Positions 1 to 64,000 of a stretch of DNA of 64,000 bases are shown here, one piece after another. The DNA lies in contig OZ244065.1 in assembly GCA_965215505.1 (NCBI GenBank), positions 5,664,001-5,728,000 on the forward strand, given 5' to 3'. The translations under genes and the position numbers were made by a program. The notes under the pieces were generated by a model. It was not told the DNA's origin. It worked only from the letters and a program-made list of their open reading frames with translations, and did not search any database. Positions within the stretch are counted from its first letter, which is position 1. The number at the start of each line of letters is the position of its first letter. The stretch comes from Capsulimonadaceae bacterium. GTDB lineage: Bacteria; Armatimonadota; Armatimonadia; Armatimonadales; Capsulimonadaceae.

Positions 1-1869
1 AACCTGTTCCGGCTCTACCCGAAGCTGGGAGGTATGACAGGAACGGCCAAGACCGAGGAAGACGAGTTCCGCAAGATCTACGCGCTCGACGTGGTCCAGG
101 TCCCGACCAACAAGCCGATGATCCGGCAGGACAACGCGGACATCATCTACAAGTCCCAGGAGGCCAAGCTGCGCGGCATCGCCCGCGAGATTTTGACCCT
201 GTTCGCGCGCCAGCAGCCGGTCCTCGTCGGGACCCGGAGCGTCGAGATGTCCGAGCGCGTCTCGGACCGCCTGCGCTACGACCGCTTGCAGCTTTTGGCC
301 CTGACCGACCTGCTGCGGGACAAGCTGGAGAACACCAAGGGGCTGGACAAGGCCAAGTACGCCGAGTGGGGTCCCATCCTGAACCAGCGCCTCAGCCCCT
401 ACGGCATCCCCAAGGGCGAGAGCATCCCCGTCCTGTCCGCGAGCCAGCTCACCGAGATGGCACGCCACTTCGGCATGGCGACCAGCATGAACGACTCGGC
501 CAACCGGGACGCCCTGGCGAAGCTGCTGGAGATCGCGCCGGGCGACCGGGGGCGGCTGGACGAGGCGATGACGCACGGCATCCCGCACAACATCCTGAAC
601 GCCAAGTCGCACGAAAAGGAAGCCCACATCATCGCCGAGGCGGGCCGCAAGGGCAGCGTCACCGTCGCCACCAACATGGCGGGGCGCGGCGTGGACATCC
701 TGCTCGGCGGCAGCATGGTCAGCGATGAGGAGTCACACAAGGAGGCCGGGGACGACTACGAGTACCGGCGCGGCGGCAACCCCGTCGTCGGCCTGTCCCC
801 GGTCGGGGAGCGCGGCAGCGCGGAGCACCAGAAGGAAGCCGACGAGGTGCGCGCCCTGGGCGGCCTGTTCATCCTGGGCAGCGAGCGCCACGAGGCGCGG
901 CGCATCGACAACCAGCTTCGGGGCCGGGCCGGACGCCAGGGGGACCCCGGCGCTTCCCGCTTCTACGTCTCTTTGGAAGACGAGCTGTGGCGGCTGTTCG
1001 GCGACAAGGCGAACTCCCCGTTCCTGAGCTCCTGGGCCGAGGATCAGGCGATTGACGCCAAGATGCTGTCCGCCATGATCGCCCGCGCGCAGAAGAAGGT
1101 CGAGATGTTCTACTTCGACCAGCGCAAGTCCACCCTGGACTATGACGACGTGATGAACGTCCAGCGCGCCAACATCTACGGCGAGCGGCGGCGCATCATG
1201 GAGGGCGCGGACCTGCGCGAAACCATCGTCGGCTACCTGCGAGACAGCGTGGAAGGGGAGATCAACCAGCACGCCCCCGACGGCGTCCCGCCGGAGGAGT
1301 GGGACATGGAGGCGCTCTACAACAGCCTCAACCAGACCTTCCCCCTGGTCCAGTATGCCACCTTGGAAGACCTCCAGGGCAGGAAGCGACCCGAGCTGAC
1401 CGAGTTCCTGCTGGAACTGGCCGACAAGTCCTACGCCGACAAGGAGCATCACTTCGTCGAGACGCTGGGCGAGGAGGCGGGCTTGAACGAGATGCGTGAC
1501 CTGGAACGGCGCGTCACCTTGCAGTCCTTGGACCGGCACTGGATGGAACACCTGTCGGCCATGGACTATCTGCGCGAGGGCATCGGCTGGCGCGGCTATG
1601 CGGGCATCGACCCGCTCGTCCTCTACAAGAAGGAGGCCTACGACATGTTCCAGCAGATGCAGGCCTCCATCCAGAGCGAGGTCGTCGGCGTCATGTCCTC
1701 CATCCAGATCAGCCTGGACGCGCAGGTTCCCTCGGACCCCCTCCTGGATCTTGAAGAGCTGCTGGAACAGGGAGCGGACGAAGATGGCATGGGCGACGCC
1801 GGCCCGGTCGAAGCGGTCGCCGGCCCCGCCCGGCGCGTGACAAAAGGCAAGTCGCGCGGGCGGCGCTAG
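1..1869 (+). CDS. secA: Preprotein translocase ATPase SecA (5'-truncated by window edge)
   Basis: Open from base 1 (NLFRLYPKLGGMTGTAKTE); motifs PVLVGT, HNILNAK, ATNMAGRGVDI, GSERHEARRIDNQLRGRAGRQGDPG, DPLVLYKKEA. Confidence 0.97.
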   Translation, partial: NLFRLYPKLGGMTGTAKTEEDEFRKIYALDVVQVPTNKPMIRQDNADIIYKSQEAKLRGIAREILTLFARQQPVLVGTRSVEMSERVSDRLRYDRLQLLALTDLLRDKLENTKGLDKAKYAEWGPILNQRLSPYGIPKGESIPVLSASQLTEMARHFGMATSMNDSANRDALAKLLEIAPGDRGRLDEAMTHGIPHNILNAKSHEKEAHIIAEAGRKGSVTVATNMAGRGVDILLGGSMVSDEESHKEAGDDYEYRRGGNPVVGLSPVGERGSAEHQKEADEVRALGGLFILGSERHEARRIDNQLRGRAGRQGDPGASRFYVSLEDELWRLFGDKANSPFLSSWAEDQAIDAKMLSAMIARAQKKVEMFYFDQRKSTLDYDDVMNVQRANIYGERRRIMEGADLRETIVGYLRDSVEGEINQHAPDGVPPEEWDMEALYNSLNQTFPLVQYATLEDLQGRKRPELTEFLLELADKSYADKEHHFVETLGEEAGLNEMRDLERRVTLQSLDRHWMEHLSAMDYLREGIGWRGYAGIDPLVLYKKEAYDMFQQMQASIQSEVVGVMSSIQISLDAQVPSDPLLDLEELLEQGADEDGMGDAGPVEAVAGPARRVTKGKSRGRR

Positions 1870-1925
1870 GCGCGGCGTTGAATAGCCGGGGGTGGCACGG
1901 ATGCCGCCCCCGGTCTGGAGAGAAT

Positions 1926-3011
1926 ATGGCGGACCAGACAAACCCGTGGGCCGACCCCCACCCGGAGATCCCGTACCTGCCCAAGCCGCCCGCCCAGGCG
2001 GCTGACTGGCTTGTGGAGCATGCTCCCGTCAACCCGAATGCCGCCCCGGAGGCGCGGGCGCTCCTGCACTACCTCTACAGCCTCTCTGGGACGCACACGC
2101 TGACCGGCCAGCACAATTTCCCCGGCCAGTCCGAGTATTCCACGAACCTGTCTACCAGCCTGACCGGCGAGACGCCTGCCCTTTATGGAACTGACTGGGG
2201 CTTCGCCGCTGCGGGCGACAAGGACTCAGCCTATGTGCGGCATGAACTTACTGCCGAACTCATGCGGCGCTGGCAGGGTGGGGCGGTCATCACCCTCTGC
2301 TGGCATGCCGTTCGCCCGACCGAAGACGAGCCGGTCACATTCTCCGATAGTGTGCAGGGCCATCTCACCGATGCAGAATTCGATGCGTTGCTGACGCCCG
2401 GTACTTCCATCCACAAGCACTGGTGCGTGCAGGTGGATATGGTCGCCGAGTACCTGAAGCAGCTTCAGGACGCGCATGTGCCGATCCTGTGGCGGCCGTT
2501 CCACGAGATCAACGGGGACTGGTTCTGGTGGAATGGGCGGCGCGGGGACGACGCCCACGGAACCAAGCAGCTCTACCGCCTGCTCTATGACCGTCTGGTC
2601 AATTTCCACGGCCTGAACAACCTGCTCTGGGTGTGGAACCCGGACCGGCCCGCCCGCGCCGACCGGCAGTTCGTGGACTACTTCCCCGGCCATGACAGGG
2701 TGGACGTGCTGGCCCTGGACTGCTACGGGGCGTTCGAGCAAAGCTATTATGATGACCTGAACGCTCTGTCCGACGGCAAGGTGATGGCGATTGGGGAGAC
2801 ATCCCACTCGCCGTCCATGACCGAGTACGAGGCACAGCCTAAATGGGCCTACTACATGAACTGGGCCGTTGATACCCCGGCAGTGGGGGGCGCACAGCCC
2901 GACCTGGACGCTCGGGCGGGTGGCCCGCGCCTGCTCTGCCTGGAAGACCCGGCCTACCGGGCAGGAATCAATCCGGTCCGCGCGGCCTGCGGCTTGAAGC
3001 CGATCGAATGA
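1926..3011 (+). CDS. Glycoside hydrolase family 26 (beta-mannanase-like)
   Basis: VPILWRPFHEINGDWFWW, NNLLWVW, YFPG..VDVLALDCY, KVMAIGE; GGAG upstream of ATG 1926. Confidence 0.9.
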   Translation: MADQTNPWADPHPEIPYLPKPPAQAADWLVEHAPVNPNAAPEARALLHYLYSLSGTHTLTGQHNFPGQSEYSTNLSTSLTGETPALYGTDWGFAAAGDKDSAYVRHELTAELMRRWQGGAVITLCWHAVRPTEDEPVTFSDSVQGHLTDAEFDALLTPGTSIHKHWCVQVDMVAEYLKQLQDAHVPILWRPFHEINGDWFWWNGRRGDDAHGTKQLYRLLYDRLVNFHGLNNLLWVWNPDRPARADRQFVDYFPGHDRVDVLALDCYGAFEQSYYDDLNALSDGKVMAIGETSHSPSMTEYEAQPKWAYYMNWAVDTPAVGGAQPDLDARAGGPRLLCLEDPAYRAGINPVRAACGLKPIE

Positions 3012-3015
3012 AGAA

Positions 3016-3106
3016 CCAGCCATGAACGGCCGGCCTACTCTTGGGGGAAAAATTCTTCGGGGTTGAATGCACGCCGAACGTAGGGGCGCACCTGGGTGTG
3101 CGCCCT
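3016..3106. repeat. Pair of GTAG-type REP palindromes (3016-3038 on -, 3080-3106 on +)
   Basis: GTAGGCCGGCCGTTCATGGCTGG (minus) and GTAGGGGCGCACCTGGGTGTGCGCCC (plus). Confidence 0.7.
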
Positions 3107-3207
3107 TCTTCTCTGCTTCCCTCCGCCTTCTCCTCTGCACTTTTCTCCCCGCCTTTTCCTGCCACCATCTCGCTGCCGAAGACCTCGCTCAGACACTCAT
3201 GCGCCTC

Positions 3208-3262
3208 TTGACAAACCCCGCGCCCTCGTGCTATTCTATATCCGACTGAATTAGTCGGAGAT
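3208..3262 (+). promoter_or_regulatory. Sigma70-like promoter followed by IscR/Rrf2-like operator
   Basis: TTGACA 3208-3213, TGn-TATTCT 3232-3237, then ATATCCGACTGAATTAGTCGGAGAT 3238-3262 (TCCGACT-N5-AGTCGGA inverted repeat); near-copy at the suf promoter. Confidence 0.75.
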
Positions 3263-3431
3263 TAGCACGAAAAATGCCCCGGACGCTTGCAGGCGTCCGG
3301 GGCATGGCGGGAAATGGCGGATACCACCCCTTTACCAACGGTATTCTACCCGATTTTCCTCCTGACGGTTCTTCTCCCGGCGGCTCAATCGCAATCGACG
3401 GCATCGCTACGGTTGCCGCAGGAGGAAAACC

Positions 3432-4226
3432 ATGTCATCTCACTCTCAGCGCGCCTCGCGGAAGGCGTTCACGCTGATCGAGCTGCTCGTCGTCATCGCC
3501 ATCATCGCGGTGCTTGCAGCCATTTTGTTTCCGGTCTTTTCCCAGGTCAGGGAAAAGGCGCGTTCCCTGGCCTGTCTGTCGAACATGAAGCAGATCGGGC
3601 TGGGCGTCCAGATGTACGTTCAGGACAATGACGAGCGGATCTTCTTCCGCGCGACCTCGAACGCCGCCTCTACGCGCACCGGCGCATCCATCGCGAAGAC
3701 CGCCCCCGTCTACAACTCGCTCCAGTGGTGGAACGGCATCATGCCCTTCGTCAAGAGCTACGCCGTCTTCTCCTGCCCGGATGACCCCGGCCCGACCCTG
3801 AGCGCCGATCCCGGCGGCAGCCTGGTCATCCCACGCTCTTACATCGCGTCCGCCGCCGTCGAGGACCTGACGCTGGCGCAGATCGGGGACCCGGCCCAAA
3901 CCCTCGTTATCACGGAGAAGTGGGACAAGAACGCGGCGGGGGCGGCCGTCAGCGCGCCGTGGATGGACGCCTTCGACGGCGACATGGCACCGGACGCGCC
4001 GCACGTCATGAAGGACGTCGCCGACCGCCACCAGGGCGGGCTGAACTGCGCCTTCTTCGATGGGCACGCCAAGTGGTATCGCCCTGGCGTACTCACAACC
4101 AGCCGTGACCTGACCGGCTGCACCTTGATTCACCAGTATCCGACCAGCCGGATGTGTGATGCCAGCATCCCCGGATGCACGAGCGTTCCGCCGGTCAACA
4201 ACCTGTGCAATCAGTTCACCTATTAG
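3432..4226 (+). CDS. Prepilin-type N-terminal cleavage/methylation protein with H-X9-DG motif (DUF1559-like)
   Basis: [69 protein letters not shown]. Confidence 0.93.
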
Positions 4227-4238
4227 GCGACCCAAAGC

Positions 4239-4270
4239 AAAAAGCCCCGCCGAACCCGGCGGGGCTGTTG
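4239..4270. terminator. Intrinsic terminator between convergent genes
   Basis: AGCCCCGCCG-aacc-CGGCGGGGCT with 5' A-run (U-tail on minus strand). Confidence 0.8.
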
Positions 4271-4287
4271 ACACGTCCGGCAGCGGA

Positions 4288-5349
4288 TTATGGCCGTCGC
4301 AGCATCTGCTTCATCTCGGTCACGTTCCCGGCGTTCGCCAGTGCCTCGTCTTCGGAGATCAGCCCGGCCTTCACATACTTGATCAGGCACTGGTTCATCG
4401 TCTGCATCCCCCAGAAGTTGCCCTCGGCGATAGACCCGTAAAGCTGGGACGCGCGGCCCTCCTCGATTAACTTGGCGATGGTGGGCGTGACCACCATCAC
4501 CTCGACCGCGCCGACCCGGCCCGTACCGTCCATGCGCGGCGGGAGCTTCTGCGAGATGACGCCGCGCAGCGAGCTGGAAAGCCGCAGGCAGACCATGTCG
4601 CGGTCCTGCGGCGGGTACATGTTGATGATACGGTCCAGGGTCTCCGCCGCCGACGCGGTGTGCAGCGTGGAGAAAACGAGGTGGCCGGTTTCGGCGGCGG
4701 CCAGGCCGACGCTCATCGTCTCAATGTCGCGCATCTCGCCGATCAGCAGGATGTCCGGATTCTGACGCATCATGTACTTCAGGGCGTCCGCGAACGAGTC
4801 CGTGTCCAGGCCGATCTCGCGCTGGGAGACGATGGACATCTTATCCGGGTGCATGAACTCGATGGGGTCCTCGCAGGTGATGATGTTCGCCCGGCGCGTC
4901 GAGTTGATCAGGTCGATCATGGCGGCCATCGTCGTGGTCTTGCCCGACCCGGTCGGCCCCGTCACGAGGATCAGGCCTTGACGCGACTTGGTAAGCTCCG
5001 CCAGGACGGGCGGCATGCCGAGCTGTTCCAGGGTGAAGATTTTCAGGGGGATGAGCCGAAGTACCATGCCCATGGTCCCGCGCTGCATGTAGACGTTGCA
5101 GCGGATGCGGCAGACGCCCTCCACCTCGAAAGCCAGATCCAGTTCATGCCGGTGTTCGAAGCGGCCGATCTGCTCGTGGGTCATGATGCTGTACGCCAGG
5201 TTGCGGCAGTCATCGGCGGACAGCGGGGGCGCGTCGGTCATGTGGATGCGACCGCTGATACGCATCGCGGGCGGGCTGTTGGCCTTGATGAACAGGTCGG
5301 AGGCTTTCTTGGCCGCCGCCACCGTCAGAAGCTCATTGATCTCTTCCAT
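4288..5349 (-). CDS. pilT: Type IV pilus retraction ATPase, PilT/PilU family
   Basis: ASDLFI, GLILVTGPTGSGKTTT, ITCEDPIEF, RQNPDILLIGEMRD, AETGHLVFSTLHT, GMQTM. Confidence 0.9.
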   Translation of the reverse strand: MEEINELLTVAAAKKASDLFIKANSPPAMRISGRIHMTDAPPLSADDCRNLAYSIMTHEQIGRFEHRHELDLAFEVEGVCRIRCNVYMQRGTMGMVLRLIPLKIFTLEQLGMPPVLAELTKSRQGLILVTGPTGSGKTTTMAAMIDLINSTRRANIITCEDPIEFMHPDKMSIVSQREIGLDTDSFADALKYMMRQNPDILLIGEMRDIETMSVGLAAAETGHLVFSTLHTASAAETLDRIINMYPPQDRDMVCLRLSSSLRGVISQKLPPRMDGTGRVGAVEVMVVTPTIAKLIEEGRASQLYGSIAEGNFWGMQTMNQCLIKYVKAGLISEDEALANAGNVTEMKQMLRRP

Positions 5350-5369
5350 CGCTTTATCCTTTTTGCCGA

Positions 5370-6113
5370 TTATCCCTTTATACCGATCTTGGTTCGGCCT
5401 TCTGCCACTGGGTCAGCGCCCGCGTGAGGCGGCGGGGGTGGGGGCGTCTTCCGGGACATCAGGGCGTACACCAGGACGCCCGCCGCCCCGGACGCGCCCA
5501 GGATGCCCAGCACCAGCACCCAGGGCGATCTGCGCCGGGGGGCACTGCTCCCCGCGCTCGCGGGGCGGGGCAGGCCCAGGCGGGTGAACTGCGGGTTGAG
5601 TATTTGCACCTGATAGGTGTAGAGCGTCCCGCGCTGCTGCAACGCGATCCGGACATCATTGTCGGCATAGTCACGCGGTCCCTGGAACTGATACCCGGCA
5701 CCGACGTTGAAGATCAGGGCGAGGCGCTTGTATGCGCGGAACGCGGTCAGCACCTGCTCGACCGGCAGCACCGGGGAGTTCTCCAGGACGCCGCCCGCGA
5801 TGGCGGACACGCCGCTGGTCATCCGCGCCCCCGGCACGGCCGGCGAAGGCCCGTCCGTGATGCGGCTCGGCCCCAGCGCCCACCCGGTCGCCTGTGCCAG
5901 CGCATCCAGGTCACGCTGCGCCTGTGCGTGGGGGACCGTGCGGGCATAAGTGATGTCCACGGCGTCCGCCTGGGCAGACTGCGGGAGGACCAGGAGCAGG
6001 ACGTCCGGCCGGCCCTCCGGGGCCGCGACCGGCGGGGCCTGCGCCCGGCCCGGCATCGCCGTCCCGAGCGCGGCCGCCGCCCCGACCGCCGCCATGACTC
6101 CCCATCGCCTCAT
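5370..6113 (-). CDS. Hypothetical exported protein with C-terminal membrane anchor
   Basis: Signal-peptide-like N-terminus, hydrophobic WVLVLGILGASGAAGVLVYALM near the C-terminus; lies between phrB and pilT on the same strand. Confidence 0.75.
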   Translation of the reverse strand: MRRWGVMAAVGAAAALGTAMPGRAQAPPVAAPEGRPDVLLLVLPQSAQADAVDITYARTVPHAQAQRDLDALAQATGWALGPSRITDGPSPAVPGARMTSGVSAIAGGVLENSPVLPVEQVLTAFRAYKRLALIFNVGAGYQFQGPRDYADNDVRIALQQRGTLYTYQVQILNPQFTRLGLPRPASAGSSAPRRRSPWVLVLGILGASGAAGVLVYALMSRKTPPPPPPHAGADPVAEGRTKIGIKG

Positions 6114-6122
6114 TCCGACTCC

Positions 6123-7598
6123 TTACTCCGACTCCTTCGCCGCTTTCCCCGTCACCGCCCCGTACATCGCCAGCGCCCGCACGCGCTGCCTGGCATGGTC
6201 CACGACCGGGGCGGGATACTCGGAACACCCTAGATGCTCCCGCTCCGCCGCCGTCAGCTTCCACGGCGCGTGGATGGACTTCGCCGGGACGCGCGCCAGC
6301 TCGGGCACCCAGCGCTTCACATAGGCCCCATCGGGGTCGAACTTCTCCCCCTGACTTGTCGGGTTGAAGATGCGGAAGAACGGCTGGGCGTCCGTCCCCG
6401 TCCCCGCCGCCCACTGCCAGCCGCCGTTGTTCGCGGCCTGGTCGCCGTCCACGAGCTGACGCATGAAATACCTCTCGCCCCAGCGCCAGTCTATGAGCAG
6501 GTCTTTGGTCAGGAACGAGGCGACCACCATCCGGCCCCGGTTATGCATCCAGGCTTCGCTGTTCATCTGCCGCATCGCCGCATCCACGATAGGATACCCG
6601 GTCCGGCCCTCTTTCCAGGCGGCGAACAGGCTTTCGTTGTTTTCCCACTCCAGGGCGTCGAACTGCGGCCGGAACGCGCCCCCGGCGACGTGCGGGAAGT
6701 GGTGCAGGATTTGCAAGTAGAAATCGTGCCAGGCGACCTCCGACAGGAACGTTGAGTGCCCCGGCTCGGGCTGGTGTTCGCCCGGCGTTCCGCCCGAAGG
6801 CCTGTCCTTCCCCGTCCGCCGCACCGCGTCCACGACGGACCGAGCCGACATCGTCCCCAAATGCAGGTGCCGCGAGAGCAGCGAGGTCCGATCTTCGGCC
6901 AGGATGTCCCGGCCCGCATCGTAGCCGCCGACCTTGTCCTTCAGGAAGACGCGCAGCAGGTCCTGGGCCGCGTCCTCGCCGCCGGTCGCGAACGTCTGCC
7001 CCGTCGAGAACTTCAGGTCTGCGGCCGTCGGCAGCACCTCGCCGCTCGCCTCGGGCGGGGTGGGTATGTGGCGCGGGACCGGCAGCGGTGCGTCGGCAGG
7101 CCTGCTGAACCACTCGCGCTTGTACGGCCCGAAGACGGTGTAAACCGACCCCGTCTTGGACAGGATTTCATCCGGCTCAAAGAGGGCAAGGCCGGGGAAC
7201 GTCTCGACCGCCTTGCCGCGCTCCCGCAGCGCCGCCGCCACCGACTCATCGCGCTTCCGTCCGAACGGCTCGTACTCGCGCTGGTGGAAGACGCCGTCCG
7301 CCCCGAAGTCGTCTACGGCCCGGATGATCTCCTCGGGCACCTTCCCCCGCCGCACGATCAGTCGCCCGCCGCACTTTTGCAGATTAGAATCCAGCACTCG
7401 CAGCGCGTCCAGCAGGAAGGCGACGCGGGCCGCCCCGGTGTCCTCTCTGCCCAGGATATCCGGGTCGAAGACGAACAGTGGGATGACGCTCTCCGCCTGC
7501 CGGCAGGCTTCGTGCAGGGCCGCGTTGTCCGTCACCCGCAGGTCGCGCCGCAGCCACACGAGGAGTGTCTTGTATTTCTTGCCGGCCATGTTCCTCAC
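6123..7598 (-). CDS. phrB: Deoxyribodipyrimidine photolyase (class I CPD)
   Basis: WLRRDLRVTDNAAL, TSLLS.HL..G, WKEGRTGYPIVDAAMRQ, WMHNRGRM, NNGGWQW, FRIFNP. Confidence 0.95.
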   Translation of the reverse strand: MRNMAGKKYKTLLVWLRRDLRVTDNAALHEACRQAESVIPLFVFDPDILGREDTGAARVAFLLDALRVLDSNLQKCGGRLIVRRGKVPEEIIRAVDDFGADGVFHQREYEPFGRKRDESVAAALRERGKAVETFPGLALFEPDEILSKTGSVYTVFGPYKREWFSRPADAPLPVPRHIPTPPEASGEVLPTAADLKFSTGQTFATGGEDAAQDLLRVFLKDKVGGYDAGRDILAEDRTSLLSRHLHLGTMSARSVVDAVRRTGKDRPSGGTPGEHQPEPGHSTFLSEVAWHDFYLQILHHFPHVAGGAFRPQFDALEWENNESLFAAWKEGRTGYPIVDAAMRQMNSEAWMHNRGRMVVASFLTKDLLIDWRWGERYFMRQLVDGDQAANNGGWQWAAGTGTDAQPFFRIFNPTSQGEKFDPDGAYVKRWVPELARVPAKSIHAPWKLTAAEREHLGCSEYPAPVVDHARQRVRALAMYGAVTGKAAKESE

Positions 7599-7692
7599 CT
7601 GTTCTATCTCTCTATTCTACCTCCCCCGCCGCGCAACCTGCAAAGGGCCGGGTTTATTTTCTTCGCACCCGCCTCAGCCGGGGCCATCTCCA

Positions 7693-8007
7693 TCAGTCAA
7701 GGTGGAAGACCTCGGGCAGCTCCCTGCTCTCCGGGCTGTCGTCGGGGTTTGACGGCATGATGTCTTTCATGTGCGCCCACCAGCGCCGGCACACCTCCGT
7801 CTGCGCGATGGCGTCCCAGCGCGCCTCGCTCTCCACCTCGACGTACCCGAACAGTTGAAATGTTTCGGGGTGCAGGAAGATGGAGTAGTTGTGGACGCCG
7901 TGGGCGGTGAGCGTCTGGGCCAGCTCCGGCCAGATGGGGTTGTGCCGCCGCGCGTATTCGTCCCGCGCATCCGGGTTCACGGACAGCACGAAGGCTTTTC
8001 GGATCAT
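7693..8007 (-). CDS. rhaM: L-rhamnose mutarotase
   Basis: [54 protein letters not shown]. Confidence 0.93.
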
Positions 8008-8124
8008 GGTTGTCCTCCAAAGGGGGTGCCACTCCCGTTCGGCCCCGAGGCCCGGAATTCCTCCCCGCGCTCCGCTTGTATCGCCCCGCCCTATTGTGTT
8101 ATAATGCCGCAGGAGAACGCCCCC

Positions 8125-9036
8125 ATGCCCACAGTTCCCGATGCGATTCTCATCATCAACCCGACGGCGGGGCGCGGCAAGGCCGGCAAGCAGGTCCCCG
8201 AGATCCGACGCCTGCTCGGCCCGGCGGCCCGAGACTGGACCTGGCAGTACACGCAGAAAAGCGGCGACGCCACGGCCCTCGCCCGCGCGGCGGCCGAGAG
8301 CGGCGTCCGTCTGGTCATCGCGGTCGGCGGCGACGGCACGCTGCACGAGGTCGCGAACGGCGTCCTGGGGACCGAAGCGACGGTCGGGCTAATCCCCTAC
8401 GGCACCGGCAACGACTTCGCCCGCGCGCTGGGCCTCTACGGGAGCCTCGAAACGGCCTGCGCGGCGCTGACATCGGGCGTCGTCCGGCACATAGACATGG
8501 GCGTCATCGACGGGGAGGGGACCGGCGGGCCGCGCCACTTCCTGGTCCTGACCGGGACCGGCTACGATGCCCGCACCGCCCGGACCGTCAACGAGGGCAT
8601 CCGGCACCTGTCCGGCCCGCTGGCCTACGTCTGGGGGGCCATCCTGACGCTCCGCACCTTCGAGCCGTTCGCCCTGACCCTGACCCTGGACGACGACCCG
8701 CCGCGCTCGGTCGAAGCCATGTTCGTCTCGTTCGCCAACGCCGAAACGACGGGCGGCGGCATGAAGATCGCGCCCGGCGCGGTCGTGGACGACGGCTGCC
8801 TGGACGTCTGCCTGGTCGAGTCCGTCTCCAAGATGACACTGCTGTATGAACTGACACAGGTGTTCTCGGGCAAGCACGTCAACCACCCCGCCGTGACCAT
8901 GCTGCGCGCGCGGACGATCCTGGTGGATGCCGACCCGCCGCAGCCTCTGCTGATTGACGGCGAGGTCTGCGGGACGACGCCTGCGAAGATTACCCTGCTG
9001 CCCGGAGTGCTGCCCTTCATGGTGCCCGCCCCGTGA
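8125..9036 (+). CDS. Diacylglycerol kinase family lipid kinase (YegS/DagK-like)
   Basis: [50 protein letters not shown]. Confidence 0.92.
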
Positions 9037-9800
9037 CCTTCGATGCCGTCATCCCCGCCGGCGGGACCATTGACGCCGCCTACGCCCAGGCCATCGGCTC
9101 TGCTTACCGGCCTCTAGCCCCGCTGGGTCCTTCGGGAACGCCGGTCTTGCAGCACGTCGTAGACACCTTGCGGGCGAACAAAAACGTCGGGCGCATCGTC
9201 TGTGTCGCACCCCAAGCCGTCGCAAACGGCATTCACAATGTAGACCTGTGGCTGCCCGAAGGCGCGAGCGGCCCGGACAATATCCGTTCCGGGCTGGCCC
9301 AGGTGCCGCCCGACCGGCCCGCCATGGTCTGCGCTTCCGACCTGCCGCTCCTGACGCCCGGCTCGGTGCATGACTTCCTCGCCGCCTGCCGGCCCGACGT
9401 GGAGGTCGCCGTCGGCCTGATCAAAGCGGCCGACTATAACGCCGCTTACCCGGACGCGCCGCCGTCCGAGTTCGTCCCATTGGCCGACATCGGGCCGGTG
9501 ACGGCGAGCGGCCTGTTCGTGGTGCGCCCGGACCTCCTGGTCCGCCACGCGGCCTTGTTCCAGGCCATGTTCCAGGGGCGCAAGGAGCAGTGGCGCATGG
9601 CGGGCCTGCTCGGGCCGCGCCTGCTCTGGCAGTTCGCCACCCGCACCCTGCGCCTGCCGGACATCGTCGCCCGCGCCGAGGTCATCCTCGGCGGCCCCGT
9701 CCAAGTCGTCGAAGGAGTCGCGCCCGCCCTGGCCTACGACATTGACAACCAAGATGATTACACCTACGCCCGATCGCGCCACGCAGGACCTCATGGATAG
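9033..9800 (+). CDS. MobA-like NTP transferase domain protein
   Basis: FDAVIPAGG, VLQHVVDTL, ASDLPLLT, YDIDNQDD; GTGA overlap with upstream gene. Confidence 0.75.
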   Translation: MTFDAVIPAGGTIDAAYAQAIGSAYRPLAPLGPSGTPVLQHVVDTLRANKNVGRIVCVAPQAVANGIHNVDLWLPEGASGPDNIRSGLAQVPPDRPAMVCASDLPLLTPGSVHDFLAACRPDVEVAVGLIKAADYNAAYPDAPPSEFVPLADIGPVTASGLFVVRPDLLVRHAALFQAMFQGRKEQWRMAGLLGPRLLWQFATRTLRLPDIVARAEVILGGPVQVVEGVAPALAYDIDNQDDYTYARSRHAGPHG

Positions 9801-10716
9801 CCCCGTACCGGCCCGCCCGCGCCACTTCCTCAGCGAACGCTCCATGCTGACCCGCATCGTCGTGGGGGTGCTGCTGGCCGCGCTCTACATCTACCTTGTC
9901 TTCGCCGCGAACGGCCTGCCCTTCGCCCTCTTCATCGCGACCCTGTCCGTCATCGGGGTCAAAGAGTTCTACAACGCCGTCCGCAAGCAGGGCGGTGAGC
10001 CGACCGAGGCGCTGGGCCTGATCGCCTGCATCGGGTTCCAGCTCGCCGCCTGGACCCACTACGGCCAGAAGTTCGCCCCCTACCTGCCCGCCCTGCTGCT
10101 CGTGCTGGTCCTCTCCACACTGCTCGCCGAGCTGGGGAAGCGCCGCCCCAAGCCCATCGTCACCATCGGCACCACGTTCACCGGGGCCGTCTACGCCGGC
10201 TGGCTGCTCTCCCACCTGACCCTCCTCCACGGGATGCAGCCCGGCATGATCCGCGTCAGCGGCGCGAACATGCCGCTCCTCGTCCCGCCCTTCCAAAACA
10301 CGACGCCCGGCGAATGGCTGGTCATCTTCGTCTCCGCCTGCACCTTCATGAGCGACACCGGCGCCCTGTTCGTCGGCAAGGCCCTCGGGCGGCACAAGCT
10401 GGCCCCCGCCATCAGCCCCGGCAAGACCTGGGAAGGCTCCCTCGGCGGCGTCCTGACCTCCCTCGTCACCGGCGCGGCCCTGGGCCTGTGGCTGCACCTG
10501 CCGCTCGTCCACGCGCTGGGGCTTGCCGCCATGTGCGCCGTCTTCGGCCAGATCGGCGACCTGTGCGAGTCCGCCCTGAAGCGCGACCTGGGCGTCAAGG
10601 ACTTCGGCACCGTCCTCCCCGGCCACGGCGGCATTTTGGACCGCATCGACAGCCTCCTCTTCTCCGCCCCGCTGGCCTACTATTACGTCCTCTACTTCCT
10701 GATGCGCGCGCATTAG
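9793..10716 (+). CDS. cdsA: Phosphatidate cytidylyltransferase
   Basis: Multi-TM; SDTGALFVGKALGRHKLAPAISPGKTWEG, GDLCESALKRDLGVKDFG..LPGHGGILDRIDS. Confidence 0.95.
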   Translation: MDSPVPARPRHFLSERSMLTRIVVGVLLAALYIYLVFAANGLPFALFIATLSVIGVKEFYNAVRKQGGEPTEALGLIACIGFQLAAWTHYGQKFAPYLPALLLVLVLSTLLAELGKRRPKPIVTIGTTFTGAVYAGWLLSHLTLLHGMQPGMIRVSGANMPLLVPPFQNTTPGEWLVIFVSACTFMSDTGALFVGKALGRHKLAPAISPGKTWEGSLGGVLTSLVTGAALGLWLHLPLVHALGLAAMCAVFGQIGDLCESALKRDLGVKDFGTVLPGHGGILDRIDSLLFSAPLAYYYVLYFLMRAH

Positions 10717-10744
10717 GAACACACCCGCGCAGGTAATCCATAGC

Positions 10745-13700
10745 ATGAACATCACACGGCGCGGCTTCTTGGTACGAGTCGCGGGCCTCATCACGGCGCG
10801 CGAAGTCCTCTCGCCTGGCGGTGTGGAGGCGGCCCTGTCTTCCCCCACTCCCGTCACCGTCCTGCCCCCCGTGGCCCTGCGCGCCTATGGGACGCTGTCC
10901 GCCGTCTTCCGGCACGTCGGAAATGGCTCCCTGACCCACATCACCTGCGACTCCGCCGCAAAGGCGCTGCTGACGCAGGCCAAGTACCTTTCCGATCTGG
11001 GGTGCATTCCGGGGATGAAAGAGGCGGCGCTGAGGCTCCACGGCCATGAGATTCCCGCGCACCGCGCGGCCCTAGGAGGCATCATCGCCTGCTGCGCGAG
11101 TGGCCGGGACGTGGTGATCGTCGCCGCCGCTTCGGAGGCGCGGGCGGCGGCCCTGCTCGGCGCGGCGCTGACGGGCGGCGTTCACCCGCCGGACTTCCGC
11201 CCGCGCGTCAAGGTGCCGATGTACCTGGACAGGTGGGACAAACACGGACTGCTCATTTATTACGGCCTGTATGACCTGCCGGGGGGCTACAAAGGGGCCG
11301 CGCAGGCTTACGACTACAGCCAGGACCTGGAGTTCATGCGGGACAACGACACGGGGCCTGTCCTCTGGACGAACGGCCTGGACGTTGACTCCGCCGAAGG
11401 GCTGACGACCGAGGTGAACTGGGCCTGGCTCCAGGAGAACGCCCGGCGCATGAACATCCCCGTCCACATCAACACGTCGTACCGCTACCCTGTCCTCTGG
11501 CTGTCGAACCGCTACCGGGAGCAGACACAGCTCAAAGCGCCGCAGTTCCTCGGCGGCTATTACGGCGTCGCCAATGACACTCTGGGACAGGGCGCGGTCT
11601 CCTGGGCCGCCGAAGAGGCTTATGACGCCTACATGGGGCTATACCAGCACACGGTCAAACGCTTCAGCCCGGATGCCAACATCGTCGGCTGGCTGGAACC
11701 GCACGGCGAGACGGCCGAGAATCCCCAGGCCGTTATGCTGGAGTATGGCCCGGTTGCCGACAAGTCATACCGGCGCTTTTTGCAGGACCGCTGGGGATCC
11801 CTGGTGGCGGTCTCCAAGCGTTGGCATGGCGACGCCGATCACTTCAAGACCTGGAACGAGGTCCGTCTGCCCGAGGTCGCCGAGTTCTGCGGCTTCGGCC
11901 CGAACGCCATTGACCTGCGCGGCGCGTGGCGCATCAAGTACGCGCCGCCGACGCCCGCGCCTGTGCCGCCCGCCTGGTACACACCGGGCTTTGACGACGG
12001 CGGCTGGGACGAGTTCGTTGCGCCCGGCAATGACCGGGTGCGCCTGATCCCCCGCACCCCGCTGGTCTACCGCCGCCGCATCGACATCCCCGCCGACTGG
12101 CGGAAGGGCAAGCCCGTTCTCCTGTATGTCTGGAACATGGCTGGTGCCGCCCCGCAGGCTTATGTCAACGGGCAACAAATCCACCCGCAGCGCCGCAATA
12201 GTTTCTTTGCCAATTGGAGCTTCTTCGATGTCAGCGATGCGTTGGAGCCGGGCACGAATCAGGTCACGCTGTACGTTCCCGAGGCGCTGCTGTGCTACCG
12301 CGTCTATCTGACGACCGAGCCGCACGGCGACTACCCCCATTTTGGCGTCCAGAAGAACGCCCGCTGGGCGGACTTCGCCGACTGGATCGGCTGGTCGCGC
12401 GGCAATCAAGTCCGGCGCGGGGCCGAGATGATCCGTCAGGTTGACCCCGACCGCTCCATCAACTTCATGGCCCCGGACCCCGCCGGCCCCATCGCCGAGG
12501 TCTGCCGGGAATACGGCGGCCGGTTCCACGACACCGGCGCGATGGCCGGTTTCTGGACCGACGAACCCTCCCTAATGATGGCGGGGAAGGGCCTGCCGGC
12601 CAGCGCCGAGCCGGGCAACGGGGCCGCCAATGCCCGCGACTTCCAGCTCTTCTGGGGCCGCTGGCTGACGGAGGGCCTGGCCGGCATCCACTACTTCCAG
12701 ACCCTCTACGAGATAAAGGACAGGCCGGACGTGCTGGCGGTCTTCAAGGCCAACCGCGCCCTGTACGGGATGATCGGCAAGTACCACGTCCCGTTCACTC
12801 GGCTCGGCATCCTGTTCAGCAGCCGCGTCGGCCAGCTCACCGGCTTCCCCTGGGACCCCGGCGTCAGCGGCTTCCAGGAGACGGGGTACTACCGCATCGG
12901 CTTCCCCGCCGCGCTGGCGCAGACGTGCCCGCGCGGCGGTGTCACCGAGGAAGATTTCCGCTCGCCGGTCGTCAGCGCCTACAAGATGATCGTTGACTGC
13001 AACACCCCGTTCTTTGACGACCGACTGACGGACAATATCGAGCGCTGGGTGCGGGCGGGCGGCGTCTTCATGACCTACGCGCAGACCGGGCGGCACACGG
13101 AAACGGAGCCGGACTCGTGGCCGATCAGCCGCCTCTCCGGCTACCGACAGCTCGACTTCGACGTCTACCCGCGCGGGTTCGTCGCCTCCGCCGCGAAGGG
13201 CCAGACCATCCTGACTGGCGACGAGTGGACGACCCCGTGGCGCGCGGGCGGGACTGCGCTCAAGAAGGAGGCCGCTGACTGTGTCGACCTGCTCGTCTAC
13301 AACGACGGCTCGACCGCCGTCGGGATGCGCCCGCTCGGGAAGGGCTGGGTCATCCACACCGGCCTGCAAAACGACGCCCCGCGCATCGCCAGCCTCATCA
13401 CCGCCCTCGCCAAGCACTTCGGTGCGGCGGAGCCTGTCCCCGTGACGGCCTCCCCCTGGCCGAACGGCCTCCACCTGCGCCACTATGTCAGCAACACCGG
13501 CCTCTACGACGTCTTTGTGCTGTTCAACGAAGGCGCTCCGCCGATGAAGGTTGACCTGGTTTTCCTGCCGGGCTTCCACCCGCCCGCCCTGACTGATCTG
13601 CTCACGCAGGAGGCATTGCCGATCACGCGGCATCCGGCAGGCGACACTATTGAGGGCGTGACGCTCGACTCGTGCCAGACGCGGATGTTCCTCGCCCCGC

Positions 13701-14629
13701 GCGCCGACATCACCGCCTCGCCGCTGGAATGGCTGACCCTCCAGCGCGGCTGGTGGCAGGGCACGAAGAAGCCGCCCACAAAGCCCCTGCCGACGACCAA
13801 AGAACTCCAGCGGCACCTGCTGGACCTCAGCGACGACTGGGCCTGGAAGCGCGTGGACGGCCTGACCGACGACGAGGCGCTTGCCCTCGCACAGCCCGAA
13901 CACGACGACAGTTCGTGGGAGCGACGTAACCTCGACGCCTGGCTCTATCCGGGCGACCTGAACCCAAAGCGGATCGTGATGCGTAAGCGCGTCACCGTCC
14001 CGGCCCACTGGAACAACGGGCGCATCTTCCTCACCGTCAACTTCGCACACGGCGAGTACCAGGACAACGCGCGCACCATCATTCAGGGGAAGGTCTTCGC
14101 CAACCGTTCTTACCAGAATGGCCCGATGACGGAGGAGTTCCCCGACGTGTTCATCCCCGGCACGACCTTCGTCCTCGCCGCCGACATCCGCTCCAACAAC
14201 TCCCTCATCGGGTGGCGCGAGCCGATCTGGATGCACTACCTCCCCGAGCCTCCCGCCCGTCAGGACCTCGCCGGGACCTGGGCAGTCCACTCGGACGCCA
14301 TCCACGCCGCCGGCACCCTGACGCTCCCCGGCCCCACCACCCACGCCGCCTTCCTCAGCCGCACGGTCGTCATTGACGCCGCCCACCGAAATAGCAACGT
14401 CGTGGTCTTCGTGGAGCAGGTGGATGTCGGCATGACCGCCATCCTGATTAACGGCCGCCAGATAGACATCATGCCCACCCCCGGCAAAGCCTTCGCCGTC
14501 GTCAACATCACGCCCATGGTGGCCTTCGGCGGCGAGAACACCGTCGAGCTTCGCTGCGGGGCAAACCCGCAGCCCACCTCCATCAAAGCCGTCGAGCTGC
14601 GTTTCTACGAGAAAGGCGTCTTCCCGTGA
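10745..14629 (+). CDS. Large Tat-exported multidomain glycoside-hydrolase-like protein (1294 aa)
   Basis: TRRGFL twin-arginine signal; GH42-like segment (YRRFLQDRWGSL..VSKRW), trimerisation-like IERWVRAGGVF, repeated DL.G.W...FDD..W jelly-roll starts. Confidence 0.65.
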   Translation: MNITRRGFLVRVAGLITAREVLSPGGVEAALSSPTPVTVLPPVALRAYGTLSAVFRHVGNGSLTHITCDSAAKALLTQAKYLSDLGCIPGMKEAALRLHGHEIPAHRAALGGIIACCASGRDVVIVAAASEARAAALLGAALTGGVHPPDFRPRVKVPMYLDRWDKHGLLIYYGLYDLPGGYKGAAQAYDYSQDLEFMRDNDTGPVLWTNGLDVDSAEGLTTEVNWAWLQENARRMNIPVHINTSYRYPVLWLSNRYREQTQLKAPQFLGGYYGVANDTLGQGAVSWAAEEAYDAYMGLYQHTVKRFSPDANIVGWLEPHGETAENPQAVMLEYGPVADKSYRRFLQDRWGSLVAVSKRWHGDADHFKTWNEVRLPEVAEFCGFGPNAIDLRGAWRIKYAPPTPAPVPPAWYTPGFDDGGWDEFVAPGNDRVRLIPRTPLVYRRRIDIPADWRKGKPVLLYVWNMAGAAPQAYVNGQQIHPQRRNSFFANWSFFDVSDALEPGTNQVTLYVPEALLCYRVYLTTEPHGDYPHFGVQKNARWADFADWIGWSRGNQVRRGAEMIRQVDPDRSINFMAPDPAGPIAEVCREYGGRFHDTGAMAGFWTDEPSLMMAGKGLPASAEPGNGAANARDFQLFWGRWLTEGLAGIHYFQTLYEIKDRPDVLAVFKANRALYGMIGKYHVPFTRLGILFSSRVGQLTGFPWDPGVSGFQETGYYRIGFPAALAQTCPRGGVTEEDFRSPVVSAYKMIVDCNTPFFDDRLTDNIERWVRAGGVFMTYAQTGRHTETEPDSWPISRLSGYRQLDFDVYPRGFVASAAKGQTILTGDEWTTPWRAGGTALKKEAADCVDLLVYNDGSTAVGMRPLGKGWVIHTGLQNDAPRIASLITALAKHFGAAEPVPVTASPWPNGLHLRHYVSNTGLYDVFVLFNEGAPPMKVDLVFLPGFHPPALTDLLTQEALPITRHPAGDTIEGVTLDSCQTRMFLAPRADITASPLEWLTLQRGWWQGTKKPPTKPLPTTKELQRHLLDLSDDWAWKRVDGLTDDEALALAQPEHDDSSWERRNLDAWLYPGDLNPKRIVMRKRVTVPAHWNNGRIFLTVNFAHGEYQDNARTIIQGKVFANRSYQNGPMTEEFPDVFIPGTTFVLAADIRSNNSLIGWREPIWMHYLPEPPARQDLAGTWAVHSDAIHAAGTLTLPGPTTHAAFLSRTVVIDAAHRNSNVVVFVEQVDVGMTAILINGRQIDIMPTPGKAFAVVNITPMVAFGGENTVELRCGANPQPTSIKAVELRFYEKGVFP

Positions 14630-14668
14630 GGCAGTTTGGTGTATACTATCGCAAGGAGGAAGACCCCC

Positions 14669-14887
14669 ATGATCCGCACCGTCGAAGCCATCATTGATGA
14701 ACAAGGAACCGTGCTTCTCCAGGAAGCCATTGCCCTCACCGGCCCGCACCGCGCCCTTGTCACCATACTTGAGGAAGAACCGCATCCGAACGCGACCGCA
14801 CTACTGAGTGAGGCGGCCCTGGCCGAAGACTGGAACAGACCCGAGGAGGATACCGCATGGTCCCATCTTCAGCCGGCGCGGTCGTGA
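14669..14887 (+). CDS. Putative antitoxin partner of MazF-like toxin
   Basis: 72-aa acidic protein ending SEAALAEDWNRPEEDTAWSHL; AGGAGG RBS; overlaps toxin start. Confidence 0.75.
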   Translation: MIRTVEAIIDEQGTVLLQEAIALTGPHRALVTILEEEPHPNATALLSEAALAEDWNRPEEDTAWSHLQPARS

Positions 14888-15195
14888 TGGTGCCGTTCCC
14901 CTTCTCCGACCTGTCGCAGACCAAACTGCGGCCCACCGTCGTTCTGGCGGCAGCAGGGCGCGGGGATTGGGTGCTGTGCCAGATCACGAGTAATCCTTAC
15001 GCCGACCCACGCGCTGTGCTGCTGGAGAGCCGCGATTTCGCGGCGGGTTCGCTCCGCCTCACAAGCCACGCCCGCCCTGGGAAGCTGTTCACGGCGAACG
15101 CCAGTCTCATCGCCTCCGAGATCGGCACGTTGACATCTCCCGCATTCGAGCGCGTACTTGAAGCCGTCGTCGCCCTGCTGAAGCCTGACAGCTAG
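14857..15195 (+). CDS. MazF/PemK-family toxin
   Basis: GAVVMVPFPFSDLSQTKLRPTVVL, LCQITS, SHARPGKLFT. Confidence 0.88.
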   Translation: MVPSSAGAVVMVPFPFSDLSQTKLRPTVVLAAAGRGDWVLCQITSNPYADPRAVLLESRDFAAGSLRLTSHARPGKLFTANASLIASEIGTLTSPAFERVLEAVVALLKPDS

Positions 15196-15364
15196 AGCCT
15201 GTTATGAACTTCGCACTGGCAGAAAGTCCTAGCGTCCGCTAACGGTTGTCATTCCGCCTGCTGGCGTGATGGATAGTGGGTCTGCCCGGCATTCATTAGA
15301 ACCCGCCCTGATCAGGGGGCGTATAGAAAAGGCCAATCAGGGGCCGAAAGTGCATAACAGGCTC
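15195..15364. mobile_element. 170-bp MITE with terminal inverted repeats (IS5-like ends)
   Basis: Left (CTA)GAGCCTGTTATGAACTT, right AAGTGCATAACAGGCTC(TAG); TA on both flanks; no coding capacity evident. Confidence 0.75.
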
Positions 15365-15456
15365 TAGGTGAGGCGCTCCGCACCCTAGTCAGAGCCAGCC
15401 GGAGGAGCATTAAGTCTGGGCAGCGTGGAGCATTCCAATAGCATCCACACCAAACG

Positions 15457-15488
15457 AAAAGCGGCCCCGTCCAGTGGACGGGGCCGCT
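15457..15488 (-). terminator. Intrinsic terminator of GH27 gene
   Basis: AAAA-GCGGCCCCGTCC-agt-GGACGGGGCCGC. Confidence 0.85.
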
Positions 15489-15500
15489 CCTCTGTCAGTC

Positions 15501-17513
15501 CTAATCCGTGACGCTGGGCTGCCCCACCTTGACCAGCACCGTGCCGTGGGCGGGGACGGAGACGGTGTAGCCATTCGCGAACCGGCCCATGTCCTTGCGC
15601 TGCCACAGGTCGCGGACGGGCTGGGAGCCGGAGAGGCCGAGCTGGGACCAGGGAACGGTGATGTCCAGGCGGTCCGAGCCGAGGTTGACCAGGCCGACGG
15701 CCTGCGTGCCGTCGAAGAGGGGACGCGCCCAGATCTGGGCGTCGCCCGTCTCGGAGATGCGCCCGGCGGGGCGGCCCAGGGGGTCCTGGTTCACGTCCAG
15801 CACGTCGTCGTTGGTCAGGAGGGCCTTGGTGAAGGCGTCCAGCTTGGTCAGGTCGCAGCCGATCAGCAGGGGGGACGACAGCAGGCTCCACATCGAGATG
15901 TGCGTGATCTGCTCGTTCGGCTTCAGGTGCGTCGGGTGCGTGTTGCCGAAGCCGACGACGCCCACCATCAGCATGTCCGGGTCATTCCAGTAGCCGGGCC
16001 CGACATACTCCTGGTGGCCGTTCTGGCTGGTGAAGATGCCGCGCACGCTGTTCCAGTTGTCCTGGATGTCGCCCGTCGTCCGCCAGGCGTTGCCGCCGAT
16101 GGTCGCGCCCCACTTCCAGACGTCGGCCATGCCGTACTGGCAGAGGCTGAACAGAATGTCCCGGTCGGTCTTCTTGAGCGCCGCGCCCATCAGCCGGTAG
16201 GGCTTGACCTGCTTCTCCAGGCCGTCCCCGGTCGCCACGTCGCCGTAGGAACACCAGTCGTACTTCAGGTAGTCCACGCCCCAGCCCGCGTAGGTGTCCG
16301 CGTCCTGCTGCTCGTGCTGGTAGCTGCCCGTGTAGCCGCCGCAGGTCTTGGGGCCGGGAGACGAGTAGATGCCCATCTTCAGGCCCTTGCCGTGAACGTA
16401 ATTCGCCAGCGCCTTCATGTCCGGGAACTTGTCGTTGGTCAGGATGGCACCGCTTGCGTCCCGGCCCGCCTCCCAGGTGTCGTCAATGTTGACGTACTGG
16501 AAGCCGTGCGCGGCCAGGCCCGCAGAGATGAGCTGGTCGGCGGCGTCCCGGACCTTCCCGGCGTCCACGCGGCCCGCCCAGACGTTCCAGGAGTTCCAGC
16601 CCATCGGCGGCGTCAGGGCCAGCGCGCGGCTGCCGCCGACGATGGTGAGCGACCGGCTGGACGACCCGCGCGGCCCGCGCACGGTCAGCCTGACCTTGGT
16701 CGAGCTGACGCCCGGCAGGACGCCCGAAATGATCCCCGTATTCTTGTCCAGGGTCAGCCCGGCGGGCAGGTTCGCGGCCTCAAACGTCAGCGGCCCCTCG
16801 CCCGTCGCGGGGATCATGAACTCGAACGGCTTGCCCGGCGTCGCGCCGGTGATGCGCGGGCCGTGGATGGCCGGGACGGGCGAGTCGGCCCCCATGAAGA
16901 TGGGCATGGGCGGTTCATTGGCCGTGACATCGGCCATGGTGACGGGCCGGGCCGCCGCGCCGGGAACGAGGGTCAGCAGCGCGCCCGCCCAGTCGGCGTG
17001 GTCGTAGGTGTTGCCGTCGCCGCCGTCCTCGACGACCAGTGTCATCCGCTTCGCGCCGGTCAGGTCAACGGAGACGGGCACGGGCGCATCGCCGCCATGA
17101 AGGATAGCGGTTTCGGCCTTCTTTTTGCCGTCCACGAAGACCTGGAACTGGACCGAGCCGCGCCCCTGTGCTTTCTCCTCATCGTCTACCCCCGCCAGCG
17201 CATCAAAGTGGGTGGCACTGCCTTTGAGATCAATTAGAAGGCGACTGACGGAGTGGGTGCCCAGCCCGTGCGGGTAGGCGATGCCGTTCACTGTCATCGG
17301 GCGACTGTCTACGGATTTGCCTGCATGGGCCGTGCCGTAATCCTGGGTGACGTTGGCGAGGTCGAGGGTGTCGAGCCAGAGGGCGTTCGCGGGTGCGTCC
17401 TGGGCGCGCAGGGCCGCCATGTCCTGCGCGTGGGCGGCTACGGGATAGATGAAGGCCGTTGCGGCCAGCGCCGTCCAAGCGGCGCGTTTCCAGAGGGGGA
17501 GTGTGTTTCTCAT
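15501..17513 (-). CDS. Secreted GH27 alpha-galactosidase with NPCBM and Ig-like domains
   Basis: Signal peptide; NPCBM (HGLGTHS, DHADW); LPAGLTLD..TGIISG; LTPPMGWNSWN, YVNIDDTW, GVDYLKYDWC, WNDPDML. Confidence 0.93.
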   Translation of the reverse strand: MRNTLPLWKRAAWTALAATAFIYPVAAHAQDMAALRAQDAPANALWLDTLDLANVTQDYGTAHAGKSVDSRPMTVNGIAYPHGLGTHSVSRLLIDLKGSATHFDALAGVDDEEKAQGRGSVQFQVFVDGKKKAETAILHGGDAPVPVSVDLTGAKRMTLVVEDGGDGNTYDHADWAGALLTLVPGAAARPVTMADVTANEPPMPIFMGADSPVPAIHGPRITGATPGKPFEFMIPATGEGPLTFEAANLPAGLTLDKNTGIISGVLPGVSSTKVRLTVRGPRGSSSRSLTIVGGSRALALTPPMGWNSWNVWAGRVDAGKVRDAADQLISAGLAAHGFQYVNIDDTWEAGRDASGAILTNDKFPDMKALANYVHGKGLKMGIYSSPGPKTCGGYTGSYQHEQQDADTYAGWGVDYLKYDWCSYGDVATGDGLEKQVKPYRLMGAALKKTDRDILFSLCQYGMADVWKWGATIGGNAWRTTGDIQDNWNSVRGIFTSQNGHQEYVGPGYWNDPDMLMVGVVGFGNTHPTHLKPNEQITHISMWSLLSSPLLIGCDLTKLDAFTKALLTNDDVLDVNQDPLGRPAGRISETGDAQIWARPLFDGTQAVGLVNLGSDRLDITVPWSQLGLSGSQPVRDLWQRKDMGRFANGYTVSVPAHGTVLVKVGQPSVTD

Positions 17514-17563
17514 AGTTGCCGTATAAATACGCCATGGGGCCGGCGTTTTCCTGCCTGATCCGC

Positions 17564-17690
17564 GTAGGGTCGCCGCTTGCCGTGCCCTCTTTTCCGGTCG
17601 GCGTTCCGGGAGAGGGCGCGGCAAGACCAGGAGGGCGCGGCAAGCGGCGACCCTACACGACAGCAAGGGCGAACACAAGGTTCGCCCCCA
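17564..17690. repeat. REP cluster (inverted GTAG-type pair plus partial copies)
   Basis: GTAGGGTCGCCGCTTGCCGTGCCCTC 17564-17589 and its near reverse complement 17631-17656; partial copy 17612-17625; further hairpin GGGCGAAC-N-GTTCGCCC. Confidence 0.75.
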
Positions 17691-17714
17691 AGACAGTCAA
17701 TGAGGCGGGTGAGC

Positions 17715-18434
17715 CTAGATGGACTCGCCGATGTGTATCCCGCACTCGCGCTTCAGCCCGAAGAACCGCGTCTCCTCCTCGGTCATGTCCGCGCCCATGG
17801 GCCGCGAAGTCTGGACATCGCCGATGGAGACATAGCCCTCATACCAGAGCGGGTGATACGGCAGCTCGTGGCGCGTGAGGTACTGGTGAACGTCCTTGTT
17901 GGACCAGTCGTAGATCGGGTGGACCTTGACGCGCCCGTCCTGCGCGGCCAGCGTTTGCAGGCCCGCCCGCGTGGACGACTGCGACCGGCGCAGGCCCGTG
18001 ATCCAGGCGGCAGCTTCAAGTTCATGCAGGGCGCGGCCCATCGGCTCCACCTTGTTGACCGCGTTGAAGCGCGTGATGCCATCCACCCCCTGCTCCCACA
18101 GCCTGCCCCAGCGCGCCTCCTGCCACTCCCGGCTGATCGGCGACGAGTAGACCTTCAGGTTCAGCCCCAGGCGGCCAGTCAGCTCGTCCACAAAGCGGTA
18201 CGTCTCCGGAAACAAGTATTGGGTGTCCAGCAGGACGACGGGGATCTCCGGCCACTGCCGCGTGACCATGTGCAGCAGGACGGCGGCCTGCGCGCCGAAG
18301 CTGGACGTCAGCAGGATGTCCGGCTTCCACCGGCCCAGGGCGTAGGCGACCCGCTCCTCTGCGGTCGCCGTCGCCAGCGTTCCATTGGCCGCTTCCAGTT
18401 CTTGGGCTTCCAAGTCTCCAGTCAAGACGTTCAT
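17715..18434 (-). CDS. cysH: Phosphoadenylyl-sulfate (PAPS) reductase
   Basis: [51 protein letters not shown]. Confidence 0.93.
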
Positions 18435-18440
18435 ACACTC

Positions 18441-20156
18441 TTAATGCCCGGCGGGCGTCGGCAAGTTCCCCAGCCAGGCGAGGCAGGCCTGGTCGCTCGC
18501 GGCGTCCTTGTTCCGCGCGTACTGCGGCAGGGGCAGGCTGTCCCCGATGGGCGTGAACTCCACGGCCCGTGTGGTCCCGATGTCCCGGACGGTGATGCTG
18601 ATGTGCTGGTCCGGGTCGCCCAGGCGGAACGGCGCGCAGGAGATCACCTCCTGGCCGTCCCTCAGCCCCGCCCAGAAGGCGCGGCTGCCGCGCTTGACGC
18701 CCACGACGGCCTGATGTGCCATCGTCGCCTCGCCGTCAAACCCAAGCTCGAACTGCGGCCTCTTGACCGTCCGCAGCGCGAATCCGGGGCCGAGGGCGCA
18801 CGGGTCGGGGGAGAAGGTCTCGCCGTTCTCGACGACGCGCGCAAGATCGGCGGCGGGGTCGGCAACGCCGTACTGCCGGAGCGCGGCGGCGACTGAGGCC
18901 GCAGACACGGGGGCGGCGGAGGCTCTGAGGCCCCGCATGACGTCGTCCAGGGAGTGCCCGCCCGACGCCACCGACCGGATCGCCGCGTTCCAATGGGCGG
19001 CCAGCAGCGCGCCCTGCTGGTAGGGGAGCCGGGCGAGCGCCGTGCCCGAGTAGAAGCCGTCCGCCGCCTCGCCCCCTTTGCGGTTGCGGCAGGGCGACTC
19101 GGCGTACTCGCGGAGCAGCGCGTTGGTCTGCTGCGCGTAATCGTCCAGGGAGATCAGGCCCGCCCGCAGCAGCAGCAGGCGCGCGTAGTGGTCGGTGATG
19201 CCCTCGCTGAACCAGAGCAGCGGGGCGTCACCCGCGCGCATCTGGTCGGCATTCCACTCGTGGAACAGTTCATGCGCCAGGACGTGCTTCAGCCCGAAGT
19301 CCAGAGTCCGGCTCTGCGGCTGGTACAGGGCCACGGAATGGGTCAGCTCCACCCCGCCGCCCTCCGTGTCGCCACCCGCCCGCGCGGCCTGTTCTAGCGG
19401 GAGGAGCGTCACCAAGTAATAAGGGAAGTCGTTGTCGTGCCAGAAGTCCCGCTCCGCCGCGACGATGCGCCCGGCGAGGGCCGCGAACTCGCCGTCGGAG
19501 AACTTCCACTTGCCGCGCACGGCGACCATGACCGGCCTGCCGCCCGCCTGCACCGTCTGGATGCGGAAGTCGCCGGCGACATAGACCGTCTCCAGGAACT
19601 TCTCCAAAGCCCCCGTGAACTGCTGGTCGGCCTGCCCCGCGCCCAGGCTGTCACAGAAGGCCCAGCCCGCCGGCAGCTTCCAGTGCAGCGTGACGGCCAG
19701 CGGCCCGCCGTACTGGGCGGGGTAGGCCCAGACGGTCGTGCCGATGAAGTGGAAATCGCTCGCCTGGAGCGTAGGCCGGAAGTACGCGCCGGGCTGACTC
19801 GAACGGGTTTCCGCGTCCGGCGCGACCTCATAATGCAGGCGCACGGCCTGGCCGGGTGCGAACGTCACTTGCTTGACGTCCGGCGCGTCCGTGTCCGCCA
19901 GGGTGACGCCGGGCGACACGGCGGCCAGCCCTTGTATGTTTTTGTCCAGCCCGCGCTGGCCCGAAAAGTGGCTCGGCAGGTACAGCCGCGTGTGGCCGGT
20001 CGCGTCGCCGGGGAAAGCCAGGTCCACGCTCAGAGTGAGGCCGCCAGCGCGTGGGACGGCCTGCACAGTGTAGGTGAGTTGACTCTGCGCGTCGGCGCAT
20101 AGGGGAGGGAGGAAGAGGGCCAGAAGAAACAACGCGCAAGCAAAGAAAGCTTTCAT
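18441..20156 (-). CDS. Secreted M61/M1-like zinc metallopeptidase with PDZ-like C-terminus
   Basis: Signal peptide; GGGVE, LAHELFHEWN, WFSEGITDHY, PYQQG, GSRAFWAGLRDG. Confidence 0.8.
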   Translation of the reverse strand: MKAFFACALFLLALFLPPLCADAQSQLTYTVQAVPRAGGLTLSVDLAFPGDATGHTRLYLPSHFSGQRGLDKNIQGLAAVSPGVTLADTDAPDVKQVTFAPGQAVRLHYEVAPDAETRSSQPGAYFRPTLQASDFHFIGTTVWAYPAQYGGPLAVTLHWKLPAGWAFCDSLGAGQADQQFTGALEKFLETVYVAGDFRIQTVQAGGRPVMVAVRGKWKFSDGEFAALAGRIVAAERDFWHDNDFPYYLVTLLPLEQAARAGGDTEGGGVELTHSVALYQPQSRTLDFGLKHVLAHELFHEWNADQMRAGDAPLLWFSEGITDHYARLLLLRAGLISLDDYAQQTNALLREYAESPCRNRKGGEAADGFYSGTALARLPYQQGALLAAHWNAAIRSVASGGHSLDDVMRGLRASAAPVSAASVAAALRQYGVADPAADLARVVENGETFSPDPCALGPGFALRTVKRPQFELGFDGEATMAHQAVVGVKRGSRAFWAGLRDGQEVISCAPFRLGDPDQHISITVRDIGTTRAVEFTPIGDSLPLPQYARNKDAASDQACLAWLGNLPTPAGH

Positions 20157-20275
20157 GGGCGGTTCCTGCCTTCAGTGGCAATGGCGGCGACACGGATTGT
20201 CGCCGCCACTCATTCTACCATGATTCATCCGCCGCCGCCAGCGCCCGTTCCAGCCTGGCAGAGCGATGGCATATA

Positions 20276-20368
20276 GAGGGCAGGCACGGGACAAAGGGCA
20301 GGCACGGGGGCCTGCCCCTACATGATCATGCCCGGTCCTCGGTAGGGGCAACCCCCTGTGGTTGCCCT
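20276..20368. repeat. GTAG-type REP pair
   Basis: AGGGCAGGCACGGGGGCCTGCCCCTAC (with duplicated left arm) and GTAGGGGCAACCCCCTGTGGTTGCCCT. Confidence 0.75.
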
Positions 20369-30737: not shown

Positions 30738-30804
30738 GGATAAGCCCGAATATCGGGAGGCTCGCCAGCATGGGAACCTGATGCCGACGATTTTTGTTAG
30801 ATGA

Positions 30805-30834
30805 GTTGACAGCGACACGCTCATATGCAATACT
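30805..30834 (+). promoter_or_regulatory. dnaJ-hspR-clp promoter with HspR-like operator
   Basis: TTGACA(30806)-17-AATACT(30829) with TG extension; GTTGACA-N7-GCTCATA like the dnaK site. Confidence 0.72.
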
Positions 30835-30874
30835 AGAGCCGTTGGGAAGTCACTTGCGAGGGGAAGCACAGACC

Positions 30875-32032
30875 ATGGCCGTTGACTACAAAGATTATTA
30901 CAAGATTTTGGGGTTGCCGAAAACGGCCACTGACAAGGAGATCAAGGCGGCTTACCGGAAACTCGCGCGCCAGTTCCACCCGGACGTGAACCCCGGCGAC
31001 AAGAGCGCGGAGGACAAGTTCAAAAACGTGGGTGAGGCCTACGAGGTGCTTTCCGACGCAGACAAGCGCGCGAAATATGACCAGTTCGGGGACGAATGGA
31101 AGTCGTACAGCCAGGGTGCCCCGACCGGGGCCGGGCCGGGGGGCTATCGCGGCGGCGTCCGGACCGAGTACGACTTCGGCGGCGCGGGCGGCGGCGCGGG
31201 CATTGACGATTTCCTGTCCTCATTGTTCGGCGGCGCGGCAGGCGGCGGGCAGGCGGGCGGGCCGGGGGCCGGCTTCGGCGGCTTCAGCAGCGGGCGGCCC
31301 GCCGCCCGGTCCGCGCGGCAGCCGTCGCTTCAGGAGGTCGAGCAGACGGCCGAGATCAGCCTGGAGGAAGCCTACAAAGGCACCAGCAAGAGCTTCACCG
31401 TCAGCATCCCCGAGACGTGCGGCCGGTGCGGCGGGGCCGGGGCGGTCTCGGCCGGCAAGGGGCGGCCCTGCCCGACGTGTGCCGGCAGCGGCAAGGTCAA
31501 GGGCGGGCGCAACATGTTCGGCAACAGCATCTGCCCGCAGTGCGGCGGGACGGGCGAAGCCACAAACGTCTGCCCGGACTGCCGCGGGGAGGGGACGGTC
31601 ACCAAGCCGCGCCGCATCTCCGACGTCAAAATCCCCGCCGGGGTGGCCGACGGCCAGCGCATCCGGCTGGCGGGGCAGGGGGCGGGCGGCGGCGACCTGT
31701 TCCTGAAGATCAAGGTCAGGCCGAACGCGCAGTATGAGCGCAGCGGCGACGACTTGAAGACGGATTTCGCCGTGCCGTACACTGTGGCCGCTCTTGGCGG
31801 GGAGGCGTCCGTCGAGACGTTCACCGGCCGCAAGACGCTGAACGTGCCGCCGGGCACGCAGAGCGGGCAGTCGTTCCGGCTGACGGGGCAGGGGATGCCC
31901 AGGCTCAAGGGGGGCGGAGCGGGCGACCTGTACGCGCGCGTAAAGATGACGGTCCCCAAGGACCTCTCGCCGCGCGAGCGGGATCTGCTGACGGAGCTTG
32001 CCAAGCTGCGGTCGGACGGCGTGAAGGTGTAG
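30875..32032 (+). CDS. dnaJ: DnaJ co-chaperone
   Basis: DYYKILG, HPD motif, G/F-rich linker, four CxxCxGxG repeats, C-terminal domain. Confidence 0.96.
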
Positions 32033-32043
32033 GAGTCAACATC

Positions 32044-32463
32044 ATGGCATTCGTGAAAGACAGGGACGAGCCGATCTATACCATCAGCATCGCCGCCAAG
32101 CTGGTCCGCCCCATGACGCGGGCCGCCAGCGGCGCGGAGGCCGCAAAGCCCATCCACGCCCAGACGCTCCGGATGTACGACCGGCTGGGGCTGGTCAAGC
32201 CCCGCAAGGTCGGCAAGAACCGCTTCTACTCCGACCGGGACATCGAGCGGCTCCAGCAGATCCAGCATCTGACCCAGGACATCAAGGTCAACCTCAGCGG
32301 CGTCGCCTACATCATCTCGCTCCTGGACCAGATGGGCCGGATGGAGATGCTGGGCGAGCGGCTGGAGGCCATGCTGCGCGAGGCGGAGCAGCAGGCCGGG
32401 CAGATCGAGCAGAAGCGTTCCGCCGCACGCGCAGAGAGCGACACCGAGGCAGAAGAGGAGTGA
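32044..32463 (+). CDS. hspR: MerR-family heat-shock repressor HspR
   Basis: DEPIYTISIAAKLV..HAQTLRMYDRLGLVKP..RFYSDRDIERL..LTQD..VNLSGV; directly after dnaJ. Confidence 0.85.
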   Translation: MAFVKDRDEPIYTISIAAKLVRPMTRAASGAEAAKPIHAQTLRMYDRLGLVKPRKVGKNRFYSDRDIERLQQIQHLTQDIKVNLSGVAYIISLLDQMGRMEMLGERLEAMLREAEQQAGQIEQKRSAARAESDTEAEEE

Positions 32464-32468
32464 TCCCC

Positions 32469-34919
<2,451 letters not shown>

Positions 34920-34924
34920 CAAGC

Positions 34925-34955
34925 AAAGGGGCAGCCGGAAGGCCGCCCCTTTTTT
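34925..34955 (+). terminator. Intrinsic terminator after clp gene
   Basis: AAAGGGGCAGCC-ggaa-GGCCGCCCCTTTTTT. Confidence 0.8.
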
Positions 34956-35005
34956 GTCTGCGACAGGTATAATCCTCCCATATATGGTAACGGAAACGGA
35001 GTGTG

Positions 35006-35316
35006 TGACGATTGACAATCAGCTACGCCTCGTACTCTTCGGCCTGGAGTGTGCGCTTGATGTGGAGTTTTCGCCTGCCGTCGTTGAACAGATTCTTTCC
35101 GATTATTCGAGCGATCATGTCTCCATTGAGGTGAAGTGGTACACGCTCTGGGCGGGGCCGCGTCTAAAGGTGACTGGGCGTGTGAAAGATTATGAGCCTG
35201 GAGACATATGGCTCACCGTGGGAGGCCGAAATCAGCTAAAGCCGCCGCTGGCCGCCATCACCGAGAGAGCGAAGTACCAGGCTTACAGACTGGAGCGGTG
35301 CCAGGAACCAGAATGA
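35006..35316 (+). CDS. Hypothetical protein (start uncertain)
   Basis: ORF after GGTATAAT and GGAG; stop overlaps next start (ATGA). Confidence 0.5.
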
Positions 35317-35642
35317 TCACCCCGAGTCAAATCCATCAAGTCAGTGACGAGATCGCGCGCCGGTTCCAGCCGGAGCGCATCATCCTGTTCGGCTCCTACG
35401 CCTACGGCACGCCTACCGAAGACTCGGACGTGGACCTCCTGGTCGTCATGCCGTTGCCGGACAAGGGGCGGGGTAGGGCCTCGGACATCCGGCCATATCT
35501 GGATGTCACCTTCCCGCTCGATCTTGTTGTCTGCGACCCGGAATATCTAGAGCAGCGGATCGCCATGAACGATTTTTTCCTGCGCGAAATCGCGGAGAGG
35601 GGCAAGGTACTTCATGCAAGCGATTACGCAGCAGTGGGTTAA
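35313..35642 (+). CDS. Minimal nucleotidyltransferase (MNT), copy 1
   Basis: IILFGSYAYGTPTEDSDVDLLVVM; EIAERGKVL. Confidence 0.92.
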   Translation: MITPSQIHQVSDEIARRFQPERIILFGSYAYGTPTEDSDVDLLVVMPLPDKGRGRASDIRPYLDVTFPLDLVVCDPEYLEQRIAMNDFFLREIAERGKVLHASDYAAVG

Positions 35643-36000
35643 GAAAGCTGAAGGAGACTGGGTCAGCATGGGCCGTGAGGGGCTGGCGCAGAATGATCCC
35701 AACTACGACCTCACCTGCTACCTAGCGCAGCAGTGCGCCGAGAAGTATCTGAAAGCGCGGCTGCAAGAAGCCAATTTGGCCTTCCCTAAAACACACAACC
35801 TGCTCGCTCTGCTGGCCCTCATCCTACCCATTGAGCCGTCCTGGAACGTGTTGCAGGCGGCACTCACCAAGCTTGACGACTACAGCGTGGAGTTCCGCTA
35901 TCCTGGCCGCGACGCCACTGCCATGGACGCGCAGGACGCACAGCAGTTTTGCCGCATCGTGCGTGAAGTCGCCCGCCGAAGCTTCGGTCTGCCAACATGA
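35614..36000 (+). CDS. HEPN domain protein, copy 1
   Basis: WVKKAEGD, CYLAQQCAEKYLKA, KTHNL, FRYPG. Confidence 0.92.
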   Translation: MQAITQQWVKKAEGDWVSMGREGLAQNDPNYDLTCYLAQQCAEKYLKARLQEANLAFPKTHNLLALLALILPIEPSWNVLQAALTKLDDYSVEFRYPGRDATAMDAQDAQQFCRIVREVARRSFGLPT

Positions 36001-36326
36001 TAGACGCCGCCCAAATCTATCAGGTCAGCGAGGAGATCGCGCGCCGGTTCCAGCCGGAGCGCATCATCCTGTTTGGTTCCTATGCTTATGGGACGCCCAA
36101 TGAAGACTCCGACGTAGACCTCTTGGTCATCATGCCCTTTGAAGGGAGAACGGCAAAGCAAGCGGTTGAGATTCGAGGTGCCGTTTATGCTGGTTTCGCG
36201 ATGGACCTAATACCTATTACGCCGGAGAAGCTTAAGTACCGTCTGGAAATCAATGACTTCTTTTTGCGGGAGGTTGTCGAGAAAGGGAAGGTCCTTTATG
36301 ATGCCAGCCACGCAGGAGTGGGTTGA
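35997..36326 (+). CDS. Minimal nucleotidyltransferase (MNT), copy 2
   Basis: IILFGSYAYGTPNEDSDVDLLVIM; EVVEKGKVLY. Confidence 0.92.
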   Translation: MIDAAQIYQVSEEIARRFQPERIILFGSYAYGTPNEDSDVDLLVIMPFEGRTAKQAVEIRGAVYAGFAMDLIPITPEKLKYRLEINDFFLREVVEKGKVLYDASHAGVG

Positions 36327-36681
36327 CCGAGCTGAGGACTGGGATATCGCCGGCTTGACGTTCCGCTCACGCAAAACACCCCGCTATAACGGGTGCTGCT
36401 TCCACGCCCAGCAGTGTGCGGAAAAGTATCTCAAGGCACAACTTCAAGAGGAGATTTTAACCATCCCCAAGATACATGACTTAGGAAGGTTACTCGATCT
36501 GCTGCTCCCGGCTCATCCGCTGTGGGCCGCGATGCGTCCTACACTCGACCTGCTGACCGTTTATGCAGTCGCAATCCGTTACCCAGGCGACTCCGCTGAT
36601 AAAGAGGAGGCACGGGAGGCGATGAAACTCTGCCGTGGTGTACGGCACGAATTGCGGCTCAGTCTTGGGTTACCGGTTTGA
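36298..36681 (+). CDS. HEPN domain protein, copy 2
   Basis: CFHAQQCAEKYLKA, KIHDL, IRYPG. Confidence 0.9.
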   Translation: MMPATQEWVDRAEDWDIAGLTFRSRKTPRYNGCCFHAQQCAEKYLKAQLQEEILTIPKIHDLGRLLDLLLPAHPLWAAMRPTLDLLTVYAVAIRYPGDSADKEEAREAMKLCRGVRHELRLSLGLPV

Positions 36682-36694
36682 TGGTAGCCAACGT

Positions 36695-37864
36695 ATGAGA
36701 GTGCGGTGGTCGGGCGCGTTCTGGGTCATCCTAGCGATACCCTGGATGATTGGGACTTGCCGCGCCGATAGCCCCCCTCCCCCGCGCGCCGTCATCCTGC
36801 CGAGCGCCGCGTCATCCGGCTTCCCCACTGTAGACCGCATCACCCTCGTCTACTACCCTGCCACGACGAATTCTCAGCCGATGCCCGCCGTCGTCGTCCT
36901 GCCGCCGAGTGGGGGGAGCGCGCGGGACCCCATCCTGCGGCGGCTGGCACGGCACCTCGCCGGGCGGGGAATCGCCTGCGCCGTCATGGACCTGCCCTAT
37001 CACGGCTACCGGCAGCGGCGTAATGTCGCACCCGCCGCGCCGTATTTAGAGGGCAGCGTCGCGTCTTCGGTGCAGGCATTGGGGCAGGCCGCTTCCGATG
37101 TCCATACCGTCACGTCCTGGCTGTCCGTGCAGCCCGGTGTGGACCCGCACCGTCTGGGCATCGTCGGAATCAGTTTGGGCGCAATCGTGGCGCATCTGGC
37201 AATGGGGGAGGATGACCGGCTGACGGCGGGCGTCGCCGTCGTGGGTGGGGGAGATTTACCCGATCTGTCCCGGACGAGCGCCCTGGTCCGGCTCCTGCGG
37301 CGGCTCTACTCCCAGCCCCTGGACCCGGCGACATTGGGCGGGCTGCGCGTCGTGGACCCTTTGACCTACGCCGCCCGCAACCGGCCGCGCCGCGTCCTGA
37401 TGATCGAGGCCGCCCGCGACTCACTTGTCCCGCCGCGCGACGCGACCGAGCTGTGGGAGGCCCTGGGCAGGCCGCCGATCCAGTGGCTGGACGTGAACCA
37501 CTTCGCCCTCGGCCTGACGCCTGAACCCGCCTTCCGGGCCGCTTCGGCTTACCTCTGGTCCGTCTGGGACGGACGACCCGCCACCAGCGGCGATGCCTTG
37601 CCGCAGGCCGCCGCGCCCACCCTCAAGTTCGGCCTGCTGGCGCAGTGGGGGCGGCCCGTCACGCCCTCCGTCCAGTGGCAGTTCTTCACGTTCGCCCACC
37701 GCCGCGATCACGTCTCCCTGCTTCATGCCGACCTCGGCCTGACCGGGCGCGGCCTCTTCCTCGGCCTTGGCGCGACCGTGACGCCCTTCGTGGATGCCGG
37801 CGTCTCGCCACGCTTCGACGGTCGCGGCGTCCGCCCCTACGTCGCCTTCCATGTCGTGCTGTGA
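36695..37864 (+). CDS. Secreted alpha/beta hydrolase
   Basis: Signal-like N-terminus; DLPYHG.R, GIVGISLG nucleophile elbow, RDSLVP, VNH. Confidence 0.8.
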   Translation: MRVRWSGAFWVILAIPWMIGTCRADSPPPPRAVILPSAASSGFPTVDRITLVYYPATTNSQPMPAVVVLPPSGGSARDPILRRLARHLAGRGIACAVMDLPYHGYRQRRNVAPAAPYLEGSVASSVQALGQAASDVHTVTSWLSVQPGVDPHRLGIVGISLGAIVAHLAMGEDDRLTAGVAVVGGGDLPDLSRTSALVRLLRRLYSQPLDPATLGGLRVVDPLTYAARNRPRRVLMIEAARDSLVPPRDATELWEALGRPPIQWLDVNHFALGLTPEPAFRAASAYLWSVWDGRPATSGDALPQAAAPTLKFGLLAQWGRPVTPSVQWQFFTFAHRRDHVSLLHADLGLTGRGLFLGLGATVTPFVDAGVSPRFDGRGVRPYVAFHVVL

Positions 37865-37876
37865 CGCCGATCAGGC

Positions 37877-39055
37877 TTACTCTCCTGCGGCGTCAGCAGG
37901 CAACGGATTCTCTTGCAGGGCCTTCTGAGCCAGTTTCTTGTAAAGCTCATCGTCGAGTGTCAGCACCTTCTCCCAGGCTTGCCGCGCCCTACTGACATCG
38001 CCTAGGTTGTTGAGGGATTGTCCCAGGAAATAGAAAGGTTGTCCCCAATTTGGCATCTGCTCCACTGCTTTCTGAAACCACTCCGCAGCAGGAGCGTAGT
38101 CTTTGGCCTGCCAATAGACGCTGCCGATGTTGTAAAGAAGCCACTTCTCCGAGTAGCCCAGTTCGTTTGCTTTGGCATAGGCGTTGAGGGCATCTTCAGG
38201 CCGTTGCGCTACCTGATAGGCGTACCCCAGATGAAAGAACGTGGTACTGTTTTCGGGCTGATACTGAGCGAGTCGCTCAAACTCCGTAACAAGGGCGGCT
38301 TTATCCCCTTTGTCCTTTAGAGCGAGGAAAAGCTTACCAACCTCTTTATCCCTGCTTGGAACGACGCTGTCATCCGTCGGTAGTTCCAGAACGCGGCAGG
38401 CGGTATATCGATTTTCCTCCGGCACGGAGGCCACCCATTCCTCAAGACTGCTTGCCTTGATGATGGAGAACATGTCGTGGACACCTACTGCCTTTTCCAG
38501 CGCGTAGCCGATTCGCGCCAGGCTTTCAGTAAATTCCGGTGAATAGACAGGCTCGCCTGACAGAACATATCGCCGCGTACCCTGATCTGAATCCCGCAAC
38601 AGATCCATGTCAGCCTTGCCTTCGGTCGCTAGCCAGTTCTTCCTAATGCGCTCCGCATAGTCTTGAAAACCTTGGTTGAACAAAAATCCGCGCGAGGTGT
38701 AGGTTGCCATTAACTCATTTATCCATAGTTCGCGAGCGAGTCCATTCCGTCCCGCAGTCACACGATGGTACATCTCGTGCGCGATAATCTCACAAAGCTG
38801 CTCCTTCGATGTCACCTGATTGGATATGGTGATCATATGGACGCCCAGGGTAAGGCAGTGGAAAGAACGCTCACCTTGAGCTACCTTGTAGGCCCTCTTC
38901 GGGTCCAACGGAGGGCCGAAAAAACGAACGCAGCAGCGATACGCTTCGTCGGCGTACTGATCTACAACGGCCGCTATCTCTGGTGGGAAGGCTGTGGAAA
39001 CAGAATACTCTCTGGCGCGCTGCAATACTCCGCGCCAATGCCGGAAAAGTGACAT
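37877..39055 (-). CDS. HExxH-domain protein with C-terminal TPR repeats
   Basis: IIAHEMYH..WINELMA; TPR-like FFHLGYAY, LYNIGSVY, FYFLGQSL; AT-richer codons. Confidence 0.78.
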   Translation of the reverse strand: MSLFRHWRGVLQRAREYSVSTAFPPEIAAVVDQYADEAYRCCVRFFGPPLDPKRAYKVAQGERSFHCLTLGVHMITISNQVTSKEQLCEIIAHEMYHRVTAGRNGLARELWINELMATYTSRGFLFNQGFQDYAERIRKNWLATEGKADMDLLRDSDQGTRRYVLSGEPVYSPEFTESLARIGYALEKAVGVHDMFSIIKASSLEEWVASVPEENRYTACRVLELPTDDSVVPSRDKEVGKLFLALKDKGDKAALVTEFERLAQYQPENSTTFFHLGYAYQVAQRPEDALNAYAKANELGYSEKWLLYNIGSVYWQAKDYAPAAEWFQKAVEQMPNWGQPFYFLGQSLNNLGDVSRARQAWEKVLTLDDELYKKLAQKALQENPLPADAAGE

Positions 39056-39063
39056 GGCCGCTC

Positions 39064-40032
39064 CTACTTCTCGTCCATCACGACCTTCGCCATCACGTCG
39101 CCGACGGCTTTGAGGCTCTGGGGGCTGCACTTGTCCGCCGTGTCCTCCAGCGTGTGCCAATAGGGGTAGTCGAAGTCAATGAGGTCAATGGCGGGGATGC
39201 CGTTGTTGTTGAAGGCGACGTGGTCGTCGCCGATGCCCCCCTGGAGGCTGTCGGGGAACTGCGCCGAATAACCCAGCGCGGCGGCGGCCGACCAGACCTT
39301 GTCGTTGAGTTCCGGGTGCTGCCCCTGCGAGCCAAGCTCGCGGTGGATCATCAGGTCCTTCTGACCGATCATGTCCAGCAGGATGGCATAATCGGGCTTG
39401 TAGACGCCCGGACGCGCGGCAAAGTAGCGCGCGCCGAGGTACATCTTGTTCTCGCCCGGCCCCCAGTCCTCGCCGTCCACGAACAGCAGGATGACGCCCA
39501 CGGTGGGCCGCTTGGCGTGGAAGACGCGCGCCAGTTCCAGCAGCGTCGCCACGCCCGAAGCGCCGTCATCCGCACCCATGATGGGCTTGTCCTTGTGCTC
39601 CAAATCCTGGTCCGCCGTCGGGCGCGTGTCCCAGTGGGTGAACAGCAGGACCTTCTTGGTGGCGGCCGGGTTGATGACGCCGATGATGTTGGTCAGGTGC
39701 AGGGTCACGTTCCGGTCACTATCGCGGTAGGGGAACGCCTGCGTGTCGGCCTTGTCCACATACGGCTTGAGCTGCTGGAGGATGTAGTCTTTGCACTTCT
39801 CGTGGGCCGCCGAGCCGGGCGGGCGGACGCCGAGGTCGCACTGTGCTTTGAGCATGCCGTAGGCACGGTCGCCGTCAAAGGCGGAACGGACGGCGAGCGG
39901 GGCCGGTGCCGGGGCGGGCGGCGGAGGGGAAGGCTCGGCTTGGGAGTTCGTCCGGCAGCCCGCCGTGAGCAGGAGGGCCGAAAGGGAGAGGAACGAAAGC
40001 AGGGCGGGGCGGCGGTGAAGGGTGGTTGTCAC
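39064..40032 (-). CDS. M28 family peptidase / glutaminyl cyclase-like lipoprotein
   Basis: Lipobox LTAGC; THWDTRP, GADDGASG, DGEDWG, LLDMIG, DDH, YWHT..D. Confidence 0.9.
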   Translation of the reverse strand: MTTTLHRRPALLSFLSLSALLLTAGCRTNSQAEPSPPPPAPAPAPLAVRSAFDGDRAYGMLKAQCDLGVRPPGSAAHEKCKDYILQQLKPYVDKADTQAFPYRDSDRNVTLHLTNIIGVINPAATKKVLLFTHWDTRPTADQDLEHKDKPIMGADDGASGVATLLELARVFHAKRPTVGVILLFVDGEDWGPGENKMYLGARYFAARPGVYKPDYAILLDMIGQKDLMIHRELGSQGQHPELNDKVWSAAAALGYSAQFPDSLQGGIGDDHVAFNNNGIPAIDLIDFDYPYWHTLEDTADKCSPQSLKAVGDVMAKVVMDEK

Positions 40033-40104
40033 GGGTGTTCTCGCGGGCCGCATCGGCGGCGTGGGGTTCAAAGAAAAGGCGGCAGAAAAAGAAGACGGCA
40101 GAAA

Positions 40105-40129
40105 GAGGGCAGGGGGACCCTGCCCCTAC
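40105..40129 (-). repeat. GTAG-type REP
   Basis: Minus strand GTAGGGGCAGGGTCCCCCTGCCCTC. Confidence 0.7.
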
Positions 40130-40139
40130 GGGATGGGCG

Positions 40140-40829
40140 TCACTTCGTCGCGACGCGGCCCTCGACGGCGTTGCTGATCGTCTTGTGGGCGCTCAGATAG
40201 TCGCCCAGGCTCTTGGCGACCGAAACTCCGGTGTCGTCCGCGATGTCCTTCTGGTTCCAGATTTGGAAGTAGCCCAGGCTGCCGCCCGCGATGGGGCGCG
40301 TCGTGGCGACCCGGTAGGTCTTGCCCGCGTCTACGGCGCTCCCGTCCACTTCGACCGAGGACACGCGCTTGCCCTCCGACTGGCTCGGGCTGTAGCGCAT
40401 CTGGAGGCCCGACACCTGCAAGAACCCGTCGAAGGGCTGCGGCGCGCGGGAGACGGAACGCTCGGCGACTTTCAGGAGCTGTGCCCCGGTCAGGCTCAGG
40501 ACGACCACCGTATCGCTCGGGTCATCGGCGTAGCGCAAGGTGCCGACGATGGCGCTCGGCTCGGTCTTGCCTGCCGCCACTAAAGCCTTGCCGTTGATCT
40601 CGTCGGCGGGGACCAGGCCGACCTGCGCCTTCCCCGTCGCCCGGACGGCGTCCGCGACCAGGTCACCCAGGTTCGTCTCGCCTGCCGCCACTCCCGACCC
40701 GGAGAGGGCTGTCTGCACCTGCACGGGGTCCTTGCCGTTCTTGTCCTTCATGGCCGACGGCGCGGCAGGCGCGGCGGCGGTCAGGACCGCCAGGGCCATT
40801 CCAAAAAAGATGATCACGGGCGTTTTCAT
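40140..40829 (-). CDS. Secreted 5'-nucleotidase C-terminal-domain-only protein
   Basis: GETNLGDLVADA, LTGAQL..ERSV, GFLQVSGL, YRVAT, GGSLGY. Confidence 0.8.
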   Translation of the reverse strand: MKTPVIIFFGMALAVLTAAAPAAPSAMKDKNGKDPVQVQTALSGSGVAAGETNLGDLVADAVRATGKAQVGLVPADEINGKALVAAGKTEPSAIVGTLRYADDPSDTVVVLSLTGAQLLKVAERSVSRAPQPFDGFLQVSGLQMRYSPSQSEGKRVSSVEVDGSAVDAGKTYRVATTRPIAGGSLGYFQIWNQKDIADDTGVSVAKSLGDYLSAHKTISNAVEGRVATK

Positions 40830-40833
40830 GGTG

Positions 40834-41946
40834 TCAGGCGTCCTGGTGTTTCTGTCCCTGCTGCCAGCGCAGGAACTCGTCAATGAAGTCGTCGAACTCG
40901 CCGTTCATCACGCGCTGGATGTCGCCGGTCTTGTGCCCGGTCCGGTCGTCGGTCACGCGCGTCTCCGGGTTGAAAAAGTAGTTGCGGATCTGGTGCCCGA
41001 AGGCGATGTCCTGGCGGTCCCCGCGCAGGCCGTCGATCCCCGCCCGCTGCTCCTGCCGCGCGATCTCCAGCAGCCGGGCCTTCAAGGTCCGCAGGGCGCG
41101 CTCGTAGTTCTGGAGCTGGGAACGCTGGTCCTGGCAGGTCACGACGATGCCGGTCGGTAGGTGCGTCAGCCGCACCGCCGTCTCGTTCTTCTGGACGTTC
41201 TGGCCGCCCGCGCCCCGGCTCAGGGTGTGTTCGCGCTTCAGGTCCTTCAGCGGGATCTCGGTCTCCTCCACCTCGGCAACCTCGGGGACGACGTCCACGC
41301 CCGCGAACGAAGTCTCCCGCGTCTTGTTGAAAGGTGAGATACGCACCAGCCGGTGGACGCCCCGCTCCCCTTGCAGCAGCCCGTAGGCGTTCTTGCCCTC
41401 GATGCGAAGCGACGTACTCTTCAGCCCCGCGACGTCGCCCTCCACCTCGTCCATCAGCTCGGCCTTGAACCCGTGCCGGTCCGCCCAGCGCAGGTACATC
41501 CGCTGCAAGAGCGACGTCCAGTCGTTGGCGTCCGCGCCGCCCGCGCCCGCGTTGATTTCGAGGATGGCCGGTGCGCCGTCGTGCGGCCCGGAAAGCAGCG
41601 TCTCGACTTCCAGCTTGTCCAGCGCCCCCATGATGCCCGAAAGCTCCCCTTGCAATTCCGGGGCGTAGACATCCGGGTCGTCCTCCATCTCGGCAAGCTC
41701 GGCCAGGGTCCGGGCGTCGTCCACGCGCTTGCGGACGGCCTGCCACGGGTCCAGGCTCTCTTTGAGCGAGTTCAGCCGCTGCATCTGCACCTGCGCGCCC
41801 GCCGGGTCGTCCCAGAAACCGGGGTCTGAGGCCGCCGCTTCCAGCGTCCCGATCTCGCGTGTGCGCCCGTCCAGGTCCAGCGGCTTGCTCAGGGCGTCCA
41901 GCCTCGCTTCCGCCCCTTCTATCTCTTTGACGACTTCTTCCAGCAC
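40834..41946 (-). CDS. prfB: Peptide chain release factor 2
   Basis: FWDDP, AGAGG.DA.DW...L.RMY.RW, GVHRLVRISPF, GAGGQ, RSQLQN, QIRNY. Confidence 0.9.
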   Translation of the reverse strand: MLEEVVKEIEGAEARLDALSKPLDLDGRTREIGTLEAAASDPGFWDDPAGAQVQMQRLNSLKESLDPWQAVRKRVDDARTLAELAEMEDDPDVYAPELQGELSGIMGALDKLEVETLLSGPHDGAPAILEINAGAGGADANDWTSLLQRMYLRWADRHGFKAELMDEVEGDVAGLKSTSLRIEGKNAYGLLQGERGVHRLVRISPFNKTRETSFAGVDVVPEVAEVEETEIPLKDLKREHTLSRGAGGQNVQKNETAVRLTHLPTGIVVTCQDQRSQLQNYERALRTLKARLLEIARQEQRAGIDGLRGDRQDIAFGHQIRNYFFNPETRVTDDRTGHKTGDIQRVMNGEFDDFIDEFLRWQQGQKHQDA

Positions 41947-42039
41947 TTCGTTCCCTCTGCTCTTAGTATACCACATGCCCCAATGCCTGCCGCGCCGGGT
42001 ATCATGGTGCTTGGTGAAACGGGGCGGGAAGGGGGGAGC

Positions 42040-42666
42040 ATGGAAACGACGGCGGCCTTGGAGCGTATGGCAGAGCGGGGGGACGCCCGCGCTCATTTTA
42101 ACTTGGGCTACCGGCTCGCCTACGGCAGAAATTGTCCGCGCCCGACGGACTGGCCCGCCGTCGCCGCGCACTGGCGGGCGGCAGCGGAGGCGGGACATGC
42201 GCGGGCGCAGTTCTACCTCGGCGTCTGCTATGAACACGGGTGCGGCGTCCCCCAGAGCATGAAGGTTGCCCTTGCTTGGTGGGAGGCGGCGGCTCATAGG
42301 GGCCACGAGTCGGCGGCCTACAACCTCGCCTTCAGCTACCGCGAAGGCGACGGCGTCGAGCAGAACGATGGGATGATGCTGCACTGGCTGGAGAAGGCCG
42401 TCAAGTTCGGTTCCTTTGACGCGCAGCGCGACCTGGGCGTCTGCTACCACGAGGGCCGGGGCGTCACCATGGACGACGTCAAAGCCGTCTTCTGGTACAA
42501 GAAGGCAGCGGAGGGAGGCGACCGAAAGGCCATGTACAATCTGGGCCTGTGCTACGCGGCGGGCACCGGCGTCGCCGCCTCGCCGCGCTGGGCGCGCTTC
42601 TGGTTCGGCAAGGCCGCCGCGCTGGGCCACCGGACGGCACGAGCGCGGCTGAGGCGGATGGGCTGA
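42040..42666 (+). CDS. Sel1-like repeat protein
   Basis: Repeated AQFYLGVCYEHG.GV / AMYNLGLCYAAG.GV / W..KAA..G units. Confidence 0.9.
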   Translation: METTAALERMAERGDARAHFNLGYRLAYGRNCPRPTDWPAVAAHWRAAAEAGHARAQFYLGVCYEHGCGVPQSMKVALAWWEAAAHRGHESAAYNLAFSYREGDGVEQNDGMMLHWLEKAVKFGSFDAQRDLGVCYHEGRGVTMDDVKAVFWYKKAAEGGDRKAMYNLGLCYAAGTGVAASPRWARFWFGKAAALGHRTARARLRRMG

Positions 42667-42688
42667 TTAGGGCGTCAGGGAAGGGAAG

Positions 42689-42757
42689 GAGGGCAGGGGA
42701 ACCCTGGCCTTACGGCATTCGGATCGATCCGCGTAGGGGCGGGGTCCCCCCGCCCTC
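42689..42757. repeat. GTAG-type REP pair between convergent genes
   Basis: GAGGGCAGGGGAACCCTGGCCTTAC and GTAGGGGCGGGGTCCCCCCGCCCTC. Confidence 0.72.
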
Positions 42758-42797
42758 CTCCTTGCCCTCTTTCCTTGCCCTTCCTACCGCCCTCCGC

Positions 42798-43757
42798 CTA
42801 CCACGCATAGTCTTCCGGGGCCGTCTTGTGGCCGGGGAAGATCTCGTCCAGCTTCTTGGAGGTCTCGTCGCTGATGACGATCTCCATCGCGCGCAGCGAC
42901 CCATCAAGCTGCTCCTGCGTGCGTGGCCCGATGATCGGGGCGGTCACGACCGGGTTCTTCAGCAGCCAGGCCAGGGCCATGTCGGCGGGCTTCTCGCCGA
43001 TGTCTTTGCACAGGCCCTCCCAGGCTTCCAGCTTGGGGCGGTTCGCCTCGACGTTCTTCTGCATCCCCTCCGAGGAGCGCCGCCCCTCGCTGGCCTTCTG
43101 CAAGACGCCGCCGAGCAGGCCCCCCGCCAGCGGCGACCAGGGGATCAGGCCCAGGCCGTACTTCTCGCAGGCGGGGATCACTTCCAGCTCCACCATCCTT
43201 GCGTTCAGGTTGTACAAGCTCTGCTCGGACACCAGGCCCAGGAAATTGCGCTGCCGAGCGATCTCGCACCCCTGCGCGATGTGCCAGCCGGCGAAGTTCG
43301 AGGTGCCGAAGTACAGCACTTTGCCCTGGGCCACCAGCGTCTCGAAGGCCTGATAGATCTCCTCCCAGGGCGTGTCCCGGTCCACATGGTGCATCTGGTA
43401 CAGGTCAATGTAGTCGGTCTTCATCCGCTGAAGGCTGGCGTCACAGCCCCGGCGGATGTTGAGCGCGGACAGCTTGCCGTTGTTCGGCCAGTCGTCCATG
43501 TTGCCGTAGACCTTGGTGGCGAGGACGGTCTTCTCGCGCCTCCCGCCCCCCTGCGCGAACCAGTTGCCGATGATCCGCTCGGTCGCGCCCCGCCCGCCGT
43601 AGCCGTTGGCGGTGTCGAAGAAGTTGATGCCCAGCGTCAGGGCGTGGTCCATGATCGCGTGGCTGTCCGGCTCCGAGGTCTGCGGGCCGAAGTTCATGGT
43701 GCCGAGGCACAGCGGGCTGACCCGCAGGCCGGTGCGGCCTAGTCTGACGTAATCCAT
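42798..43757 (-). CDS. Aldo/keto reductase
   Basis: LGRTGLRVSPLCLGTMNFG, GINFFDTANGY, DYIDLYQMH, IPWSPLAGG. Confidence 0.95.
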   Translation of the reverse strand: MDYVRLGRTGLRVSPLCLGTMNFGPQTSEPDSHAIMDHALTLGINFFDTANGYGGRGATERIIGNWFAQGGGRREKTVLATKVYGNMDDWPNNGKLSALNIRRGCDASLQRMKTDYIDLYQMHHVDRDTPWEEIYQAFETLVAQGKVLYFGTSNFAGWHIAQGCEIARQRNFLGLVSEQSLYNLNARMVELEVIPACEKYGLGLIPWSPLAGGLLGGVLQKASEGRRSSEGMQKNVEANRPKLEAWEGLCKDIGEKPADMALAWLLKNPVVTAPIIGPRTQEQLDGSLRAMEIVISDETSKKLDEIFPGHKTAPEDYAW

Positions 43758-43805
43758 CGTGTGTTCTCTCCTTTAGCCTTTCAGTCTTTGAGCCAGGCGT
43801 CGGCG

Positions 43806-44639
43806 CTACTTCGCCTCTTCCGGGCTGTGTTCGCGCAGCCAGGCGCGCAGGGGCACGTCTTTGTCGCCCGGCGAGTAGTAGCCGTTCGCGCCCGTGCCCG
43901 CGCCGAGCATCTGCCGCCGGATCGGGTCGCTGCCTTCCCACAGGCTTTGCACGGTCATGTCGTCTTTCGTCCGCAGCCAGCGGTAGCCGTAGCCGTAGAA
44001 CAGGACCTTGCGCGTCACGTCCGACCAGTTCGGGCTGGCCGTGTGCCACAGCCTCCGGTCGAAGAAGACGGCCGAACCAGGCTCCGCCAACACCGGCACC
44101 GCGCCCGCCGGCTGCCCCATGCCGCCCGCCGGCTGCTCCAACTCGTCCCGGTCCTGGCTGCCGGGGATGACCCAGAAGTTCCCCCGGCCTGGCTCGGTCG
44201 TGTCCGACAGGAAGTAGGCCACCTTCAGCGACAGGCGGGGGCGCGGGTGGCCCTCCATCTCCTGGTTGACGCGCCCACTGTCCTGGTGCCAGCCGAAGGT
44301 CTTGTCGCCGCGCTCCTGCCCGGACGGCGGGGTCACGATCAGGTGGCCGTGGTAGAGGTAGATGTTCCACCCCAGGATGCCCCACACTTTGGGCAGGATC
44401 TTCGGGTGATCCACGAGGCCGAGGTACTGAGGGTCGTCGGGGATGAAGTTCGGATAGAACAGCGCCGCCTTCGGGTCGTGTCCCCGCGCGACGTGCCGTT
44501 CGTACACCTGGTCCGTCGCCGCCGTCAGCGACCGGACCTGTTCGGGCGTCAGCGCGTCCTCGACGACGAGTATCCCTGTCTCCTCGAACGTCCGCCGCTC
44601 CGCGTCCGTCAGGCGATGCTCCAAGCAGGAAGGGTCCAT
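43806..44639 (-). CDS. Phytanoyl-CoA dioxygenase family protein
   Basis: WHQD, LKVAYFLSD, VIPGS, PGSAVFFDRRLWH, R.VLFYGY. Confidence 0.88.
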   Translation of the reverse strand: MDPSCLEHRLTDAERRTFEETGILVVEDALTPEQVRSLTAATDQVYERHVARGHDPKAALFYPNFIPDDPQYLGLVDHPKILPKVWGILGWNIYLYHGHLIVTPPSGQERGDKTFGWHQDSGRVNQEMEGHPRPRLSLKVAYFLSDTTEPGRGNFWVIPGSQDRDELEQPAGGMGQPAGAVPVLAEPGSAVFFDRRLWHTASPNWSDVTRKVLFYGYGYRWLRTKDDMTVQSLWEGSDPIRRQMLGAGTGANGYYSPGDKDVPLRAWLREHSPEEAK

Positions 44640-44751
44640 GAGGTGTTCCTTTCGTGAGGTCTACTATAGCGCAGGCCGGGGCCGGTGTCAAGCGTCAGGC
44701 CGGTTTGCCCAGGGCGATTGTATATCGACGTTACTCGCGTGGCGTAACCCG

Positions 44752-44903
44752 ACCATGCCATGAATGGCATGGGCTATTCAGCGAAGACGCTACAAACCCC
44801 CGCTTCGCGGGGCTAAGACTCTTCCTCCGACTTCTTTCCGAGTGCCGCGAAGCGGTACTTCTTGGCGTCCTCGCCGCGTAGCCGTGCGTTTCAACGCATG
44901 GTG
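44752..44903. repeat. Composite palindromic repeat (REPIN/MITE-like)
   Basis: Outer arms CCATGCCATGAATGGCATGGGCTA / TAGCCGTGCGTTTCAACGCATGG; inner CCGCTTCGCGG / CCGCGAAGCGG. Confidence 0.6.
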
Positions 44904-44928
44904 GGGGTTAAATGCGATTGCCCTGCCG

Positions 44929-44954
44929 GTTTGCCGGTCTACCGGCGCGGGAAT
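44929..44954 (+). promoter_or_regulatory. SigB/SigF-like promoter
   Basis: GTTTGC-14 bp-GGGAAT upstream of aldo/keto reductase. Confidence 0.5.
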
Positions 44955-44983
44955 ACTTCCAATTGGACAAGGAGCATCACACC

Positions 44984-45853
44984 ATGGCAAACTTTACACC
45001 CGACGCTGCCGCCTCCGGCACCTTCACCATCGGCGGCGACCTGACCGTCAACCGCCTCGCCTTCGGCGCGATGCGGATCACCGGCAAAGGCATCTGGGGC
45101 GAGCCGAAGGACCCTGCCGAGGCGAAGCGCGTCCTGAAACGCGCCGTTGAGCTTGGCGTCAATTTCATCGATACGGCGGACTCGTATGGCCCGGAAGTCT
45201 CCGAAGACCTGATCGCCGAAGCCCTGGCCCCGTACCCCGCCGGGCTGGTCATCGCGACAAAGGGCGGCCTGACACGCCAGGGGCCGGACCAGTGGCTGCC
45301 GGTGGGCCGGCCCGAGTACCTACGTCAGTGCGTCGAGATGAGCCTGCGGCGGCTGAAGACGGACACGATCGACCTCTATCAGCTCCACCGCATTGACCCG
45401 AAAGTGCCCGCCGAGGAGACATTAGGGGCGCTGAAGGACTTGCAGACGCAGGGCAAGATCCGCCACATCGGCCTGTCCGAAGTCACCATGGAAGAGCTGG
45501 AACACGCCCAGACCATCGTGGACGTTGTTTCGGTGCAGAATCTCTACAACCTGACCGACCGCAAGGCTGAGAAGCTGCTGGACCACTGCACCGAGAAGAA
45601 TATCGGCTTCATCCCCTGGTTCCCCGTCGCGGCGGGCGATCTGGCCCGCCCCGGCGGCGTGCTGGACGAGGCCGCGAAGAAGCACGACGCCACCATCGCG
45701 CAGCTCGCGTTGGCCTGGCTGCTCAAGCGCTCGCCCGTGATGCTCCCCATCCCCGGCACGTCTTCGGTGGCCCACCTGGAGGAGAACGTGGCGGCGTCTT
45801 CACTGCAACTCACCGATGAGGAGTTCGACGCCCTGAGTGCCCTCAGCAAGTAG
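44984..45853 (+). CDS. Aldo/keto reductase
   Basis: [52 protein letters not shown]. Confidence 0.95.
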
Positions 45854-45897
45854 GGAGGCGATTCATCGCGCCCGCGAGGATTTGGAGGGCGGATAAG

Positions 45898-45962
45898 GAG
45901 GGCGGTGTCCCCCGCCCCTACGTTCCGAAATCCGCGTAGGGGCGAACCCATGTGTCCGCCCT
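45898..45962. repeat. GTAG-type REP pair between convergent genes
   Basis: GAGGGCGGTGTCCCCCGCCCCTAC and GTAGGGGCGAACCCATGTGTCCGCCCT. Confidence 0.72.
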
Positions 45963-45989
45963 TCTTTTCCTGTCCGCCTTTGCCAACCC

Positions 45990-46751
45990 TCAGTACCCGA
46001 ACGTCTCCCGCAAATAGCGGCGGCTGATCGCGATACTCTCTCGCGGGTCCATTTTTGTCGTGTCCTGCTCCACCATCACCCACCGGACGCCGGGCAGATC
46101 CGGTAGCACTTTCATTACGGAAGCGGTATCCACCTGCCCCCGCCCTAACTCGCACCAGCCGTCCGCGTTGTAGTCCTTGAAGTGCAGGTAGCCGACCCGG
46201 TCCTTGTGTTGCATCAGGTACGTCGCTGGGTCGGACCCGCCCTTCGTGACCCAAGCGATATCTACGCACAGGTCCACCGCTTCGGGGTCCAGCCCTTCCA
46301 GCAGGAGGTCCATGCCCGTCTTTTCCCCGTCCACCGCCTCGAACTCGAAGTCATGGTGGTGGTAGTGGAGGTGGATGCCCTCGCGGCGGAACGCGCGCCC
46401 CGCCTCGTTCAGAACCTTAATCGCGGCACGGTAGTCATCAGCGCTGCGGTCGTTCCAGACCCGCAGGCCCGAATTGCAGATGTCGTGGCTGTCCACGGCC
46501 TTCAAATAGGCGATCAGGGGCGCTACGTCATCCAGGGACGGGAGCAGGACATGTGAGCCGCCGTAGCGCAGGCCGCGCGAGTCCAGGGCGCGGCGGTAGG
46601 CGGCGGCGTCGCGCGCCCCGCCCTCGACGGCGGCGTAGCCGGCCTCCGCGACGCTGTCCAGGACCAGGTCGGTCTGCGTGTTGATGTCGTACTTCAAGGC
46701 AGGATTGCCGCCGAAGACCATGAGCTGTGCGCCCAGCATTGGGAGTGGCAT
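45990..46751 (-). CDS. Sugar phosphate isomerase/epimerase (TIM barrel)
   Basis: GYAAVEG, YHHHDFEF, VDIAW, YLHFKD, ELGRG.VD, VEQD. Confidence 0.9.
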   Translation of the reverse strand: MPLPMLGAQLMVFGGNPALKYDINTQTDLVLDSVAEAGYAAVEGGARDAAAYRRALDSRGLRYGGSHVLLPSLDDVAPLIAYLKAVDSHDICNSGLRVWNDRSADDYRAAIKVLNEAGRAFRREGIHLHYHHHDFEFEAVDGEKTGMDLLLEGLDPEAVDLCVDIAWVTKGGSDPATYLMQHKDRVGYLHFKDYNADGWCELGRGQVDTASVMKVLPDLPGVRWVMVEQDTTKMDPRESIAISRRYLRETFGY

Positions 46752-46839
46752 ATGAATACTCCTTCAAGGATTGCTGAGGGCCTTGTTGGCGAAATGTAGG
46801 CCGGTTTCCTGCCTGTTCGGCTCGAATCTCCTGTTATAT

Positions 46840-46868
46840 TTGACGGGTAAGGGAATGTGCGTTATAAT
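46840..46868 (+). promoter_or_regulatory. Sigma70-like promoter (probably leaderless transcript)
   Basis: TTGACG-17-TATAAT, GTG start 6 nt downstream. Confidence 0.7.
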
Positions 46869-46874
46869 AACCGT

Positions 46875-47543
46875 GTGGACATACTAAAGCAGACCTCCCG
46901 TTCCGGCCTCCTGCCCTTCGCCCTTTGCGTTTTCCTGGTGAGGCAAGCGGGCGCGGCGCCCGCCCCGCCCGCCCCGGTGCCGCCTTCCTACGCCGAATCC
47001 CCGGAGATCCGCCGTCTGCTGCACTGGGAGCATTTCCCGCTCCACGTCTGCTTCGTGCCGGGGGACCTGACGACCAAGGAGCGGACCGACGCCGTGGAAG
47101 CCGGGTTCGACCAGTGGGTGCATGCCACCAAAGACTTTGTCCAGTATCAAGTCGTGACCAAGCCGGCACAGGCCGAGATCGTGGTGACGTTCCTGCCCCT
47201 AGACAGCGTGCCCGACCAGAGCGGGTCGTGTGGACACACGAAAATGACTTTCCTCACGCTGACTTTGAAATCGGCGGCCGTCTCGCTGGCGACGACGGGC
47301 GTCACGCCCGCCGACCTTCAGGCGACCGCCGCCCACGAGTTCGGCCACGCCCTGGGCATCGACGGCCACAGCGACGATCCCGACGACCTCATGTACGCCG
47401 TCCTGACTCACTCGCCGGACGGTGAGCTGCCGGTCCCCGCGCACGACGTCACGGCGCGCGATCTGAACACCCTCAAAGTCTGCTACCCCGCTTTCATCGT
47501 TCCCCCTCCGCCTCCCGCCCCGGCCCACGCCCCGCCGGACTAA
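46875..47543 (+). CDS. Secreted matrixin-family metalloprotease, copy 1
   Basis: HEFGHALGIDGHS..DLM Met-turn; signal peptide. Confidence 0.88.
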   Translation: MDILKQTSRSGLLPFALCVFLVRQAGAAPAPPAPVPPSYAESPEIRRLLHWEHFPLHVCFVPGDLTTKERTDAVEAGFDQWVHATKDFVQYQVVTKPAQAEIVVTFLPLDSVPDQSGSCGHTKMTFLTLTLKSAAVSLATTGVTPADLQATAAHEFGHALGIDGHSDDPDDLMYAVLTHSPDGELPVPAHDVTARDLNTLKVCYPAFIVPPPPPAPAHAPPD

Positions 47544-47597
47544 CCGCACCCGACCCACCGAGTTGACGCGCGGGCGGCCGTGTGTCATACTGGAGGC

Positions 47598-48230
47598 ATG
47601 TGGCGCGTTGTCCCGATCTGCCTCCTGTCGTTGGCGCTTTCCGTGCCCGCCTGCCCCGCCCGCGACGTGCCCGTGCGTCCCGACTACACGCACGCGCCCG
47701 GACTGCGCGCGCTGCTGCACTGGGAACGCTTCCCGCTGCGCGTCTCCTTCCCGGCGGGCCGGCTGGCGACGCGGGAGCGCAAGGCGCTCGCCCTGGCTGG
47801 ATTCGACGAGTGGGTGCAGGCCACGCGCGGTGCCGTCTCCTATGAGGTCGTTCCCACTGCCTCGCCGGGCGACCTCACCGTCATTTTCCTGCCACACCCT
47901 TCCGCCGTCTCTCCCCCCGTAGGCGGGCTGACGACGCTGACCCGCGCCGGGGCCGTCTTGAAGAAGGCCGCCATGTCCCTCACCGAACGGGACGAGGACC
48001 CGGCCGCCTTCCAGGCCACGGCGGCCCACGAGTTCGGCCACGCCCTGGGCATCGACGGCCACAGCGACGACCCCGACGACATCATGTTCCCGGTGATGAG
48101 CCTCCCCCGGCCCCTGGTCAGGAACGACGAGACCGACCCGCCGCCCCCCGTCCGCGGCGTGACGCGGCGTGACCTCAACACCCTCCGAGCCGCCTATCCC
48201 GGCCTCGCATTTGCCCCCGCGAAACATTGA
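47598..48230 (+). CDS. Secreted matrixin-family metalloprotease, copy 2
   Basis: HEFGHALGIDGHS..DIM; own TTGACG-17-CATACT promoter at 47563-47591. Confidence 0.88.
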   Translation: MWRVVPICLLSLALSVPACPARDVPVRPDYTHAPGLRALLHWERFPLRVSFPAGRLATRERKALALAGFDEWVQATRGAVSYEVVPTASPGDLTVIFLPHPSAVSPPVGGLTTLTRAGAVLKKAAMSLTERDEDPAAFQATAAHEFGHALGIDGHSDDPDDIMFPVMSLPRPLVRNDETDPPPPVRGVTRRDLNTLRAAYPGLAFAPAKH

Positions 48231-48281
48231 CAAAGGCCCCCGCTTCTGGGTACACTATATCCGACAAGATTAGTCGGCAAT
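48227..48281 (+). promoter_or_regulatory. suf promoter with IscR/Rrf2-like operator
   Basis: TTGACA(48227)-18-TACACT(48251) then ATATCCGACAAGATTAGTCGGCAAT 48257-48281. Confidence 0.78.
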
Positions 48282-48325
48282 AGCCGGCGATTCGACTGTG
48301 CGTTTTAGAAGTGCGAGGAGCGACC

Positions 48326-49771
<1,446 letters not shown>

Positions 49772-49782
49772 GGGAAAACAAG

Positions 49783-50220
49783 ATGCCGTATCCTGACCAG
49801 CGCGATTTGGTTCGTGCGCTCATCCTGAACGATCATACTGAGCTTAAAGACACTCCGCTGGCTTTGGCGATTTACTTTAAGTCGCGCCAGTGGCCCAACG
49901 AGGAATGCGTCTTTGAAGTCTTGCATCGTTTCGGTCTTGATGAGGTCAGTGAGGTCAGGTCTGTTTTCCAGATACAGTTCGGGGCGACGCAGAACTTCCC
50001 TCTGCCCGACGGCGACCGCCTGCATCTTTTCCTTTCCAATCCGATCGAGATGATGTATGCCATAGAACACGGCTGGCCTGAGATCCACGATCTCGTGAGG
50101 GCGATCCAAGCGGGCAGTTATGAAGTGATCTATGGCTGCCCGGATGACCCGAGTGCGGATCAGGTACTGGCCGCGCTCAAAGGGTTCGCGAATGCACTGT
50201 CGCTGGCTGCTGTTGCATGA
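49783..50220 (+). CDS. Hypothetical protein coupled to HEPN gene
   Basis: 145-aa ORF, ATGA overlap with next gene, atypical codon usage. Confidence 0.7.
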   Translation: MPYPDQRDLVRALILNDHTELKDTPLALAIYFKSRQWPNEECVFEVLHRFGLDEVSEVRSVFQIQFGATQNFPLPDGDRLHLFLSNPIEMMYAIEHGWPEIHDLVRAIQAGSYEVIYGCPDDPSADQVLAALKGFANALSLAAVA

Positions 50221-50732
50221 AACAGTCAGACGCATGGCTGGTACAGGCGGCGGCGGACCTGTCCGCGGGAGAGAAACTGTTCCAGCAAGACGATTCCACC
50301 TCATACTGTCAGGCTATCGCCAAGTATCAGCAGACTGTGGAGAAGGCGGTCAAGGCAATGGTTGCCGCCGTCAATGACCTCGGCAGCAACCTTGCGATCA
50401 CGCCAAATCATATGCCTATCGCAGAGATCGATGGCTTGTTGTCTCTCCGCAGGGCGATTGACAATGCTTCCGTGAGACGCCTGGCAAAGATATTTGAACT
50501 GCACAGGAGCGCGGTTGAAGAGCTGTGCCGTTTCGCGCCGCGCTGGCCGGAAGATGGCAAGGGTTTCGCAAGAAACACGGAATACCCTTTTCTTCGTGAC
50601 GGAGAGTGGACCGCGCCCGTTGTGCAAGGATCATTCACACTTCAAGAAGCGAAACGCGCACAGGCGACTGCACGGGCGGTTCACAAAGCGGCAAATGACT
50701 TTGCGGTTGCGATCAGATTAGGTCCATCCTGA
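50217..50732 (+). CDS. HEPN-like domain protein
   Basis: WLVQAAADL, KYQQTVEKAVKAM, NH, RNTEYPF. Confidence 0.7.
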   Translation: MKQSDAWLVQAAADLSAGEKLFQQDDSTSYCQAIAKYQQTVEKAVKAMVAAVNDLGSNLAITPNHMPIAEIDGLLSLRRAIDNASVRRLAKIFELHRSAVEELCRFAPRWPEDGKGFARNTEYPFLRDGEWTAPVVQGSFTLQEAKRAQATARAVHKAANDFAVAIRLGPS

Positions 50733-50757
50733 AAACCAACGACAAGAAAGAGACACC

Positions 50758-51003
50758 ATGGCAAGCAAATACATCATCCAAGTCACCGGCTGGCCCGACC
50801 ACGCGCACGAAGTCGTGACGCACACCGAGCAGGAAGCCCAGGTCAAGGCCGAGGAGCTGGTCAAGAAGTCCAACGCCGAGGGCGTTCCCCTGAAGGCGCA
50901 CGGCGGGCGGCACGACGGCAAAGACCACCATTGGCAGGGCACGAATGAGAACGGCCACCCGCGCGAGATCAAGATCGTCGTCGGCCAGGGCAAGGTTTCT
51001 TAA
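50758..51003 (+). CDS. Small His-rich hypothetical protein
   Basis: 81 aa, host-like G/C-ending codons, between sufB and sufC. Confidence 0.75.
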   Translation: MASKYIIQVTGWPDHAHEVVTHTEQEAQVKAEELVKKSNAEGVPLKAHGGRHDGKDHHWQGTNENGHPREIKIVVGQGKVS

Positions 51004-51027
51004 GGTTTAGAGAAGGACGAAGACACA

Positions 51028-51813
<786 letters not shown>

Positions 51814-51930
51814 TTTCCGGCTAGTTTTCGGCCGCGGGCGTTTTCCGGCACTAGAAGCGCCGGCCCACTGTTATGGTATCAGTTGGCCGGCGTTCCCGGT
51901 GCCGGGCTTGTATTGAACAGAGCGATGCTT

Positions 51931-53262
51931 ATGACTACAGACACTATCACAGCGACCAACAGCTACCTGCGCGATTTCACAGGCACCGACGCTGGCAGCG
52001 ATGCGCCAGGCCCCGTCTGGTTGCGCGCCTTGCGCGCTCGGGCCGCCGAGCGCTTCGCCGCCGTCGGCTTCCCGACCCGGCGCAACGAGGAGTGGCGCTT
52101 CACCAATGTCTCGCCCATCGTCGAGACGCCGTTTGCGCTGGCGGCCGAGGCCCAGAGCCAGCTCACAGCCGACGGCCTGCTCCCGTTCACCTATGAGGGC
52201 ATGGGCGGGACGCAGCTCGTGTTCGTCAACGGCCACTTCCACGCCGACCTTTCCAGCGCGGCTTTCCCGGCGGGCGTCGTCGTCAGCAGCCTCGCCTCGG
52301 CGATGGCGGCCTACCCGGAGTTGGTGGAAGCCCACTTGGGCCGTCTGGCCGGGTTCGACACGCAGGCGTTTGTCGCCCTGAACACGGCCGCCCTGGAAGA
52401 CGGCGCGTTCGTCCATATCAAGCGCGGCGTCGTCGTTGACGAGCCGATCCACCTGCTGTTCGTCTCCGTGCCTGAGGCTGGTCCGACTGTGTCCCACCCG
52501 CGCACGCTGATCGTCGCCGAGGAGAACTGTCAGGCCACCATCGTCGAGAGCTATTCGGGGGCCGCCGACCAGGTTTACTTCACCAACGCCGTGACTGAAG
52601 TGGTGGTGGCCGAGAACGCCGTCCTGGACCACTATAAAGTTCAGCGCGAGAGCCTGAAGGCTTATCACGTCGCCACGATGCAGCTCCAGATCGCCCGCAG
52701 TGCGAACTTCTCCAGCCACTCCATCGCGCTTGGCGGCCTGCTCGTCCGCAACGACGCCAACGCCTATCTCGGCGGCGAGGGCATCGAGTGTACCTTGAAC
52801 GGCGTTTATCTCGGCACCGGGCGACAGATTATTGACAACCACACCGCCATTGACCATGCCATGCCCCACTGCAACAGCCACGAGGTCTACAAAGGCATCC
52901 TGGACGACCATTCGCGCGGCGTCTTCAACGGCAAGATCTTCGTCCGGCAGGATGCCCAGAAGACCGACGCCAAGCAGACCAATCAAACCTTGCTTCTGTC
53001 GCCGACGGCCCAGATAGACACCAAGCCGCAGCTTGAGATCTTCGCAGACGACGTGAAATGTACGCACGGTGCGACCATCGGCCAGTTGTCCGACGAGGCC
53101 ATGTTCTACCTGCGCGCGCGGGGCATCCCGCAGGACCAGGCCCGTGCCCTGCTGACCTACGCCTTCGCCAGCGACATCGTCAGCCGCATCAAGGTGGACG
53201 CCATCCGCGCCCAGCTTGATCAGGTCCTCCTGGCCGACCGCGGCTTGCAGGGCTTGGCCTGA
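51931..53262 (+). CDS. sufD: Fe-S assembly protein SufD
   Basis: EEWRFT, FNGKIFVRQDAQKTDA, KPQLEIFADDVKCTHGAT, FYLRARGI. Confidence 0.96.
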   Translation: MTTDTITATNSYLRDFTGTDAGSDAPGPVWLRALRARAAERFAAVGFPTRRNEEWRFTNVSPIVETPFALAAEAQSQLTADGLLPFTYEGMGGTQLVFVNGHFHADLSSAAFPAGVVVSSLASAMAAYPELVEAHLGRLAGFDTQAFVALNTAALEDGAFVHIKRGVVVDEPIHLLFVSVPEAGPTVSHPRTLIVAEENCQATIVESYSGAADQVYFTNAVTEVVVAENAVLDHYKVQRESLKAYHVATMQLQIARSANFSSHSIALGGLLVRNDANAYLGGEGIECTLNGVYLGTGRQIIDNHTAIDHAMPHCNSHEVYKGILDDHSRGVFNGKIFVRQDAQKTDAKQTNQTLLLSPTAQIDTKPQLEIFADDVKCTHGATIGQLSDEAMFYLRARGIPQDQARALLTYAFASDIVSRIKVDAIRAQLDQVLLADRGLQGLA

Positions 53263-53825
53263 TGCGGTACGGCGCGCTGACCGAACTCCCGCCCGGCCTG
53301 CCGGTGCCGGAGGACGACGGCGCGGCGTCGCACCTTCCGGGGATGGCGCTGCCGCCGGTGACGCTCCCCGCTACTGACGGCGGCGGCGTTGACCTCGCCG
53401 GCCTGACGGGCAGGAGTGTCGTCTTCTGCTACCCGCGCACCGGCCAGCCGGGTCAGCCGCCCCTGGTGGGCGAGTGGGACCTCATACCGGGCGCGCGGGG
53501 CTGCACGCCGCAGACCTGCGCTTTCCGCGACCTTCACGCCGAGTTCGCCGCCCTCGGGGCGGGGGTGTTCGGCCTGAGCAGCCAGGACACAGCCTACCAG
53601 AAGGAAGTGGCGGAGCGGCTTCACCTGCCGTTCCCGATCCTAAGCGACGAGCGCCTGGAGTTCACGTCCGCCCTACGCCTGCCGACGTTCGAGGTGGGCG
53701 GCGAGACGCTGCTGAAGCGCCTGGCCTTCATCGCCCTTGACGGGCGAATCGAGAAGGTCTTTTACCCGGTCTTCCCGCCGGACAAGAACGCGGACGAGGT
53801 GCTGACATGGCTACGGCGACATTAG
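53262..53825 (+). CDS. Peroxiredoxin (BCP-like)
   Basis: YPRTG..GARGCTPQTCAFRD, LHLPFPILSD, YPVFPPD. Confidence 0.9.
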   Translation: MRYGALTELPPGLPVPEDDGAASHLPGMALPPVTLPATDGGGVDLAGLTGRSVVFCYPRTGQPGQPPLVGEWDLIPGARGCTPQTCAFRDLHAEFAALGAGVFGLSSQDTAYQKEVAERLHLPFPILSDERLEFTSALRLPTFEVGGETLLKRLAFIALDGRIEKVFYPVFPPDKNADEVLTWLRRH

Positions 53826-53845
53826 AAACGCGACCTGTGACACGA

Positions 53846-55096
53846 ATGACAGCCACGAATTATGCGACCGATACCGACGCTTACGACGTGCGGCGCGTCC
53901 GGCAGGATTTCCCGATCCTGCGCCAGACCGTGCATGGCAAGCCCCTGGTCTACCTGGACAACGCCAACACGACCCAGAAGCCGACCCAGGTTCTGGACGC
54001 CATCTCGGAATACTATGCCGAGTACAATGCCAACATCCATCGGGCCACCCACCTCCTGAGCGAGAAGGCGACGCGCGGCTATGAAGGCGCGCGCGTCAAG
54101 GTCAAGAACTTCCTGAACGCCGCCGACGCCCACGAGATCATCTACGTCCGCAACGCCACCGAGGGCGTCAACCTCGTCGCGCAGACGTGGGGCCGCAAGA
54201 ACATCAAGGAAGGCGACGAGATCATCGTCTCCGAGATGGAACACCACTGTAACATCGTCCCCTGGCAGATGCTCTGCGAGGAGAAGGGTGCCATTCTCCG
54301 GGTCATCCCGATCAGCGACGACGGTGAGCTTCTGCTGGACGAGTACGCGAAGCTGCTCAACGAGCGCACAAAGTTCGTCGGCATCGTCCATATGTCGAAC
54401 GCGCTCGGCACGATCAACCCGGTCAAGCAGGTCATTGATCTGGCACACGCGCAAGGCGTCCCCGTCCTGGTGGATGCTGCCCAGTCGGCCTACCACGTCC
54501 CGATTGACGTTCAGGAACTCGACTGCGACTTCCTGGTGTTCTCAGGACATAAGCTGTATGGCCCCACCGGCATCGGCATCCTGTATGGCAAGCGGTCCTT
54601 TTTGGAGGCCATGCCGCCCTGGCAGGGTGGGGGGGACATGATCCTGACCGTCTCGTTCACGAAGACCGCTTACAACGAGATTCCTTACAAGTTCGAGGCC
54701 GGCACGCCGCACATCGCCGGGGCCATCGGATTGGGCGCGGCGGTTGACTATCTGACCGCCCTCGGTATGGATAACCTGGCCGCCTACGAGCACGAACTGA
54801 CGCGGTACGGCGAGGAGGCACTGGCCCAGGTGCCCGGCCTGCGGATGATTGGGACCGCCCGCGACAAGGCCAGCGTCTTCTCGTTCACCCTGGGCGACAT
54901 CCACCCGCACGACATCGGGACGATCCTGGACGGAGAGGGCATCGCCATCCGCACCGGCCAGCACTGTGCCCACCCGGTCATGCAGCGGTTCGGCGTCCCC
55001 GCCACCGCCCGCGCGTCCCTGGCCCTTTACAACACGCGGGACGAGATAGACGCGCTCGTCCAGGGCCTGCACACGGTCATCGAGGTATTCGGCTAG
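53846..55096 (+). CDS. sufS: Cysteine desulfurase SufS
   Basis: LVYLDNA, FSGHKLYGPTGIG, FEAGTP, IRTGQHCA.P. Confidence 0.97.
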   Translation: MTATNYATDTDAYDVRRVRQDFPILRQTVHGKPLVYLDNANTTQKPTQVLDAISEYYAEYNANIHRATHLLSEKATRGYEGARVKVKNFLNAADAHEIIYVRNATEGVNLVAQTWGRKNIKEGDEIIVSEMEHHCNIVPWQMLCEEKGAILRVIPISDDGELLLDEYAKLLNERTKFVGIVHMSNALGTINPVKQVIDLAHAQGVPVLVDAAQSAYHVPIDVQELDCDFLVFSGHKLYGPTGIGILYGKRSFLEAMPPWQGGGDMILTVSFTKTAYNEIPYKFEAGTPHIAGAIGLGAAVDYLTALGMDNLAAYEHELTRYGEEALAQVPGLRMIGTARDKASVFSFTLGDIHPHDIGTILDGEGIAIRTGQHCAHPVMQRFGVPATARASLALYNTRDEIDALVQGLHTVIEVFG

Positions 55097-55111
55097 GGGG
55101 TTATTGGGGCA

Positions 55112-55564
55112 ATGTCCGACCTGAGAGAACTCTACCAGGAAGTCATCCTGGACCACAACAAGAAGCCGCGCAACTTCGGCGTGCTGGAAGACGCCACGCA
55201 GGTCGCGCAGGGCCACAACCCCCTGTGCGGCGACAACGTCACCGTCTACCTGCATGTCGAGGACGACACCATCAAGGACATCAGCTTCAACGGCTCCGGC
55301 TGTGCCATCTCTAAGGCTTCCGCGTCGCTGATGACCGGCGAGCTGAAGGGCAAGACCGTGGCCGAGGCCGAGACGCTGTTCCAGTCCTTCCACGATCTGG
55401 TCACAGGGCCCGAGGCCTCCGAGGAGACCTTGGAAGACCTGGGCAAGCTGGCCGTCTTCTCGGGCGTTCGCGACTACCCCGCCCGCGTCAAGTGCGCCTC
55501 GCTGGCCTGGCACACCGTCCATAATGCTTTACAGGGCAAGCCTGAGCCGGCCGTCACGGAGTAA
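55112..55564 (+). CDS. sufU: SufU (NifU-like) sulfur transfer/scaffold protein
   Basis: LYQEVILDH, HNPLCGD, GCAISKASAS, RVKCASLAW. Confidence 0.95.
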   Translation: MSDLRELYQEVILDHNKKPRNFGVLEDATQVAQGHNPLCGDNVTVYLHVEDDTIKDISFNGSGCAISKASASLMTGELKGKTVAEAETLFQSFHDLVTGPEASEETLEDLGKLAVFSGVRDYPARVKCASLAWHTVHNALQGKPEPAVTE

Positions 55565-55571
55565 ATCTACC

Positions 55572-55904
55572 ATGCCCATAGCCGACACGAAAGTCCACCC
55601 GCTGGTCATCGAGGCCGAAGTCATGGAGGCCCTGCGGGACGTCTATGACCCCGAAATTCCCGTCAACATCTACGACCTGGGCCTCATCTACGATGTCAAT
55701 GTAGACGAGTATGGCGTCGTGGACATCGAGATGACCCTGACCTCCCCCGCCTGTCCCGTCGCCGGCTCCCTGCCCGGCGAGGTCGAGCAGAAGGTGCGCG
55801 GCGTCCCCGGCGTCACCGACGTCAGCGTCGAGCTGGTCTGGGAACCCGCCTGGAGCATGGACCGCATGAGCGAGGAAGCCAAGCTCGAACTCGGCTTCTT
55901 CTAA
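55572..55904 (+). CDS. sufT: DUF59/SufT Fe-S assembly protein
   Basis: VYDPEIPVNIYDLGLIY, MTLTSPACPVA, WEPAW..RMSEEA. Confidence 0.92.
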   Translation: MPIADTKVHPLVIEAEVMEALRDVYDPEIPVNIYDLGLIYDVNVDEYGVVDIEMTLTSPACPVAGSLPGEVEQKVRGVPGVTDVSVELVWEPAWSMDRMSEEAKLELGFF

Positions 55905-55917
55905 AGGAACACACACC

Positions 55918-56295
55918 ATGAGCGACACCGCCGTACTGGAACCGAATACCGAGACTTCTGCCAACCCCGTCATTTTGACGCCCGCCGCCGTCGCCCAGGT
56001 CAAGCGCCTGCGCGCCAAAAAGGGCAATGACACACTCAACCTGCGCGTCGGCGTCAAGGGCGGCGGCTGCTCCGGCCTCTCCTACGTCCTCGCCCTGGAA
56101 GAGACCCCGCGCGCCACCGACACCGTCTACGACGTGGACGGCGTGACCGTCCTGGTGGACCCCAAGAGCGCACAGTTTATTCAGGGCATGACCCTGGACT
56201 ACAGCACCGCCAACCTGCTCGAAGGTGGCTGGAAGTACCTCAACCCCAACGTCCAGAAGAGCTGCGGCTGCGGGACCTCGTTCACGCCGAAGTGA
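55918..56295 (+). CDS. A-type Fe-S carrier (SufA/IscA/HesB)
   Basis: GVKGGGCSGLSY, NPN..SCGCGTSF. Confidence 0.95.
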   Translation: MSDTAVLEPNTETSANPVILTPAAVAQVKRLRAKKGNDTLNLRVGVKGGGCSGLSYVLALEETPRATDTVYDVDGVTVLVDPKSAQFIQGMTLDYSTANLLEGGWKYLNPNVQKSCGCGTSFTPK

Positions 56296-56311
56296 TACAC
56301 GCAAAAGCAAG

Positions 56312-56345
56312 AAGGCGGCCCCTCATCACGAGGAGCCGCCTTTTC
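56312..56345. terminator. Terminator of suf operon (between convergent genes)
   Basis: AAGGCGGCCCCTC-atcac-GAGGAGCCGCCTTTT. Confidence 0.8.
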
Positions 56346-56358
56346 CTTTGCCACTTAG

Positions 56359-58728
56359 CTATTTTGCCCCGCCTTTATGCTGGGCCGACGCCGGGGGCTT
56401 CGGGGATGGTCGGAGAGGGGAAGCACTGCTGTAAAGCAGAGACAGGTGGCCGTCCCAGCCGTCCACCACGAAGTCAATGCGGCCGTCTTCGGCGAAGTCG
56501 CCGGGCGCGGCCGTGTGAACGTCGTTCCCCGGCGTCGGGAAGCTCACGCGCGGCATCACCGTTCCGGTCCCGCTGTTGAGGCAGACGCTGAACGAATTCG
56601 TGCCCTGGTTCCCGAAAATGAGGTCAGGCAACCCATCCCCGTTGAGGTCTGCCGTCCGCATCTGACTCGGGTACTGTCCCGCCGGGTAATGGCTGCTGAC
56701 GAAGCTCCCCCGGCCGTCTCCGAGCGCGACGCCCAGGCTGCCCCCCCAGTAGTCCAGCCCGGCGAGGTCGAGATGCCCGTCCCCGTTCAGGTCCAGGGCC
56801 AGCAGTTCGCCGCCGCCCACCTCGGGGCCGGCCTGGGAGGCGTGGAATCCGCCCCGCCCGTCGCCCAGATAGACCAGGGCGTTGCGGGAGTAGAAGGTGC
56901 TGACGACCAGGTCCAGGTTTCCGTCGCCGTCGAAGTCGCCGCAGGCCAGCCCGACCGGATACTGCCCGCCGGGGAGAAAGGTCGCGGGGCCGAAGGTGCC
57001 GTCCCCACGGTTGAGCAGCACCGCCACGTTCGAGGAGTGGTCGCAGGCCGCCGCCAGGTCGAGCGCGCCGTCATGGTTGAAGTCCCCGACCGCGATGGCG
57101 GCGGAGGCCTGTCCGGCGGGGTAGAGGACCGGAGGAGCGAACGTCCGCTGCCCCGCGTTCATCAGGACCCGCAGGGCGTCGCCGCCGCTGATGATGACGT
57201 CTTTCCGTCCGTCCCCCTTCAAGTCGGCGACCGCGATGTGGGACAGGTCCCCCTCCCCCAAGGGGTACGAAACCCGGTCAAACCGCCCATCGCCGCGCCC
57301 ATAGAGAACCATGAGACTGGAGCCGAGGAAGGTCAGAATGTCCTGATGCCCGTCGCCGTCCAGGTCGGCGACCAGCGTGAACGGGTATCCCTTCTCGCCA
57401 GGAAACGTCAGGACCACCGGCGGCTGGAACGACAGCGGGCCGCCGGCCGTGTGCAGCGCAGGCGTCGCCGGCGGAACGTCTTCGATCCGCAGCACGCCCG
57501 ACAGATCGCCCGCTAAAGCCCCGCCCTTCATGACGGCGACGCGGTACGGGACGTCCCGTACCGGCGGGTTGGCTTCGGCGATGCGGATGGTCCGCTCCTG
57601 ATCACCGTCCGCCCGCCCCAGATCCAGCGTGGCAGGGATGCCGTTGAGAAGAACGGGGACCGACTGAAAATCCAGCAGCGGGCCGGACAACAGAGTCCTG
57701 TCCCGGAGCGTGACCGCCGCCCCAGCCGCCGGTGAACGGGCAGGACTCGAAGGGAGACGGATGGACTGGACTTCGCTCAGGGGGACGCGCCGCGTCCCGA
57801 CCGTGATCGTGCGGTCTTTCGTCGTGGCGACGACCGTGCCGCTGCCGCCCGTGATGGTCAGGCGCAGGTCCCGCGGGTTCGGCAGCGGAAGCACGGGGAC
57901 GGCCGTCGCGACATAATCGTGCGGCCCGGCGGCACGCGCGGGCGTGGTCCGCGCGCGGTCCAGGGTCAGCAGCACGCTGTAATCCGCCTCGTGCCCGTTC
58001 CAGGTCACGACCTGGATGTGGAAGGCCATCGCCCGGTGCGCGTCGCGGGCGGTAAGGGTCCCCGGCGAAAGCGTGATCGCCGGCTTCCCCAGCAGCGTCA
58101 GGAGGTGTTCGACTGGGATGGCAAAGTTCAGCGCGGCCCCCGGAATGCCGGCGGCGACGATGCCGATGACTCTGCCCTGGTCGTCGAGTACGGGGCCGCC
58201 CGAGTTGCCTGGGTTGAGCGAGGCATCCAGCTGGATGTCCTGGAGGGCGCTGTGTTCGCGCCGCAGCGCGGTGATGCGGCCGGTGCTGACGCTGATCGTC
58301 GGGTACTGCGCGGTCCCTTCGGCGAGGTCTTTCCCGAACGGGAACCCGAAGGCCGTCACCGGCAGGGTTTCATACAGGCCCGCGTTGTTCGGGGCCAGTG
58401 CGAGCGCCGCCCAGGGGCCGCCGCCGTCGGCTTTGAGCAGGGCCAGGTCCAGAGTTTCGTCGCTGCGGAGGACGGTCGCCTCCACCACCTTCTGACCCGG
58501 CTCCCCGGCGTTCAGGACCAGCTTGACGCGCGCATTGCCGCTGATGACGTGGTGATTCGTGATGAAGTACCCGGCCGCATCAATGCAGAAGGCCGTCCCG
58601 CTGCCGTCCGCCACCTCGACCAGGGCGGTCGCCTCCTTGCCGTGCTGAACGGTCGCCCGTGTGATGTCCGCCCGACTGCCGGAGACAATCATGCCCAGGA
58701 GGAACAGAAGGATGGGGAGCCGAAGCAT
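56359..58728 (-). CDS. Secreted trypsin-like serine protease with FG-GAP/VCBS repeats
   Basis: FITNHHVI, DLALL, GNSGGP triad motifs; about 7 DxxxDGxxD repeats. Confidence 0.88.
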   Translation of the reverse strand: MLRLPILLFLLGMIVSGSRADITRATVQHGKEATALVEVADGSGTAFCIDAAGYFITNHHVISGNARVKLVLNAGEPGQKVVEATVLRSDETLDLALLKADGGGPWAALALAPNNAGLYETLPVTAFGFPFGKDLAEGTAQYPTISVSTGRITALRREHSALQDIQLDASLNPGNSGGPVLDDQGRVIGIVAAGIPGAALNFAIPVEHLLTLLGKPAITLSPGTLTARDAHRAMAFHIQVVTWNGHEADYSVLLTLDRARTTPARAAGPHDYVATAVPVLPLPNPRDLRLTITGGSGTVVATTKDRTITVGTRRVPLSEVQSIRLPSSPARSPAAGAAVTLRDRTLLSGPLLDFQSVPVLLNGIPATLDLGRADGDQERTIRIAEANPPVRDVPYRVAVMKGGALAGDLSGVLRIEDVPPATPALHTAGGPLSFQPPVVLTFPGEKGYPFTLVADLDGDGHQDILTFLGSSLMVLYGRGDGRFDRVSYPLGEGDLSHIAVADLKGDGRKDVIISGGDALRVLMNAGQRTFAPPVLYPAGQASAAIAVGDFNHDGALDLAAACDHSSNVAVLLNRGDGTFGPATFLPGGQYPVGLACGDFDGDGNLDLVVSTFYSRNALVYLGDGRGGFHASQAGPEVGGGELLALDLNGDGHLDLAGLDYWGGSLGVALGDGRGSFVSSHYPAGQYPSQMRTADLNGDGLPDLIFGNQGTNSFSVCLNSGTGTVMPRVSFPTPGNDVHTAAPGDFAEDGRIDFVVDGWDGHLSLLYSSASPLRPSPKPPASAQHKGGAK

Positions 58729-58789
58729 TTGCCGACGTTTCACCTTTAATCCCCTCACGCTTTCTCGCCCCCGACGTCCGACCTTTTGT

Positions 58790-60550
58790 TCATCTCGCGG
58801 CCCCGCCCGTCCCGTACACCTCGACCTCGGAGGTGAACACGAAACTCGCGTTGAAACCCGCCTCTTCCGCGTAATGGTCGGGATAAGTCAGCCGGACGTA
58901 GCGAGCTGTGACCGGCGGGAACCGGTACTGATGCCTCTCCTCGTCGTGCTGCGAGAAGATGTAGCTCCCCACGTCCGTGTACTTCTCACCGTCGGCACTG
59001 ACCGAAACCGTGATCATCCTGGTGGACCCGAACGGCGGCACCCCCACCAGGACCGCGCCGACAGACGCCGGCTGTTCCAGGTCAATCGTCACGCTCTTGG
59101 GGAACGTCGGCTTGTCGTCCGAAGCGAACGTGTGCTGCCCGTCCGCCGTCCACGACCCGTCCGTCAGGCCGCCCGCCCCATAGCCATAGGTGTTGGGGCT
59201 GTCGGTGACGTACTTCTTCCCCAGCGCCAGATCGGGGCCGGTCAGGGGCGGGAGCGCCGGCGTCAGCTCATACCGATGTGCCACGGGCTGGGCGGCGGTA
59301 TGCCGCTCGGCGACCGTCGCCGCCTCCTCGGCGTCCAGGGCCGCCAGCAGCGGTGGCAGTGCGTCTTGGACTGCCGCCGTCTTGTGGCCTTGCAGCGGCA
59401 CCTGAATCGTGCGCCAGCGCGTGTTGTGCTGGTCGTTGTGCCGCGACGTAAGCTCCATGACCTTCCGCGCCTGCCGCGCCATCGGCGTCGCCAGCGGGGC
59501 CAGGTTGATCCCCGACGCGAGCTGTTCCGCCGTGAAGTCGCCGACCTCCTGCCCGTCTATCTTCAGCGTATAGCGGGCGGCCGGCTTCAGGCCGGTCACC
59601 TGGAGCGGCTCCTGGTCAAGCGCCTCCGTGAAATCCGACGACTTCAGCACGAGGGCGACGGCCGGGTCGCCCCACTCGACCGGCAGCGGCAGAGCGCCGT
59701 CCATCTGCGTCCAGGAGATCACCGCCCCTGACTTCAACACGCTGACCTCGGTGTTCGCCGCCTGGACCACGCGGAGGCGGGCGGCATCGATCCGGACGTT
59801 CGTGACCAGCGCGGGCGCGTTCCAGGCTCTCAGCAGCGCCTCGGCCATGACCAGGTGCCCGGCAGGGCTGGGGTGGACCCGGTCCGGGATGATCTTCTGC
59901 GCCAATGTTGGGTCCGCCGCGTTCGCCTGTTGCAGCATGGCGTTCACCGGCGTATTGAAGTCGGCGACCACCTGATGGTCCTTCGCCGCCGTCTCCTGCA
60001 CCCACTGAGCATAGCGCACCAGGACGGCGTTGTATCCGCCGGGGAAGTTACCCGCCCGCGTCACGTCGTCATAGGGCGATGGCTCAATCAGCGTCAGCCG
60101 GACGCCCGGAAGCGCCGCCTGCACCGTGTCCAGGATGTGCGTATAGCCCTGGGTATAGGCATCAAACGTGCCCTGGTCGAAGGCCCGGTAGCCGCCGTCG
60201 TTCATGCCGAGCATGACGGTCACGACGGTCGGTTTGTAAGCAATCACGTCGCGCTGGAGCCGCACGTCAATCGGCCCGCCCCCGCCGCCGCTCACCCGGT
60301 CGCCGCCCCAGCCGGAGTGAACAAACGTGACGCTCTTCTTGGGAAACCGCGTGACGACATAGTTCTCCACCAGTGTCGTGTAAAGCCGCTGCTCGGTGAT
60401 GCTGTCCCCATAAAAGACCACGCGGTCCCCGTCAACAATCTGGAAGGGTTTGGCAGGCTCCTGCGCCCCGGCCGCCCCGGCCAGCGTCAGCAGGGCGGCC
60501 CCGGCGGCCCACCAAGGGGATTTGCGGGAAAATAGATGCATGAGAGGCAT
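58790..60550 (-). CDS. Secreted SGNH/GDSL hydrolase with C-terminal discoidin-like domain
   Basis: FYGDSITE, LGMNDGG, DRVHP; GLTDG, TIDL, ARYVRL, SEVEVY. Confidence 0.88.
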   Translation of the reverse strand: MPLMHLFSRKSPWWAAGAALLTLAGAAGAQEPAKPFQIVDGDRVVFYGDSITEQRLYTTLVENYVVTRFPKKSVTFVHSGWGGDRVSGGGGGPIDVRLQRDVIAYKPTVVTVMLGMNDGGYRAFDQGTFDAYTQGYTHILDTVQAALPGVRLTLIEPSPYDDVTRAGNFPGGYNAVLVRYAQWVQETAAKDHQVVADFNTPVNAMLQQANAADPTLAQKIIPDRVHPSPAGHLVMAEALLRAWNAPALVTNVRIDAARLRVVQAANTEVSVLKSGAVISWTQMDGALPLPVEWGDPAVALVLKSSDFTEALDQEPLQVTGLKPAARYTLKIDGQEVGDFTAEQLASGINLAPLATPMARQARKVMELTSRHNDQHNTRWRTIQVPLQGHKTAAVQDALPPLLAALDAEEAATVAERHTAAQPVAHRYELTPALPPLTGPDLALGKKYVTDSPNTYGYGAGGLTDGSWTADGQHTFASDDKPTFPKSVTIDLEQPASVGAVLVGVPPFGSTRMITVSVSADGEKYTDVGSYIFSQHDEERHQYRFPPVTARYVRLTYPDHYAEEAGFNASFVFTSEVEVYGTGGAAR

Positions 60551-60660
60551 GGAAGTCTCCTGAGAGGTGATGACACGGTCGCGTTAGGACCAGTTTATCA
60601 GAGCAGCGGCGAATTGTCAACGGAGCCGCCCGGCCCATGTTGGCGTCGTGGATACAGACG

Positions 60661-60694
60661 AAAAAGGCGGCCCCTCATGTTGAGGGGCCGCCTT
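60661..60694 (-). terminator. Intrinsic terminator of DUF433-DUF5615 pair
   Basis: AAAAAGGCGGCCCCTCA-tgt-TGAGGGGCCGCCTT. Confidence 0.82.
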
Positions 60695-60699
60695 CTCAA

Positions 60700-61068
60700 T
60701 CAGCGGGCAAATGGCAAGACTCTCGCCCTTAATCGTTTCTCATCAACACTAACAAGTGCCCCTGCTTCCAGCAGCGGCTCGAACTGTCTGAGCGCCGCAA
60801 TCACCAGCGTTTCTATCTGATCTGGTAGAACACCTAGTGTTCGTACCTGGAAGATGCTGGGGCGATCTGCCCCAGAGGCGGCCAGCAAAGCACCGAAATC
60901 TAGATCATGAGTGAACACGACATAGCCGTTCTGACTCGCCCACTCCATGATCTCGCTGTCTTCCGCCTCGGGGCTGCCGATTGACGACCAATGCTCCGCC
61001 TCAAAACCATGTCGTGCAAGGGCAGGAACCCACTCAGCAGGCAGGTTCATGTCAATGACAAGCTTCAT
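60700..61068 (-). CDS. DUF5615 family PIN-like protein (putative toxin)
   Basis: MKLVIDMNL, EDSEIMEWA, VFTHDLDFG, R.RVLP. Confidence 0.88.
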   Translation of the reverse strand: MKLVIDMNLPAEWVPALARHGFEAEHWSSIGSPEAEDSEIMEWASQNGYVVFTHDLDFGALLAASGADRPSIFQVRTLGVLPDQIETLVIAALRQFEPLLEAGALVSVDEKRLRARVLPFAR

Positions 61069-61295
61069 GCGGCCATCAGCGGCATCTCCGACGCCTCTGC
61101 CAGCCAAGCTGCATAGCTTAAGGCCGCCCGGATGTCTTCCGCTTCCAGATAGGGGTAAGCGCGCAAGATCTCCTCAGAGGTCAATCCAGTCGCCACCAAT
61201 CCGACGACCAGACCCACTGTGACGCGCATACCGCGAATGCATGGCTTACCGCCCATGACACGCGGGTTGAGGGTGATGCGATCCGATTGTTCCAT
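61065..61295 (-). CDS. DUF433 family protein (putative antitoxin)
   Basis: RITLNPRVMGGKPCIRGMRVTV, YPYLEAEDIRAALSYAA. Confidence 0.92.
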   Translation of the reverse strand: MEQSDRITLNPRVMGGKPCIRGMRVTVGLVVGLVATGLTSEEILRAYPYLEAEDIRAALSYAAWLAEASEMPLMAA

Positions 61296-61346
61296 GCTGC
61301 GATTGTACCCTATCCGTGGGGTGGGGGAGGCCAGACCGTTTCATCT

Positions 61347-61613
61347 TCATCGCCCGTCGTCCGCCGCCTGCTCCTGCTCCCGGCGGTTCTTGATCTGCGA
61401 CCAGCCCACCAGTAAGAGGCCCGGCATTCCACAGGCAAGCGCCGTCAAGGCTTCCGAACCGTTCAGAAGTGACGTGTAAGCTTGATCGCTCAGGCGCGGC
61501 CTGTGCCAATGATCGTAGTTATACACGAAGGAACTTGCCATGATTGCCCCGAAGAGTGCCGCCGGAACAACGGCAATGCTATAAAGAAACGCCCAAAGGC
61601 AGCCGCTTTTCAT
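61347..61613 (-). CDS. Small hypothetical membrane protein
   Basis: 88 aa with two hydrophobic segments. Confidence 0.5.
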   Translation of the reverse strand: MKSGCLWAFLYSIAVVPAALFGAIMASSFVYNYDHWHRPRLSDQAYTSLLNGSEALTALACGMPGLLLVGWSQIKNRREQEQAADDGR

Positions 61614-61616
61614 CTC

Positions 61617-61705
61617 GTAGGGGCGCCGCTTGCCGCGCCCTCTTTCCTCTGCCCGCGCAGGCGGACACCCGCTCTACCAAAGACCTGGATTTCAATCCAG
61701 GAGTC
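61617..61705. repeat. REP cluster
   Basis: GTAGGGGCGCCGCTTGCCGCGCCCTC (near-copy of 17564), a degenerate inverted copy, and CCTGGATTTCAATCCAGG. Confidence 0.7.
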
Positions 61706-61833
61706 CGTCGTCAGCCGTATCCAACGCCTCCCCCGCTCGGTCGGCCTCATGCGCCCATTATCGGCCATCGCCGCACCTTTGTCAACCGCTGCTATCACCT
61801 ACCAACGGCTTTTCAGGTATAATAACAGACGAA

Positions 61834-64000: not shown

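Follow-up and report, generated by a model that had tools for sequence, protein, structure and literature searches.

A candidate Fe-S-type Rrf2 operator shared by a DUF1559 pilin-like gene, the suf operon and an iron-import operon in an Armatimonadota genome

Proteins with a DUF1559 domain and an H-X9-DG motif occur in tens to hundreds of copies per genome in Armatimonadota, Planctomycetota and Verrucomicrobiota, and we know of no function for them. Why would one such gene, P0001, carry the same putative operator as the suf operon for Fe-S cluster assembly? An initial annotation had proposed that P0001 is co-repressed with suf and has a role in iron or sulfur acquisition. We analyzed the stretch of DNA in which both lie, 64,000 nucleotides in length and called the window here (G000:C1:5664001-5728000), together with the rest of the genome, G000, which is a single contig of 6,177,771 bases with 66.5% G+C. 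Coordinates refer to the window unless they are preceded by G000 (Table 1).

Table 1. Features of the operator-linked loci and of the candidate regulator gene (a dot in the strand column: no strand assigned).
Feature	Position	Strand	Remarks
Promoter, sigma-70-type	3208..3237	+	TTGACA 3208-3213, 18-bp spacer, TG-extended -10 TATTCT 3232-3237
Operator 1, 25-bp palindrome ATATCCGACTGAATTAGTCGGAGAT	3238..3262	.	over the expected transcription start; PWM 45.0, top of genome
Leader block, ~100 nt	3270..3365	.	common to 15 operator-linked DUF1559 leaders; single-copy in G000
Conserved G+C-rich hairpin	3274..3305	.	loop UUGCAG on + strand; first element of leader block
Anti-Shine-Dalgarno stretch TTTTCCTCCTG	3354..3364	+	exact complement of 3419-3429
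Shine-Dalgarno region of P0001 CAGGAGGAAAA	3419..3429	+	
P0001, DUF1559 / H-X9-DG prepilin-like gene	3432..4226	+	264 aa; monocistronic
G+C-rich hairpin between P0001 and ATPase gene	4243..4266	.	
T2SSE/PilT-like ATPase gene	4288-5349	minus	convergent to P0001
suf promoter	48227..48256	+	TTGACA 48227-48232, 18-bp spacer, TACACT 48251-48256 (read directly)
Operator 2, ATATCCGACAAGATTAGTCGGCAAT	48257..48281	.	PWM 33.9; 21/25 to type-1 consensus
suf operon	48326..56295	+	sufB, HEPN-domain gene, sufC, sufD, redoxin, sufS, NifU_N, FeS_assembly_P, Fe-S_biosyn
P0002, Rrf2 protein gene	G000 1002784-1003284		166 aa; followed by class-V aminotransferase (Aminotran_5, cysteine-desulfurase-like) gene

We found that the two window sites are alike both in sequence and in position. 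As had been annotated, they are identical at 20/25 positions, and the first base of either operator is the base just 3' of the -10 hexamer in a TTGACA-N18 promoter. The promoter in front of P0001 was the sole promoter-like site in a promoter scan of positions 2900-4500, and its layout is also kept in relatives. The annotated resemblance to IscR type-1 sites held as well. Operator 1 matches the E. coli consensus ATASYYGACTRWWWYAGTCRRSTAT at 22/25 positions and operator 2 at 21/25; these are the two top matches in the genome, and matches of 20 or more were found at only 4 positions per strand. The excerpted text of PMC3899308 gives ATASYYGACTRWWWYAGTCRRSTAT as the published 25-bp type-1 consensus of E. 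coli IscR.

We scored the whole genome at the 20 positions shared by the two operators. A score of 20 was reached only at the two window sites. A third site, at G000 2531440-2531464, scored 17 and lies just behind a TTGACA/CATAAT promoter. The rest of the genome scored 15 or less, apart from the reverse-strand readings of the three palindromes (15-17). These sequence matches support the notion that the three sites are one type of operator, of the Fe-S kind bound by Rrf2 proteins, and that the two window sites fit the IscR type-1 pattern.

The core of the palindrome by itself is not informative. Searching the window for TCCGAC-N7-GTCGGA with up to 2 mismatches gave 3 matches where 5.6 were expected, which is not above chance, and a one-mismatch search of the whole genome gave 672 matches, mostly random. 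The signal lies in the full 25-mer together with its fixed position at the promoter. We also considered that the motif might be a dispersed repeat and rejected this reading, as the genome-wide scans gave only three strong sites, all at promoters.

A position weight matrix (PWM) built from the sites of 17 relatives and run over G000 returned the same three promoter-proximal sites: 45.0 in front of the DUF1559 gene, 35.8 in front of an FTR1-feoAB operon and 33.9 in front of suf. The fourth-best match scored 13.8 (G000 2685979) and the remainder scored below 10. This steep drop indicates that the regulon in G000 is small and sharply defined. The match at G000 2685979 was set aside as a further site, being without promoter-like context and apparently intragenic. 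The operon at the third site has the order FTR1, a cation-efflux-like gene, feoA, feoB; the suf operon has a HEPN-domain gene (50217-50732) inserted between sufB and sufC. None of the three TonB-dependent-receptor-like genes of G000 is near a top PWM match. The shared operators suggest that the DUF1559 gene, suf and FTR1-feoAB are co-repressed. Between the two nutrients that had been proposed, the third strong site, on FTR1-feoAB, is a pointer to iron rather than sulfur.

The operator is conserved in relatives before the same three classes of genes. A DNA search with positions 3200-3440 detected promoter, operator and leader in 21/71 genomes of the order. Of 30 sufB loci in the family, 29 retain the site, always directly after the -10 GGTACACT of a TTGACA...GGTACACT promoter; the one locus at which no operator was found is L101, in genome G060. 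The operator family has the consensus ATCTCCGACT-N5-AGTCGGAGAT, and a search for ATCTCCGAC-N7-GTCGGAGAT with up to 2 mismatches gave 64 sites in 35/39 family genomes (reversed control, 1). Site counts are lower bounds, as sites with more than 2 mismatches were counted only at loci retrieved by DNA or protein search. Downstream genes were named by a Pfam scan of the promoter-side ORFs. DUF1559/N_methyl genes follow the operator at 23 sites in 19/39 family genomes, so that the link seen in G000 is kept, or independently present, in relatives; these searches found no operator-linked DUF1559 gene in 20/39. FeoA/FeoB follow at 16 sites and FTR1 at 7 (G000 included), and feo or FTR1 operons lie behind the operator in 23/39 genomes. 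Other downstream genes were cation-efflux-like (2 sites), OprB porin (2), acyl-ACP-desaturase-like (3) and ABC ATPase (1), and at 4 sites the downstream gene had no Pfam family. In a phylum sample of 151 genomes, sites with an A+T-rich spacer were found in four families (f1, 7/7 genomes; f2, 5/6; f8, 4/8; and f27); the remaining matches in this sample look like chance.

Which protein binds the operator? The regulator had been said to be encoded outside the window, and the only two Rrf2 genes of G000 do lie elsewhere in the genome. One of them encodes our candidate, P0002. Its Rrf2 winged-helix domain scores 115.6 bits against PF02082 (cut-off 30), and three cysteines (C95-x7-C103-x5-C109) that follow the dimerisation helix recur in five orthologues and in four paralogues linked to suf. 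The other Rrf2 protein is CymR-like and without these cysteines; its gene comes just after a rhodanese gene. In G059, G063 and G065 an extra Rrf2 gene sits directly before sufB with the operator in front of it, and its product is 46-47% identical to P0002. The suf-linked Rrf2 paralogues share with P0002 the three cysteines and a nearly identical helix, ELLAKxLQxLA. Genome G060 has the same extra gene before sufB, but no operator was found there. The operator in front of Rrf2-sufB in three genomes is the strongest tie between the motif and Rrf2 proteins.

Other observations count against P0002. By score it is not IscR proper (TIGR02010, 62.1 vs 207.55; NF008110, 48.5 vs 275), and it falls below all NCBIfam equivalog cut-offs, the best specific model being suf_reg_Xantho (79.7 vs 110.65). 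Its promoter has a degenerate palindrome of 10+5+10 layout with a PWM score of 3.2 and 14/25 matches to the type-1 consensus. Most orthologous promoters do not have this palindrome; it was seen only in G000 and close kin, plus a score of 19 in L070. Since the palindrome is weak at P0002 and missing in most relatives, the usual argument from autoregulation fails for P0002. Autoregulation of P0002 is not supported in most relatives.

Our results might also indicate that something else binds, such as a CymR-like Rrf2 protein, a Fur-family protein or an unrelated factor, and that the signal is cysteine or sulfur, peroxide or NO instead of Fe-S status. The equivalog scores of P0002 and the want of a strong site at its own promoter are consistent with this, as is the presence in G000 of the second Rrf2 gene and of two Fur-family genes. 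NO and redox sensors are likewise found among three-Cys Rrf2 proteins (NsrR and RsrR-type, among the PDB matches of P0002). However, the sites match the IscR type-1 pattern at 21-22/25 positions, the operator precedes Rrf2-sufB operons, the CymR-like protein has no cluster cysteines, and the genes behind the operator belong to iron import and Fe-S assembly rather than to cysteine synthesis or NO detoxification. We regard a different binder or signal as improbable. Judging from the sites and gene contexts, the binder is very likely an Fe-S-type Rrf2 repressor, and in G000 it is probably P0002. We hold both estimates at these levels because of the points against P0002, its cut-off scores and autoregulation.

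From the sites, their position at promoters, their uniqueness in the genome and their conservation before the same gene classes, we infer the identity of the binder, whether it represses, what it senses and what the DUF1559 protein does, as follows. The 25-bp palindrome would serve as operator for a repressor of the Rrf2 family with an Fe-S cluster, most likely P0002. The operator starts just after the -10, both in the window and at 29/30 suf loci (the start of transcription being that expected from the promoter), so that a dimer bound there would lie over the transcription start and prevent initiation. If the protein behaves like IscR at type-1 sites, Rhodobacter IscR and RirA, it would bind when loaded with its cluster; holo-IscR binds type-1 sites and represses, according to the excerpted texts of PMC3899308 and PMC4169559. 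On a shortage of iron or Fe-S clusters, or on cluster damage, the repressor would leave, and the suf operon, the FTR1/cation-efflux-like/feoA/feoB operon and the single DUF1559 gene would be turned on together. The nature of the targets, iron import and Fe-S assembly, argues for an iron or Fe-S signal. The DUF1559 protein, predicted to be exported in the manner of a pilin, would most likely serve iron acquisition at the cell envelope. Taken as a whole, we think it likely that an Fe-S Rrf2 repressor controls three promoters that are released on iron or cluster shortage, and that the DUF1559 protein takes part in iron acquisition.

What kind of protein does P0001 encode? Between operator 1 and the gene lies a 169-nt stretch, and the leader measures 197 nt from the first base of the operator to the ATG; upstream of the site, a GH26 gene has a terminator-like hairpin of its own. 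P0001 has a prepilin methylation motif (PF07963, 33.1 bits; TIGR02532, 31.0 vs 16.3), a DUF1559 domain (PF07596, 31.5 bits vs 23.3, matched at profile positions 2-60 only) and an H-X9-DG motif (TIGR04294, 21.8 vs 19), of which H200, D210 and G211 are invariant in 121 sequences. The predicted structure has the N-terminal methylation signal (its Glu at +5), then a long helix, alpha-1, and a head of ~200 aa with a beta-sheet; pLDDT was 94.4 with the 121-sequence alignment and 38 with 16 sequences. A Foldseek search of the PDB with this model returned nothing at E <= 0.001. The top rows of VIA-align were all pilins or pseudopilins, with weak scores (PilA4, Z 4.7; EpsG, 3.8; PulG, 3.4). A sequence search of the PDB matched the N-terminal helix alone, and a search of the ESM Atlas gave DUF1559 clusters only. 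As these weak matches are all to pilins, the model suggests a pilin-like protein whose large head is without known function. The head has no clear structural relative beyond the weak pilin matches, and so no feature of the fold points to iron.

The initial annotation had also noted a Cys-rich C-terminus in P0001. It is special only in part: C241 and C248 are confined to the operator-linked clade, whereas C48, C115, C230 and C259 are also invariant in the sister clade that lacks the operator. If the protein is exported and pilin-like, C241 and C248 more likely form disulfides than bind metal.

G000 encodes about 55-70 pilin-like paralogues. We placed the operator-linked genes among them in a quick maximum-likelihood tree (IQ-TREE) of 66 rows, comprising 38 H-X9-DG paralogues of G000, 21 genes behind the operator in relatives and, from the sister clade, 7 orthologues that lack it; the empty row NOS_L012 was left out. 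In this quick tree the operator-linked genes are spread over at least 6 supported clades, placed apart from one another among G000 paralogues that lack the operator. The link to the operator was thus made or kept many times, and not inherited once. Some neighbors of operator-linked DUF1559 genes are hints of an iron role: a PepSY_TM gene follows directly in L017 and L140, and a cytochrome c gene follows in L114. The PepSY_TM family includes siderophore reductases.

The regulon could be real and the DUF1559 protein still be something else, namely a variant pilin or pseudopilin of iron or oxidative stress that serves motility, attachment, biofilm release or some other secretion. Its prepilin signal is standard, its fold matches are type IV pilins and type II pseudopilins, and neither sequence nor model shows a metal or siderophore site. 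The convergent PilT/T2SSE-type ATPase gene adjoins here and also in the relatives L004 and L027, and iron limitation stimulates twitching in Pseudomonas. In contrast, the other members of the regulon are narrowly concerned with Fe-S assembly and iron import, and DUF1559 genes of at least 6 clades were recruited to it. The PepSY_TM and cytochrome c genes behind some operator-linked genes, and the paralogues behind a cobalamin riboswitch and a pstS-type repeat (below), also speak against a stress pilin. We consider this alternative unlikely and continue with a role in iron acquisition as the preferred reading.

The leader of P0001 has features of its own. The conserved block was found across leaders of different DUF1559 clades, and six operator-linked DUF1559 genes have short leaders without it. 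Its hairpin shows compensatory changes at 7/11 pairs. The minus strand alone has a T-run behind the hairpin (seen on the plus strand as an A-run in front), so the element looks like an intrinsic terminator of the minus strand. The alifold energy was -26.7 kcal/mol on the minus strand and -20.0 kcal/mol on the plus strand, and the plus-strand mismatches are 6 A-C/C-A, which would be G-U on the minus strand, against 2 U-G. A conserved minus-strand GGGGTAGAAT, read directly, could be a -10. On the plus strand, the anti-Shine-Dalgarno (anti-SD) stretch could form a duplex with the Shine-Dalgarno (SD) region of -24.2 kcal/mol (z -3.9). Anti-SD:SD pairing of 11-15 bp was present in four related leaders of 13 tested, with one covarying change, and not in the others. 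Neither alifold nor a column-pair scan gave a convincing helix beyond the hairpin on either strand, and Rfam at E <= 10 over 3150-3480 returned only sub-threshold minus-strand matches on the hairpin (NsiR1, 24 bits vs 39). The conserved leader and the terminator-like hairpin on the minus strand suggest a second layer of control on P0001. The block may be a cis-acting leader or an antisense RNA.

It could be argued further that the main product of the operator-controlled promoter, or of the opposite strand, is a small or leader RNA, for instance an antisense RNA with its end at the hairpin or a leader that senses a ligand and masks the ribosome binding site, and that selection acts on the ~100-nt block and not on the protein. 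Conservation of the block across clades, covariation of the hairpin, its greater stability on the minus strand with a T-run and G-U pairs there, the retained -10-like GGGGTAGAAT and the extended anti-SD:SD pairing in four leaders would all fit. However, no Rfam family reaches threshold, no helix besides the hairpin is supported on either strand, and the anti-SD pairing is clear in only 4/13 leaders. The block is missing from the six short leaders, and the suf and feo promoters carry the same operator without it. We find it doubtful that an RNA is the main product.

Two sister paralogues of P0001 are connected to other nutrients. The DUF1559 paralogue at G000 362831-363541 has a cobalamin riboswitch 53 nt upstream (RF00174, 46 bits); in the tree this gene clusters with L039, L017 and L140, all operator-linked, and apart from P0001. 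The closest paralogue of P0001 (54% identical, G000 5929390-5930232) has a direct repeat, CTTAAyrTTCTCTTtACAT, at its -35. The same repeat was present at all 8 of the relatives' orthologous loci that include upstream DNA, and it also precedes pstS (TIGR00975, 350 bits vs cut-off 205). G000 has 4, 7 and 17 copies at up to 2, 3 and 4 mismatches, respectively (reversed and shuffled controls, 0, 0 and at most 3). This cobalamin and pstS-type wiring fits nutrient capture better than motility.

A more general reading is a tentative possibility. DUF1559 proteins may be nutrient-specific capture or uptake devices of the envelope, with each paralogue wired to the sensor of its own nutrient: P0001 to the Fe-S Rrf2 protein, the 54% identical paralogue to the Pho-box-like repeat and a third to the cobalamin riboswitch. 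They might then parallel TonB-dependent receptors, for Armatimonadota and perhaps for Planctomycetota and Verrucomicrobiota, and the iron-wired members might also carry a leader or antisense RNA of an undescribed class. This reading is put forward as one, and its parts stand jointly at that tentative level.

Some observations speak against such a generalisation. Rfam gave no element at gathering scores upstream of the 53 other pilin-like genes of G000, and the genome has no further strong operator site. G000 itself has three TonB-dependent-receptor-like genes.

DUF1559 proteins have been called putative solute-binding proteins with no function given (PMC2754498, as excerpted). Full-text searches, which cover papers without their supplements, found no role for DUF1559 or H-X9-DG proteins in the text portions returned, and no paper on Rrf2 proteins in Armatimonadetes. 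Conserved membership of a DUF1559 gene in an iron/Fe-S regulon offers a definite condition under which the family could be examined, iron limitation, and a candidate phenotype, iron uptake. That a pilin-like target recurs in many relatives is the first functional lead for the family, and sister paralogues wired to B12 and phosphate-type elements strengthen it. The predicted regulon would be the first reconstructed for an Fe-S-type Rrf2 repressor in Armatimonadota, and it suggests that iron import there is under Rrf2 rather than obviously Fur control.

How does this system compare with known ones? In E. coli, IscR has two types of site (PMC4169559, excerpted text); those of type 1 are 25 bp, bound by [2Fe-2S]-IscR and used to repress iscRSUA. 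Likewise, the operator here is a 25-bp palindrome that matches ATASYYGACTRWWWYAGTCRRSTAT at 21-22/25 and overlaps the promoter core, and the candidate P0002 is a three-Cys Rrf2 protein encoded beside a cysteine-desulfurase-like gene. Unlike in E. coli, where suf is activated through type-2 sites, a type-1-like site would here repress suf. P0002 also differs from IscR in being far below the equivalog cut-offs, in its C-x7-C-x5-C cysteines and in having no strong autoregulatory site, and the regulon takes in iron import and a pilin-like gene.

A closer parallel in targets is found in Rhodobacter IscR (Iron-Rhodo-box) and RirA of Rhizobiales. IscR of R. sphaeroides acts through a single box to repress feoAB, other iron-uptake genes and isc-suf, and this repression depends on its cluster (PMC4618611, excerpted text). 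In the systems described in that excerpt, as proposed here, one Fe-S Rrf2 repressor would control both iron uptake and isc-suf through a palindrome at or near the -35/-10. The present phylum is Armatimonadota, as judged from the names of homologues (Chthonomonadales MAG, Fimbriimonas ginsengisoli, Capsulimonas corticalis), the box is 25 bp versus 19 bp, and ligation would be by three cysteines versus a single one. The targets there are TonB-dependent and ABC siderophore systems, whereas the non-transporter target here is the DUF1559 gene.

P0001 is predicted to share with PilA and with GspG/PulG/EpsG the prepilin motif with Glu at +5, the long alpha-1 helix and the beta-sheet head. It differs in that the structural scores are low (Z 3.4-4.7), its head is roughly double the size, the H-X9-DG motif is present and some 55-70 copies of the family occur per genome. 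The cobalamin-riboswitch DUF1559 gene of G000 resembles P0001 in lying directly behind a nutrient-sensing control element; it differs in having an RNA switch versus a protein operator, and in the nutrient. Based on these sequence comparisons, we suggest that operator and regulator are of a known kind, Fe-S Rrf2 repressors linking iron import with Fe-S assembly, in a new phylum, and that the new part is the target: a conserved and repeatedly acquired pilin-like gene of a very large family without a function.

We found that, in some relatives, the 25-bp IscR type-1-like operator lies upstream of other kinds of gene. Acyl-ACP-desaturase-like genes, of a di-iron enzyme family, are 3' of the same operator at three loci (L040, L113, L117), and OprB-type porin genes at two (L105, L107). 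Therefore, the composition of the operator regulon differs from genus to genus. In two genomes the gene directly 3' of an operator-linked DUF1559 gene is a PepSY_TM gene; in one it encodes a cytochrome c.

Fifteen DUF1559 leaders share a conserved block 3' of the operator (window 3270-3365; L016-L039, L128, L132). A hairpin in this block shows covariation and terminator-like behavior for the minus strand. We found no match between the block and any Rfam family. An undescribed RNA that regulates in cis, or else an antisense transcript, may be encoded here.

At suf, two matrixin-like (Peptidase_M10) genes (window 46857-48230) lie just 5' of the promoter. An HEPN-domain gene (50217-50732), preceded by ~450 bases without an assigned family (49771-50216), is inserted between sufB and sufC; this region may be a toxin-antitoxin-like insert.

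Features associated with the operator and with DUF1559 genes
Feature	Sequence	Position	Strand	Remark
Leader-block hairpin	window	3274-3305		terminator-like on minus strand
PepSY_TM gene	L017	3-575	minus
PepSY_TM gene	L140	3730-5025
Cytochrome c gene	L114	3347-3910
Direct repeat, closest P0001 paralogue	G000	5930232-5930301	minus	outside window
Direct repeat, upstream of pstS	G000	3054739-3054826
Cobalamin riboswitch RF00174, 46 bits	L143	1595-1790	minus	locus G000 362831-363789

Many orthologous promoters of the iscS-linked Rrf2 gene, which encodes the candidate regulator, have a conserved palindrome, CCGAAC-N4-6-TTCGG, in the -35/-10 spacer (L041-L070). Because this palindrome is unlike the operator of suf and P0001 (the DUF1559 gene in the window), a second regulator may act at these promoters.

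Two further DUF1559 paralogues in the genome (G000) have other upstream elements. One is immediately preceded by a cobalamin riboswitch. The closest paralogue of P0001 lacks the Rrf2 operator and has a direct repeat, CTTAAyrTTCTCTTtACAT, at its -35, as do its orthologues (8 relatives' loci, among L006-L014). The repeat is more common in G000 than reversed and shuffled controls and, also found upstream of pstS, looks like a Pho box.
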